A stretch of DNA of 63,576 bases, filler included, from Octopus bimaculoides (taxonomy: Eukaryota): assembly GCF_001194135.2 (NCBI RefSeq). It is 7 parts of 7 records of this genome, joined end to end, with 100 filler letters (N's around TTAATTAATTAA, not from the genome) between each part and the next. Parts side by side here need not be neighbours in the genome. Positions count along the whole stretch, not along the records: positions 56,946 to 62,217 come from NC_068981.1; 6 more parts are not named here. The stretch is one strand, 5' to 3'. The notes under the pieces were generated by a model. That model had not been told where the DNA came from, ran no database searches, and saw nothing but the letters and a program-made list of their open reading frames with translations. The position numbers and the translations under genes are program-made. Position 1 is the stretch's first letter. Each line of letters starts with the position of its first letter. Positions 1-63,576 of the stretch are shown here, one piece after another.

Positions 1-119
1 AGTTGACTTAATCCCTTTATCTGTCCTTGTTTGTCCCCCTCTATGTGTAGCCCCTTGTGGGCAGTAAAGAAATAAGAGACCCTTATTGAAGGGCGATAAA
101 CTGCTAGAATCGTTTAGAG

Positions 120-311
120 CAGTCATGGGCTGACTGCGGCACGCGGGACTTTCGGAATGGCACGCGAACGAAAAATTACCTTGATATAATTTTTTTAATT
201 TAAAAAATTTTTTTTATTAAAAATTTTTTTTTTTTTTTAATATAGTGCTTTACTTGAAGATGAACTGTGTCTCATGCGACCCGTTTCTCGAAAAAAGGTT
301 GCCGATGTCGG
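120..311. mobile_element. Degenerate hAT-type MITE
   Basis: Ends cagtcatgggctgactgcggcacgcggg ... aaaaaaggttgccgatgtcgg resemble hAT (Charlie-like) termini; flanks gtttagag / tgttagag form a 6/8 TSD. Confidence 0.45.
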
Positions 312-507
312 TGTTAGAGTGTCGGATAAAACGCCTAAATATCTTTTCAATTTTTTTTCATTCGGGGTTCAAATCTCGATGAGACTAAGTTTGCCTATAA
401 TCTACTCTGGGGTGGATAAACTAAAGTACTACTCTGGTGATAGGGTCAATAACCTCAACAAACAACTGCCCCTAAAATTCCAGGCCTTGAAGACTATCAT
501 AAAAGCT

Positions 508-537
<30 letters not shown>

Positions 538-538
<1 letters not shown>

Positions 539-720
539 AGGTGGCGAGCTGGCAGAATCGTTCGCGTGCCAGACAAAATGCTTAGCGGTATTTCGCCCGT
601 CGCTGCATTCTGAGTTCAAATTCCGCCGAGATCGACTTTACCTTACATCCTTTCGGGATCGATAAAATAAGTACCAGTTGAACACAGGGATCGATCTAAT
701 CGATTAATCCCCTCCCACCC
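538..720 (+). mobile_element. tRNA-derived SINE family A
   Basis: Head ggtggcgagctggcagaatcg (A box) and gagttcaaattccgcc (B box); homologous to more than 10 other copies in the window. Confidence 0.85.
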
Positions 721-857
721 CACAAATTATTATTATTATTATTATTATATTATTTATTAATTAATTACTGGGTGGTCGGGTGGTCTACTAACCCCTACTC
801 CTAAAATTGTTGGCATTGTGCCAAAATTTGAAATCCTTATTATTGTTGTTGTTGTTA

Positions 858-1275
858 GGGCGGCAAGCTGGTAGAATCGTTAGCACGCCGGGCGTAATGC
901 TTTGAGGCATTCCGTCCGTCTTTGCGTTCCGAGTTCGAATTCCACCGAAGTCCACTTTGCCTTTCATCTTTACGGGGTCGAAAAAAATTAAGCGCCTGTT
1001 GAATACTGAGATCGATGTAATCGACTTGACCCCTTCCCCCAAAATTTCAGGCCTTGTGCCTACAGTGGAAAGGATTGGCATTAAAGCGGCGAGCTGGCAG
1101 AATCGTTAAGCAAGGCTGAACGAAATGCTTAGCGGCATTTCGCCAGTCGCTACGTTCCGAGTTCAAATTCCGCCGAGATCGGCTTTGCCTTGCATCCTTT
1201 AGAGGTCGATAAATTCAGTACCATTAAAAACACTGGGGACGATGTAACCCTCCCCCCAAATGACTGCCCTTGTGG
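858..1275 (+). mobile_element. Two tandem SINE family A copies (858-~1081 and ~1082-1275)
   Basis: Two consecutive ggcg..agctgg.agaatcgttag...gagttc.aattcc heads with bodies. Confidence 0.85.
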
Positions 1276-1292
1276 CAAAATTTGAAATCATA

Positions 1293-1325
<33 letters not shown>

Positions 1326-1946
1326 ACTTCTACTATTACTACTTTCACCACTACCATCGTCATTCATCCGTCGCATTTATACAAATCACACACACACATC
1401 AATACTAACACAACAAACGACCTTACTCCACCACTTTTTCCCCAATCCTTATGAGAGAGCTTCCACGTGGTCGCTCTTTATGCCAGAAATAACAGCCAAA
1501 GCACCCTCAAACCCACACACCTTGCGGTTGTTTGTTAATCGGGAGAGTGCAATGGACAAATCTAATTTTGGTTTAATTCTGCCAAACCCCTAAAGGGGAA
1601 CGACCAGACTCGGCTGGAATGGCTTTGATCCTAAATACCATAAGTCTGCTCGCCTAGAGCGGCCCTGAGACGAAACAAAAACACTTCCACCATCTCCACC
1701 ACCATTTTTACGCAGAAAGTCAGATTATCTCACAACACACACACACACACACACTAAACAGTAGCCGGTGCAATCAGCAACGTACATTAAAATACTATTT
1801 ATAAGGATAAAACTACATCATCATCATTATTCTCGTCGGAGCCGCTACACAGTCAGCCATCCATGCTAGAAACAGCAGTCAAACCTCCTTCAAATTACAT
1901 TCTACTGCTTTAAAAAAATACGGAACACTTTTGCCAATGTAATCCA

Positions 1947-1977
<31 letters not shown>

Positions 1978-1988
1978 CGTATTTAGGT

Positions 1989-2160
1989 GCAGGCGTGGCT
2001 GTGTGATGAGAAGCATACATCTCAACCACATGGTCCAGGGTTCAGTCCCACCGAGTGACACTCTGCTATTATAGCCCAGGGCCAACCAAAGCTTTGTGGG
2101 TGGATTTGGTAGACGGAATCTGAAAGAAACCTGTCATGTATATATATATATATATATATA

Positions 2161-2203
<43 letters not shown>

Positions 2204-2330
2204 ACGTCCCTGTAACTTACAAGTAGAATAATTACCAGGCTTTAGAAAATAAGGGGTCGATTTATTCAACTAAAATTCTTCAAGGCGGTGCCCCAGCATG
2301 GCCACAATCAGGTGACAAACAAAATAAAGG
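1989..2330 (+). mobile_element. tRNA-derived SINE family B (CORE-like) with internal (TA)n(TG)n
   Basis: Head ggcgtggctgtgtg...gggttcagtccca, body gtggatttggtagacggaa, tail ccccagcatggcc; homologous to the 36740 copy. Confidence 0.85.
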
Positions 2331-2886
2331 ATATCTATCTATCTATCTATAATATAATATAAATATATAAATATGCATATATACATACATATATGTACAT
2401 ACCTACATATATATATATCTATATTTATTTATATATATATATATATATAATATAATATAATATAAATAATATATAAATATATGCATATATACATCCATAT
2501 TTGTACATACCTACATATAATGTATATATATATATACATGCATATATGAGCACAGGACATCATAGCTATCGGCTGGAGTGAGGTGAAATATTTTTAGCGT
2601 AAGCCTGTTTCGTCTGCTCCATCGTGTGGGGCAGTCGAGCTGGATAGAGTTAGGCAACAACAATAACAAACACATCTATAATCAACAGTGCACATATATT
2701 ATCATCATCATCAACATCATCACCCTGAACAAACAACGCTAATTCTTCCATAATTATTACAACCCCCATTGTCGTTGACTTTTTCAATAAAACTGCCGCT
2801 AGTCTCTCTCACACACGCATTAGTGTCTGCAATTGTTTTATATCATCATTAAAGCATACATCACAGTTGCATACATACAAACACTC

Positions 2887-2930
<44 letters not shown>

Positions 2931-2971
2931 CAAACACGCACTGGACAGAAACTCATGAACACACACACATG

Positions 2972-3002
<31 letters not shown>

Positions 3003-3743
3003 AACATTAAATACATATGAATGGTTGATAGCCGAAGCTTTTGAAGTAAAATAACTAAAAAGAAGGAAAAAAAAAGATGTGTGAGACAGAGAATGAAAGA
3101 GAGAGCGTAGAGTGAAAAAGAAAGATATATATATATACATACATATATATATATATAGGGAGAGAGAGAGAGAGAGAGAGAGAAAGACATATATATATAT
3201 ATATANNNNNNNNNNNNNNNNNNNNNNNNNNNNNNNNNNNNNNNNNNNNNNNNNNNNNNNNNNNNNNNNNNNNNNNNNNNNNNNNNNNNNNNNNNNNNNN
3301 NNNNNNNNNNNNNNNNNNNNNNNNNNNNNNNNNNNNNNNNNNNNNNNNNNNNNNNNNNNNNNNNNNNNNNNNNNNNNNNNNNNNNNNNNNNNNNNNNNNN
3401 NNNNNNNNNNNNNNNNNNNNNNNNNNNNNNNNNNCATAGAGAAAGGCAAAGAGAGACAGTTCGTTAGTAATTGAATGGGGTGGTAAAATGAGAGAAAGTG
3501 AGAGAGATAGTAATGAAATTATAATGAAAAGCGGAGGAAAGATAGTGCAGAATAGGAGGGAGAGAGAGAGAGGGAGAAAGAGAGAAAAAGGGGGCTGGGA
3601 AGGGAAAGAAGAGAACTGAGAGGAAGTGAAAGTAAACAGCGGAAAGTGGAGAGAGATTGGGTGAGGAAGAGAAAGGAGAGAGAGAAGTGAGTGTGTGTGG
3701 TAAAAATATATAGAAAATATGATGTGGGAAGAGTTAAATGAAG

Positions 3744-4420
<677 letters not shown>

Positions 4421-4831
4421 GCGGTAAAAGAGAGAGAACGAAAGAAAAAGAGATTAAATAATAAAGAGTGAGGAAAGAATGTGTGCGTATGTGAAAGAGA
4501 GAGAGAGAGAGAGAGAGAATGAGAGGGGTGGAGGGAGGGAGGGAGAGAGAATGAGAGAAGACAGGAATTAATGCATGAAGATAAAAATACGCAACAACGA
4601 TATAAAAGTCAACAAAACGAGAATAAATACAAAAAAATTACATATTAAATCTAAAAAAGTACCGAAAATTCCAGAGAGTGAGTATGAAGGAAAGAAAGAA
4701 AGAAAGATTGAAAGAACAACAGAGGGAAGAAGAAGACAGAGAGTGAATGAGTGAGAGAGAGTGAATGAGTGAGAGAGAGTGAACGAGTGAGAGAGAGAGA
4801 CAGAGAGAATCCAAAGAACGGGTCTACTTAC

Positions 4832-5014
4832 ATTCGCCTGAGAATTGTTTCGAATCACAGCTGCTGTCCGCTTGCTCCTGTCCCCGTCCTTATCCTGGTT
4901 TTTATTGACGACGAAGTTTTCAGCCCTTACAAATAGCCTTTCATCGTGGTGAAACGGCAGAAGACATACAGTACACAAGCTGGAGTAGATAAGGAAAAGT
5001 TTCGCAAGTCCCAT
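4832..5014 (-). CDS. First coding exon (61 codons) of an unidentified secretory-pathway protein with a furin-type cleavage site; gene continues toward lower coordinates
   Basis: ATG at 5014 in strong context (agaATGg). Translates MGLAKLFLIYSSLCTVCLLPFHHDERLFVRA-ENFVVNKNQDKDGDRSKR-TAAVIRNNSQAN: hydrophobic N-terminus, V-R-A cleavage-like motif, RSKR. Followed exactly at a codon boundary by GTAAGT (4831-4826) and then CT-rich intron-like sequence. Confidence 0.75.
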
Positions 5015-5027
5015 TCTAGATACTGTG

Positions 5028-5028
5028 C

Positions 5029-5073
<45 letters not shown>

Positions 5074-5086
5074 TGTTGTAGTAGTG
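5028..5086 (-). repeat. (CTA)n/(TAG)n trinucleotide repeat in the putative 5' UTR of the minus-strand gene
   Basis: agt repeats on + ending about 13 nt upstream of the ATG at 5014. Confidence 0.9.
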
Positions 5087-5619
5087 GAACATGAGTGTGT
5101 GTTCGTTCGTTTTTTGTTCGGAGCAACGGTGCGACGGAAGATCGGTTGACCGGTTGTATAGCAGGATAGCAATACATCCATCCAATCGGTTGTGTGGTGT
5201 TTCGGTGGAATGCAAGTTGGCATCGAGAAGAGGTACGCGGTACGACGGACGGTGTCGGTCGGTCGGTTTGNNNNNNNNNNNNNNNNNNNNNNNNNNNNNN
5301 NNNNNNNNNNNNNNNNNNNNNNNNNNNNNNNNNNNNNNNNNNNNNNNNNNNNNNNNNNNNNNNNNNNNNNNNNNNNNNNNNNNNNNNNNNNNNNNNNNNN
5401 NNNNNNNNNNNNNNNNNNNNNNNNNNNNNNNNNNNNNNNNNNNNNNNNNNNNNNNNNNNNNNNNNNNNNNNNNNNNNNNNNNNNNNNNNNNNNNNNNNNN
5501 NNNNNNNNNNNNNNNNNNNNNNNNNNNNNNNNNNNNNNNNNNNNNNNNNNNNNNNNNNNNNNNNNNNNNNNNNNNNNNNNNNNNNNNNNNNNNNNNNNNN
5601 NNNNNNNNNNNNNNNNNTA

Positions 5620-5665
<46 letters not shown>

Positions 5666-5756
5666 CACATGTATGTATATTTACGCAAACTCATACATAC
5701 ATTCATTTATACATACTCACACAAACACACACCCATGCATACATACTCATTTACAA

Positions 5757-5787
<31 letters not shown>

Positions 5788-5840
5788 TACACACATATAC
5801 AACCATATACATACCAATATATAAATGTATAGATGTGTGC

Positions 5841-5881
<41 letters not shown>

Positions 5882-7074
5882 CTCATGCTCATATTAATTC
5901 TTATACAGGCTTCATTCATTGGACTGCGGTCATGTTGGAGCAGCACTAAAGTGTTTAACTATACCACCACCAGTATATATATACATATATTTTTTTAATT
6001 CTTTCACTTCGTTTATCGATTCTTTCTGTCGAATTGCCGCGTTAAAAGACACTAAAACCGATTTGGATTTTAGCAGTAGATCTTCGATAGCGACCTTGAT
6101 GTATATAAATTCATGTGTATGCATGTGTGTGTGTATAAACGAGTAAGGAATTATATACACATAGGAGTTTGTGTTTGCACACAAACATAAACGTAAGCAT
6201 ATTTAAATAAAACATACTATACACACACACACGCACGCACATGTGCACGAGCGCACGTATAATATACATAGATATGAAAATACATACACACATGACAGAC
6301 CTCTGTTTTGTGTGTATAAGAATACTACAAACTGCAACATGTTCTATATACAATCTTTATTATAAACATATATAAATGAATATACACAAGCGTGTGTATA
6401 TGTACATATATATATATACATATGCATGTGAGAGTGTGTATGTGTGTGTATATATATATATATTTGTATTATTATTTGTATTATATATATATATATATAT
6501 GCGTGTGTGTGTGTGTGCAAGTGTGTNNNNNNNNNNATTATTTGTATTATATATATATATATATATATATATACATGCATGTTTTTGCATAGCTATACAT
6601 ATATCCATATATATACATATATATATATGTGTGTGAGTGAGTGAGTGAGCGTGTGTGTATGTGCGTGCGTGCGTACATGCGTGTGTGTGTGTTTTTTCAT
6701 CCAAACATGTACATACAGATACATATACAGTCTAAAGAAATGCGGCGTCAACTGATCCTCAGGTAGTTTTACCGGTAAATATTCCACCTGTTCGATCAAC
6801 TATCCAACAAACTTCCCAAGTGGCCGAGTACTCCACGGACACGTGTATCCTTAACGTAATCCTCCTGCAAAGTCAATCTGATTGCATCAGAAAGCAGGTG
6901 TGGGCGGGGCTTTAATTAACAGGTAAAAATCCATCCAAAAGGTTTCCAGACTATTCCTCTCTACCAAGTTTTACTCATCTGGTTTAGGTGAAGTAGAAAA
7001 TACAAAGCGTCCGTCAGGGTTCGAACCCGAGTAATAACGACTGAAACGCCATCCCTGTCTATAATGATTCTTTT

Positions 7075-7511
7075 GTCTGTTACCTGTTTCAATCGTTTGA
7101 CTGTGGGCATGTTGGGGGCACCGCTTTGCTGGGTTTAGTTGGGCAAAATTGACCTCTGTGCTTATTATAAGCCTAATATTTATTCTATCGTTCTCTTTTG
7201 CCGACTCAATAACTTAGAGGAATGCAAACAAACTAACATAGGTTTTCAAGCTGTCGTGAGGACAGAAAACTCCACACACACACACATTTTGAGGACTTTA
7301 TTCTCGGTGATTTTTACCAAGTTCTGTCGAACAGGTAACTCCATGATTTTGAAAATTCCGAAGGTCCAGAATAATTGCTCATTACATTTTCGAAAGAAGC
7401 TTGGATCTTAAACTAGTAGTGGCCTTTTGGCCAGGAAATTCAATCAATAATTTCACGTCTATATCCCAGGGTGTAAAAACGATCTTTGCTTTATTATTTT
7501 TTTACTTCTCA

Positions 7512-7550
<39 letters not shown>

Positions 7551-7715
7551 GGCATCTCTGTATTCTAACGAATTATATATATATATATATATGTGATTGT
7601 CATCTTTCGGTTTCCGTCTAACAAATCTTTTAACAAGGCCCGAGGCTATAGTAGAAGACAGCAGCCGAAGGTGCCACGCAGTGGGAATGAACCCAGAAAC
7701 ATGTGGCTGGGAAGC
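7075..7715 (-). mobile_element. SINE family B pieces (tail ~7075-7290, head/body ~7605-7715)
   Basis: Reverse complement of the family B tail (tactggtttcagtc...catgttggggcaccgc-like) and head (gtgccacgcagtgggaatgaacccagaaacatgtgg). Confidence 0.7.
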
Positions 7716-7740
7716 AAGGTAGATAGAAAGATAGATTTAT

Positions 7741-7777
<37 letters not shown>

Positions 7778-7780
7778 AAA

Positions 7781-7891
7781 GGCGGCGAGCTGGCAGAAAC
7801 GTTAGCACGCCGGGCGAAATGCCTAGCGGTATTTCGTCTGCCGCTACGTTCTGAGTTCAAATTCCGCCGAGGTCGACTTTGCCTTTCATCC
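7781..7891 (+). mobile_element. SINE family A, truncated by gap
   Basis: ggcggcgagctggcagaaacgttagcacgccgggcgaaatgcc...gagttcaaattccgccgaggtcgac. Confidence 0.9.
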
Positions 7892-10184
7892 NNNNNNNNN
7901 NNNNNNNNNNNNNNNNNNNNNNNNNNNNNNNNNNNNNNNNNNNNNNNNNNNNNNNNNNNNNNNNNNNNNNNNNNNNNNNNNNNNNNNNNNNNNNNNNNNN
8001 NNNNNNNNNNNNNNNNNNNNNNNNNNNNNNNNNNNNNNNNNNNNNNNNNNNNNNNNNNNNNNNNNNNNNNNNNNNNNNNNNNNNNNNNNNNNNNNNNNNN
8101 NNNNNNNNNNNNNNNNNNNNNNNNNNNNNNNNNNNNNNNNNNNNNNNNNNNNNNNNNNNNNNNNNNNNNNNNNNNNNNNNNNNNNNNNNNNNNNNNNNNN
8201 NNNNNNNNNNNNNNNNNNNNNNNNNNNNNNNNNNNNNNNNNNNNNNNNNNNNNNNNNNNNNNNNNNNNNNNNNNNNNNNNNNNNNNNNNNNNNNNNNNNN
8301 NNNNNNNNNNNNNNNNNNNNNNNNNNNNNNNNNNNNNNNNNNNNNNNNNNNNNNNNNNNNNNNNNNNNNNNNNNNNNNNNNNNNNNNNNNNNNNNNNNNN
8401 NNNNNNNNNNNNNNNNNNNNNNNNNNNNNNNNNNNNNNNNNNNNNNNNNNNNNNNNNNNNNNNNNNNNNNNNNNCGTTTTATTTGCTTTTTTCATTTTAA
8501 ATTTGCTTTAGCCCTAACCCTAGGGTTAAGGTTAATTGTTTCAGAATCGTTTGTTTATGTAGTCGGCACTTAATGTATATCGGCTGAATGGACGTCAGTG
8601 ATTGGTTGAAATTACAGAAATACGACAACTTTAACATGGAATAACTTATGGATTTCTTTTTTTTTTAAGAAGACTAAGAGAAAAAGATGTTTTATATGAC
8701 ACGTTCTACCAGTGTTCCAAGTTTCAAAGTGTTTCGTTAATGAAAAATGTGGCCCCCGTTTTAAAAAAGATCCCGGACAACTTCTCTTTATCGTCATAGA
8801 TGCATAGACGTGTAAGATGACTAACCTCCACATTACCTAGGCGGCCAACAAGTGTTTGTTTAGGAGACTAACACAAGCTAACGGTGTACACCAGAAAGCT
8901 GTACCCTACAAAGCTTACGTCCTCAGCACACACCCCCATTAAGACGAGTCAAGTGCGACGTCTCAACATTTCCACCCACGCAGCCTGAAACGGATTCTGG
9001 ACATGAAAGTGGACTGACCGAGTGACCAACAACGAAGTAATGGTTGGCGCTCAAATGTCCAACTTCTTCTTCCTACTTCATCTACGATGTTTCCGCTGCT
9101 TGGAATCGCCGTCTACGTAGTCACTCAGTTTGCTAAAAATAGCAGCTAACTCTCAGTCTGTCCTCTTGAAAGAGCATGAGACACTGTGTAATGTAATTGT
9201 AATTAGATTATATGACAAAGAGAAAAAAAGTGGCTACTATTGGAACGCATTATTTTGATCGTAGGTTTCTTTTACTCTTTTACTTGTTTCAGTCANNNNN
9301 NNNNNNNNNNNNNNNNNNNNNNNNNNNNNNNNNNNNNNNNNNNNNNNNNNNNNNNNNNNNNNNNNNNNNNNNNNNNNNNNNNNNNNNNNNNNNNNNNNNN
9401 NNNNNNNNNNNNNNNNNNNNNNNNNNNNNNNNNNNNNNNNNNNNNNNNNNNNNNNNNNNNNNNNNNNNNNNNNNNNNNNNNNNNNNNNNNNNNNNNNNNN
9501 NNNNNNNNNNNNNNNNNNNNNNNNNNNNNNNNNNNNNNNNNNNNNNNNNNNNNNNNNNNNNNNNNNNNNNNNNNNNNNNNNNNNNNNNNNNNNNNNNNNN
9601 NNNNNNNNNNNNNNNNNNNNNNNNNNNNNNNNNNNNNNNNNNNNNNNNNNNNNNNNNNNNNNNNNNNNNNNNNNNNNNNNNNNNNNNNNNNNNNNNNNNN
9701 NNNNNNNNNNNNNNNNNNNNNNNNNNNNNNNNNNNNNNNNNNNNNNNNNNNNNNNNNNNNNNNNNNNNNNNNNNNNNNNNNNNNNNNNNNNNNNNNNNNN
9801 NNNNNNNNNNNNNNNNNNNNNNNNNNNNNNNNNNNNNNNNNNNNNNNNNNNNNNNNNNNNNNNNNNNNNNNNNCTAAGAACGTAACTGAAGTGAAATAAC
9901 TACGACCAGGGATGGAAAGAGTTTCGTGAAACTTACCTCATCGAGGGCGTATAGATATTAGAATGGCCGACCGATATCATTTTTGTTTTGTTTCACAGAA
10001 CTCTATTATCATAAATATTATTTTTTATTTGCCCTGTATTTGAAAAGGAGAATCTTTCTCGAAATATTTTAGGACCATTTATCATATCTTTACTGTTTTT
10101 ATTTATTGATACCATCTTACATATTCTGCTTTTATTTTTCACCTACATTCCTCAACGGCCTTTTTTCTTTCAAACACGCTGGTG

Positions 10185-10223
<39 letters not shown>

Positions 10224-10638
10224 GCAAGTTATCCTACAATAGCGTGAAAAGTGGATAAATATTCCAGAGATATATGTAAACTTACCGTGTTACCCATATT
10301 AGCATCAACATGATATATTGTAACAAGGCCAGACTTTTCAATGACAAGTACAAACCGTCCGACTGGTTTCTATATTTTTCATAAATCGAATTTCATGCAG
10401 AAGGCTCGATTCGACCCGAAATTATATCAAAGACATTTGTTCAAGATATCGAGCGATAGGATTGAACCAAGAACCATACGGTTATGAAACTAACTTCGTA
10501 ACCACTCAGCCATGCATGCATTCAGACACATGTATTAATTAGCCTTTTAGTTTAAAAAGCGGAGGCTGGTAGGTCAGTGGTATTGGCTGAAGTGCACACA
10601 CACACATACACACACACACATACACACACACACACGTG

Positions 10639-10688
<50 letters not shown>

Positions 10689-11720
10689 TGAGTGGACAAA
10701 CGGAAGTGGTGTGCAACATATTTATAAGAGTTACATATATATTTTTAGTAATAATTTGACTCAACTCCACATGACTTGACGTTTCGTGAGGGCGTAGGAC
10801 ACGTCCATCTCATCAGATATTAAGTGTGTGTGTGTGTGTGTATACATAGTGATACCCGCAGGTATGTGAGAGAGAAAGAGTGAATGTGTAGAGTATGGCC
10901 GTATGAAGAGGAGAGGAAAAGAAAGAAAAATAATAAGAGATAATGGAAGAATAAGGAGATTTACAAAAGGCGACGAAAAGAAAACAAATATATCTATAAG
11001 CACACACACACATATCCACACTTACACCTATCTACACATATACAAACACACGCACACACTCACAGACAGACGTGTATACACATACATGTGTGCGTGTGTG
11101 TGTGTGTATGTGTGTAAGTCAAAAGAGATTAAGAGATTAGAATAGGCTAGAGAGATTGGGGTGAAGAAAAGGTACTTTGGTAAGGATGGTTAACGAAGGA
11201 AAAAAAAAAGAGATGATGATGATGATGATGATAATGAAAACCATGATGACGATGATGGTAGTGGTGGCAGTGGTAGGGGTTGTGGTAGATGTAGTGGTGT
11301 CTTACTGAGGAAGATGATGGCGATGGTGATGAAGAAGACAATCGTGATGATTATCATACCAGCATTGATAGGAGTACGATGACAGACGATGGTGTAAGTG
11401 ATGGTGGCGATGGTGTTAGTGGTATGATGGTTATGGTGGTAGTGGTGGTGGTGGTAAAAGTGATGGTGAAGATGGAGGTGATAGTTTCGATTTTGTTTCT
11501 TTTTTTCCCCCTCGCTTATTTATATTGGTATTTCCAAAGGTTTACGTTGTAGAAGTCCTTCGCTTCTCCGTACGAAAATAAACTAAATTAGACTGAAAAA
11601 ATAATCAAACAACGTATGTATATACATACATGCAAACATACATACATACATAAAAGCATAAATACAGAAATGCACAAATACATACGAACATATAACTATA
11701 CACGCCTACAGCTATACACT

Positions 11721-11917
11721 TTTTTACTCTTTTACTTGTTTCAGTCATTTGACTGTGGCCATGCTGGAGCTCCGCCTTTAGTCGAGCAAATCGACCCCGG
11801 GACTTATTCTTTGGAAGCCTAGTACTTATTCGTCGGTCCCTTTTGCCGAACCGCTAAGTTACGGGGACGTAAACACACCAGCATCGGTTGTCAAGCGATG
11901 TTGAGGGGACAAACACA

Positions 11918-11963
<46 letters not shown>

Positions 11964-12016
11964 CATATATATATATACGACAGGCTTCTTTCAGTTTCCG
12001 TCTACCAAATCCACTC
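11721..12016 (-). mobile_element. SINE family B, truncated by gap
   Basis: Near-consensus reverse copy: ttttacttgtttcagtcatttgactgtggccatgctggagc...gaaccgctaagttacggggacgtaaacacaccagcatcggttgtcaagcg. Confidence 0.9.
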
Positions 12017-12909
12017 NNNNNNNNNNNNNNNNNNNNNNNNNNNNNNNNNNNNNNNNNNNNNNNNNNNNNNNNNNNNNNNNNNNNNNNNNNNNNNNNNNNN
12101 NNNNNNNNNNNNNNNNNNNNNNNNNNNNNNNNNNNNNNNNNNNNNNNNNNNNNNNNNNNNNNNNNNNNNNNNNNNNNNNNNNNNNNNNNNNNNNNNNNNN
12201 NNNNNNNNNNNNNNNNNNNNNNNNNNNNNNNNNNNNNNNNNNNNNNNNNNNNNNNNNNNNNNNNNNNNNNNNNNNNNNNNNNNNNNNNNNNNNNNNNNNN
12301 NNNNNNNNNNNNNNNNNNNNNNNNNNNNNNNNNNNNNNNNNNNNNNNNNNNNNNNNNNNNNNNNNNNNNNNNNNNNNNNNNNNNNNNNNNNNNNNNNNNN
12401 NNNNNNNNNNNNNNNNNNNNNNNNNNNNNNNNNNNNNNNNNNNNNNNNNNNNNNNNNNNNNNNNNNNNNNNNNNNNNNNNNNNNNNNNNNNNNNNNNNNN
12501 NNNNNNNNNNNNNNNNNNNNNNNNNNNNNNNNNNNNNNNNNNNNNNNNNNNNNNNNNNNNNNNNNNNNNNNNNNNNNNNNNNNNNNNNNNNNNNNNNNNN
12601 NNNNNNNNNNNNNNNNNNNNNNNNNNNNNNNNNNNNNNNNNNNNNNNNNNNNNNNNNNNNNNNNNNNNNNNNNNNNNNNNNNNNNNNNNNNNNNNNNNNN
12701 NNNNNNNNNNNNNNNNNNNNNNNNNNNNNNNNNNNNNNNNNNNNNNNNNNNNNNNNNNNNNNNNNNNNNNNNNNNNNNNNNNNNNNNNNNNNNATTGTGA
12801 AGCCTGCCAGAAAGCGATATTGTGACACCGAGTTTGTACGACCGTCCACTTGATACGAACGTCTCTTTTGTCGCTTGTTCATTATTTGACCATAAATACA
12901 CATACATAC

Positions 12910-12948
<39 letters not shown>

Positions 12949-13829
12949 AAACTGTCTTTGCTTCGCTGTTATTAAATTTAGTTAAGATATGACTGTTGGG
13001 TTATTTGAGCTTCAGTTCGCCGCGTCGAATGCCTGAGTTAGAGTTTTTTTCGATGGTGAGAAATAGATAAATCAACTTCCACTAAATTGACATGAAATCA
13101 CTCGCTGATACACCGCAAACTCTACACTTGAGACGGGCTGTCTCTTCTCGCTCTACTACTACTACCACTACTACTACTCCCACCATCTCCTCTTTTCAGA
13201 GCTGGCGTTTCTCTTTCTAGTTTTACTCAAAACTCTCATGTCACTCCTCTCTTCTTTTCAATCATATTGCGTACTCTCGGCTTTTCGTCCTTACTACCTG
13301 TTGCAAAGGAGATGTACTACTGAAGCTACAATCAGTAGCTTCACTAGCACTTCCATCGGTCTTGGAGAGCTTCCACTGGCCCATGTCCACTATGCGTCTG
13401 CTTATGTATGAGTTACCCAAGGCAAGAATTCATATTTTAAAAGAAGACTAGCAATTTCCCATCCGTGCGAGTCTCCCCTTTCTACGACGCCGATGTGTTG
13501 TACGACAAGGGAAAAGCCGCCGACTTGGGCCGACATAGCAATGACAACAGTATTGTCGCAGGTAATGGGGGGGGGGTGTCAAAATCCAANNNNNNNNNNA
13601 TGGGGGGGGGGTGTCAAAATCCAAAGACACGGGACAAATACTGCAAAGCATCTCGTACGATTTTGTAATAGTTCCGTTTATCTAACATCCAACACCTTGT
13701 ATGCCTATTATCTGTCAGTCCAGAAGTTCCCGTCCATACCGAAACCTTCGGTCTGTAGTTCTGGCATGTTCCTCATCCATCGCCGGTTCGCTATGCCTAT
13801 TGTGACTCCACCATATTACTCATTGTTAC

Positions 13830-14175
13830 CAGCTGAGTTCACCGGAGCAATGTGAAATGAAGTGTTTTACTCAAACACACAACGCATCACCCGGTTCGGA
13901 AATCGAACCCACGATTTTACGCACGCGGGTGCAAGCTCTAACGTATCTTCACAGTGACAGGCAATACTGGCTTTGAATTACAGGTACAACAGAACCAGGA
14001 AGTAAGAGTGAGAGAAAGTTCTGGCGAAAGAGTACAACAGGGTTCGCCACCATCCCCTGCCGGAGCTTCAGGTGTTTTCGCTCAATAAACACTCACAACA
14101 CCCCAGTCTGGGAATCGAAACCGCGATCCTATGACCACGAGTCCGCTGCCCTAACAAATGGGACATTGCCTCCTC
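13830..14175 (-). mobile_element. Two further tRNA-headed SINE-like elements (~13830-13945 and ~13950-14175)
   Basis: Reverse-strand B-box motifs gtgggttcgatttccg and gcggtttcgattccca; the first family recurs at ~23100-23285, ~41695-41940, ~43830-43960 and ~44430-44570. Confidence 0.65.
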
Positions 14176-14582
14176 CACTTTATATATATATATATATATA
14201 CAGAAGAGCAAATGCTTAAAAGAAAAAAAGATAACTATAGCTGTGTTAGGAAGCATTTAAAAAAAATGTTTTTGTCGCAATGAAGATGGTTGCGTTCCGC
14301 ATTATTCGGTTCCCTTGATAACGCATTCGCTGTACAATATTCAGTTTGTTTCATCGATTCAAGGTCAGAGGTGAACACACAGACCAGTCACCTTTCATGT
14401 TAGATTTAATATATAATCTCAAAGCTGTAAATCATTTGGAGAAATAGTCATTGTTGTGGGGGAAAAAAAGAAGTTAGCGTTGAAACCTCGAGGGTTCTCG
14501 GATCAGTCCAGCTATTCAGTACTTTGGGCAAAAATCTTCGGTGTATAGTCCCTGACAGAGCTCAGGGTTAGTGAGCTGGTAA

Positions 14583-14817
14583 GGGCAGCGTGCTGGCAGA
14601 AACGTTAGCACGCCGGGCGAAATGCTTAACGGTATTTCGTCTGCCGTTACGTTCTGAGTTCAAATTCCGCCGAAGTCGACTTTGCCTTTCATCCTTTCGG
14701 AGTCGATAAATTAAGTACCAGTTACGCACTGGGTCGATGTAATCGACTTAATCCCTTTGTCTGTCCTTGTTTGTCCCCTCTATGTTTATCCCCTTGTGGG
14801 CAATAAAGAAATAAGAA
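14583..14817 (+). mobile_element. Full-length SINE family A with tail type 1
   Basis: Head, body, and tail aatccctttgtctgtccttgtttgtcccctctatg...gcaataaagaaataaga; the same tail occupies 1-76. Confidence 0.9.
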
Positions 14818-14847
14818 TTTTACAAACATAAAGTGTACGGAAATCCA

Positions 14848-14879
<32 letters not shown>

Positions 14880-15394
14880 TGTGTATGTGTGTGTGAGAGA
14901 GAGACGACCGGTGTTGATTTGTTTACATCGCCGTAACGTAGCAGTTCGACAAAAGGTGAAAGATAGAATAAATATCAGACCTACAAGAGATGTACCGGGA
15001 GGGGCGCGCGTTTTATTTAACTAAAACCTTCAAGACAATGCTCCAGCATGACCGCAGTCCAATGAGAGAAACAAGTAAAACGCAGAATGTATATGAGAGA
15101 GAAGAGGAAGAAAGAGAGAGAGATGTGTATATCTTTGTATTTTTATATACGGTTGTCATTTTAGTGCTTTGAGTTACGTCTTTTATTGACAAAAACGAGA
15201 CTTAACCAACAGGTAAACACAGGCAGGTACGAAACAGTATTAAGTAATGGGTTAATTACGAACGACTTGCAAACCGAAATCACTGAAGGCGGTGCTCCAG
15301 TATGGCAGGTGTCAGTCCGTTGATTAACTGAAACGAGTACTGGAATAAGAGAATATACAATTGCGTACTTTTTTTTTTTTTTACCTGTTTCGTT

Positions 15395-15600
15395 TTTATA
15401 TTTTTACTTGTTTTAGTCAGACTGCGGCCATGCTGGAGCACCGCCTTGAATTTTTAGTCGAATGAATCGACCCGAGTACTTTTTTTTAAAAGCCTGGTAT
15501 TTATTCTATCGGTCTCTTTTTGCCGAAACGCAATGTTACGGGACGTAAACAAACCAACTGGTTGTCAAGCGGTGGTGGAGGACAAACACACATACACACA
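15395..15600 (-). mobile_element. SINE family B tail
   Basis: gactgcggccatgctggagcaccgcc...gttacgggacgtaaac...gttgtcaagcggtgg. Confidence 0.85.
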
Positions 15601-15733
15601 CACACACACATATATATATATANNNNNNNNNNNNNNNNNNNNNNNNNNNNNNNNNNNNNNNNNNNNTTAATTAATTAANNNNNNNNNNNNNNNNNNNNNN
15701 NNNNNNNNNNNNNNNNNNNNNNTATATATATAT

Positions 15734-15770
<37 letters not shown>

Positions 15771-15829
15771 ATGAGACAGCAAAACCAAGGCTGTGTGGAA
15801 TTTTCAGGACATTTATAAAGAGAAAGTTA

Positions 15830-15882
15830 GTTTTACAGCTGTTTCGAGGATATTAGGGATATCCCTTCATCAGAGATGATAT
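15830..15882 (-). ncRNA. Minimal type I hammerhead ribozyme motif (Penelope-like/retrozyme type)
   Basis: Minus strand reads atcatct-CTGATGA-a-gggata/tccctaa/tatcct-c-GAA-ACAGCTGT-A. Intact core, helix II of about 6 bp, perfectly palindromic helix III (ACAGCTGT, 15835-15842), GUA cleavage triplet; helix I is degenerate. Confidence 0.65.
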
Positions 15883-16501
15883 GAGATGGTTAAATAGAGG
15901 AAAATGTTAGAGTTCAATATAAGGAGTTATTTTGGAAAAGGAAGGAAATAAGGAGTATAGAGGGAAATAAGAAGTATAGAGGGAAATAGGAGTATGAATG
16001 AAGAAATAAAAATAAAAATATATAAAGATGTTATAGTTGTAGTCCCATTATCCAAGGAAAGTGGTAGAAATGCTTCTTGTCTGTGGTATGTAAATTCCAA
16101 TAGGAGTTCATATTTTGTCATTACAAAGGGAAAGTATGGATGCGTAGATTCCATGTACTATTCATTCAAAGGGGTCTTGAGGTGTGAGTGAAATTTTGAG
16201 AATGTAGTGGTAGTATTAAGTGGATAGAAAGGGGAGAAGAGATGTGTATGTTAAAATGAGGAGAGAGGTGAAAAGGAAATGGTGAGAAAAGAAGAAGGAA
16301 AGAAAGAGGAAGAGAAAATGAAAACAAGAAGCAAAAATGAGATAATACCAGATAATACCGGACTGGCTTGGTGCTTCAACTTATGTACCTAATTCAACTG
16401 TCCGACGAACGGGAACGTGAAACTCTGAGTAACAACTTTTGAGATATTTTTGTTGCCTGTTAATAAAGTACACACACACACATACACATACATACATACA
16501 T

Positions 16502-16534
<33 letters not shown>

Positions 16535-17140
16535 TATATACATACATGCATATATATATATATATATGAGCGTCCAATAATACTATCCATATCACGTCCT
16601 CACTTTGTTGTTTCTTTGTTTTTTTGTTATTGTTTTTTTTAACTATATATATATATATACATACATNNNNNNNNNNNNNNNNNNNNNNNNNNNNNNNNNN
16701 NNNNNNNNNNNNNNNNNNNNNNNNNNNNNNNNNNNNNNNNNNNNNNNNNNNNNNNNNNNNNNNNNNNNNNNNNNNNNNNNNNNNNNNNNNNNNNNNNNNN
16801 NNNNNNNNNNNNNNNNNNNNNNNNNNNNNNNNNNNNNNNNNNNNNNNNNNATAGATGTGTGCGTGTGTCTGGAATTTGCCTTCACCTCCCCTTCCGCTGC
16901 ACAACCAGTGTTGGTTTGTTCACGTCCCCGTAACTCAGTGATTCAGCTTAAGAGACTGATAGAGGAGTACCAGGCTTTAAAAATATAAGTCCTGGGGGGG
17001 GGGTCGATTTGTTTAAGCTAAAACCCTTCAACGATGCCCCAGCATGGCCGCTGTCCAATCAAAGAAACAAGTAAAAAAACAATAAAAGATAAACACAGAA
17101 TGACAGACTGACAGACAGACAGATATAAATACATATACAC

Positions 17141-17171
<31 letters not shown>

Positions 17172-17180
17172 CAGACAGGC

Positions 17181-17211
<31 letters not shown>

Positions 17212-18148
17212 TAGATAGATAGATAGATAGATATACACACGTACATACATACATACAGACAGACAGACAGACATACAAAGCAGACAGACCGACCGACCGA
17301 CAAGCCCGACCGCCCGACCGACAGATAGACAGATACAAAAAAGAGAGACACAGAGAGAGATAGAGATAGAGAGGTGGAGGGGGAGGAAGAGTGCTATAAC
17401 ATTACTGCAGAGAGGCAGGCAAGCAGCGGCTATCCGCTGTTACCCAGTAACACTATCAGCACCGCCACCACCACCACCACCGTCACTACCACCATCATCA
17501 TATGAATCACTGACCTCATTATACAAATGTTTATTACAACTCTAAAATTCCCCCTTATGAAACTATCGAGGTGAGCTCACTTCTGGCACTGCCAGCTCCA
17601 CTCCCAGCGATGGTTCATCTCCCATCAACTTTCAGCTATTGTTTACTACCAAAATCCGGAATCGATACTCATTCACAACTGGAAGTTTTCAACGAAGGAA
17701 AGTCGACAAGTTTGACAATCTCCGCCAAAACCATGCCGTAACAAACCTCTGCTTTATCTATCCACAATTATATACGCACAATTATATACTCGTATATATA
17801 TATATATATATATACATATATGAATGTATACGCATTGCCGGACTGATTCGAAAGTAAGTTCATATATAACTAACTGTTGTTGTTGATGTTTATGCTTCCT
17901 TGGTGTAATATTTGGTGAGAAATTGTAAGATATTCTGGTCTTATGATTGTCTCGTGCTTGCTTTTTAGCCTTGTGTTAATGCTGATCGAAAGCATTCCAG
18001 CCGAGACCATCCCTTTTATATACGCGCCCGAACAATCCTGTATACGTATGTGTGTTTATATAAAGTTTGCGTATGTATGTATACGCATACATACACATAT
18101 ATACGTATATATACATATACATACACACCCGTCCACCCACTAACGTTC

Positions 18149-18230
<82 letters not shown>

Positions 18231-19269
18231 GAACATACATACATACCTATACATACTATGCGTGACAATAAGCGTGGGGTTTGACTGCTGCTTCTAGCAG
18301 ACCGAATGACCTCTATCAAGGACTCCTTTGTTCATAAGATCATACTGTTTTTTATTTATTTCCAACAGCTGATAGTGATTCGAGTGGAATTTGGTTGCTA
18401 TTTCTCGCAGGCTGATAGCAGAGCTGCCCCCCCCCCCACACCTGTTGCTCGACGTTCCGTTTTCTAGAGTTTACAAAGGAAGAAATATTTAGAGAAATAT
18501 TTCAAATATTTTTCCTTATAAAATATGCTCCAATGTTTTTTTAAGGTGCTGGGGCGTGGGGGTAGGGGGTTAGGATTCTTTTGTTTAAGGGGAGAAAATT
18601 AATAAATATTTATACAGAGGGAAACGAAGTTGGTTCGTACGTTCGTCGTCGCTGTTGTTTTTGTTGTGGTTTTGTAGTTGTTTAGTCACAGGTTAGCTCG
18701 ATCCAAGCACATTCCAGTCGTGACCATCTTATCTTTTTTATCTGGGAAATATTGGGACAACATCATGTAATATATCTTCATTTTAAGCATTAAGAATAAG
18801 ATTTGAATGCAATTTGGCTGCTATTTCTAGTGAGGTGACCATCTCTACAGGGTCCCTTAACTTACTATTTCGTACAACGTGGGAAGCCTCTCTCATTGGG
18901 TTTGTAAATTTGACAAGTAAATGGTGATACTCTCACAATCTCTTAGTTTAGATCTTATTATATATGACTGTGCGTCGAACAATGTACCCTGCAAATATTA
19001 TTTAGGAACGCCCACATATGAGAAATAACGCCACCGCCAAAATAGCGCGTAGTTTTAATTCTGTTGTGAAAGAGCGTTAAAGTTCAGGAGCATCATGGAG
19101 CTCAGCACGTTTCTTCGCCATTCTGATGGGGTTTTTTGGAGTAGCAGACCTTCGAAGTCCCATACCACACGAGAAAGGAAAAACAGTACCTTTTTTTAAC
19201 CTTCGCCCTTTTTGTAGTATTTCAGTTTTACATCAAACGGAAAATATGCTTATCAAATTTTTTTTAATG

Positions 19270-19610
19270 AATTTTTACTTGTTTCAGTCATTGGTCTACG
19301 GCCATGCTGGGGCACCATCTTGAAGGGCTTAGTCAAACAAATCGACCCCAGTCTGGTACTTATTGTATTGGTCTAATTTACCGAACCGCTAAGTTACGGA
19401 GATGTAAACAAACTAAAACCAATTGTCAAGCAGTGAGGTGGGATGGGAACACAAATACACGCACATCTTATCGGGTTTCGATACAGTTTCCATCTACGAA
19501 ATCCATTCACAAGGCTTTGGTCGGCCCAAAGTGCCACACAACGGGATTGAACCCAAAACCATACGGTCGCAAAGCTCGCTTCTAACCACACAACCGGGCC
19601 TGCTTCTACG
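19270..19610 (-). mobile_element. SINE family B (internally deleted)
   Basis: Reverse tail and body motifs as in the other family B copies. Confidence 0.8.
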
Positions 19611-19827
19611 AGTTCTTTTCCCCAAATTTAATCAAATGTTTCGCACACATTTTGCATGCTGATACTCACACTTTCATACCCCTTTTCTTTTCCAAAGATG
19701 CATGGGACTTCGAAGGACAACTGTTCCAAAATTCCTCCCTCACCACAAAGTTCTTTCATTCAAGCTGCCACAATACTAACCCGAGTACAGTTGTAATTGT
19801 TCCAAATATAAACACATAGTCAGGATA

Positions 19828-20035
19828 TGCTGTATATAAACATAGAAAGAGTGGTGTGTTGTATATAAACAGAAAGTATACTGTATATAGACATAGAAAG
19901 AGCGGTATAATGTATATAAATATAGAAATAGGGGTGTATTATAAATATAAACATAGAAAGTGGGGTGTATTATATATATATAAACATTAAAAAAATGGGG
20001 TGTGCTGTATATAAACATAGAAAAGAGTATGCCTT
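19828..20035 (+). repeat. Degenerate ~30-bp minisatellite, about 7 units
   Basis: Recurring tgtatataaacatagaaag...ggggtgt unit. Confidence 0.75.
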
Positions 20036-20190
20036 ATGTAATCAAAGTTTTCCAGGACAAACGAACTAAATAGTTATTTCTTTACCAAAAACGGCGTAAT
20101 TTTGAAGTCTTCGGAATAGCAACGAGACTGTTTGGTTATCGTAGATAACAGTCAAAATAACAATGCTGTGTTAGCATTCCTCACCAAATA

Positions 20191-20993
20191 AGCTGGCAGA
20201 GTGGTTAGCACGCCGGGCGAAATGCTTGACGGTATTTCGTCTGTCTTTACGTTCTGTGTTCAAATTCCGCCCAGGTCGTCTTTGCCTTTCATGCTTTCGG
20301 AGTCGGTAATTTAAGTACCAGTTGCGCACTGGGGTCGATCTAATCGACTGGCCCCTCCCCCAAGATTTCGGGCCTTGTGTCTAAAATAGAAAAGAATCGT
20401 TAGCACGCCGGTTCCTTACCAAATGCTATCATCATCGGCATTTCGCCTGTCTTTACGTTCTGAGTTCAAATTCCACCGAGGTCAACTTTGTCCTTCATCC
20501 TTTCGGGGTCGATAAATAAAGTACCAATTGCGTACTGGGGTCGATTTAATCGACTTACCCGCCACCCCGAAATTGGTGGCCTTGTGTCGGAATTTCAAAT
20601 TAATATTACTCAACAAGTTCAATGTAGACTTCAAGACATAGGCGTAGCTGTGTGTTAAGAAGCTTGCTTCCCAACCACATGGTTCCGGGTTCAGTCCCAC
20701 TGCGTGGCACCTTGGGCAAGTGTCTTCAACTATAGCCTCGGGCCAACCAAAGCTTTGTGAGTGGATTTGGAAGACGGCAACTAAAAGAAGCCCGTCGAAT
20801 ATATCTCTCTATATATGTGTGTGTGTGTGTTTGTCCCCCTGCCATCGCTTGACAACCGATGCTGGTGTGTTTACGTCTCTGTAACTTGACGGTTCGGCAA
20901 AGAGACCGATAGAATAAGTACTAGGCTTACAAAGAATAAGTCCTGGCGTCAATTTGTTCAAACTAAAAGGCGGTGCTCCAGCATGGTCGCAGC
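20191..20993 (+). mobile_element. SINE cluster: A (20191-~20395), A (~20395-20600), full-length B (20641-20993)
   Basis: Three consecutive recognisable heads and bodies; the B copy contains ggcaccttgggcaagtgtctt. Confidence 0.88.
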
Positions 20994-21352
20994 NNNNNNN
21001 NNNAATTTGTTCAAACTAAAAGGCGGTGCTCCAGCATGGTCGCAGCCAGATGTCTGGAACAAGTAAAAGAACAACAACAGCGTGGCTTTACTGTTGTTGT
21101 TGTTGGAGTATTAGCAGCATCGTTGATGTTGTTGTTGCTATTGTTGCTGCAAGAATTTATTGTTGCGACTGCTGCTGCTGCTGCTGTTGAAAATTCTAGC
21201 GAGTTCTGAATTGCCAGGAATCTTTCATCTTCGCTGCAGCCTCTTTCTTTCTCTCATTCCACCAAACGCCTTCACCAAAATGTTCTAACAATAGATCGTG
21301 TGTGTATGTGGGTGGGTGTATTCTTTTATTCTTTTACTTTGTTTCAGCCATT

Positions 21353-21437
21353 GGGGGATATTTCAAACCTGGGTTCTCATTCCTAAGGTATTTTTCAATG
21401 TTATTATTATTATTATTATTGATATTATTATTATTCA

Positions 21438-21476
<39 letters not shown>

Positions 21477-21645
21477 TTCTGGTTTAATAATAATAGTAAT
21501 AATAACATTGAAAAATACCTTAGGAATGAGAACCCAGGTTCGAAATTTCCTCAAGACACCTGATGAAGGCTGGAAGGTATATCCGTTAAATATAAGTAAT
21601 GTAAATTATGTACATAATTCCTCATCTCTTAAATATAGAACTGTA
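21353..21645 (+). mobile_element. Penelope-like pseudo-LTR remnant with an inverted partial copy and a deleted hammerhead
   Basis: 21353-21415 is the reverse complement of ~21495-21553, around (ATT)n-cactg-(AAT)n. CTGATGA-aggctgg at 21560 lacks the downstream GAAAC half. Confidence 0.5.
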
Positions 21646-21956
21646 TTATTCTTTGTAAGCCTGGTACTTAATCTATCGGTATCTTTTGCCGAACCGCTCA
21701 CTTACAGAGAAGTAAACACACCAAGATCGATTGTCAAGCGATGGTGGAGGGACAAACAAAGACACAAACATACACATATATACATATACATACGACAGGC
21801 TTCTTTCAGTTTCCGTCTACTAAATCCAGTCACAAGGCTTTGTTCGGTCCGAGGCTATAGTAGAAGACACTTGCTCAAGGTGCCATGCAGTGGAACTGAA
21901 CCCGGAACCATGTGGCTGAGAAGCAAGCTTCTTACCACACAACCACGCGTAAATAT

Positions 21957-21988
<32 letters not shown>

Positions 21989-22130
21989 TTATATACACAC
22001 TCATATATATAAATAGGACAGGCTTCTTTCAGTTTCTGTCTACCAAATCCACTCACAAAGTTTGGTTGGTCTCAGTGGAACAGAACCCGGGACCATGTGG
22101 TTGGGAAGCAAGCGTCTTACCACACAGCCA
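21645..22130 (-). mobile_element. SINE family B reverse copies (~21645-21950, ~22010-22130)
   Basis: Reverse head gtggaactgaacccggaaccatgtgg...cttcttaccacacaaccacgc. Confidence 0.85.
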
Positions 22131-22679
22131 CTTCCATTGTTTCGGTCATAAGACTGCTGGGACACCGCCTTCGGGGTTGTATTAGTTTATATATATACGT
22201 ATATTTACATANNNNNNNNNNTATATATATATATATATATATATATACATACATATATATACATATATATACATACATATATATACATATATATACATAT
22301 ATATACACATAAATATACATACATATATATATATACACAAATATATATATATATACACAAATATATATGTACACCCTCGCGTTGTCTGCTCCTTACGCAG
22401 AGTTTGACCACCTCCTGTACCTATACCTTAGAGTCATCATGGCGTCTGATGTGGCTTTTTAAACCAGACAATGTTCTGAAAAGACACCCACATAGGAATG
22501 AACCTAATATATATCTATATATGTACACGGTGAAACTAATTGAAATTGAAACCATATAATAGTGAGACTATTTTATCACATTACAATAGAGATGTTATTG
22601 TTTCACTCGTGATACCTAATACCGAAACAGCGTAAGAGATAAGAGATTGCTCCGGGCTCGCATTAGGCAAGAAGTTCAA

Positions 22680-22800
22680 AATTTGTTTAGCCCACGACAC
22701 TCCATGGACCCTAAGTAAGGCATGTGTAAAATTTGAATGAAATCGGTTGGGTTGTTCTCGAGTTTCAGTGGTGCACACATACACACAGAGATGCACAAAT
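22680..22800 (+). mobile_element. Possible non-autonomous Helitron-like 3' end
   Basis: cactccatggaccc...aaatttgaatgaaatcggttgggttgttctcgagtttcagtg followed by CA repeats resembles Lep1-type Helitron termini (recognition only). Confidence 0.35.
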
Positions 22801-23349
22801 CTCTGTGTGTATGCACAAATAGATATGTAAAGCTCATGGATTTATAAAATCAACTGGTGAAGGACTTCAACTTCGGGCCCAGTGCTTCGGACCCAAATGG
22901 AAACGGCGTGTAAACCCGTCATGTGTGTGCGCCCTCTTCAATTCTGAAGATCTTACCGTTTTTCTAACCTATCCCTGTCTCAAAGGGACCAATTGTGGTT
23001 AGATATGGAGAGCCAAGGCTACACCATCAACCTCGACCCCCAAGACTTGGCTGTCTCAAATGCTAGGGCTCATAGAGCCAGTTACCTGGCTTCATAGCGT
23101 ATAAGTGACCAAGACCACAGCATTGACCCCCTGAATGGGGTGCCGGTCCATAGCAGGTTTACTCGTTTACAGCAGAGTGGAGTGGAGTAATGTGAAATGA
23201 ATTTTTTGCTCAAGAACACAACGCACCGCCTGATCGGGGATCGAAACCACGATCTTGCGATCGTCGGTGCAACTCCCGAACCACTACGGATACTGCTAGT
23301 TCTTTAAAAATGCCCCCCATCCAAGACACGCTACATGTCACAACGGTGC

Positions 23350-24020
23350 CCCCTTCGAAACCATCAGGCCGTTGAAGGCACAATAACTTAATACTCAGAC
23401 GTGCGAACGGTTAAATGAATCTCGGAAATGTTTTGTGCCGCACTAAATCTGCAGGAGCTACTCTGAGGTGTCGTAAGCTTTTGCTCTAAAACCCTTCCGT
23501 ATCGTCAGCAGGTACTGCAGGGTCACAAACATTTCGCCCCTTAATATGTACGCTTCGCCTGAATAGGGCAGTGAGGACCGAATTAATCCTCGCCTGCGAA
23601 GGGTCCCATCTACGATCTCTTGACAAACATTCCCCTTGAGCTGGTTTAAGCTGCCATGCCTATCTTCTTGGTGGTTTTCTTCAGTCGTCTGCGCTCCAGA
23701 CTTATCGTCTGCCGGAATATGTAATCTAACAGTTTCGTTTATCTCCCTCTAACCGTCTTATCCTTTTATTTATTTATTTATTTATTTATAATCCTTTCAT
23801 ATGGGAGTGAACTCCCTTGCCATAGAAGACTTGTAGTGTCACACAAACATGTGATTTGTGCTGACTAATCAGAAGGCCGTATTCAGTCCATCATTTTCTT
23901 TGTTTAATACCTGTAACCAGAACGTTAGACCAAGGATTCAAGCGCGGACTAAATACATCCGCACTTTATGAAACCCTAGATTTCGGTCTAAATTCAACAT
24001 TTGATCTTTTCCGTTTGATT
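23350..24020 (-). mobile_element. Highly degenerate non-LTR retrotransposon fragment (possibly R4/R2-like)
   Basis: Stop-ridden minus translation contains LDR...H..RMYLVR..LGL and later SSCRF...ISEIH, echoing the RLE-LINE thumb and zinc-knuckle motifs. Confidence 0.35.
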
Positions 24021-25607
24021 CCCTGCGCCAAATTGTTTCTTTTTTTTTTTTTTTTTNNNNNNNNNNTTTTTTTTTTTTTTTTTTTTTGAAATTTTCTCCA
24101 GAGATCTCTCTTTGCATGCTAATTAACGAAAATCATTCAGTGAAGAACCATTAGAAATTAATATTTTACTAATCTAAGCCGATCAAGAAGCTTCCATTAA
24201 CGACATATCGGAATTGCCGTGTGTTTTCATCTTATTTGCTTCAACAAATAAGCAATAACGAACACTTCTGATTGGCCAGAATTGGCAAAAAATTTCAGCC
24301 TTTAATGAAACGTAACATCTTAATTTCTAATTTCTCAAATAAATGCATATTAATGTGATTCTCGTAGTTAGCGTACAATATTAAGTCATCAGTTATCGCT
24401 TACACCCGTTTCAATTTATAGATTACAGCCATGCTGGAGCACCACCTGTAATCTTTCCGATTTATGTTTTTTTACAGACGATCCTTTTCACTCCTTAGTG
24501 TTTACAGAGAGCACGTGGTTTATACACTTTTGCTCTTTAACTTCTTTCAGCCATTTGACTGCGGCCATGCTTGACAACCGGTGTTGGTATATTTACATCT
24601 TCGTAACATTAGCGGTTCGGCAAAACAGACCAATGCAATAATACTAGGCCGAAATAAAAACAACTAAATAAATGAATAAATAAATAAACACCGGCGTCAA
24701 TTCGTCCGACTAAAATCTCTCCAAGGTGTTGCCCCAGCATGGCCGCAGTCTAATAACTGAATCAACTAAAAAATTAAAGATAAATCGGTCTCCAGGAATA
24801 GAATCAAAAATATTTTTATTCCACTCAGCGTTACGTCTTCTTTCTTTTCGTCCTCATCACCAGAATCTCACGCACTGTTAATTCCCCCCCCCCCNNNNNN
24901 NNNNNNNNNNNNNNNNNNNNNNCCGCTCTCTCTCTCTCTCTACCTCTCCCTCCTCACACACTGTCACTGTTCTTCTCTCTCTCTTTCTCTCTCTAGCTTT
25001 TCCTCATTCTTTGCGGCTTTTCTTCCTCACCCTCTCTCTACCTATCTTCTTCTCACTTTATTACTCTCCCTCTCTAACTTTCTCTCCTTTCCCTCAAACC
25101 TTTATCTCTCCCCCTTTCTTGCTAATTTCCCTCACACCGTTACTTTCCCCCTTCTCTCTCTCTATGTTCTTACATACTGTTACCTCCCTTCTCCCTCTCT
25201 CTTAAACGCTCTTCTCTTCCCCATCCTCTCTCCATCTTTCACTTACCGTTGACTCTACCTACTCCCCTTATCATTCACTCAAATGCACTTACTCTGTCTC
25301 TGTCTGTCTGTCTCTCTCTCTCTCTTTCCCTCTCTCTCTATCTATCTCTATCTTATGCACTGTTATTCTTACTCCCCTCTCTCTCTGTCTCCTCACACAC
25401 TACCCATCGCTCTCAACCTTTCTAACTCCCCACCTCCTCATTTAATCTCCCCCACCTACCACCACTGACATACTGACCTAATTACTTAACGACCAAATTA
25501 ATGACGAACTAATGACGAACTAATGACATGGTCAATGATCTGCTGGAATTAACACTTAATTTTTTATCAGCTCATACCCCTACCGTCTTAAAAATAAGTT
25601 ACAGCGG

Positions 25608-25782
25608 CACTAGTGTAGCTAGAGGCGGGTGGCGGGGCTGCAGGAGTGGTCCGCTTCGGGCAGCACTTTTAAAAGGGACACCACTTTTGGGTCTGCTGTA
25701 GGCAATATGTGTCTTTTGTGGGGTCCGGGGGAGGAAAGCAGAAGGGCCGTTCCGAGTGGCACACACTCTAGCTACGCTAGTG
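25608..25782. mobile_element. 175-bp MITE with 17-bp TIRs and an 8-bp TSD (hAT-like)
   Basis: TIRs cactagtgtagctagag (25608-25624) and ctctagctacgctagtg (25766-25782), 1 mismatch. TSD tacagcgg (25600-25607) / tacagtgg (25783-25790). Confidence 0.8.
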
Positions 25783-26328
25783 TACAGTGGATACTATATA
25801 CCTGGGTACAATATACCTAAAAAAAGGACATACAAAAGAAAAGGAGGTGATTATGGCTGAGAGATATGTTTTTGTGCCTTCATTAGATGAAACAAGGGTA
25901 CTGTCTTGTTTATACTGGATTGATCCAGTTATATAGAATCACATACGCTTCCCTCCTCATGTACGTTCCCGTCGCTTTATATTCAACCACTCGCCGCCGG
26001 CTGCTAGTTTTAACCAGGCTCGGCAGGCAGCTGTCTCCCTCTTCACCGGCTGAACAAACAAATAGTCAGAGAATCCACTAGAGGTGAAGGTTACCCGCAA
26101 GTTTAACATAACGTAAATTGTCCCGTTTTTTTTAAAAATTTTATATATAAAATGTGAATATTTGAGATACATTATTTTTGTTTATTTTATTTTGCATAGT
26201 CATTGAACATAGCTCCAAATAATTTTCAATTAGTTGTTGAGCACTTTCATTGAATAAATATCTTGATTTGATGAATTACGATGAACATTGTGTGGATCAT
26301 GGATGTCTAGTTATCACACGCACGCACG

Positions 26329-26373
<45 letters not shown>

Positions 26374-26383
26374 NNNNNNNNNN

Positions 26384-26446
<63 letters not shown>

Positions 26447-26808
26447 ACGATTAAGCATAGCAGAAGTAATAACTAGTTCTTAGAACATAGTATGCTTATG
26501 TTTTGGAGTAAAGCATTAGGTGAGTACGGAGCGTTATACCAAGTTATGAATGAGAAAAGAAACAGGAAACGTGTAATAAACTTTGTTAGCCGTATGTGTG
26601 TGTGTGTGTGTTTGCAGGTGGATGTGAGCGCGTGGGTGTGTGTGAATCCGTATGTAAAAGAAGCTCGCCTCTTCCGACATTTCTGAGACCAATTCCAGTC
26701 AATGGCGCCTTCGGTAAACGTCTTTTACCATTATTTCGGGTCCAAGACTAGAAAGTAAAATTGGGAAGGCGGAAACTATAGAGAAGTCCATCGAATGGAC
26801 CATATTCT

Positions 26809-26921
26809 CTGGCGTCCGTTATTACCGCTACACCGTTATCGTTAATATATGTAAACTCTTCAACGAAATTAAGTGCCCTATCTAACAGCCCTGTCGATAT
26901 AGACGGACAAAGTTCTACACA
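26809..26921 (-). mobile_element. Penelope-like (Naiad-type) reverse transcriptase fragment
   Basis: VELCPSISTGLLDRALNFVEEFTYINDNGVAVITDAR matches the PLE RT segment D(I/V)xxFYPSIxxxLLxxALxF...IIxxAR. Confidence 0.65.
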
Positions 26922-26997
26922 CGAAAGTACACACACACATTTGCATTTATGTTTGCATAGAGATAAGCACATGCATTCATACATACCCACTGGCTGA

Positions 26998-27435
<438 letters not shown>

Positions 27436-27563
27436 TTTGTCTCATTATATCTATTTAGTTATAACACTCAGTCAATCTTTCCCTCTAGAATAGTATTCCT
27501 CTGTGAATTTATATCCGACTATCTTTATCTCTGACTCTGTCTGCCTGTCTGTCTGTCTGTCTG

Positions 27564-27631
<68 letters not shown>

Positions 27632-27819
27632 ATCTCTCTCTCTTCCTCCTTGTATATATATCAATGCATATACATGACTCTATTACTGTTCTACGCACCG
27701 CACAAGCACTCGCAGACATACACATACATAGAGACAAGAAATAGAAAGAGAGAGTGAGTGAGTGAGTGTGTGAGTGAGTGAATGAGTGAGTGAGTGAGAG
27801 AGAATGAGTGAGAGTGAGA

Positions 27820-27865
<46 letters not shown>

Positions 27866-28470
27866 AGATGCTTGAGCATTTGTATCCTCTTGCGATGATT
27901 TTACAAGAGTTCATTAAAAAAATGAAGTTAGGAAAAGGTTGAAGTGTTTCNNNNNNNNNNNNNNNNNNNNNNNNNNNNNNNNNNNNNNNNNNNNNNNNNN
28001 NNNNNNNNNNNNNNNNNNNNNNNNNNNNNNNNNNNNNNNNNNNNNNNNNNNNNNNNNNNNNNNNNNNNNNNNNNNNNNNNNNNNNNNNNNNNNNNNNNNN
28101 NNNNNNNNNNNNNNNNNNNNNNNNNNNNNNNNNNNNNNNNNNNNNNNNNNNNNNNNNNNNNNNNNNNNNNNNNNNNNNNNNNNNNNNNNNNNNNNNNNNN
28201 NNNNNNNNNNNNNNNNNNNNNNNNNNNNNNNNNNNNNNNNNNNNNNNNNNNNNNNNNNNNNNNNNNNNNNNNNNNNNNNNNNNNNNNNNNNNNNNNNNNN
28301 NNNNNNNNNNNNNNNNNNNNNNNNNNNNNNNNNNNNNNNNNNNNNNNNNNNNNNNNNNNNNNNNNNNNNNNNNNNNNNNNNNNNNNNNNNNNNNNNNNNN
28401 NNNNNNNNNNNNNNNNNNNNNNNNNNNNNNNNNNNNNNNNNNNNNNNNNNNNNNNNNNNNNNNNNNNNNN

Positions 28471-28520
<50 letters not shown>

Positions 28521-28722
28521 TATATTTATACACACACATACATATACACACACATATACATGTATATACACGCATGTTTGCACACATACACATATATAAA
28601 TGTATATATATATATTTTTATGTGTTTGTGTGTATGTGTGTGTGTGTGTATGTCTCTGTGTGTGTGCGTGTGTGTGTGTTTGAATTTAAATTAGCCAAAT
28701 ATCGAGAACTGGCAAAATAAAC

Positions 28723-28760
<38 letters not shown>

Positions 28761-30527
28761 TTGTGGAGAGACATAATGACATACATACATACATACATAC
28801 ATACATGCATACATACATACATACATACATGAGGAGAGAGAGAGAAAGGGGTGTGGATTATCTAACTGTGAGGTTGAGCTAGAAAGAGGAGAGGCGATGA
28901 TAACTGGAAGATATCATTGACTCAGCCGTTCCTTCTTCGTTTTCTTTCCTAATTAAAGCATTTGAGTTTCGTCACACACTTCCGTTTTCCCTTGTTTTTG
29001 TATGTTTGTTTACGTGACAAAATAAATCACGTGAATGGATCTCTGTCGCCGCTACCGAGGCACCCAGTGTACTGTTAACGTATTTCAACAAGCAGAATTA
29101 GCATGATGCAATGTGATAAGAGTGGCCACGAATGGGCATGGCCTGAACAGGTTTAGGAAAGACCCGATCCACACTCTTAACTCTCTAGGGCTTAAGAATA
29201 CTTCAGAGACCAGCCTTTCTCAGACGTCCCGTTCAATTTCGGCACCGGTTCATACAAGCCCTACCGAAAATTCTAATGAAAGGCCATTGTATATGAACAC
29301 AGCCTCCTGCCACTCTATTATAATGTTTAAAATCTTTAAGCTGCATCAATCATATGCTTAGTCCTAAATCCCATTGGAGAAGGTAGCGCTGTAAAATCCT
29401 TTGGATTGTTTCACCCTTTTCACTCAACGTGAGAAACTCAACTGGAAACAGTTGGAATGGCCTGGACCACATCTAAATGGAAGCAGACGCTGCAAACTTT
29501 GCTTGCTCACGAAGAGAATCATTCTAAAAAACGCACAAAGTCCAGCTATTTTCCTGAACTAAAAAACGAATTATTTCCTTGTTACCCTCATGAACGGTAA
29601 NNNNNNNNNNNNNNNNNNNNNNNNNNNNNNNNNNNNNNNNNNNNNNNNNNNNNNNNNNNNNNNNNNNNNNNNNNNNNNNNNNNNNNNNNNNNNNNNNNNN
29701 NNNNNNNNNNNNNNNNNNNNNNNNNNNNNNNNNNNNNNNNNNNNNNNNNNNNNNNNNNNNNNNNNNNNNNNNNNNNNNNNNNNNNNNNNNNNNNNNNNNN
29801 NNNNNNNNNNNNNNNNNNNNNNNNNNNNNNNNNNNNNNNNNNNNNNNNNNNNNNNNNNNNNNNNNNNNNNNNNNNNNNNNNNNNNNNNNNNNNNNNNNNN
29901 NNNNNNNNNNNNNNNNNNNNNNNNNNNNNNNNNNNNNNNNNNNNNNNNNNNNNNNNNNNNNNNNNNNNNNNNNNNNNNNNNNNNNNNNNNNNNNNNNNNN
30001 NNNNNNNNNNNNNNNNNNNNNNNNNNNNNNNNNNNNNNNNNNNNNNNNNNNNNNNNNNNNNNNNNNNNNNNNNNNNNNNNNNNNNNNNNNNNNNNNNNNN
30101 NNNNNNNNNNNNNNNNNNNNNNNNNNNNNNNNNNNNNNNNNNNNNNNNNNNNNNNNNNNNNNNNNNNNNNNNNNNNNNNNNNNNNNNNNNNNNNNNNNNN
30201 NNNNNNNNNNNNNNNNNNNNNNNNNNNNNNNNNNNNNNNNNNNNNNNNNNNNNNNNNNNNNNNNNNNNNNNNNNNNNNNNNNNNNNNNNNNNNNNNNNNN
30301 NNNNNNNNNNNNNNNNNNNNNNNNNNNNNNNNNNNNNNNNNNNNNNNNNNNNNNNNNNNNNNNNNNNNNNNNNNNNNNNNNNNNNNNNNNNNNNNNNNNN
30401 NNNNNNNNNNNNNNNNNNNNNNNNNNNNNNNNNNNNNNNNNNNNNNNNNNNNNNNNNNNNNNNNNNNNNNNNNNNNNNNNNNNNNNNNNNNNNNNNNNNN
30501 NNNNNNNNNNNNNNNNNNNNNNNNNNN

Positions 30528-30572
<45 letters not shown>

Positions 30573-31132
30573 TAGATAGATAGATAGGATAGGATAAGTA
30601 GATAAAGAGAGAAAGATTAATAAAAAAGGGAGAGAAAGAACTGTGTTATGGAAAGAGAGAGAGGGAGAGAGTGAAAGCTGTGTTATGAAGGAGGGGGAGA
30701 GAACTGTGTTGTGTGTGAAGTAGAGAACGGTTATCCGATGCTAGCAAAATGTTGGTGGAATCGGTGAAGTTGGACACTTGGAGCAAAAAGTTATCTTTTT
30801 CTAAAACGTCAACCTTTGTTAATAACTGCTGCCATTTCAGCGAAGCTATCTCCTCCATTACATTTCACTGTTTCTTCCCCTGTTACTCCATTTTAAATCT
30901 TTATTGCGAGTCGTATTGGTGTCAGCGGAGTAGTGTCATCACTTGGTCGTTCATCTCCCAGGAAAGATAACTGTTAACTGGAAAGCTGGAAGACGAATAC
31001 AGAAGTGTAGTGTAGTGTATGTATGTATGTATGTATGTATGTATGTTTGTAGGAGAATGAGAATGTAGGCGTTGTGCACCACATTACTAGGAGTGAGTGA
31101 CCCCTAGTTCTTCTTAGGAGATCACACTAGGA

Positions 31133-31647
31133 CAGGGGTTACCAAACTACGGCCCGCGGGGTCAGTTCATCCAGCTCGTCGCCGCACTGTACCTTTCGAG
31201 TGAGTACCTGCAATGAGAGTTCGTTTGCCTCTGGTATGGCGTCAGCGCTTGGAACAACTTGTGTCTGTGAGCAAAAATGAAAGATGCAAAGTCAGCCCAT
31301 CAAACAAGGTTGACTGATGAACATTCGAAAGCAATTTTCTTGGTTGGATGCAGCGATTCCAAAGCAAATATTGATGACATCTTAAAAGCTAAACACCAGT
31401 TTCACAAATCTCACAGACCTTTTTTGCTGTTTAGATTGTGAGATTCGGATGTGTGCACGCTGGGTGTGATGTAACTATCTTATTGCTGACGTCACCATCT
31501 TTGAAAAACTTTTTGGCAAATAAATACGTTGGTTGTCTTTGTTTTTTGTGTATTCACTGTATTATATCGAGCAAAATAGTTATGTGGGTCGTGCTCGTCA
31601 TTCTCTCAGTTACTTGGCCCACCGTGAAAAAGGTTTGGTGACCCCTG
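31133..31647 (+). mobile_element. Non-autonomous hAT (Charlie-like) element retaining the transposase C-terminal dimerisation segment
   Basis: TIRs caggggttaccaaact / ggtttggtgacccctg; TSD cactagga / caccagga (7/8). Internal translation ASALGTTCVCEQK..MKDAKSAHQTRLTDEHSKAIL...ANIDDILKAKHQFHKSH. Confidence 0.85.
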
Positions 31648-31862
31648 CACCAGGAGAAGGAAAACTCTGATGCAAAACATGCGAATCAATGGCAGCCAAT
31701 GATGTTAACTAGTTCTTCATTTTCGGGTGTCTGTGACCGTTGTTTAGCGAGTGGGATTGGTGGTGTAGAAGGCTTCTCCTCACTTTACAAAGCATCATGC
31801 ACAGGCATCTCTTGACGTACTGGCACCGTCATCCTATACTTGAGGACAGAGGAAGCGGCCAT

Positions 31863-31901
<39 letters not shown>

Positions 31902-33554
31902 GTGTGTGTAAGGAGTGGCTGTGTGTGTGTAAGGAGTGGCTGTGTGCAAGGCGCAGGAGTGGTTGTGTGGTGAGAAGCTTGCTTCCCAACAACATGGTTC
32001 CGGGTTNNNNNNNNNNNNNNNNNNNNNNNNNNNNNNNNNNNNNNNNNNNNNNNNNNNNNNNNNNNNNNNNNNNNNNNNNNNNNNNNNNNNNNNNNNNNNN
32101 NNNNNNNNNNNNNNNNNNNNNNNNNNNNNNNNNNNNNNNNNNNNNNNNNNNNNNNNNNNNNNNNNNNNNNNNNNNNNNNNNNNNNNNNNNNNNNNNNNNN
32201 NNNNNNNNNNNNNNNNNNNNNNNNNNNNNNNNNNNNNNNNNNNNNNNNNNNNNNNNNNNNNNNNNNNNNNNNNNNNNNNNNNNNNNNNNNNNNNNNNNNN
32301 NNNNNNNNNNNNNNNNNNNNNNNNNNNNNNNNNNNNNNNNNNNNNNNNNNNNNNNNNNNNNNNNNNNNNNNNNNNNNNNNNNNNNNNNNNNNNNNNNNNN
32401 NNNNNNNNNNNNNNNNNNNNNNNNNNNNNNNNNNNNNNNNNNNNNNNNNNNNNNNNNNNNNNATATGTATGTATAAATTTATGCATGTCTTTGTGTCTGT
32501 GTTTGTTCCGCCATCGTCGGTTTGGTGTCTGGAATGGGATTGCTTACCTCATGGGCAGGTAGACACCACCATGTATGTATGTATGTATGTATGTATGTAT
32601 GTATGTATGTATGTATGTATGTATGTATGTATGATCTCTTCTGTTTCTAATTCTTTGAAATCTTCTGAAGAAGGAGCTGGTTTCTAACAAAGATACGAAA
32701 CTCCACCGTCGCAATGTAGATAACAAAACCAAATCCACATTTTAAGCTTGCATATCTTTATTGTTCTACTTACAGATCGTATACGTAATGTCTGTGTTAG
32801 TTGGTTGATTTCATTTTTGCTGACCTCGCTCCTCCCCAGCTGATCCAAGTTGTTACTTCGGTTTTTACTCACAAAACGAAGTCTAGTAATTATTTTTTGT
32901 ATAAATATGATTTTTTAATCTCGGCAGAACATCTGAATGTTTCGAACTCGTTGTCCAGTTATCCTCTTCCTCATTGATTTTTCACATCAGCACCACGACT
33001 GTCCTCAATGGCGGTACATATTTAACTATCCTCACACGCTGTGACTCTACTTCGTCTCTCTGTAGCTTTCCATCACGCGATGTCATACCTCTTCCCTTTC
33101 GGTAAATCCTCGAACGCAATGTTATTCTCCCCACCTCCCTTCCCCCCTCTCTCTCACTCTTTTACTTCTACTCCAACAGCATTTCACTCCTCATATTTTT
33201 CGACTCCGGAAAGATAGGACACCAAAGTGAAAAGTAATGTAAACTGATATCAGACAACATCCGCTACTATTCCAATTTCATTCGACCACTCCACTCCCTA
33301 CAAATGCCTGAAGAGTTTACTTTCAAAACCGGAATGACTTTTGAGTAATTGATTAAAATAGCAACTAGAATATATCTGATTTTGTTTGGAAGACTGAGAT
33401 TCGCCTAATGTCTATATGGCACATATTTCCCAGTTTGACTGAAATAAATTTCACGTGCGTGAAGCCAGCAGTTTGCAAATTGCGTTTTAATGGAAATCGA
33501 CCAAATATGCACTTGAACCAGTTTTGAAAGGAAGCTCCCCATGATATATAAATG

Positions 33555-33585
33555 ACTAGCAGAGGCACCCGGCGTTGCTCGGGAA
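33555..33585 (+). mobile_element. Possible Helitron-like 5' end
   Basis: actagcagaggcacccggcgttgctcggga with a cccg/cggg hairpin (recognition only). Confidence 0.35.
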
Positions 33586-33955
33586 TGAAATTGTTGCTTA
33601 TATACTTGAAGAAAAAAAGGCAAAATATGCTGTATAGAAATTTGAGGACATTCTGTAGATGGACTCTCAGATGAATGATGGCTGGGCGCCTCTCATGAAT
33701 GGGGAAAATTGAAGATGTGCCAAAAAGCCTCATTGGTACTTGGAAACTTTTACGAAAATTAAAATGGGGATCGTTGCCAGTGCCCCTGGACTGGCTCTTG
33801 TGCGGGTGGCACATAAANNNNNNNNNNNNNNNNNNNNNNNNNNNNNNNNNNNNNNNNNNNNTTAATTAATTAANNNNNNNNNNNNNNNNNNNNNNNNNNN
33901 NNNNNNNNNNNNNNNNNATATTCACACACACACATACATATACATATATATATAT

Positions 33956-34185
33956 CCTTTTATTTGTTTCAGTCATTTGACTGCGGCATTGCTGGAGCAC
34001 CGCCTTTAGTCTAACAATTTGAACCCAGGACTTATTCTTTGTAAGTCTAGTACTTATTCTATCGGTCTCTTTTGCCGAACCGCTCTATTACAGGGACGTC
34101 AACACACCAACATCGATTGTCAAACGATGTTGGAGGGTGGGTGGGCAAACACAGACACAGACATACGCACACGCACACGCACACG

Positions 34186-34219
<34 letters not shown>

Positions 34220-34402
34220 GGTATATATATATATATATATACGACAGGCTTCTTTGAGTTTCCGTCAACCAAATCCACTCACAAGGCTTTGGTCGGCTCG
34301 AAACTATAGTAGAAGACAGTTGCCGAAGGTGCCACGCAGTGGGAATGAATCTGGAACCATGTGGTTGGGAAGTAAGTTTCTTACGACACCACCTCTCCTG
34401 CG
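33956..34402 (-). mobile_element. Full-length SINE family B (reverse)
   Basis: Tail, internal CA/TA microsatellite, body and head all present. Confidence 0.88.
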
Positions 34403-34413
34403 CCTTATATATA

Positions 34414-34740
34414 AGCACTGGGTGGTAAGGAGCTTGCTTCCAAATCACATGGGTTCCAGGTTCAGTCCCATTTCTACTATAGCCTCGGGCCGACCAAATG
34501 CTTTTGAGTGGATTTGGTTGACGAAAACTGTGTGTGTGTGTGTTTGTGTGCCTGTGTTGTTTGTGTATCTGTGTGTGGCTTGACAACCGATGTTGGTGTG
34601 TTTACGACACTGCAAAAGCAAAAACGCCCGATAGAATAAGTACTAAGCTTACAACGAATAAGTCATGGAGTCAATTCGTTCGGCTAAAGGTAGTGCTCCA
34701 TCATGGCCGCAGGAAAATGTCTGAAACAAATAATAAAAGT
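34414..34740 (+). mobile_element. SINE family B (forward), head-to-head with the preceding copy
   Basis: gtggtaaggagcttgcttccaaatcacatgggttccaggttcagtccca...gtgctccatcatggccgcag. Confidence 0.85.
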
Positions 34741-35229
34741 ATATATCTGTATATATAGATGCATATACCAATACACATGTATAGATACTTATGTATGTAT
34801 GCATGCATATATATATGTATATATGTATATATATATATATATANNNNNNNNNNNNNNNNNNNNNNNNNNNNNNNNNNNNNNNNNNNNNNNNNNNNNNNNN
34901 NNNNNNNNNNNNNNNNNNNNNNNNNNNNNNNNNNNNNNNNNNNNNNNNNNNNNNNNNNNNNNNNNNNNNNNNNNNNNNNNNNNNNNNNNNNNNNNNNNNN
35001 NNNNNNNNNNNNNNNNNNNNNNNNNNNNNNNNNNNNNNNNNNNNNNNNNNNNNNNNNNNNNNNNNNNNNNNNNNNNNNNNNNNNNNNNNNNNNNNNNNNN
35101 NNNNNNNNNNNNNNNNNNNNNNNNNNNNNNNNNNNNNNNNNNNNNNNNNNNNNNNNNNNNNNNNNNNNNNNNNNNNNNNNNNNNNNNNNNNNNNNNNNNN
35201 NNNNNNNNNNNNNNNNNNNNNNNNNNNNN

Positions 35230-35280
<51 letters not shown>

Positions 35281-36739
35281 TAAATAAATGTATATATATA
35301 TAAATATACATATATACGTGTGTATGTGTGCCTGTGCGTGTGTGTATGTGTGTGTGTAGGTGTGTGTGTGTGTATGTATGTATTTACCATACACAGCATG
35401 TATATGTGTATGAGAAAGAGACAATTTGATATTTCTGGAAGGGTTTTGAAATTTCTCGTTAATTCCCCTTGAATGATTTCTTCTGAATGAAAAGATTTTG
35501 AGAAACAAACACCAGTTTTATAGATGTTTGGCTTTCACCAAATATTTTTATTTTCCATCTTATGTTTATCACAACAGTTCTTAGCCCATAATTTATTCGT
35601 TATTGTTATTTACTTTTTAATTTTACATCTAGAATCATTATCTGATATGTGTTAATCCATGCAGTGACATCATTATATAAACTTTACTCTGTTATCACAA
35701 CGTTCGAATTTTGCTAAAAAGTTGAGCAGAACGGTTTCCTTCGTGAATTTCCCCCAGTAATATTTCTATTGTTTATGCAAAATGAAATATTTAAAATTAA
35801 TTTGTTGACATATATTTCTGAATTGAAATTTTTGCTAGGTTTATAGCTGTATTCCAATATTCATTATTCTGGGCAAAAATAAAAATAAAAATAAAATTTA
35901 AAAAAAAGGGCAAAATGAGAATAACGAATAAATCTTACGACATTTTAACGTAGTAACATAATCCTAGTGAGATGGCAATTCTCTTTTGTCGTTAGGGAAA
36001 TCTGCATTCCTTGTATATGCACACCAGCAGAAAGTAAACTTTCAAGTGGAAAAGATCAAATACTATATTGCACTCAGTGGATTGGAACTCGAAACCGTAG
36101 AGATTGTTCCGAACTTTATTCCCTCTTTTGTTTAACGCAATGGTTAGTAGATTACGCTGTCGAAATCTAAACTTTCACTCCCCATACGATAAAAAATCTG
36201 GTTCGTGACTTCAATTTGTTTATAAAGTTGAATATGCTAAACAGGTTCTTAAAGACGAAAATATATACTGTCGCAGCTATTATTGCTTTAATTTCATCAA
36301 ATCTGTTATGAGGTGTTATACCATTTTCCCCTTTTTATCCCAAGAAATGATCGTTGCCTTTAATATAGAATTTTGAAAAGAATTCTTTTGAAAATAGCAG
36401 CGATGGGTAATCAGTAAGGCCAATACGCAGTTTCCTCTTATGTTTGATGTAAATGTTATATCGAAGCTTTAACTCTAATATGGGTCTAATTTTATGTATT
36501 ATCGATGAAATAAATATAATAATATGAGGTCTGTTATATCTGTAGTCTAAAATTAATGAAAGAAAAAATATAATGAATGAAGTCCTTGTATTGCATGTTC
36601 TGGTATCATCAACCCAGTAAGAATAAAAAAAAACCCCAGTCAACCATAGCAGGGTCTGAGTTCAGAATGCGTTCAATGACCACAAAGCCTCAGTTGTTTA
36701 TGCATTGCAATAACACTTACGTGTTATATATATATATAT

Positions 36740-37135
36740 ATGGCTGTGTGGTAAGAAGCTTGCTTACGAACCACATAGTTCCGGGTTCAGTCCCACTGCG
36801 TGGCACCTTGGGCAAGTGTCTTCTACTATAGCCTCGGGCCGACCAAAGCCCTGTGAGTGGATTTGGTAGACGGAAACTGAAAGAAGCCCGTCGTATATAT
36901 GTATATGTATATATATGTGTGTTTTTGGGTGTCTGTATTTGTCCCCCCACCATCACTTGACAACCGATGCTGGTGTGTTTACGTCCCCGTAACTTAGCGG
37001 TTTGGGAAAAGAGACCGATAGAATAAGTACTAGGCTTCCAAAGAATAAGTCCTGGGGTCGATTTGCTCGACTAAAGGTGGTGCTCCAGCATGGTTGCAGT
37101 CAATTGACTGAAACAAGTAAAAGAGAAAAGAGAGA
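36740..37135 (+). mobile_element. Full-length SINE family B (CORE-like)
   Basis: ggctgtgtggtaagaagcttgc...ccgggttcagtcccactgcgtggcaccttgggcaagtgtcttc (ccttgggcaag is shared with CORE-SINE cores); tail ends gactgaaacaagtaaaagag. Confidence 0.92.
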
Positions 37136-37299
37136 ACGAGAATATATAACCAGTTCGTTACTGTGGATTTCCATTCTTGGATATCGAAACCCCTTCTCTT
37201 GCAAGTTCTAGACTTCTCTAAACAATTCAACAGAATTTGTGACCTCGGTATCAGAATTATTAGGAACGGTGGAAAGTCACGCTGTTTCTATTGGGCTTA

Positions 37300-37893
37300 A
37301 AGGAAGGCCCACAGTTAGACGTATCCATGAAGAACTATGGCGGATTGCTTATCCGGGAATCTTAAAATAAATTCATATACCTCCACATCCAACTCCTAAT
37401 CCAGTGAAAAAGAGAAAAGTAATGTGTTTAATCCTTCCTTTAATCTAGAAGTTTTCACTAACAAAGCTAGAAGCTTCTTAATTAGAAAGCATTCCCGAAG
37501 AGCCTATAGGTTTAAAAAACTCTTTTATTCCTATAGCGTCAAGGTTAGCTACACAGACTTAGATAATATCGCTTCCAGCATTACATGCCACACCATAAGC
37601 GAACATGCAAGCACATAGTTACCAACTTACACTCCAATCTATATCTGTCAAACCCTGCCAACTACCCACTGTGAGAATGCTACCTCTCAAAGATGGTGGT
37701 GTATAGAGCCACTCTCACGTCATCCGTTGGCAAGAAACATATATGATAGGGCTCCTCTCTGTACATTTGGAACCCCTAATTGCCAGCTCTGCTTCTGTGA
37801 GAAACTGCACATACTCCACCAGTGCGCAGTATTCGTCAACTGGAAAAACAAACTAGCTAATTGTTGTCACCAAATGTATGCCCTGTAAATAAA
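37300..37893 (+). mobile_element. Penelope-like (Naiad-type) RT-thumb/GIY-YIG remnant
   Basis: KKRKVM/FNPSFNLEVFTNKARSFL..KH...KKLFYSYSVKVSYTDLDNI...MVVYRATL...CQLCFCEKLHIL...NWKNKLANCCH; frameshifted, with an internal deletion. Confidence 0.75.
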
Positions 37894-38451
37894 CTTCAAA
37901 CCTTTGGCCGCTGATAACCCGGATATACACCCTAGTCTAGCTGACTTCCACCAAACAATGGCGGACACACAATATCCGCTGCTTGGAGAGACTATATCAT
38001 ACTTATATCGTCCACGCGAACTCATTTGTAATCTGACACTATCAACTCAGTTATTCTCACGTAATAACTGTCATCAGTATGTATCACATCTCACACAGTG
38101 ATGATTAATTGATTGAAATACATCAATATCTTGCCTACCCTACCACGTGCGGTATCCAATGTAAAGAATTGGTACTGCTAAACATATCCTGTAGAATATC
38201 GATAAATCGAGTCAGCATCCTACATCCACAGTTACGTTATCAATGAAATCATTGGTATCGCTATGATCGCGTACACAAGTACATGACCTAAACTGATTAA
38301 CAAAGGGTATTTAAAAAAACATTTTAAAACTATGATGAGGAGCTGAGCCAAACTGTTATTAAATACATGTAACTCCAACCAAATTTGTGCTGAATGCTAC
38401 TTTCTATCGCTCGTTTATTCAATCGTACACACACACGCACATGCACACACA

Positions 38452-38489
<38 letters not shown>

Positions 38490-38574
38490 AACACAAACAC
38501 ACACACTTTCACACATGTTGCTCACCATGATCTGATGCTTGTAAGTTAGCCGTAAGTTCGAAGTCAGTTCAACT

Positions 38575-39235
38575 ACAGTATTCGGGTTAAATCTGACGAT
38601 TTCGTGTGTCCTATTTTCAAGAACAGCTTGATGTATTGGATAGCAGTCAACGGTGTTGGGAGAAAAAGTTAGCTAACATGGAGGAATGAAAGCTATCTGA
38701 ATACCGGAAGAGAGTTACACGTATCATGATGATTCACGCCGCGTATTAAGATGCCAACATCATGGCTGCCGCTCAGTGCTTCGTGAATATTGTAAAGGCT
38801 GTAAGATGTAACATGAGCATCATGAAAACCAAGTTCCCCTAAACTGTGATGTTCTTTGAGTGTGTCTCCAGTGAGTCATGCTGCTCCACATCTTTGAACA
38901 GGGCCTTAGGTTCAATTCAGATGGCAATGTGAAGCTGTTGGAGATTGTGGTCAAACCTTGGCTGGAGCGGGTTTGCTACTGGAAGGCCATATGTGTGACA
39001 ACATGATTCGGTTCCTTACCGAACCTCTGGAATGAGTTAGAGGTGGTTGTCAGAGAATATTTACGACTTCAACAGTCCCAATCTCTTGCATTCTAATTTC
39101 TCTGATTGTAATCCCATGGATTATTATATGTAGGGCACGGCTGAGAAAGGCACCAACCGTTCTGCCAGCAACACCACGGCCGAGTTGGTGGCCAAGACCA
39201 AGGTGGTGTTCGAAGATACTATCAGGGACTCAGGT
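38575..39235 (+). mobile_element. maT/DD37D (Tc1/mariner superfamily) transposase pseudogene, internally deleted
   Basis: MKTKFP*TVMFFECVSSE..HIFEQGLRFNSDG..VVKPWLERV..GRPYV*QHDSVPYRTS...DCNPMDYYM*G. Exactly 37 residues between the second and third catalytic Asp. Confidence 0.85.
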
Positions 39236-39371
39236 TATTGCGTTTTCTTTTCTATATATGTAAAGTGTCAAATTTAGCTTGAATACTCTATTATATTGCT
39301 ATAATATAGCCATGATTGTTCGCTAGCCACTAAACCTTTTTTATTTTCTCTCTCAGCTTCTTTCTGTGCTC

Positions 39372-39407
39372 CTTTCTGTTGAAGAGCGTAGGCTCGAAAC
39401 GTAAAAG
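39372..39407 (+). ncRNA. Variant minimal hammerhead ribozyme motif
   Basis: cttt-CTGTTGA-a-gagc/gtag/gctc-GAA-ACGT-A-aaag. Helix I 4 bp, helix II 4 bp, palindromic ACGT helix III, GUA triplet; core A6 replaced by U. Confidence 0.5.
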
Positions 39408-39531
39408 ACTTTCTCACTTCCTGAGCGTTAAACTAATACATCTGTTTGTTGTTTACGCACCCGTCTTCGTCTTTTGTTTTGTTCTTTTTTTGTAAAATCC
39501 AACTATATATATATATATATATATAAATGTG

Positions 39532-40405
39532 TAGTGGTCTGATCAATAAGTATCCGGACTGTTACCAAGGTAGCGAAGCTAAAGCACGCAGAGTAATGCC
39601 GCTTGGCACAGATTGACCTTCAACTCTGCTGTGCATGCGCACTGTGTTTTAACATTCTAGCTCACTTTCGCTGTTTACAGCAGTGTTTGGAAGGAACGTG
39701 TGTAGCATGTGATAATCGCCTTGACTATGACAGAAAGTTGAGCAGTGACTCTGTATCAAATTTTGCCAAAAGTTTGGCGATACCTGTTCAGAGTCCTAAG
39801 AAAAGTTTTCAAAAACGTTTTCATCATTCTCGACACAATCAAGATCTTGTGTAACTGAAATCTGAGTGTCTTTTTGGTAACCTGAAAGCAGTTTTAGAAC
39901 AAACTTAGCAGACGCGCGTCTCATATCCAAATCTTCAGTGATAATGGACTGAACTGAATCGTAACTAATCTGCACATCCTCTGATAACTCACGGATGGTG
40001 ATTCGACGATTTCCTTTCACAGCTGCACGGACATCTGCAATGTTTTTCTCAGTTCTGCTAGCTGTGGGTCTCCCAGAACGTTCGTCAATATTGACATTTT
40101 TTCGGCCATCTTGGAAACGTCTAAACCACTCGTACATTTGTGTGCGGCTCATACACTTTCTGCAACTTTGCGCAGGCTTCTGAACAGGCATCACCATGAC
40201 AACTTTCTTTGTCATGGTCAATGCGAAGATCACACGCTACATAACTCCCTTCCAAGAACTACTGTAAACAGCGGAAGTGAATTAGAACGTTAAAACTTGG
40301 TGCGTATGCACAACAGAGTTTGAGATCAATCTTTGGCTAGCGGCTTCATTCTGTTTGCTTTAGCTTCGTTGGCAGCAATCCGATACTTACTGATCAGACC
40401 TAGTA
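39532..40405. mobile_element. Rearranged mariner element made of two 5' ends in inverted orientation
   Basis: Both termini carry the TIR (gtggtctgatcaataagtatccggactg / cgatacttactgatcagacctagta), the 5' leader and the transposase start. Minus ORF 39796-40233 (MSRTQMYEWFRRFQDGRKNVNIDERSGRP...RRITIRELSEDVQISYDSVQSIITEDLDMRRASAKFVLKLLS) is a mariner HTH region. Confidence 0.85.
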
Positions 40406-41943
40406 TATATATATATATATATATATATANNNNNNNNNNNNNNNNNNNNNNNNNNNNNNNNNNNNNNNNNNNNNNNNNNNNNNNNNNNNNNNNNNNNNNN
40501 NNNNNNNNNNNNNNNNNNNNNNNNNNNNNNNNNNNNNNNNNNNNNNNNNNNNNNNNNNNNNNNNNNNNNNNNNNNNNNNNNNNNNNNNNNNNNNNNNNNN
40601 NNNNNNNNNNNNNNNNNNNNNNNNNNNNNNNNNNNNNNNNNNNNNNNNNNNNNNNNNNNNNNNNNNNNNNNNNNNNNNNNNNNNNNNNNNNNNNNNNNNN
40701 NNNNNNNNNNNNNNNNNNNNNNNNNNNNNNNNNNNNNNNNNNNNNNNNNNNNNNNNNNNNNNNNNNNNNNNNNNNNNNNNNNNNNNNNNNNNNNNNNNNN
40801 NNNNNNNNNNNNNNNNNNNNNNNNNNNNNNNNNNNNNNNNNNNNNNNNNNNNNNNNNNNNNNNNNNNNNNNNNNNNNNNNNNNNNNNNNNNNNNNNNNNN
40901 NNNNNNNNNNNNNNNNNNNNNNNNNNNNNNNNNNNNNNNNNNNNNNNNNNNNNNNNNNNNNNNNNNNNNNNNNNNNNNNNNNNNNNNNNNNNNNNNNNNN
41001 NNNNNNNNNNNNNNNNNNNNNNNNNNNNNNNNNNNNNNNNNNNNNNNNNNNNNNNNNNNNNNNNNNNNNNNNNNNNNNNNNNNNNNNNNNNNNNNNNNNN
41101 NNNNNNNNNNNNNNNNNNNNNNNNNNNNNNNNNNNNNNNNNNNNNNNNNNNNNNNNNNNNNNNNNNNNNNNNNNNNNNNNNNNNNNNNNNNNNNNNNNNN
41201 NNNNNNNNNNNNNNNNNNNNNNNNNNNNNNNNNNNNNNNNNNNNNNNNNNNNNNNNNNNNNNNNNNNNNNNNNNNNNNNNNNNNNNNNNNNNNNNNNNNN
41301 NNNNNNNNNNNNNNNNNNNNNNNNNNNNNNNNNNNNNNNNNNNNNNNNNNNNNNNNNNNNNGCAGAATTTGAACTCAGAACCTGAAGACGGACAAAATGT
41401 CGCTAAGCATTTCCGCCTGGCGTGCTAAAGATTCTGCCAGCTTGCCGCCTTTAAAACATGTAAATATTGGGTTAAAAGCCCTTTGGGTAGCAAAAGTCGG
41501 AGGCTGCTTTCAAGTTTTTCGATCCCACTATTTTCTCACCCAATCTATACATGCTATTATTTATAACTTTATCATTTGCTTCAAAATCCACTGTTCTAAA
41601 AAAGAATTATTTCACGTTCTCTCGAATCTTAAAAATGTTTATGATGTCAACAATATATATGTGTGTGTGTGTGTGTGTGTGTATACCAGCATGAAGACGC
41701 ATGGCTAAGTGATTAGGGGTATTGCACCCTCAATAGCTAAATCGTGGGTTCAATATCCGAAATGGGCGGTGCGTTGTGTTCTTGAGCAAAACACTTGGAA
41801 TAGCCTTCTAATCTAGGGGAATGTTGGCCTGCTTGCCTTTGCCAGCGAGGTGACAGCATTCAAAAGCTAATACAATGCAAAGCGTATTGTGACTAGTGAC
41901 GTATAGGAACATTCTATGCATCACATCGATACCGTGATACTGT

Positions 41944-41976
<33 letters not shown>

Positions 41977-43014
41977 TTGATTATAATAGATTACAGAAAT
42001 TTACTTATCGAGATTGGATGAATTAAATGAGATGTTGTCTTTAGCCCTTTCTTTTTCTCCAACTTCCTATATGCCTTGTTCATGTTACGTCCACTTAGCG
42101 CGTGGCGTATGTATACGTGTTATTATGTCGTGCGACTGTAATACTAGGAGAGGTTAATACTGCAAGCTAGCTAGACATTCGTTAATTATGCAATTCTCTT
42201 ACCAGTTGTCATACTTTAATGTGCTTACTTTGGACAACTATTTACAACTGTTTGAACCGTGTGCCTTTCAGCTATCAATATAACAATAATAAAAGTGTAA
42301 AGTTATTGTAATTATCTGGTTAATATCCTATACATATATCTTCATATATCTCACCGGTTCATTGAACCAATAGGATATATACAAAATTATATAAAATAAA
42401 GTTGCCTTCATACCTTGATGTCTGTAAAGAAAATAAATGAAAGCAACAACAATAATAACAACAAATGCAGACTTGTTCTGCCTGGGTAACAGAAATTATA
42501 CAAACTTTCCAAATGACTGACCTCTTAACTACTCCTGACACTGAAAAAATATTTTCTCTTTCTGAATATTTCACGACTGGATTCCCTTGAAGTGTTCTGA
42601 AAATATTAATTCGTGGTAACAAAACAAGATGTTAGCTATGGAGAAATGATAAAAAAACAACAACAAAAAACAAAACAAAATGAAAATTAAAGCAACAACA
42701 ACAGCAAAAGCTGTAGCAGCAACAGCAGCAACAACAATGACGATGACAACAACATCGTTTTTGACTTTCCAGCCTGTCAACTTGTTATTCTGTTGAAAAC
42801 TTATTTTTAGTAAAATATATCAATCATTTACGTATTTTTTTTTTCATCCTTAAAATAATTGGTCTTCTGTTGCTAGCAGTATGATTAACATGCCACTTTT
42901 ACTAAACTGTCGTAGCAATTATTTTATAATGCTTCACCAGCAATCATATATAGTTTTGAAATTGTTTTGAACTTATTATTATTTCTCATTTTTCATATTA
43001 TCATTATTATTATT

Positions 43015-43219
43015 GGCGAGCTGGCAAAATCGTTAGCACGCCAGGCAAAATGCTTAGCGGCATTTCGTCCGTCCTTACGTTCTGTGTTCAAATTCTGCCG
43101 AGGTCGACTTTGCCTTTCATGATTTCGGGGTCGATAAATTAAGTACCAGTCAAATTCTAGGCCTTGTGCCTATATTAGAAAGAATTATTATTATTATTTA
43201 GTGTTGTTGTTTTTGTTGC

Positions 43220-43270
<51 letters not shown>

Positions 43271-43323
43271 CATTATTATTATTATTATTATTANNNNNNN
43301 NNNCATCATCATCATCATCATCA

Positions 43324-43388
<65 letters not shown>

Positions 43389-43390
43389 AA
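43015..43390 (+). mobile_element. SINE family A with tail type 2 running into a long (ATT)n/(ATC)n tract
   Basis: ggcgagctggcaaaatcgttagcacgcc...ggccttgtgcctatattagaaagaattattatt. Confidence 0.88.
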
Positions 43391-45465
43391 GACTATTTTG
43401 AACAACTGACAGTAACAATAACAACAACAAGGAGAAACATTTGAGATTATTTGATTCTCTATGAAACTGTACATTTAGCTTTAAATATCAAAATCCGGAA
43501 ATTCTTATTGAACAAACATTGTGTGTATAATTACCAACTGTTTCTAGTCATTTGTTGGGGATGGAATAAAGTAGAATACAGCCCAGCACAGGACTAGACA
43601 CTGCTGCACTATACAGTGCTGTACAGCTTGTGTACACACAGAGGCAAATATGATGTTATTGCGTGTACCATGCTTGAACTAATTGCTTCATTTAAATATG
43701 TAGTCGTGAAGAGACATTGACACCTACGTTCCTTCACACGTAACACAGTGGAACATTTAAGATGCTATTGATGGATGGGGTGGGGACAGGGGGAACACCT
43801 GTGCCGGTAACCGGCTGGTACTCATGTACAGTCGAACATACAGGAGCAAAGAGAAATGAACATGAAAATAAAGGACACAGCACCCTGCTCACTCCAGAAA
43901 TTGAACCCATTACTTTACGATCATGAGCCGAACACACCAGCCTAAGTTACACGTTTTCACGTGGAAAGCAATTGGAAATCTCTGTAGTGACATTCTGAAA
44001 TCTGTAGAATCATCCCTCAGAGCTCTCTACTACGTCTTTGATTATACATTAACTTAAGAAAGCAACACAAAAGAAATACAATAGGAGGCAGTTTCTTATC
44101 TTTATTAAATCGCTGTCAATTAAACGAATTTGTTCTTTGCAAAGTGATCGTTTCTCAGTTCCTTTTCTTTTCAAATTACGCAGAAAGAACTGTGAAGAAG
44201 CAGTTCTTGAACAGACTTTCACGAGAAATGTCTAAAGAATCCACTAGAAGAAATGGTGATTATCCGTAACAGGAGTCAGCTCTGGAAGCCATAATTATAT
44301 TTTCCCTTTTGTCTTATAAAACGAGAAGCATTTCCTTGGACCTTCATCAACACGTTAGATTTCAGAATCTCATGAGGAAATGTACTGCTGAGATTTTCCA
44401 TTACCTAATCTATCTCCACATGAAAGCATGTGGCCTAGTGGTAAGGGCGTCGGGCATATGATCATGAGATTGTGAGTTCAATTTAGGATCGTGCGGCGTG
44501 TCGAACTTCTGAGCAAGGCACTTCATTTTCTCAATTCTTCAGTCAACTCAGCTGAAAATAAGTATTCATTTTCGTTTCATCTTACGACCACGGCTGCTGG
44601 CGGAGCTATTTCAGGCTTTTCTCCCTCCAACTGTACCGCACCTGACTGATATTCATTTATAGAGTGCAGCAACATGAAACGAAATGCCTTACTCAAAGAC
44701 ACAATACTCTACCGGATTCATGAGCCGAACATCATATTCACCAAACCACATACCTTCAGATAAGTAGAGAGTCAGATGGATGTAAGTCGCTAAACAAACA
44801 AGCCGGTAGATGTACAACTAGACAGGCAGGTAGATAGAGAGGCAGGTTATCATGAACGATGCGAGAAAAAAATAGATGAACGAATCTATGTATGCAGCAG
44901 TGCTATAGACTGAAAAATATGTTAGCTAGATATCACATTAATGATAAACATTTATCCCATTCATCTATGAAATATATACCAAAGAAACACGCACACGCAC
45001 GTAGCAACAAATAAGGGAAATATTGACGTATAAACTAATATCTTATATGACTCACCAGAATTGGTTGAAAAAGTGAAATATCCAAGTAATTAGTCCCTTT
45101 CAAAGGTCTCTTTGAAATTATCGGCGCCATATTGTTGAATTAAAAATATACAGAAGTTACAAGAATTCATTTACGTGAAATGACATTCAGTTCTTGAAAT
45201 AAATACTGTCTATCGTCGTTTGTCAATATTTCCATTTGCTATGTCTCTCTGTGTATCCGTTTATCTGAAATCTGAACATCTAACTTTCTAACATAATACA
45301 TAATGTGTATTACTTTTACTTTAACTTGCTTCAGTCATTTGACTGTGGCCATATATATATATCTACGTACAAACATATGGACTCATTTCAATGTGCTTAT
45401 GAATGTTTATATACACAAATTTCAAGGAGAAACCAATTATCTATATTAACAATAGAAAATAGGAA

Positions 45466-45509
<44 letters not shown>

Positions 45510-46602
45510 NNNNNNNNNNNNNNNNNNNNNNNNNNNNNNNNNNNNNNNNNNNNNNNNNNNNNNNNNNNNNNNNNNNNNNNNNNNNNNNNNNNNNNNNNNN
45601 NNNNNNNNNNNNNNNNNNNNNNNNNNNNNNNNNNNNNNNNNNNNNNNNNNNNNNNNNNNNNNNNNNNNNNNNNNNNNNNNNNNNNNNNNNNNNNNNNNNN
45701 NNNNNNNNNNNNNNNNNNNNNNNNNNNNNNNNNNNNNNNNNNNNNNNNNNNNNNNNNNNNNNNNNNNNNNNNNNNNNNNNNNNNNNNNNNNNNNNNNNNN
45801 NNNNNNNNNNNNNNNNNNNNNNNNNNNNNNNNNNNNNNNNNNNNNNNNNNNNNNNNNNNNNNNNNNNNNNNNNNNNNNNNNNNNNNNNNNNNNNNNNNNN
45901 NNNNNNNNNNNNNNNNNNNNNNNNNNNNNNNNNNNNNNNNNNNNNNNNNNNNNNNNNNNNNNNNNNNNNNNNNNNNNNNNNNNNNNNNNNNNNNNNNNNN
46001 NNNNNNNNNNNNNNNNNNNNNNNNNNNNNNNNNNNNNNNNNNNNNNNNNNNNNNNNNNNNNNNNNNNNNNNNNNNNNNNNNNNNNNNNNNNNNNNNNNNN
46101 NNNNNNNNNNNNNNNNNNNNNNNNNNNNNNNNNNNNNNNNNNNNNNNNNNNNNNNNNNNNNNNNNNNNNNNNNNNNNNNNNNNNNNNNNNNNNNNNNNNN
46201 NNNNNNNCAAACAAAAGCCATTAAAAACGATGTCGTATGGAACCAAACCACATTATAAGGCAGGTGAAAATGGAAGAAAAAACAAAAAAAAAAAAACACA
46301 CACCCGAAACACACAACCATTGTATGAAGTCTATTAGAATATGATATTTATGGTTTTCTATCAGTCTAGATTTCGTTTTATCTCTCAAGGTATCATTCAA
46401 ATAACTTGCCTACACGCTGAACGTATTTAGCTCTTCCTCTCACCTTATCTATTCCTCTCTACGCCACGCTGTCTCTGATATTTCAAACTCTGTCCCCCTC
46501 TGTAATTAAATATCAAATTGACTAATTATTTAGCTATTTCCTTCCTACATAGATTGATCATAATAATAAAACTAAGTGTCTATCTATCTATCTATCTATC
46601 TG

Positions 46603-46679
<77 letters not shown>

Positions 46680-46803
46680 GCCCATATGCATTCATATAAA
46701 TTCATGCACACGCATATACTGATAATACAAGATACATATTCGTATTTCAATCGAGCATTCATACATACACGTGTGTTTGTGTGTATATATATACCTATAT
46801 CTT

Positions 46804-46834
<31 letters not shown>

Positions 46835-47785
46835 TTCTACATAAATGTATCTGTATAACATAAAAATATATTTGTATATAATATATATATATACACATGT
46901 ATATATATATACACACATATATATANNNNNNNNNNNNNNNNNNNNNNNNNNNNNNNNNNNNNNNNNNNNNNNNNNNNNNNNNNNNNNNNNNNNNNNNNNN
47001 NNNNNNNNNNNNNNNNNNNNNNNNNCTATCTATCTATCTATCTAGCTAGCTAGCTAGCTAGCTATCTGTCTGTCTTCTGTCTCTTCTCTCTATTATATAT
47101 ACATGTATATATACACACACATACACATATACAAATACATATACGTAGGTTAGAGGAGTTTTAGTTATATAAAACATATAAGATGGAGTCATGTTTGTGT
47201 ACGTATATACAAAAGTACCTTCTCTCTATTTCTCTCTCTCACTGTTATATATATGTATATGTTTGTTATAGTCTGTATAAGTATACAAGAATATGTATTT
47301 ATAAATATGTGTGTGTGTTCAGCTATATTCATCGTTTGCATGGATTATAAATATTAACCTGAAGACATGAAATAGCTGTTATACAATTAAGTATAGATTT
47401 CATATTTACGCCTCAATTGATTTTCTAGGGAAACGTTCCCAGAATTAAATTTGTAAAATATTATCTGATGATCAAATTTTCACAAAATCGATAACTGCAT
47501 TAAATATCTGAAATTTAAAAAGTTTATAAAAATATAGGCTTATTAAATAAATTTCACTTCATGATATATTTATTATAGTTTCTATCACGCTATGTGGACA
47601 TATGTCTGTAAGTATATATGTATGCATGTCTATATTTTTAAACGTTATATATACATATACATACATACATATATATATATATATANNNNNNNNNNNNNNN
47701 NNNNNNNNNNNNNNNNNNNNNNNNNNNNNTTAATTAATTAANNNNNNNNNNNNNNNNNNNNNNNNNNNNNNNNNNNNNNNNNNNN

Positions 47786-47818
<33 letters not shown>

Positions 47819-48957
47819 ATATATATGCATGTATATATATGCGTATATATGCATGTATATATATATGTATATATGCATAGGCCAAGAAAGAGAGAGTTGG
47901 ATAATATTGTGCATTATTGAACCATGGACAGAATCTCACATCTTAGCTGTTGTTCTGCCTCACCATGCCATTAACTCACTGGTTTACTGGGTCTCCCACT
48001 TCTAGGTTCAGTAAAAAATGAGATATTTAAATCTAACACACCACCAGATCATTATTGAGAATAGATTTAAATAGATATCCCATTTTTAAGCTTGTTCTTG
48101 TTGCTGCAGAGATGACCTTCTGAATAAAGGTATTCATAATTAGTTCAATAGCATTGCAAGATGATAGAGGTTTCAATCTCCACTTATTAAAGTTGTTTTT
48201 TTAAACCATTGTTAAACAAAAAAGAATAAAATAATTTAAATGAAAAATCTTACACTCTGGTCGGTTTTGAATCCACTACCAGATTATGTACGATGTCCTA
48301 TTACTGCTTATTTATTTGTGTCTTTACTTACATTGGGTTCCCTGTTAATTTCTGGGGAAAATGAGATAATTAAATCTACCACAGCATCAATACCAATAAT
48401 AAAAATACATTTAAATATCTCATTTTTAAACTGTTTTTAAGGCGTTGGTTTGATGGCTAAAGGTGTTCGTAATTTAACTAACAACATTGTATGAAGGTCG
48501 AGGTTTCAATCTCTATCTAGAAATATATTCTTTTAATATTTTTTGTATAAACGAAAAAAAAAAGAAAAACATTCTTACCTTCTTCCCTCATTGTGACCAG
48601 GCTTGAACCCCAGACAGGACAGNNNNNNNNNNNNNNNNNNNNNNNNNNNNNNNNNNNNNNNNNNNNNNNNNNNNNNNNNNNNNNNNNNNNNNNNNNNNNN
48701 NNNNNNNNNNNNNNNNNNNNNNNNNNNNNNNNNNNNNNNNNNNNNNNNNNNNNNNNNNNNNNNNNNNNNNNNNNNNNNNNNNNNNNNNNNNNNNNNNNNN
48801 NNNNNNNNNNNNNNNNNNNNNNNNNNNNNNNNNNNNNNNNNNNNNNNNNNNNNNNNNNNNNNNNNNNNNNNNNNNNNNNNNNNNNNNNNNNNNNNNNNNN
48901 NNNNNNNNNNNNNNNNNNNNNNNNNNNNNNNNNNNNNNNNNNNNNNNNNNNNNNNNN

Positions 48958-48992
<35 letters not shown>

Positions 48993-50589
48993 ATGTATGT
49001 ATATATACACCCACAAATATGCATGTGTTTGTGTGTCTGAGAATGTATGTCTGCGTGTGCGTGTCTGCGTGTGCGTGTCTGTGAATACGTTGATAATATG
49101 TGGGTGTGTGCTAAACTACATTTCTTTAAGGAAATATATTTCACACACGACTAATGACCACACTTTTTCGGTCCTGTAAAGTAACCATGTAAAAGCTGTA
49201 GCTGTCAGCAGTCGTCTGGTGACAAAGATACTAACTATTATATATGTGTGTCATAATATCTGACCTATGCATAAATCATGAGGAGAAACTAAACGTTAGT
49301 AGAACCTCAATGTTAATGTTTACGGAATACCATTTTCACGTAGTCTTACTTTTAGATCAGCATAGCTAAAGAAAGTAATTTTTCATTATTTGGCGTTAAC
49401 ACTCGGAAAACATAGAACGTACAATAAAATGTACAAGTTATTTGTATAGGGTTTATAAACATGAACGAAGTTGATAGAATGTGCGAGTTTCAATGATTTG
49501 GAGCACTTATACACAGCGCTGCGAATTAAGAGGGAATCTCTATGTAGTCAATGCTAGAAATAGCTTATCTATCAAGTTACTTACCTAACTCCGTAGATTT
49601 TGTCAAGTATATGCGAAAAACCCTTTCATTCATTATGGGCTCTACAGGATTCAAAAGATCCAATACGGATGAATTGTCTGATTTAGATGATATGATAGTG
49701 CAGACGTTCGTGATCTTCAAGAAGTGCCTGGCATTAAATAAGCCTTTCCTAGCAAACAGTGAAAGTGATCAAAGATATACTCCTTTCACTTTTCGTTCTT
49801 GTATTTCCATTTTTTCATCAACCGACTTGTTTTCATTTTCCTCCCAGGATTTTTCTTTTTTTTTTTTCATGTTTTCCTCATATTCCAGCATCCTGCTTTT
49901 TAGTTACATCTACCGTATCAAATGACCCTAAAAGATAGCTTGGATATACACGGTAAGTAATATAAACCTACTATTGTTATGTAACTTAAATGCTTTAAAC
50001 TAATAGTAGCCCTTTTTAATTATGTATATTAAATAATATTTATTCCTCATTGGATGGATTATTATTTTCATCGATCCTGCCTACATCGAATGTTAATGCA
50101 ACTGAGGTTAGGTATTTTACAGGTGACGATTATAATTATACATGGGCCCAATTCCCAGCAATGTTTAATATCATTATCCGTTAAAGTATTTTATATGAAA
50201 TATAATAACAAATCATTAAGAATGAAATGTCTGATTATCTCATGCACCAAGTTTGACAGTCAACTCTAATGCTTTATCCTGACAATTAATTGTTAACAAC
50301 ATTGAAGATTTACAACATCACTTTTCGAAATGCCATTCATGGTGTCTGATTATATTCTGAGTTTTCTCTTGAGGGGCTAAGATTTACTAAAAAAATTGCA
50401 AGAAGGGCATTGGTATACTAAATTGTCTGCATACATACATGCATACTTCTATACATACTCACACGCATGCGCATTTTGTTTTTGCTTGTTTATATGTATG
50501 TGTATGATTGCCTGTGTGTTTATGAGCATGTGTACGTGTGTGTGTATATACATGTGCGCATGTATGTATTAATCCTTTTAATATAAGTA

Positions 50590-50775
50590 CAAGATTCCAG
50601 GGGAGGCTACTGGAGTACACTTAACTCATTGCTCAACTGGTACTTATAACGTTGACACCGAAACGACAAAATTCAAGTCGACCTCAACGGAATTGGACTC
50701 AGAGCATAAAGTCGGACTAAATGACGTGAAGCATTTTGTTCGGCACGGTAATGATTCATCCAGCTCATCATTTTT
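50590..50775 (-). mobile_element. Diverged SINE family A
   Basis: aagtcgacctcaacggaattggactcagagc...aagcattttgttcggc...ccagctc. Confidence 0.7.
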
Positions 50776-51900
50776 GTAAGTTATAAATAATAACAGAAGC
50801 CAGTTATTGAGATCTTGAATGCATTTCGCTTTTAGCCATTGAAGAGGGTTAATATATGCGTAACAATTTATCAGATAACCACTAGATATGAACGTATTAA
50901 ATACATATAAAAATCAGTAAATTGTTTCTGTTGATATTTGAATTTTACACTACATCTGTTTAGGAAAATCTGCTTTTTTTTTTCTGCTTGGATTATAAGA
51001 CAACACAGCAACATATTTCTAGGTGCAGAATGTTCATTTACACTCTCAGTCTGAAATATCTGCCAAATGTTCCACAGCTGTTGCGCAGAGAATGCTGCAA
51101 CAAAGTTTCTGCGGGAAAGTTTTAATCACAAAATCTATACAGATGAATAGATTGAATGACTAGTTTTAACTGGCGCTAGATTTAATATATATCCATAATT
51201 CTACACCTCATCAATAGTAGAAGTATTTCCAAACTGCGATTACGTAAATTTTACGAGTGTAGACAACTTAAGATGTTTTGGTTGTTTTTTTTTTTTTTTA
51301 CTACATCAATTTATAACGTCATAATGATTCTTGTTTTGTTTTAATGTAGATATGGGGGAATGTAAATACGTAAAAAAATCAGTACAAAAATAATGCTACA
51401 CATGATTTAAAGTGACACTGTGGCTTAACGACATATTATGGAGGCATTTCCTAGAACATGAATTAAATGCAAACACGCGCTTGCGCGCGCACACGCACGA
51501 GTTTGTATAAGTGTATATACGAGCATAAATATACATAAATGTGTATGTGAATCTGTAAATGTCATTCATTTCATTTTTTGATATTAATATTAAGATAATA
51601 TACCATCCACAATTTTAACATCAAAATCCTTGTTTTTATGGGTCGGGAAAATTGGAGAGTAATGGTGAAAGAAACAAGTGGAAAAGACAAATAATCTCAT
51701 ACATCCATTCACAAATCAAAAAAGTTAAAGATAGACGCGCATATGCAGAAACACACACACACACGCACGCACATACACACACATGCGCGCACACACACAC
51801 ACACATACACTACGAACATACATAACATATCCCATCTCCCTTTCTCCAAACACATACACGTGCATTCACACGCAAGCCCACACGTATATGTGTGTGGGTG

Positions 51901-51944
<44 letters not shown>

Positions 51945-52616
51945 GAGAGAGAGGGATAAATAGATAGATACTAATATATAAGTAGATAGATATAACCATA
52001 TGCATATAGATCTCGCATTTTCAAATCATATAGTACAATATCAAATGAAATATGAGGTACATGACATATAACAACATTTATTTCTTTGCCAATTGAAATG
52101 CCGATGCAATATAAAAAAGTAGTTGAAATTATTAGGTTTATAAATTTTGCTTTATGTCTCCAAGTCGTTCACAAATATTTCTTTTAAAGCTTCTGTGCCA
52201 TATAATTAGTGTGTTTTCTGATTTTCTATATTATATTTGCTAATAGGAATCATACATTTTTAAACAAGTCTTTATGTTGTATTTGAGCATTCTCAAGATG
52301 TTATTTATAAAGAAATATGAGAAGTATGGAATTGATCCGTATAGTTTTATGTCACAGGCAAATTTGGTTAAAGTGCAAAAATCACAGCTCTCTAATTTTG
52401 ATCTGAATATACGATGATTACGAGAAGAGCAATAAAACACGATTTTCAATTTGGTTCAGTAAATTTCAATTATTATTATTATTGCCTTTGCATAGCTTCT
52501 AACGCTGGAGACGTATTAGAGTGTCAGCTGAAATAAGGAAACACCTCTTATTTTTCGAATACCATTATTATTATTATTATTATTATTATTATCATTATTA
52601 TTATCATAAGTAGTAA

Positions 52617-52651
<35 letters not shown>

Positions 52652-52670
52652 TTGTTGTTGTGGTTGTTAA

Positions 52671-52879
52671 CGCGATGAGCTGGCAGAATCGTTAACACAC
52701 CGGGAAAATACTTAGCGGCATTTCGTTCCTCTATCCGTTCTGATTTCAAATTCCGCTGAGGTCGACTTTGCTTTCACCCTTTCGGGGAGGATGAAATAAG
52801 TATCAGTTAACACTTAGGTCAATGTTATCGACTAGTGCCCTCCCACAAAGTCTCAGGCCTTGTGCCTCTAGCAGAAAGG

Positions 52880-52962
<83 letters not shown>
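52671..52962 (+). mobile_element. SINE family A (tail type 2) plus (ATT)n tail
   Basis: gagctggcagaatcgttaac...ggccttgtgcctctagcagaaaggattattatt... Confidence 0.88.
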
Positions 52963-52963
<1 letters not shown>

Positions 52964-53260
52964 TACCACTNNNNNNNNNNNNNNNNNNNNNNNNNNNNNN
53001 NNNNNNNNNNNNNNTTAATTAATTAANNNNNNNNNNNNNNNNNNNNNNNNNNNNNNNNNNNNNNNNNNNNAAATTTCTCAAAATACAATGTTTATATACC
53101 AAAAAGATTTTATAACATTTTTCTAACATAATTTAAATATATACTTTAACCATGTAACACAAGCCTTCTGTAGTTTTTTCAGTTTTATTATCTTTTATAT
53201 ATATGCATATATACATATACATATCAGTTGAATAAAGTTAAAATCTGGTGTGGTTTTCAC

Positions 53261-53983
53261 CGTTTTATTATGGTATTTAAAAAAATATAAATTGTTTTCC
53301 AATGTTGAAGTGTGTTTAACATTTAAAAAAATATTTTGTAACGTTCATAAAGTTCAATAAGTGCTTTCATACGTTCGTAGTAATCGTCAGATTTCAAAAT
53401 GTATTTAACTGACAGTTGAGTTCTTGGCAACTGTAGTAAAATGGTTGACTTCTTTCTTTTTGTACCTCTTACCTCCAACAAGCCGAATTTTTGGAATGCG
53501 GTTTTAACCAGTTAAAGCTGTGGATTAAAAATATCGTTAACATATGAATATAAACAAATTACAAAAGACTCCCACCAGTTGAAATAAAAACGATCGAAAC
53601 CAACTAAATTTGCTCAATCATAAAACCATTACATGTCAACTGAAAGCAAATTGGTTAAAATAAAGGCGGGATCTATTCCAGTAATATTGGTACACCCGAC
53701 AAACTGTGACATTTAAGCTGTGCAGCGTGCGAATTGGTCAAAACCGTATTCCAAAAAATCGGCTTGTTGGAACTTTCTCAGAGGTACAAAAAATAAGAAA
53801 TCAGTCATTTTACTACAATTGTCAAGACCTCAACTGTCAGTTAAATACATTTCGAAATCTAATGGTTACTACGAACGTATGAAAGCGCTAATTGAACTTT
53901 ATATTTTTTTAAATGTTTAACATACTTCAACATTGTACAAACAAATATATTTTTTTAAAACACCATAATAAAAAAAAAAAACG
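53261..53983. mobile_element. Foldback element: ~250-bp inverted arms (53261-53513 / 53732-53983) around a ~220-bp spacer
   Basis: Arms align, e.g. ctttcatacgttcgtagtaa, atgtatttaactgacagttgag and tccaacaagccga; roughly 80-85% identity by eye. Confidence 0.8.
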
Positions 53984-54590
53984 CCTTTAAGATCATACTC
54001 TACAAGCCTACTTCTGACAGTTCTGGATGATATTTGTGAAGTATTTGCCTCGTTGAAGTCTGCACAGAGCTCCGATGGTGATTTTCTTCTGTTTCTGAGC
54101 GACTGACAGATGATAGATCTATCATCTCGAGGTGATGTAACCTTTTTTATACCTGTTCTTTGTATTGTCTTCGCACCGTTCGTCTCTCTGAGCGCTTGGG
54201 AGTCGTTTGCACCGCACATCGAGCAATTTTCTTTTGAGATATTCCATCTTCATAATGAGCTACGATTTGACCTCGTTCACACCCACTCAACTCCCTTGTT
54301 TTAAGCATTTTACTGTTTATTAACTGTATCTACAACGTATTTTAGCATAAAACTCCGAAATAATCAAGGAAACATAAGTTAATTTTGGACGCTGGTCTTA
54401 CTCATTATTGGTTGCATATGTCCAGTACAGTATAAAAGCGGTAATTGATGCTTAAGAAGGGTCAACCAGATATCAAAACTAATGTATATTCTTAAATATA
54501 CCATAATCTACCATGTGCTCGAGTTTCATTAATATTGAGACAGCAAAACTCCAAAACATTGGGGTGGCCTAATACTTTTGGCTAAGGGTG
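53984..54590 (-). mobile_element. 5' part of a Tc1-family transposon
   Basis: Terminus TA-cacccttagccaaaagtattaggccacc. ATG at 54308: MLKTRELSGCERGQIVAHYEDGISQKKIAR, then (frameshift) TSPRDDRSIICQSLRNRRKSPSELCADFNEA...ISSRTVRSRLVEYDLKG. Confidence 0.85.
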
Positions 54591-55045
54591 TATATACATA
54601 TATATGCACATACAGTATTTATAATACACGAAAACAGATGCATACCTAACTATATTATATATATGTGTGAGCGTGTGCGCGTGTGCGCAAGTAGGTGAGT
54701 GCATGTATGTTTATCTGCATTTCAGTGTGTGATATACCTCTAAATAAGCATAATATATTTGAGCCACAATGTGAAGAAAAATAAGCAATGGCTACCAAGC
54801 TGTTTACTTTTCNNNNNNNNNNNNNNNNNNNNNNNNNNNNNNNNNNNNNNNNNNNNNNNNNNNNNNNNNNNNNNNNNNNNNNNNNNNNNNNNNNNNNNNN
54901 NNNNNNNNNNNNNNNNNNNNNNNNNNNNNNNNNNNNNNNNNNNNNNNNNNNNNNNNNNNNNNNNNNNNNNNNNNNNNNNNNNNNNNNNNNNNNNNNNNNN
55001 NNNNNNNNNNNNNNNNNNNNNNNNNNNNNNNNNNNNNNNNNNNNN

Positions 55046-55098
<53 letters not shown>

Positions 55099-55463
55099 TA
55101 TGCACATACAGTATTTATAATACACGAAAACAGATGCATACCTAACTATATTATATATATGTGTGAGCGTGTGCGCGTGTGCGCAAGTAGGTGAGTGCAT
55201 GTATGTTTATCTGCATTTCAGTGTGTGATATACCTCTAAATAAGCATAATATATTTGAGCCACAATGTGAAGAAAAATAAGCAATGGCTACCAAGCTGTT
55301 TACTTTTCGCAGCGGAACTAGAACACACTGTTTACTCAATGGTATGCCTTACCCTATTTTACACTACCATATAAATTAATCAAATATCGTTGTGTAATAC
55401 ATTATAAATTACTTCATTCTTTAATACAACAGATTTGCAGTGAAAAGCTGCTATGCAGTTGTT

Positions 55464-55532
<69 letters not shown>

Positions 55533-55903
55533 AGTATGACAAACACAAGATGCGGTTTATATCATTTCTTCCTTACGTATGTTTTACCATTGTGGCTTTT
55601 TCATTATCTGCAGTGGGTGACCCAGTTGCCCTTCGAACAGTCACTACTGATCCGCAACAGTTCATGAGGGGAACACTTCAAGTTTAGCTCTAAACTTTCC
55701 AGTACTATTTAGACATCTAACTGTACACACAAGAAATACTGTAAGGTCAGTGGTGTGTGGCGGGGTATATATATATGTGTGTGTGTATACCCATATATAT
55801 ACACGCATATAAAAATAAGTTTACATATATATCCATACATAAATACATGTATATAAATATACACTATAGATATGTGTGTGTATATAGATAGATAGATAGA
55901 TAC

Positions 55904-55962
<59 letters not shown>

Positions 55963-55964
55963 TA

Positions 55965-56575
55965 TACATATAATTATGATGAAAGTAAGAAAATGGCGAA
56001 TTATGGATGCATGAATAATTTATTTGCATGATATAATGAGGTTGAAAGATTTTTTTATAAAAACAATACAAATAAATATTATATTATAAAGCTCTAAAAG
56101 AACTAGCAGATGCCAAATACCTACATATATGTTTCGATTCATTCTCCCTAGGTGATTAGTAATTCTAAGCATTTGGGTAGGGTCATATGTTAACATATGG
56201 GTATGGTGAAATGTTAACATATTTCTTGAGGGAATGCAGACGAATTACTGCATCCTTTCAAGAAATATGTTAACATTTGTAGAATAAGCTCATAAAGCCC
56301 TGATGAGATTCTGCCCCGTTTAGTTGAAAATGATGACCAATTCTTACCATATCACCATACCTAAATGCTTAAAATTACGAATCACCTAGGGGCATGAATC
56401 GAAACATATATGTAGGTAATTGGCATCTGCCATTTCTTTTATAATTTATAATTTATAATTTATTTGTATTGTTTTTATTTAAAAAATCTTTCAACTTCAT
56501 TATATCATAAAAATAAATTATTTATACATCCATAATTCTCCATTTTCTTTCTTTCATCATTATTAACAATATGTA
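55965..56575. mobile_element. Foldback element: ~240-bp inverted arms (~55965-56204 / ~56336-56575) with a nested 70-nt hairpin
   Basis: gcagatgccaaatacctacatatatgtttcgattca mirrored by tgaatcgaaacatatatgtaggtaattggcatctgc; internal hairpin at 56209-56278. Confidence 0.8.
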
Positions 56576-57139
56576 TTACGTATAATAATCCCTAACATAT
56601 CGCCGAGACTTTCTCCTTCTATGATACTGATTAACCAGTGAAGTTTTGGGATTATTCAATCCATAATGAGGACCTGACATCTTCGAATTGACTATATAAC
56701 ATATTTTTATGGATATTTTTATGGAGATTTTTATGGTAGTGTTTATTTCTAATTCAACACGTGGCGTGGCACTTAGCTGACCGCTGATTATGATTATGTA
56801 TATAATTATAGAATATATATATATTTTTATACACACACACACACANNNNNNNNNNNNNNNNNNNNNNNNNNNNNNNNNNNNNNNNNNNNTTAATTAATTA
56901 ANNNNNNNNNNNNNNNNNNNNNNNNNNNNNNNNNNNNNNNNNNNNATATATATATATATGGCAATGTTGCTGTTGCTGTTGCTGTTGCCGTCGATGCCGT
57001 CGGGGAAACTGCCAATGATGTCGCTGGTGCTGTTATCGTTATTGTTGTTAACTATGGAGATGGTGGTGGCATTGCTGGTTCTGTTCCCGTATCTACGGCT
57101 GCTACTGGTTCTACCAGTGGTATTGCCAGGGTTTGCTAG

Positions 57140-57445
57140 TACTTCAGCTTCGTAGACGACCCCTTTGGTTTTGCAGTGACCTCCCATGGTGCATGTGTTG
57201 CGCTCTTCGCATGAACATCCTTCCTCGTCCCGTGCCCTAGGGCCGCTAACTAGAATGCTCTTAATATTGGTCGACATGTAAAAGACGCTCTAACTTTGTG
57301 TCTGTTGAAAATGGGCCCGTACATATGGGAGCTGGTGAAATGCTTATCTATTAATTTAAGGAATATTCTACTTACGGGCGTTTTTGTGTTAAGAGAGAAG
57401 GTGGAGAGGCAAACCAAATGGTATTTCTGCGTCACTTCCTTCATT
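57140..57445 (-). mobile_element. Penelope-like (Naiad-type) RT-thumb/GIY-YIG linker remnant
   Basis: RRNTIWF..PP/FSLNTKTPVSRIFLKLIDKHFTSSHMYGPIFNRHKVRASFTC...CSCEERNTCTMGGHCKTKGVVYEAEV. Confidence 0.8.
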
Positions 57446-57636
57446 AAAATTTAAATTAGGAAATATTACAACAAAAATAGGAATTTGCAAAGCACAAAAT
57501 ACAATATGACTTCTGCTTCGCTGGCCACAACATTTGTCTTTCTAATAAATAAATAATAAAATATATTTAAATTCATTTTTAAGTAAATACTCTTTATTTC
57601 AAATAGTTACGAAATAACGAAACTAAAAGTATTCTA

Positions 57637-57670
57637 TATGACTTCTATATATCTTATTTTTCTCTTACAG
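57637..57670 (+). other. 3' splice acceptor 10 nt upstream of the 736-aa ORF start
   Basis: tatgac branch-like motif, pyrimidine tract tcttattttttctctt, then ACAG ending at 57670, followed by aaaacgaaatATG. Confidence 0.7.
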
Positions 57671-57680
57671 AAAACGAAAT

Positions 57681-59891
57681 ATGGCTGCCATGCAGATGAC
57701 AATAACAGCAACCGGTACACTTTTCCTTGTGATTACTTTTATTGTCATTCTAATATCATTAAACACAGAAGCGAAGGAACTTGGAAATAATTGTGAAATT
57801 AAGATTTCTCCCGATGTTAATAAGATTTTATCTCGTTTAGTAAGATCAGATAAAAAGGTTTTCAATTTTGAAGTCCATTTATCCGATAAAAAGCTAGATG
57901 ACCTTCTGAAACCTGTATCAATGGATTATTTCGCGAACGCGAGACAATTTACCTGGATTCCAGACGTACCAGATGGTTTGATGGCGTATAAGAATTTCTA
58001 TTATGATTTTTCAATTTACTCTTTGGATTTATTAGGTGCTTACATTGCTACTCCAAGGACTGATATCGATATAAATTGTGGAAAACAAAATATTCAGAGA
58101 CATGATTTAATATATTTGATTTTCGGCGAATTGAAGAGAATTGTATTTATCGATACATTGAAAATAGGAGAATCTGGTTACATGTGTTTTCTAATAAATT
58201 TATCTCAGGACATGAAGAAGAACAGCCCTGAGTCATTTAAAGCTTACAGAAGATTGGGTATAAATCGAGAATTAGTGAAGAACTATTGCTGTAAACTCTA
58301 TAAAAATGGAAGCAATGTTTATCGCCCAAAATCGATTTGTTCTGGAAATATCATGGAAAATAGTATGTTTGTCAATTACGCAAATATCGTCGGAGCTGTT
58401 TTATGGGCATATTTTCCGTTAATCGTTAGTCTTCTTTCACAGGCTAAATTACCTTCATTTCCCCATCAAATCACATTGCCATACGAGTCAGAATGGATCA
58501 ACAAAAAACATAATACTTACAGTTTCTCTTATTTTCTGTCTTGGTTATTTTGTTTCCATAATTCCTCTTCCTTTGCCTCAAGACTAAGAAGATTCTTTTG
58601 TATTATATTTTCTCTCTCAATAAGTTTCATGGATATTTTAATGCATTACTTCTTTTTATATAAAACAATAAAAATACTTTTCCAAGATGGTATACCATTG
58701 GGCCAACGTTCCTTAATATTAGGAATCTCAGAAAGTTATAAGAATACAGATGGCTTCTTCGGGGGTCCGTTAGTGTGGTTAATCTGTTACATGTCTTTCA
58801 ACTTTATCCTCTTCGTTCTTCCCAGTCGATTAAGTGAGACTATCGCTTATAGTACATTACATCGCAGTTCCACTTGCACGTTTCTCATTCAAAATAAGAG
58901 ATTATTAGAGAAGTATGGCAGTTTAAATGTTTCTACACTACAGGATTATGATCTACTCTATGCAATAATGAAAGCTAATATTTCTACTGCTTTAAACCCA
59001 AGTTTCTGGTATTTAATAATTTATACTTGGTTTGACCGTATAAAGAAAATTTGGTCATATTACTACAAGAGAAAAATTTTCTGGCGATTCGTTACACTTT
59101 GGCCTTTTGTTTCCATTACAATTTTATTTGCTGTATTTTTTATCTGTGAATTATTTCTGTGCCTCTTGTATTACGGAATCCCAATTGTTTACTTGATTTC
59201 AACTTTACCTTTCAGCTATTCCAAAGTTTATATTTTCCCACTCTATAGGAATAATAATCGTATTTTCGAGATTGCTGCTGTACTTTTTACTATTCTATCG
59301 TTTCCATTTTATATATTATGGGCTCTTTATTCAATCTACATATTTCTTACAAATTTTCAAATCCTATGTAGCTACATATTTACAATAGCTGTTGCAGTTC
59401 TTGCTAAACCTGATAATGTCGGTGACGTATGGTTTGTTGCCATGTTTTTTGTGTATACCGTTGCAATTGTGAACGCTGTCATCAATCAGTATCAGTCAGT
59501 AATATCTAAGTCTATAAAACTCACCAAAACTGTTTGTCCAAGATTGGTTCAGGTAAAATATGGAGAGGAATTCATAAATGCCAATTTGTTCAAGACAATT
59601 GTTGACCATCATTTTCCATTGAGATTCGAGATTGGTAAATCCATTATGAAACTGTTTCTAATCGTATCTTTTTTCTTTGCTTGCAACAATATAATAAGTC
59701 GAGAAGACTTGGACTTATCAGGATTCACAAGGATTACTTTGATATTGATGACGTCATTGATACCTAAACTGTTGTCTATAATTAATTCTAAACTGAGTTT
59801 TTTTACATCCATGACACATACAATTATCGAGACAATAATTACATTTGAGGATGGCAATGCATCACATGCCAGTCAGTCAATTTCTTATTAA
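57681..59891 (+). CDS. Uncharacterised 736-aa multi-pass membrane protein (signal peptide, ~200-aa Cys-containing ectodomain, roughly 8-11 hydrophobic segments); single coding exon
   Basis: Uninterrupted 2.2-kb ORF of complex sequence in repeat-saturated DNA. Hydrophobic residues 13-27 end in T-E-A. Cys at 38, 133, 169, 203, 204, 220; sequons N173 (NLS) and N209 (NGS). Several 20-45 aa hydrophobic stretches from residue ~229 to ~700. Confidence 0.93.
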   Translation: MAAMQMTITATGTLFLVITFIVILISLNTEAKELGNNCEIKISPDVNKILSRLVRSDKKVFNFEVHLSDKKLDDLLKPVSMDYFANARQFTWIPDVPDGLMAYKNFYYDFSIYSLDLLGAYIATPRTDIDINCGKQNIQRHDLIYLIFGELKRIVFIDTLKIGESGYMCFLINLSQDMKKNSPESFKAYRRLGINRELVKNYCCKLYKNGSNVYRPKSICSGNIMENSMFVNYANIVGAVLWAYFPLIVSLLSQAKLPSFPHQITLPYESEWINKKHNTYSFSYFLSWLFCFHNSSSFASRLRRFFCIIFSLSISFMDILMHYFFLYKTIKILFQDGIPLGQRSLILGISESYKNTDGFFGGPLVWLICYMSFNFILFVLPSRLSETIAYSTLHRSSTCTFLIQNKRLLEKYGSLNVSTLQDYDLLYAIMKANISTALNPSFWYLIIYTWFDRIKKIWSYYYKRKIFWRFVTLWPFVSITILFAVFFICELFLCLLYYGIPIVYLISTLPFSYSKVYIFPLYRNNNRIFEIAAVLFTILSFPFYILWALYSIYIFLTNFQILCSYIFTIAVAVLAKPDNVGDVWFVAMFFVYTVAIVNAVINQYQSVISKSIKLTKTVCPRLVQVKYGEEFINANLFKTIVDHHFPLRFEIGKSIMKLFLIVSFFFACNNIISREDLDLSGFTRITLILMTSLIPKLLSIINSKLSFFTSMTHTIIETIITFEDGNASHASQSISY

Positions 59892-59959
59892 ATAAAAATG
59901 CTTTGAAATTTTCAGAAGGTATTTTCTATTCTCTAAATACGTTGTATAATTGGAATAAA
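59891..59959 (+). terminator. Candidate polyadenylation signals for the 736-aa gene
   Basis: AATAAA at 59891-59896 (overlapping the TAA stop) and at 59954-59959. Confidence 0.4.
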
Positions 59960-60047
59960 GGAAATCTGCATTGACGTATATAGAAAACGCAGAATCACAC
60001 ACACTCACAATATCCCATTGCATACATACATACATACATACATACAT

Positions 60048-60082
<35 letters not shown>

Positions 60083-60340
60083 AACATGTAGACAGGCATA
60101 TACACACATATACATAAATGTAAATTAAATGTACATGTATATGTGTATATGTATATGTGTGTGTATGTATGTATGTATGTATGTATGTATGTATGTATGT
60201 ATGTATGTATGTATGTGTGTGTGTGTCCGTGTAATTTGCGACATTGCATGTGTATGCAGATGTTTAATCTAACTTTACTCCTATACACGCGCGCACGCAT
60301 ATGTATAGGAGTTAAATGTTTTTATCTGAGGCCGTATATT

Positions 60341-60770
60341 CGTTTCTACTCTAGGCACAAGGCCTGAAATTTTGTTGGAGAGGGCCAGTCGAGTAGATCG
60401 TATCAGTTGCATACTGGTACGCAACTGGTATTTAATTTGTCGACCCCGAAAGATTGAACGGCAAAGTCGACCTCAGCGGAATTTGATCTCAGAACACAAA
60501 GACAGATGAAATACCGCTAAGCATTTCGCCCGTCGTGCTAACGATTCTTATATCTTTATTGCCCACAAGGGGCTAAACATAGAGGGTACGGATAAAGGGA
60601 TTAATCGATTGCATCGACCTCAGTGCGTAACTGGTACTTAATTTATCGACCCCGAAGGATGAAAGGCAAAGTCGACCTCGTTGGAATTTGAACTCAGAAC
60701 GTAGAGGCAGACGAAATACTGCTAAGCATTTCGCCCGGCGTGCTAACGTTTCTGCCAGCTCATCGCCTTT
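60341..60770 (-). mobile_element. Two tandem SINE family A copies (tail type 2 at ~60341-60548; tail type 1 at ~60547-60770)
   Basis: Two reverse heads ggaatttga(a/t)ctcagaac...aagcatttcgccc...gctaacg. Confidence 0.9.
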
Positions 60771-61205
60771 TCTGAAGCCGTATATTTAAAGAAAGACGAT
60801 TGCAGTGTGAAGAGAATTTAGATACAGCAAAACACAAAAACTGTTAACTTCACTTAAATCATAATTATTAACGACAGAAGCAGTATTAGTACCAAGAGAC
60901 AATCTTTATATCCAACTTAACGTGGATGATTTGTTAGAACGCCCAATACTGAATTATCTACCTTGAGAGGTCTTCCCATATCGACGCATGGTGAATAAGA
61001 GCACACACATTCACATCGTTCGCAAACGAGAATTGTCTGATACGTTAAGGAAAATGTAAAGATTGCCTTCTTGTACTAATAATACTTTTGTCGTTAATAA
61101 TTATTCTGTCACAAGCCTACTGGCTATTTGCGACGTCAGTGCCTAAGATGTCACTAAAATACTACATATTGTTGGTCGTGAAATTCGGTTGGTATGCGGC
61201 AACCG

Positions 61206-61860
61206 GACGAACTAAACAGCTTAGACAGAAAGACAAGGAAGTCGCTGACGAGATATGGGATACCCGACCCAAAAAGTAACACAGACAGACTTAATGTAGC
61301 AAGTAAAAGAGGGGGAGCGGGTTTATTGGATGCGAATACAGCATTAGAGCAGAAGAAAACAAAATAGCATGGTAGGTAAAAATGCCACAGAACCGCTATT
61401 ATTGGAAGTAAGAAGGTCAGGCTTGTGTGGGATGGGAGATTGCAAAGATAACGTATTGTACAAGAACTTGAGAATGAATGAAACTGAAAATAGGTGGCTA
61501 AAGAAAAGAATGCATGGTCAATTTCATAGAGATGTTGAAGATAAGACAGACAGAGAAAAAAGATGGCTATGGATGACTAAAACTGATTTAAAACCAAGAA
61601 CAGAGACTCTAATCTGTGCTGCCTAAGAGCAAGCATTAAGAATCAATTACATCAAATACAGAATAGACAACACAGCAGAAAATGATTAGTACAGAGTTTG
61701 TAGACAAAATGGTGAAACCGTATTACCAGTCAAATTATGCCACTAACCCAGAAAGAATATAAGAGAATTCATGAAAATAGAGCAAAGATTGTCCATTGGA
61801 CACTTTGCAACAAGTATAGACTCGACAGAGGAAAATAGTGGTACAAAGACAACAAGATAA
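61206..61860 (+). mobile_element. R4/Dong-clade (RLE) non-LTR retrotransposon fragment
   Basis: DELNSLDRKTRKSLTRYG..PKSNTDRL...WLKKRMHGQFHRDV..DREKRWLWM...LKPRTETLICAA*EQALRINYIKYRID...YRVCRQNGETV...EYKRIHEN.AKIVHWTLCNKY; stops and frameshifts; followed by (TAA)n. Confidence 0.8.
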
Positions 61861-62419
61861 TAATAATCATAATAATAATAATAATAATAAAGGGATAGAC
61901 TATATCCGAGTAAATAATACTCATTGAAATTTATTCCTATTTTTCCAAATATAATGATGTATTTTAACTTGATACCTCCACTACCCGAACAGCGATCGTA
62001 AACACACGTGTTACATCAAAATCAGACCATCTTCGAACCCAAAAACACCATGTACAAAAAAATTACAAACAGATTAAATAACACCGGTATTATTCCACCC
62101 AAGAATAACAACCGAGAAGTACGTACTGTAAGCTTGTTACGAAAAAAGTACGAAGATATGAACGTGCAAAACAATCTGACAACAGAAATAAACGAACCGG
62201 TACCCTACGAAAACGATNNNNNNNNNNNNNNNNNNNNNNNNNNNNNNNNNNNNNNNNNNNNTTAATTAATTAANNNNNNNNNNNNNNNNNNNNNNNNNNN
62301 NNNNNNNNNNNNNNNNNATAGAAAAACAGAAACAGGTGTCTGCAACAGAGGAGACACATGGCTACCCCAGCAGGAGGGGGGAAAGAGAGAGAGAGAGAGA
62401 GAGAATATGAGGAAGAAGA

Positions 62420-62660
62420 TATGTTTATCATCATCATTATCAGCCATGTTTTAACACCCACTTTTCCATGCTTGCACAAGTCAGATGGAGTTCACTGATG
62501 CAGATTTTCTACACCTGGAATCCCTTCCTCTTACCAACCCTTACATGTTTGTTTCCAAGCAAGGAAATATTTCTCCTTGACCAGGCATGTTTTCATAGAA
62601 GATTGGAAATGAATAATACCAGTTTTACAAAGGTGACAATCATTTACAACAATCATGCAA
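62420..62660 (-). mobile_element. SINE/LINE 3' tail of RTE type
   Basis: Reverse reads gggttggtaagaggaagggattccaggtgtagaaaa...gcaagcatggaaaagtgggtgttaaaa...atgatgatgat. Confidence 0.55.
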
Positions 62661-63576
62661 TGTCTAGACAGGGAAATGACAATTACCCCCCCCCNNNNNN
62701 NNNNCCCCCCCCCCTTCTGCATATATACACACACATGTACATACAATGTATTTCTTTAAATTCACTCACAAAGCTTTGGTTGTCCTGAGACTATAGTAGA
62801 AGACACTTGATCAAATTGCTCTCCAGTGGGACTAAACCCAAAATTATGTGGCTGTGAAGCAAAGTTTTTAACCATACAGCCATACTTGTTCAGAGTTCAA
62901 ATCCCACCATTGCCAACTTTGCCTTTGCTCCTTCTGGGGGTGATAAAATACAGTACTAGTAAAGTATTGAAGTTGATGTATTTGGCTGTTTCTTTTCTCC
63001 AAATTAGAGACCCAGTGTCTATGTAATACAATAATATTACTAAAAAGTGGAAAAAAAAAAAAAAANNNNNNNNNNAAAAAAAAAAAAAAAGAAAAACGGA
63101 AAGAAAAGATGAGAAGAATTTACAGAAACTGTAGTATGACAAACTAAATTCCTTAAAGTTCTTAATTTTGTCCTAGCTACATTCTGAATTCAAAGTCTAC
63201 TGATGTCTTTCTACAGTCAATTAAATAAATACCAGTAATATCAATAATATAACTGATATTGATTTAATCAAGACACACTTCCTATTTGGCAAAAATAAAA
63301 CTATGAGCTTAATAATAGAAAAATTATTAATGTTGATGATGATGATGAAAGAAAATGAGAAAGTAGACTGCTGCAAAAACAGCACAGTGCCAGATTAGAT
63401 GCTTCCCAGTAAAAGTATTGGCTCTCATTTTACTTCTATTTTCCTTCCCTCTACAGCACAAGTNNNNNNNNNNGTATTGGCTCTCATTTTACTTCTATTT
63501 TCCTTCCCTCTACAGCACAAGTACATTGAACTTTTGCTCATTGCCTCTTTTTTTTTGGGGTTTTTGCACTGTCTCT

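Follow-up and report, generated by a model that had tools for sequence, protein, structure and literature searches.

A predicted nine-helix membrane protein with a six-cysteine ectodomain represents an uncharacterised mollusc family in Octopus bimaculoides

Among the described membrane proteins that come closest in plan to the one reported here, the retinol-binding-protein receptor STRA6 (PDB entry 5SY1) has about 670 residues and spans the membrane nine times, N-out and C-in. It binds holo-RBP, has calmodulin bound to its C-terminal helices, and is not known to carry a signal peptide or a Cys-rich ectodomain of 200 residues. The lumenal domain of the nonaspanins (TM9SF/EMP70) is β-rich, and TMEM87, GPR107/108, Wntless and SID-1/SIDT, all with solved structures, have β-sandwich ectodomains and 7–8 or 11 transmembrane (TM) helices. 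Lineage-restricted and uncharacterised membrane families are, moreover, common in mollusc genomes. Here we describe a gene from Octopus bimaculoides that lies within a window of 63,576 nucleotides (the whole stretch of DNA that was analysed, filler included). All coordinates given below refer to this window, and all features lie on its plus strand.

The open reading frame (ORF) runs without interruption from ATG to TAA (57681–59891), comprising 736 codons plus the stop codon in one exon exactly as first described, and the gene called on chromosome CM046601.1 of the O. bimaculoides assembly GCA_001194135.2 is identical to it. With the base composition of this region, the chance of encountering 736 stop-free codons is ~1e-24. 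The first-pass annotation had termed the gene intronless, and while the coding sequence is indeed uninterrupted, the term is wrong because a conserved 5′ splice acceptor is present. In this acceptor (57653–57670) the polypyrimidine tract cttatttttctctt leads into acAG, with the AG at 57669–57670, 11 nt ahead of the ATG. Position 57671 is the first of the coding exon, which includes the last ten nucleotides of the 5′ leader, AAAACGAAAT (57671–57680), with no in-frame stop upstream of the ATG. This acceptor is retained at five cephalopod loci, one of them at 38% identity, and is used in the gene model of O. sinensis, in which a 5′ exon is located 7.6 kb upstream of the coding exon. When the 32-nt upstream exon of O. 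sinensis (donor AAG/GTAGGT) is joined to the same acceptor, exactly the called product of 220 residues is obtained. The counterpart of this exon could not be placed in O. bimaculoides, where the best candidate was a 30-nt match, and a spliced 5′UTR was looked for but not seen in oyster Logan contigs, which are colinear with the genome. Judging from the sequence, the gene appears to be composed of one far-upstream 5′ exon, non-coding or nearly so, and a single coding exon. A probable short 3′UTR (59891–59959) holds AATAAA at 59891–59896 and at 59954–59959, presumably used for polyadenylation.

The surroundings of the gene are rich in repeats, with microsatellites and a dispersed repeat nearby. 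ORFs flanking it in the same piece have no Pfam identity, and no further fragments of the family occur within 10 kb on either side. The local cluster in Octopus is made up of the window gene, a paralogue of 81% identity located 90 kb away and a truncated copy at a distance of 37 kb. Homology to the paralogue stops near 60004, where microsatellites start, and the unit shared by the two genes is limited to the ORF together with 240 bp and 115 bp; terminal repeats were not noted.

The protein is predicted to begin with a signal peptide (residues 1–31; 57681–57773), as had been proposed at the outset. Hydropathy defines a core at residues 12–26, which is followed by the presumed cleavage site NTEA/KE; the region has low pLDDT in the AlphaFold model and is not packed against the helix bundle, and family relatives begin with typical signal peptides. 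The adjoining extracellular or lumenal α/β ectodomain (residues 32–228; 57774–58364) was modelled with six strands and four main helices, at pLDDT values mostly between 84 and 96. Its six cysteines (Cys38, Cys133, Cys169, Cys203, Cys204 and Cys220) and two N-glycosylation sequons (Asn173 and Asn209) were all confirmed, the cysteines at the positions given in the first reading. Cys38, Cys169 and Cys203 are invariant in an alignment of 60 sequences, with Cys133, Cys204 and Cys220 conserved to at least 90%, and the domain is predicted to hold three disulfides. Sequons occur 4.3 times per sequence in the ectodomains of the family alignment, a density about three-fold higher than in any other loop.

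The membrane body (residues 229–701; 58365–59783) was read as nine TM helices from the AlphaFold secondary structure and the distribution of Lys and Arg. The helices comprise residues 229–252, 297–325, 363–393, 466–499, 501–523, 527–575, 581–618, 647–674 and 681–701, and they agree with the hydrophobic stretches noted earlier and with the polar loop ...FINANLFKTIVDHHFPLRFE... of the same note. Computed on a deep alignment, the model reaches a pLDDT of 85 and a pTM of 0.81, and in it nine helices of unusual length are packed tightly into a bundle; a model based on a shallow octopod alignment (pLDDT 51) was discarded. On the cytoplasmic side, basic helices (422–465), a β-hairpin with a helix (619–646) and a basic C-terminal helix (702–736; 59784–59888) are predicted, the last of these being the least conserved region. 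The topology is best read as 9 TM, N-out and C-in, which lies within the 8–11 helices of the original estimate and fits both the Lys and Arg distribution and the sequon statistics; if residues 527–575 did not form one helix, the number would rise to 10–11. No internal repeats were detected by hhalign in the membrane body or the ectodomain.

Conserved positions of the family include GGP 361–363, Pro381, Asn439, Phe442, Trp443, Arg453, Glu490, Pro501, Tyr592, Tyr604, Pro646 and Pro695. Together with the six cysteines, the GGP motif, Pro381, Glu490, Pro501, Tyr592, Tyr604, Pro646 and Pro695 are invariant or conserved to at least 90% in 56–60 diverse sequences, and the window protein has every one of them. 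Glu490 (codon 59148–59150) is located in TM4 within the motif E-x-x-L-C-x-x-Y-Y-G-x-P, and is the only near-invariant (96%) charged residue inside any TM helix of the family alignment.

The family comprises 143 representatives at E ≤ 1e-3, or 123 at E ≤ 1e-10, many of them covering profile positions ~30–735. All 16 named species among them are molluscs, with cephalopods, bivalves and gastropods included, and protein lengths range from 730 to 860 residues. Every entry is uncharacterised, and no description of the family was found in the literature; to this extent the label “orphan” stands, but a protein with 143 representatives across three mollusc classes is hardly one in the sense of lacking relatives. 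Identity to the window protein is 53–81% for octopod paralogues, and falls from 81% to ~17% over the family as a whole, with homology extending over the full length. Members include LOC106877664 and LOC106875165 of O. bimaculoides, LOC115209402 of O. sinensis, LOC125647777 of Ostrea edulis, LOC128555111 of Mercenaria, LOC128233741 of Mya and XP_067649040.1 of Haliotis asinina, which share the signal peptide, the six-Cys ectodomain, the GGP, Glu490 and Pro/Tyr motifs and a single coding exon. The octopod clade differs from the other members by replacements at several ectodomain positions that are conserved elsewhere in the family (W90F, G116D and G139Q) and by P481I. A weak precomputed match to the Pfam entry PF28478 (DUF8415) is recorded for a Haliotis member, and the family possibly equals DUF8415.

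The gene span equals 3 × (number of residues + 1) in Octopus, Mercenaria, Haliotis, Mya, Ostrea and two ENA assemblies. A single coding exon in all three classes looks ancestral and not like a sign of recent duplication, and the first-pass view of single-exon coding as typical of rapidly duplicating receptor families loses its force with the same state found in these five genera. Copies number ~6–10 per Octopus species and are arranged in tandem in Mya; the bivalve and gastropod loci adjoin ordinary host genes (Ank, Arf, RING, PLAT). The initial assignment to an uncharacterised membrane family is borne out, and local duplications occur within this family.

No match links the window protein to any of the Pfam, NCBIfam or PDB families searched, its fold having been compared with the PDB and BFVD. 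Searches of Pfam, NCBIfam and PDB sequences with the single protein and with profiles of 12 and 60 sequences returned no match, in keeping with the initial remark that GPCR, Cys-loop, TRP, innexin and SLC motifs are missing, and Pfam scans of ten distant relatives and of the ten weakest-tail matches revealed no linking family. A Foldseek search of the PDB returned no significant hit among the 50 matches listed of 103 at E ≤ 10 (best E = 0.36, TM-scores ~0.1), and the TRP, SGLT and ABC entries it contained are noise (E > 0.3, TM-scores ~0.1). Foldseek found no match in BFVD either (best E ~1). A full-length match to a characterised family or to a transposon or viral protein, for which a check had been suggested, was thus seen in none of Pfam, NCBIfam, PDB and BFVD.

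Comparison with the syntenic O. sinensis orthologue yields a dN/dS of 0.38 (CI 0.29–0.51), as against 0.74 (0.55–1.02) in a neutral simulation. Neutral drift would have been expected to introduce ~6.9 stops, and none is observed (the probability of staying open is 0.002). Only one of 2,210 columns is a gap in the ORF, compared to 103 of 1,817 in the flanks. The paralogue gives a dN/dS of 0.46. Nucleotide identity to the orthologue is 91.3% in the ORF and 90.7% and 88.7% in the flanks; as the ORF is slightly above its flanks and no more, the constraint is moderate. The orthologue also carries a 1-bp frame-breaking deletion, in the A-run of codon 207, which, if real and not an assembly error, makes that copy dispensable in O. 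sinensis. By these measures of sequence change, the ORF qualifies as a working coding gene that selection has preserved in O. bimaculoides, in line with the original description of it as intact and probably under selection.

We find it highly improbable that the ORF is not a host gene under selection and represents a chance opening, a decaying pseudogene or a gene of a transposon or endogenous virus. Such an origin would suit the repeat-rich DNA with its microsatellites and dispersed repeat, a coding exon that is intron-free and multi-copy and whose duplicated unit is so short, the truncated copy nearby and the deletion in O. sinensis. It is, however, at odds with the minute chance of such an opening (~1e-24) and with the simulation, which rejects drift (P = 0.002; 0.38 vs 0.74), as well as with the syntenic orthologue, the conservation of the family across three mollusc classes, the host-gene neighbours at bivalve and gastropod loci and the conserved splice acceptor of host type. 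The window protein contains no transposase, reverse transcriptase, integrase or capsid domain, and a viral or transposon origin was rejected given the lack of such domains and of a BFVD match, and the host genomic context. Equally far-fetched is a divergent STRA6/RBPR2-type retinol-binding-protein receptor, even though UniRef names the O. bimaculoides paralogues A0A0L8GSN3 and A0A0L8GRC4 “Receptor for retinol uptake STRA6”, and even though STRA6 is of similar size and likewise 9 TM, N-out and C-in. The Pfam RBP_receptor HMM (PF14752), which scores a genuine STRA6 at 869 bits, matched none of 12 members at E ≤ 10 and none of 60 at E ≤ 1. Profile searches of the PDB miss 5SY1, which a STRA6 control finds at 3e-169, hhalign of the family alignment against a 16-sequence STRA6 alignment gave a probability of 0.08% (E = 0.62), and the 50 Foldseek matches listed, all of them non-significant, do not include 5SY1. 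STRA6 identity was rejected on these uniformly negative results from HMM, PDB profile search, hhalign and Foldseek.

Less easily dismissed, though still unlikely, is a nonaspanin-like protein of the endomembranes (ER, Golgi, endosome or lysosome) that would sort cargo, handle lipids or maintain ion homeostasis in organelles. TM9SF/EMP70 proteins have the same overall plan of a signal peptide, a lumenal domain of roughly 200 residues and nine TM helices, and constraint is even along the whole window protein. Furthermore, the PDB holds no TM9SF chain, and the negative Foldseek search is therefore silent on a TM9SF fold. At the sequence level, membership was nevertheless rejected: the EMP70 HMM (PF02990; control 696 bits) matches 0 of ~90 members even at E ≤ 1, and hhalign against TM9SF4, a weak test with a single sequence as target, gave a probability of 0.5%. 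Restriction of the named members to molluscs and lineage-specific duplication are unusual for core trafficking machinery, and the predicted α/β ectodomain is unlike the β-rich lumenal domain of TM9SF. Slightly better placed, but in our opinion doubtful, is a chemosensory or environment-sensing receptor or receptor-channel, the ectodomain of which would bind ligands and gate the membrane body, with duplication in octopods providing sensory diversity in organs such as the sucker, the skin and the olfactory organ. An N-terminal domain predicted to be extracellular, glycosylated and disulfide-rich would be appropriate for this task, as would the local paralogue clusters in Octopus, the tandem copies in Mya and a moderately fast evolution (ω ~0.4). 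A parallel can be drawn with the expanded nicotinic acetylcholine receptor (nAChR) genes of molluscs, including the chemotactile-receptor lineage, which are likewise intron-poor and tandemly arrayed (PMC6896357). Against such a role, the ectodomain is no more variable than the membrane body (0.71 vs 0.67–0.79 among octopod paralogues, 0.24 vs 0.24–0.28 family-wide) and its dN/dS is no higher (0.29 vs 0.50 for paralogues, 0.40 vs 0.36 for orthologues). By this comparison, conservation in the ectodomain matches that in the membrane body and the domain is not hypervariable, which is not the usual pattern of a ligand-diversifying receptor domain, and ~6–10 copies per Octopus species are modest for a chemoreceptor repertoire. 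The first-pass proposal of an ectodomain-gated, possibly sensory protein is consequently not directly supported.

The reading that we prefer, and to which we give an even chance, is that of a secretory glycoprotein, in which a glycosylated α/β domain faces the outside or a lumen, nine helices form the anchor, and the C-terminus and two basic helical segments are cytoplasmic; such a protein could be a conduit or a transducer. That the secretory glycoprotein does serve as a conduit or transducer in the membrane, rather than being an enzyme, is a more tentative proposal, which draws on the conservation pattern and the predicted secondary structure. No His, Asp, Ser or Lys of catalytic type is conserved in the family alignment, and conservation within the membrane centres on Glu490 in TM4, on Tyr592 and Tyr604 in TM7, and on Pro and Gly residues that break helices. 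This pattern would fit a polar site at which a cation or a small ligand is bound or translocated, within a bundle that flexes, and the buried Glu490 hints at a role in transport or gating. The disulfide-locked ectodomain on top could serve as a partner-binding or regulatory lid, while the conserved juxtamembrane NPxFW...R453 helix and the 619–646 hairpin might provide a cytoplasmic coupling surface.

One may go further and regard the family, of which the octopus protein is the first member to be examined, as a structurally new class of ectodomain-capped nine-helix channels, transporters or receptors, encountered to date in molluscs alone and having a fold that the PDB lacks. Such proteins would use one buried glutamate, and their local amplification in octopods and bivalves would have served a role that faces the environment, for instance in chemical or contact sensing or in host–microbe recognition. 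We consider this extended claim speculative. If fold and function were truly new, molluscs would be the only known bearers of an ancient class of membrane proteins, to which current annotation gives either no name or the wrong one, STRA6. Those who study molluscs and cephalopods would then gain a new candidate for surface sensing or transport, and structural biologists a well-behaved target with a confident AlphaFold model, a single-exon clone and a Glu490 point mutant. The STRA6 name on the two O. bimaculoides UniProt entries should be kept out of inferences on the cephalopod retinoid pathway.

Compared with the described systems, the window protein differs from STRA6 by its predicted cleavable signal peptide and its 200-residue ectodomain with predicted disulfides. 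It resembles the TM9SF/nonaspanins in having a signal peptide, a lumenal domain of roughly 200–280 residues and nine TM helices; EMP70 proteins are, however, pan-eukaryotic and slowly evolving, whereas the named members of the present family are all molluscs and the family duplicates locally. A disulfide-stabilised ectodomain of ~200–300 residues on a helix bundle is also a feature of the GOLD-domain seven-TM proteins (TMEM87, GPR107/108, Wntless) and of SID-1/SIDT, but the window family has no Pfam match and no significant Foldseek match in the PDB. The likeness to mollusc nAChRs is confined to the gene level, with coding regions free of introns and duplicates that arise locally or in tandem; the proteins themselves, which are pentameric Cys-loop receptors with four TM helices, are unrelated, and the single-exon state of the window family extends over three mollusc classes, unlike the outcome of a recent retroposition.

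The piece of the window between 56946 and 62217 contains one long open reading frame, at 57681..59891 on the plus strand, which runs for 736 codons from ATG to TAA, in agreement with the first-pass annotation. At the local A+T content of ~65% (stop probability 0.072 per codon), 736 stop-free codons are expected by chance with a probability of ~1e-24. All six cysteines listed earlier (38, 133, 169, 203, 204 and 220) and both sequons (N173 and N209) are present in the protein, as are the N-terminal hydrophobic segment, the polar segment FINANLFKTIVDHHFPLRFE and about ten hydrophobic stretches. The protein matches exactly that of a called gene of Octopus bimaculoides (GCA_001194135.2, CM046601.1 193,529,759-193,531,969). 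A further ORF, on the minus strand at 56946-57277, runs off the edge of the piece and lies in a GC-richer stretch (0.48 vs 0.30). It encodes a Cys-rich segment (CSCEERNTCTMGGHCKTKGVVYEAEV) followed by a low-complexity N/S-rich tail, has no Pfam match, and is possibly part of a transposon.

The window locus and its syntenic counterpart in O. sinensis align colinearly for more than 4 kb, and in additional flanking blocks. Nucleotide identity is 91.3% in the ORF vs 90.7% and 88.7% in the flanks, so that constraint at the nucleotide level is modest, and gap columns number 1 of 2210 in the ORF and 103 of 1817 in the flanks. The dN/dS value for this pair is 0.38 (Nei-Gojobori; bootstrap 95% CI 0.29-0.51). 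When the same 193 substitutions were placed according to the flank substitution spectrum, the simulated neutral sequences had an apparent dN/dS of 0.74 (0.55-1.02) and a mean of 6.9 stop codons, and only 0.2% of them stayed open. Comparison with the 81% identical paralogue gave a dN/dS of 0.46, with 0.29 in the ectodomain and 0.50 outside it. Purifying selection of moderate strength therefore maintains the gene, which had been judged only probable from the sequence alone. The O. sinensis orthologue carries a lone 1-bp deletion in codon 207, beside an A-run (TATAAAAAT changed to TA-AAAAAT; ~9950 in locus L011, CM016859.1, equivalent to window ~58301). It splits the gene models into products of 220 and 512 aa, with the remaining ~530 codons still open, and is due to an error in the assembly or to inactivation in the very recent past.

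Directly 5′ of the start codon lies a polypyrimidine-AG acceptor (ttatttttctcttacAG/AAAACGAAATATG), which the paralogue, two O. sinensis loci and a cephalopod-like ENA locus of 38% identity also retain. In O. sinensis, joining a 32-nt exon located 7.6 kb upstream (donor AAG/GTAGGT) to this acceptor yields exactly the called 220-aa product. The conserved acceptor and this reconstruction establish that the window gene has a 5′ intron; the earlier description of an intronless gene thus holds for its single coding exon and not for the gene as a whole. Such an exon is not peculiar to octopus. Its span is exactly three times the codon count in Mercenaria (823 aa, 2472 nt), Haliotis (830 aa, 2493 nt), Mya (834 aa, 2505 nt), Ostrea (791 aa, 2376 nt) and two ENA assemblies. 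The Ostrea edulis member was found on ten Logan contigs of 2-5 kb. Two of these, compared from independent runs (SRR25445063 and SRR25445058), are ~3.7 kb long, share almost the same ends and run colinearly with the genomic locus (L007 9315-13050), suggesting an unspliced transcript of ~3.7 kb with ~680-nt UTRs. For the window gene, AATAAA signals at 59891 and 59954 on the plus strand, together with the end of paralogue homology near 60004, would fit a short 3′UTR.

The paralogue (LOC106877664) is found on the opposite strand at a distance of ~90 kb, and its homology to the window gene is limited to the ORF with ~240 bp upstream and ~115 bp downstream. A truncated duplicate is located ~37 kb from the window gene, also on the opposite strand (L013 5890-6732, in CM046601.1 193,483,111-193,499,333, reversed). 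It comprises 103 bp of upstream sequence and codons 1-244 at 95% nucleotide identity, after which homology ends abruptly, and its gene model is a spliced 314-aa product, scarcely more than the ectodomain. Microsatellites of (CATA)n, (CAGA)n and (TATG)n occupy 60021-60224, beginning just past the end of paralogue homology and soon after the second AATAAA. Further downstream, a dispersed repeat of ~160 bp at ~60595-60753 (12915-13073 of the window gene locus, L001) is probably a SINE-like element; its copies share 83-88% identity, two of them lying in the paralogue locus, and a related stretch (L001 12656-13091) matches a further O. sinensis locus, L012.

A word-indexed search returned octopod relatives only, from O. 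bimaculoides, O. sinensis, O. vulgaris, Argonauta (53%) and an ENA contig (38%). When 1.84 billion representative proteins were searched exhaustively with a HMMER profile, 143 were retrieved at E ≤ 1e-3, 123 of them at E ≤ 1e-10, mostly of 750-860 aa and matched almost end to end. Wherever a source names the species, it is a mollusc (16 of 16): three species of Octopus, Argonauta, Ostrea, Mercenaria, five species of Mytilus, Haliotis, Mizuhopecten, Mya and Potamilus. The family duplicates locally in bivalves too, as seen from a Mya arenaria tandem pair on the same strand (L006 10001-12505 and 17428-20010, CP111016.1), whose copies are 84% identical, 5 kb apart and each encoded by a single exon. 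Across 60 aligned sequences, in which column identity averages 22%, C38, C169, C203, P381, Y604, P646 and P695 are invariant, and W92, S114, L118, C133, C204, C220, P246, G361-G362-P363, F442, W443, R453, E490, P501 and Y592 are at least 90% conserved. This conservation of the cysteines marks the six-Cys ectodomain as an ancient and family-defining feature.

AlphaFold2 reached a pLDDT of 51 with octopod sequences only, and of 85 (pTM 0.81) with the 60-sequence alignment. A low-confidence N-terminal helix, read as the signal peptide, precedes a predicted α/β ectodomain (aa 36-207) of six strands and four main helices. Nine helices follow, at aa 229-252, 297-325(-335), 363-393, 466-499, 501-523, 527-575, 581-618, 647-674 and 681-701; the model also contains helices at 422-462, 634-644 and, C-terminally, 706-735, and a β-hairpin at 623-633. 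Among 56 diverse members, sequons number 4.3 per sequence in the ectodomain, or ~2.2 per 100 residues vs 0.4-0.9 elsewhere, and K+R is enriched at 297-305, 422-465 (6.4 K+R vs 1.1 D+E), 619-646 and 702-736. Sequon density and charge distribution fit a protein that crosses the membrane nine times, its N-terminus lying outside or in the lumen and its C-terminus in the cytoplasm. The count requires the 49-residue hydrophobic helix 527-575 to be taken as one pass. No internal repeats were detected by hhalign.

The analysis shows a protein predicted to enter the secretory pathway, whose glycosylated N-terminal domain with its disulfide bonds faces away from the cytoplasm and whose helical body is compact and conserved, with predicted cytoplasmic basic helices. 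The family alignment contains no conserved His, Asp, Ser or Lys typical of membrane enzymes. Glu490, conserved at 96% in the TM4 motif E-x-x-L-C-x-x-Y-Y-G-x-P, is the sole conserved acidic residue within the membrane, where the other conserved residues are two tyrosines of TM7 and prolines and glycines that break helices. Since this pattern would suit a buried polar site inside a conformation-changing helix bundle, we lean towards a transporter, channel or transducer rather than an enzyme or passive scaffold. The ectodomain could then act as a partner-binding lid, and the NPxFW...R453 helix with the 619-646 hairpin as a cytoplasmic coupling surface; the mechanism as a whole is a tentative proposal in which our confidence is fairly low.

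The sensory, ectodomain-gated receptor proposed in the first-pass annotation is possible. Local duplication and an ω of ~0.4 fit it, and the gene structure parallels that of the expanded mollusc nAChRs, which are intron-poor (PMC6896357). The idea has no direct support, however: the ectodomain is conserved as much as the membrane body and its dN/dS is not raised.

That no GPCR, Cys-loop, TRP, innexin or SLC motif could be recognized by eye was borne out by the searches. The window protein had no Pfam-A match at E ≤ 10 in a copy lacking the PF28478 model, no match recurred in 12 octopod members, 60 family members and 20 further relatives, and NCBIfam returned nothing. PDB sequences gave no match to the protein alone or to a 12-sequence profile, and only noise (E ≥ 1.4) to the 60-sequence profile. 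With the pLDDT 85 model, the best Foldseek hits had E = 0.36 in the PDB, with TM-scores of ~0.1, and E ~1 in BFVD. UniRef gives two O. bimaculoides paralogues (A0A0L8GSN3 and A0A0L8GRC4) the name "Receptor for retinol uptake STRA6". A STRA6 sequence, validated as bait (Pfam RBP_receptor, 869 bits; PDB 5SY1, 3e-169), served only to retrieve genuine database STRA6 proteins. These all carry PF14752, whereas family members do not; hhalign of the 60-sequence profile against a 16-sequence STRA6 alignment gave a probability of 0.08%, and 5SY1 is absent among the 50 matches listed by Foldseek. The name is therefore unsupported by Pfam HMM, PDB profile search, hhalign and Foldseek.

The nonaspanins (TM9SF) are alike in plan, with a signal peptide, a lumenal domain and nine TM helices. 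No family member matched EMP70, for which the TM9SF bait scored 696 bits, and hhalign against TM9SF4 gave a probability of 0.5%, a weak test as the target is a single sequence. The PDB holds no TM9SF structure, so the Foldseek-PDB result does not cover the nonaspanin fold. A Haliotis asinina member (L005 5001-7493) has a weak precomputed match to PF28478 (DUF8415), which may already catalogue the family or part of it; our literature search found no mention of DUF8415 or of the family loci. The sequences are already public as uncharacterised predictions only, two of them misnamed, and all family entries are labelled "uncharacterized" or "hypothetical". Orphan membrane families confined to one lineage are not uncommon in molluscs. 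The present one is real, selected, ancient within molluscs and confidently modelled, and in the searches by sequence, by profile and by structure (solved structures of the PDB, and BFVD) it was unmatched and lay outside every characterised family.
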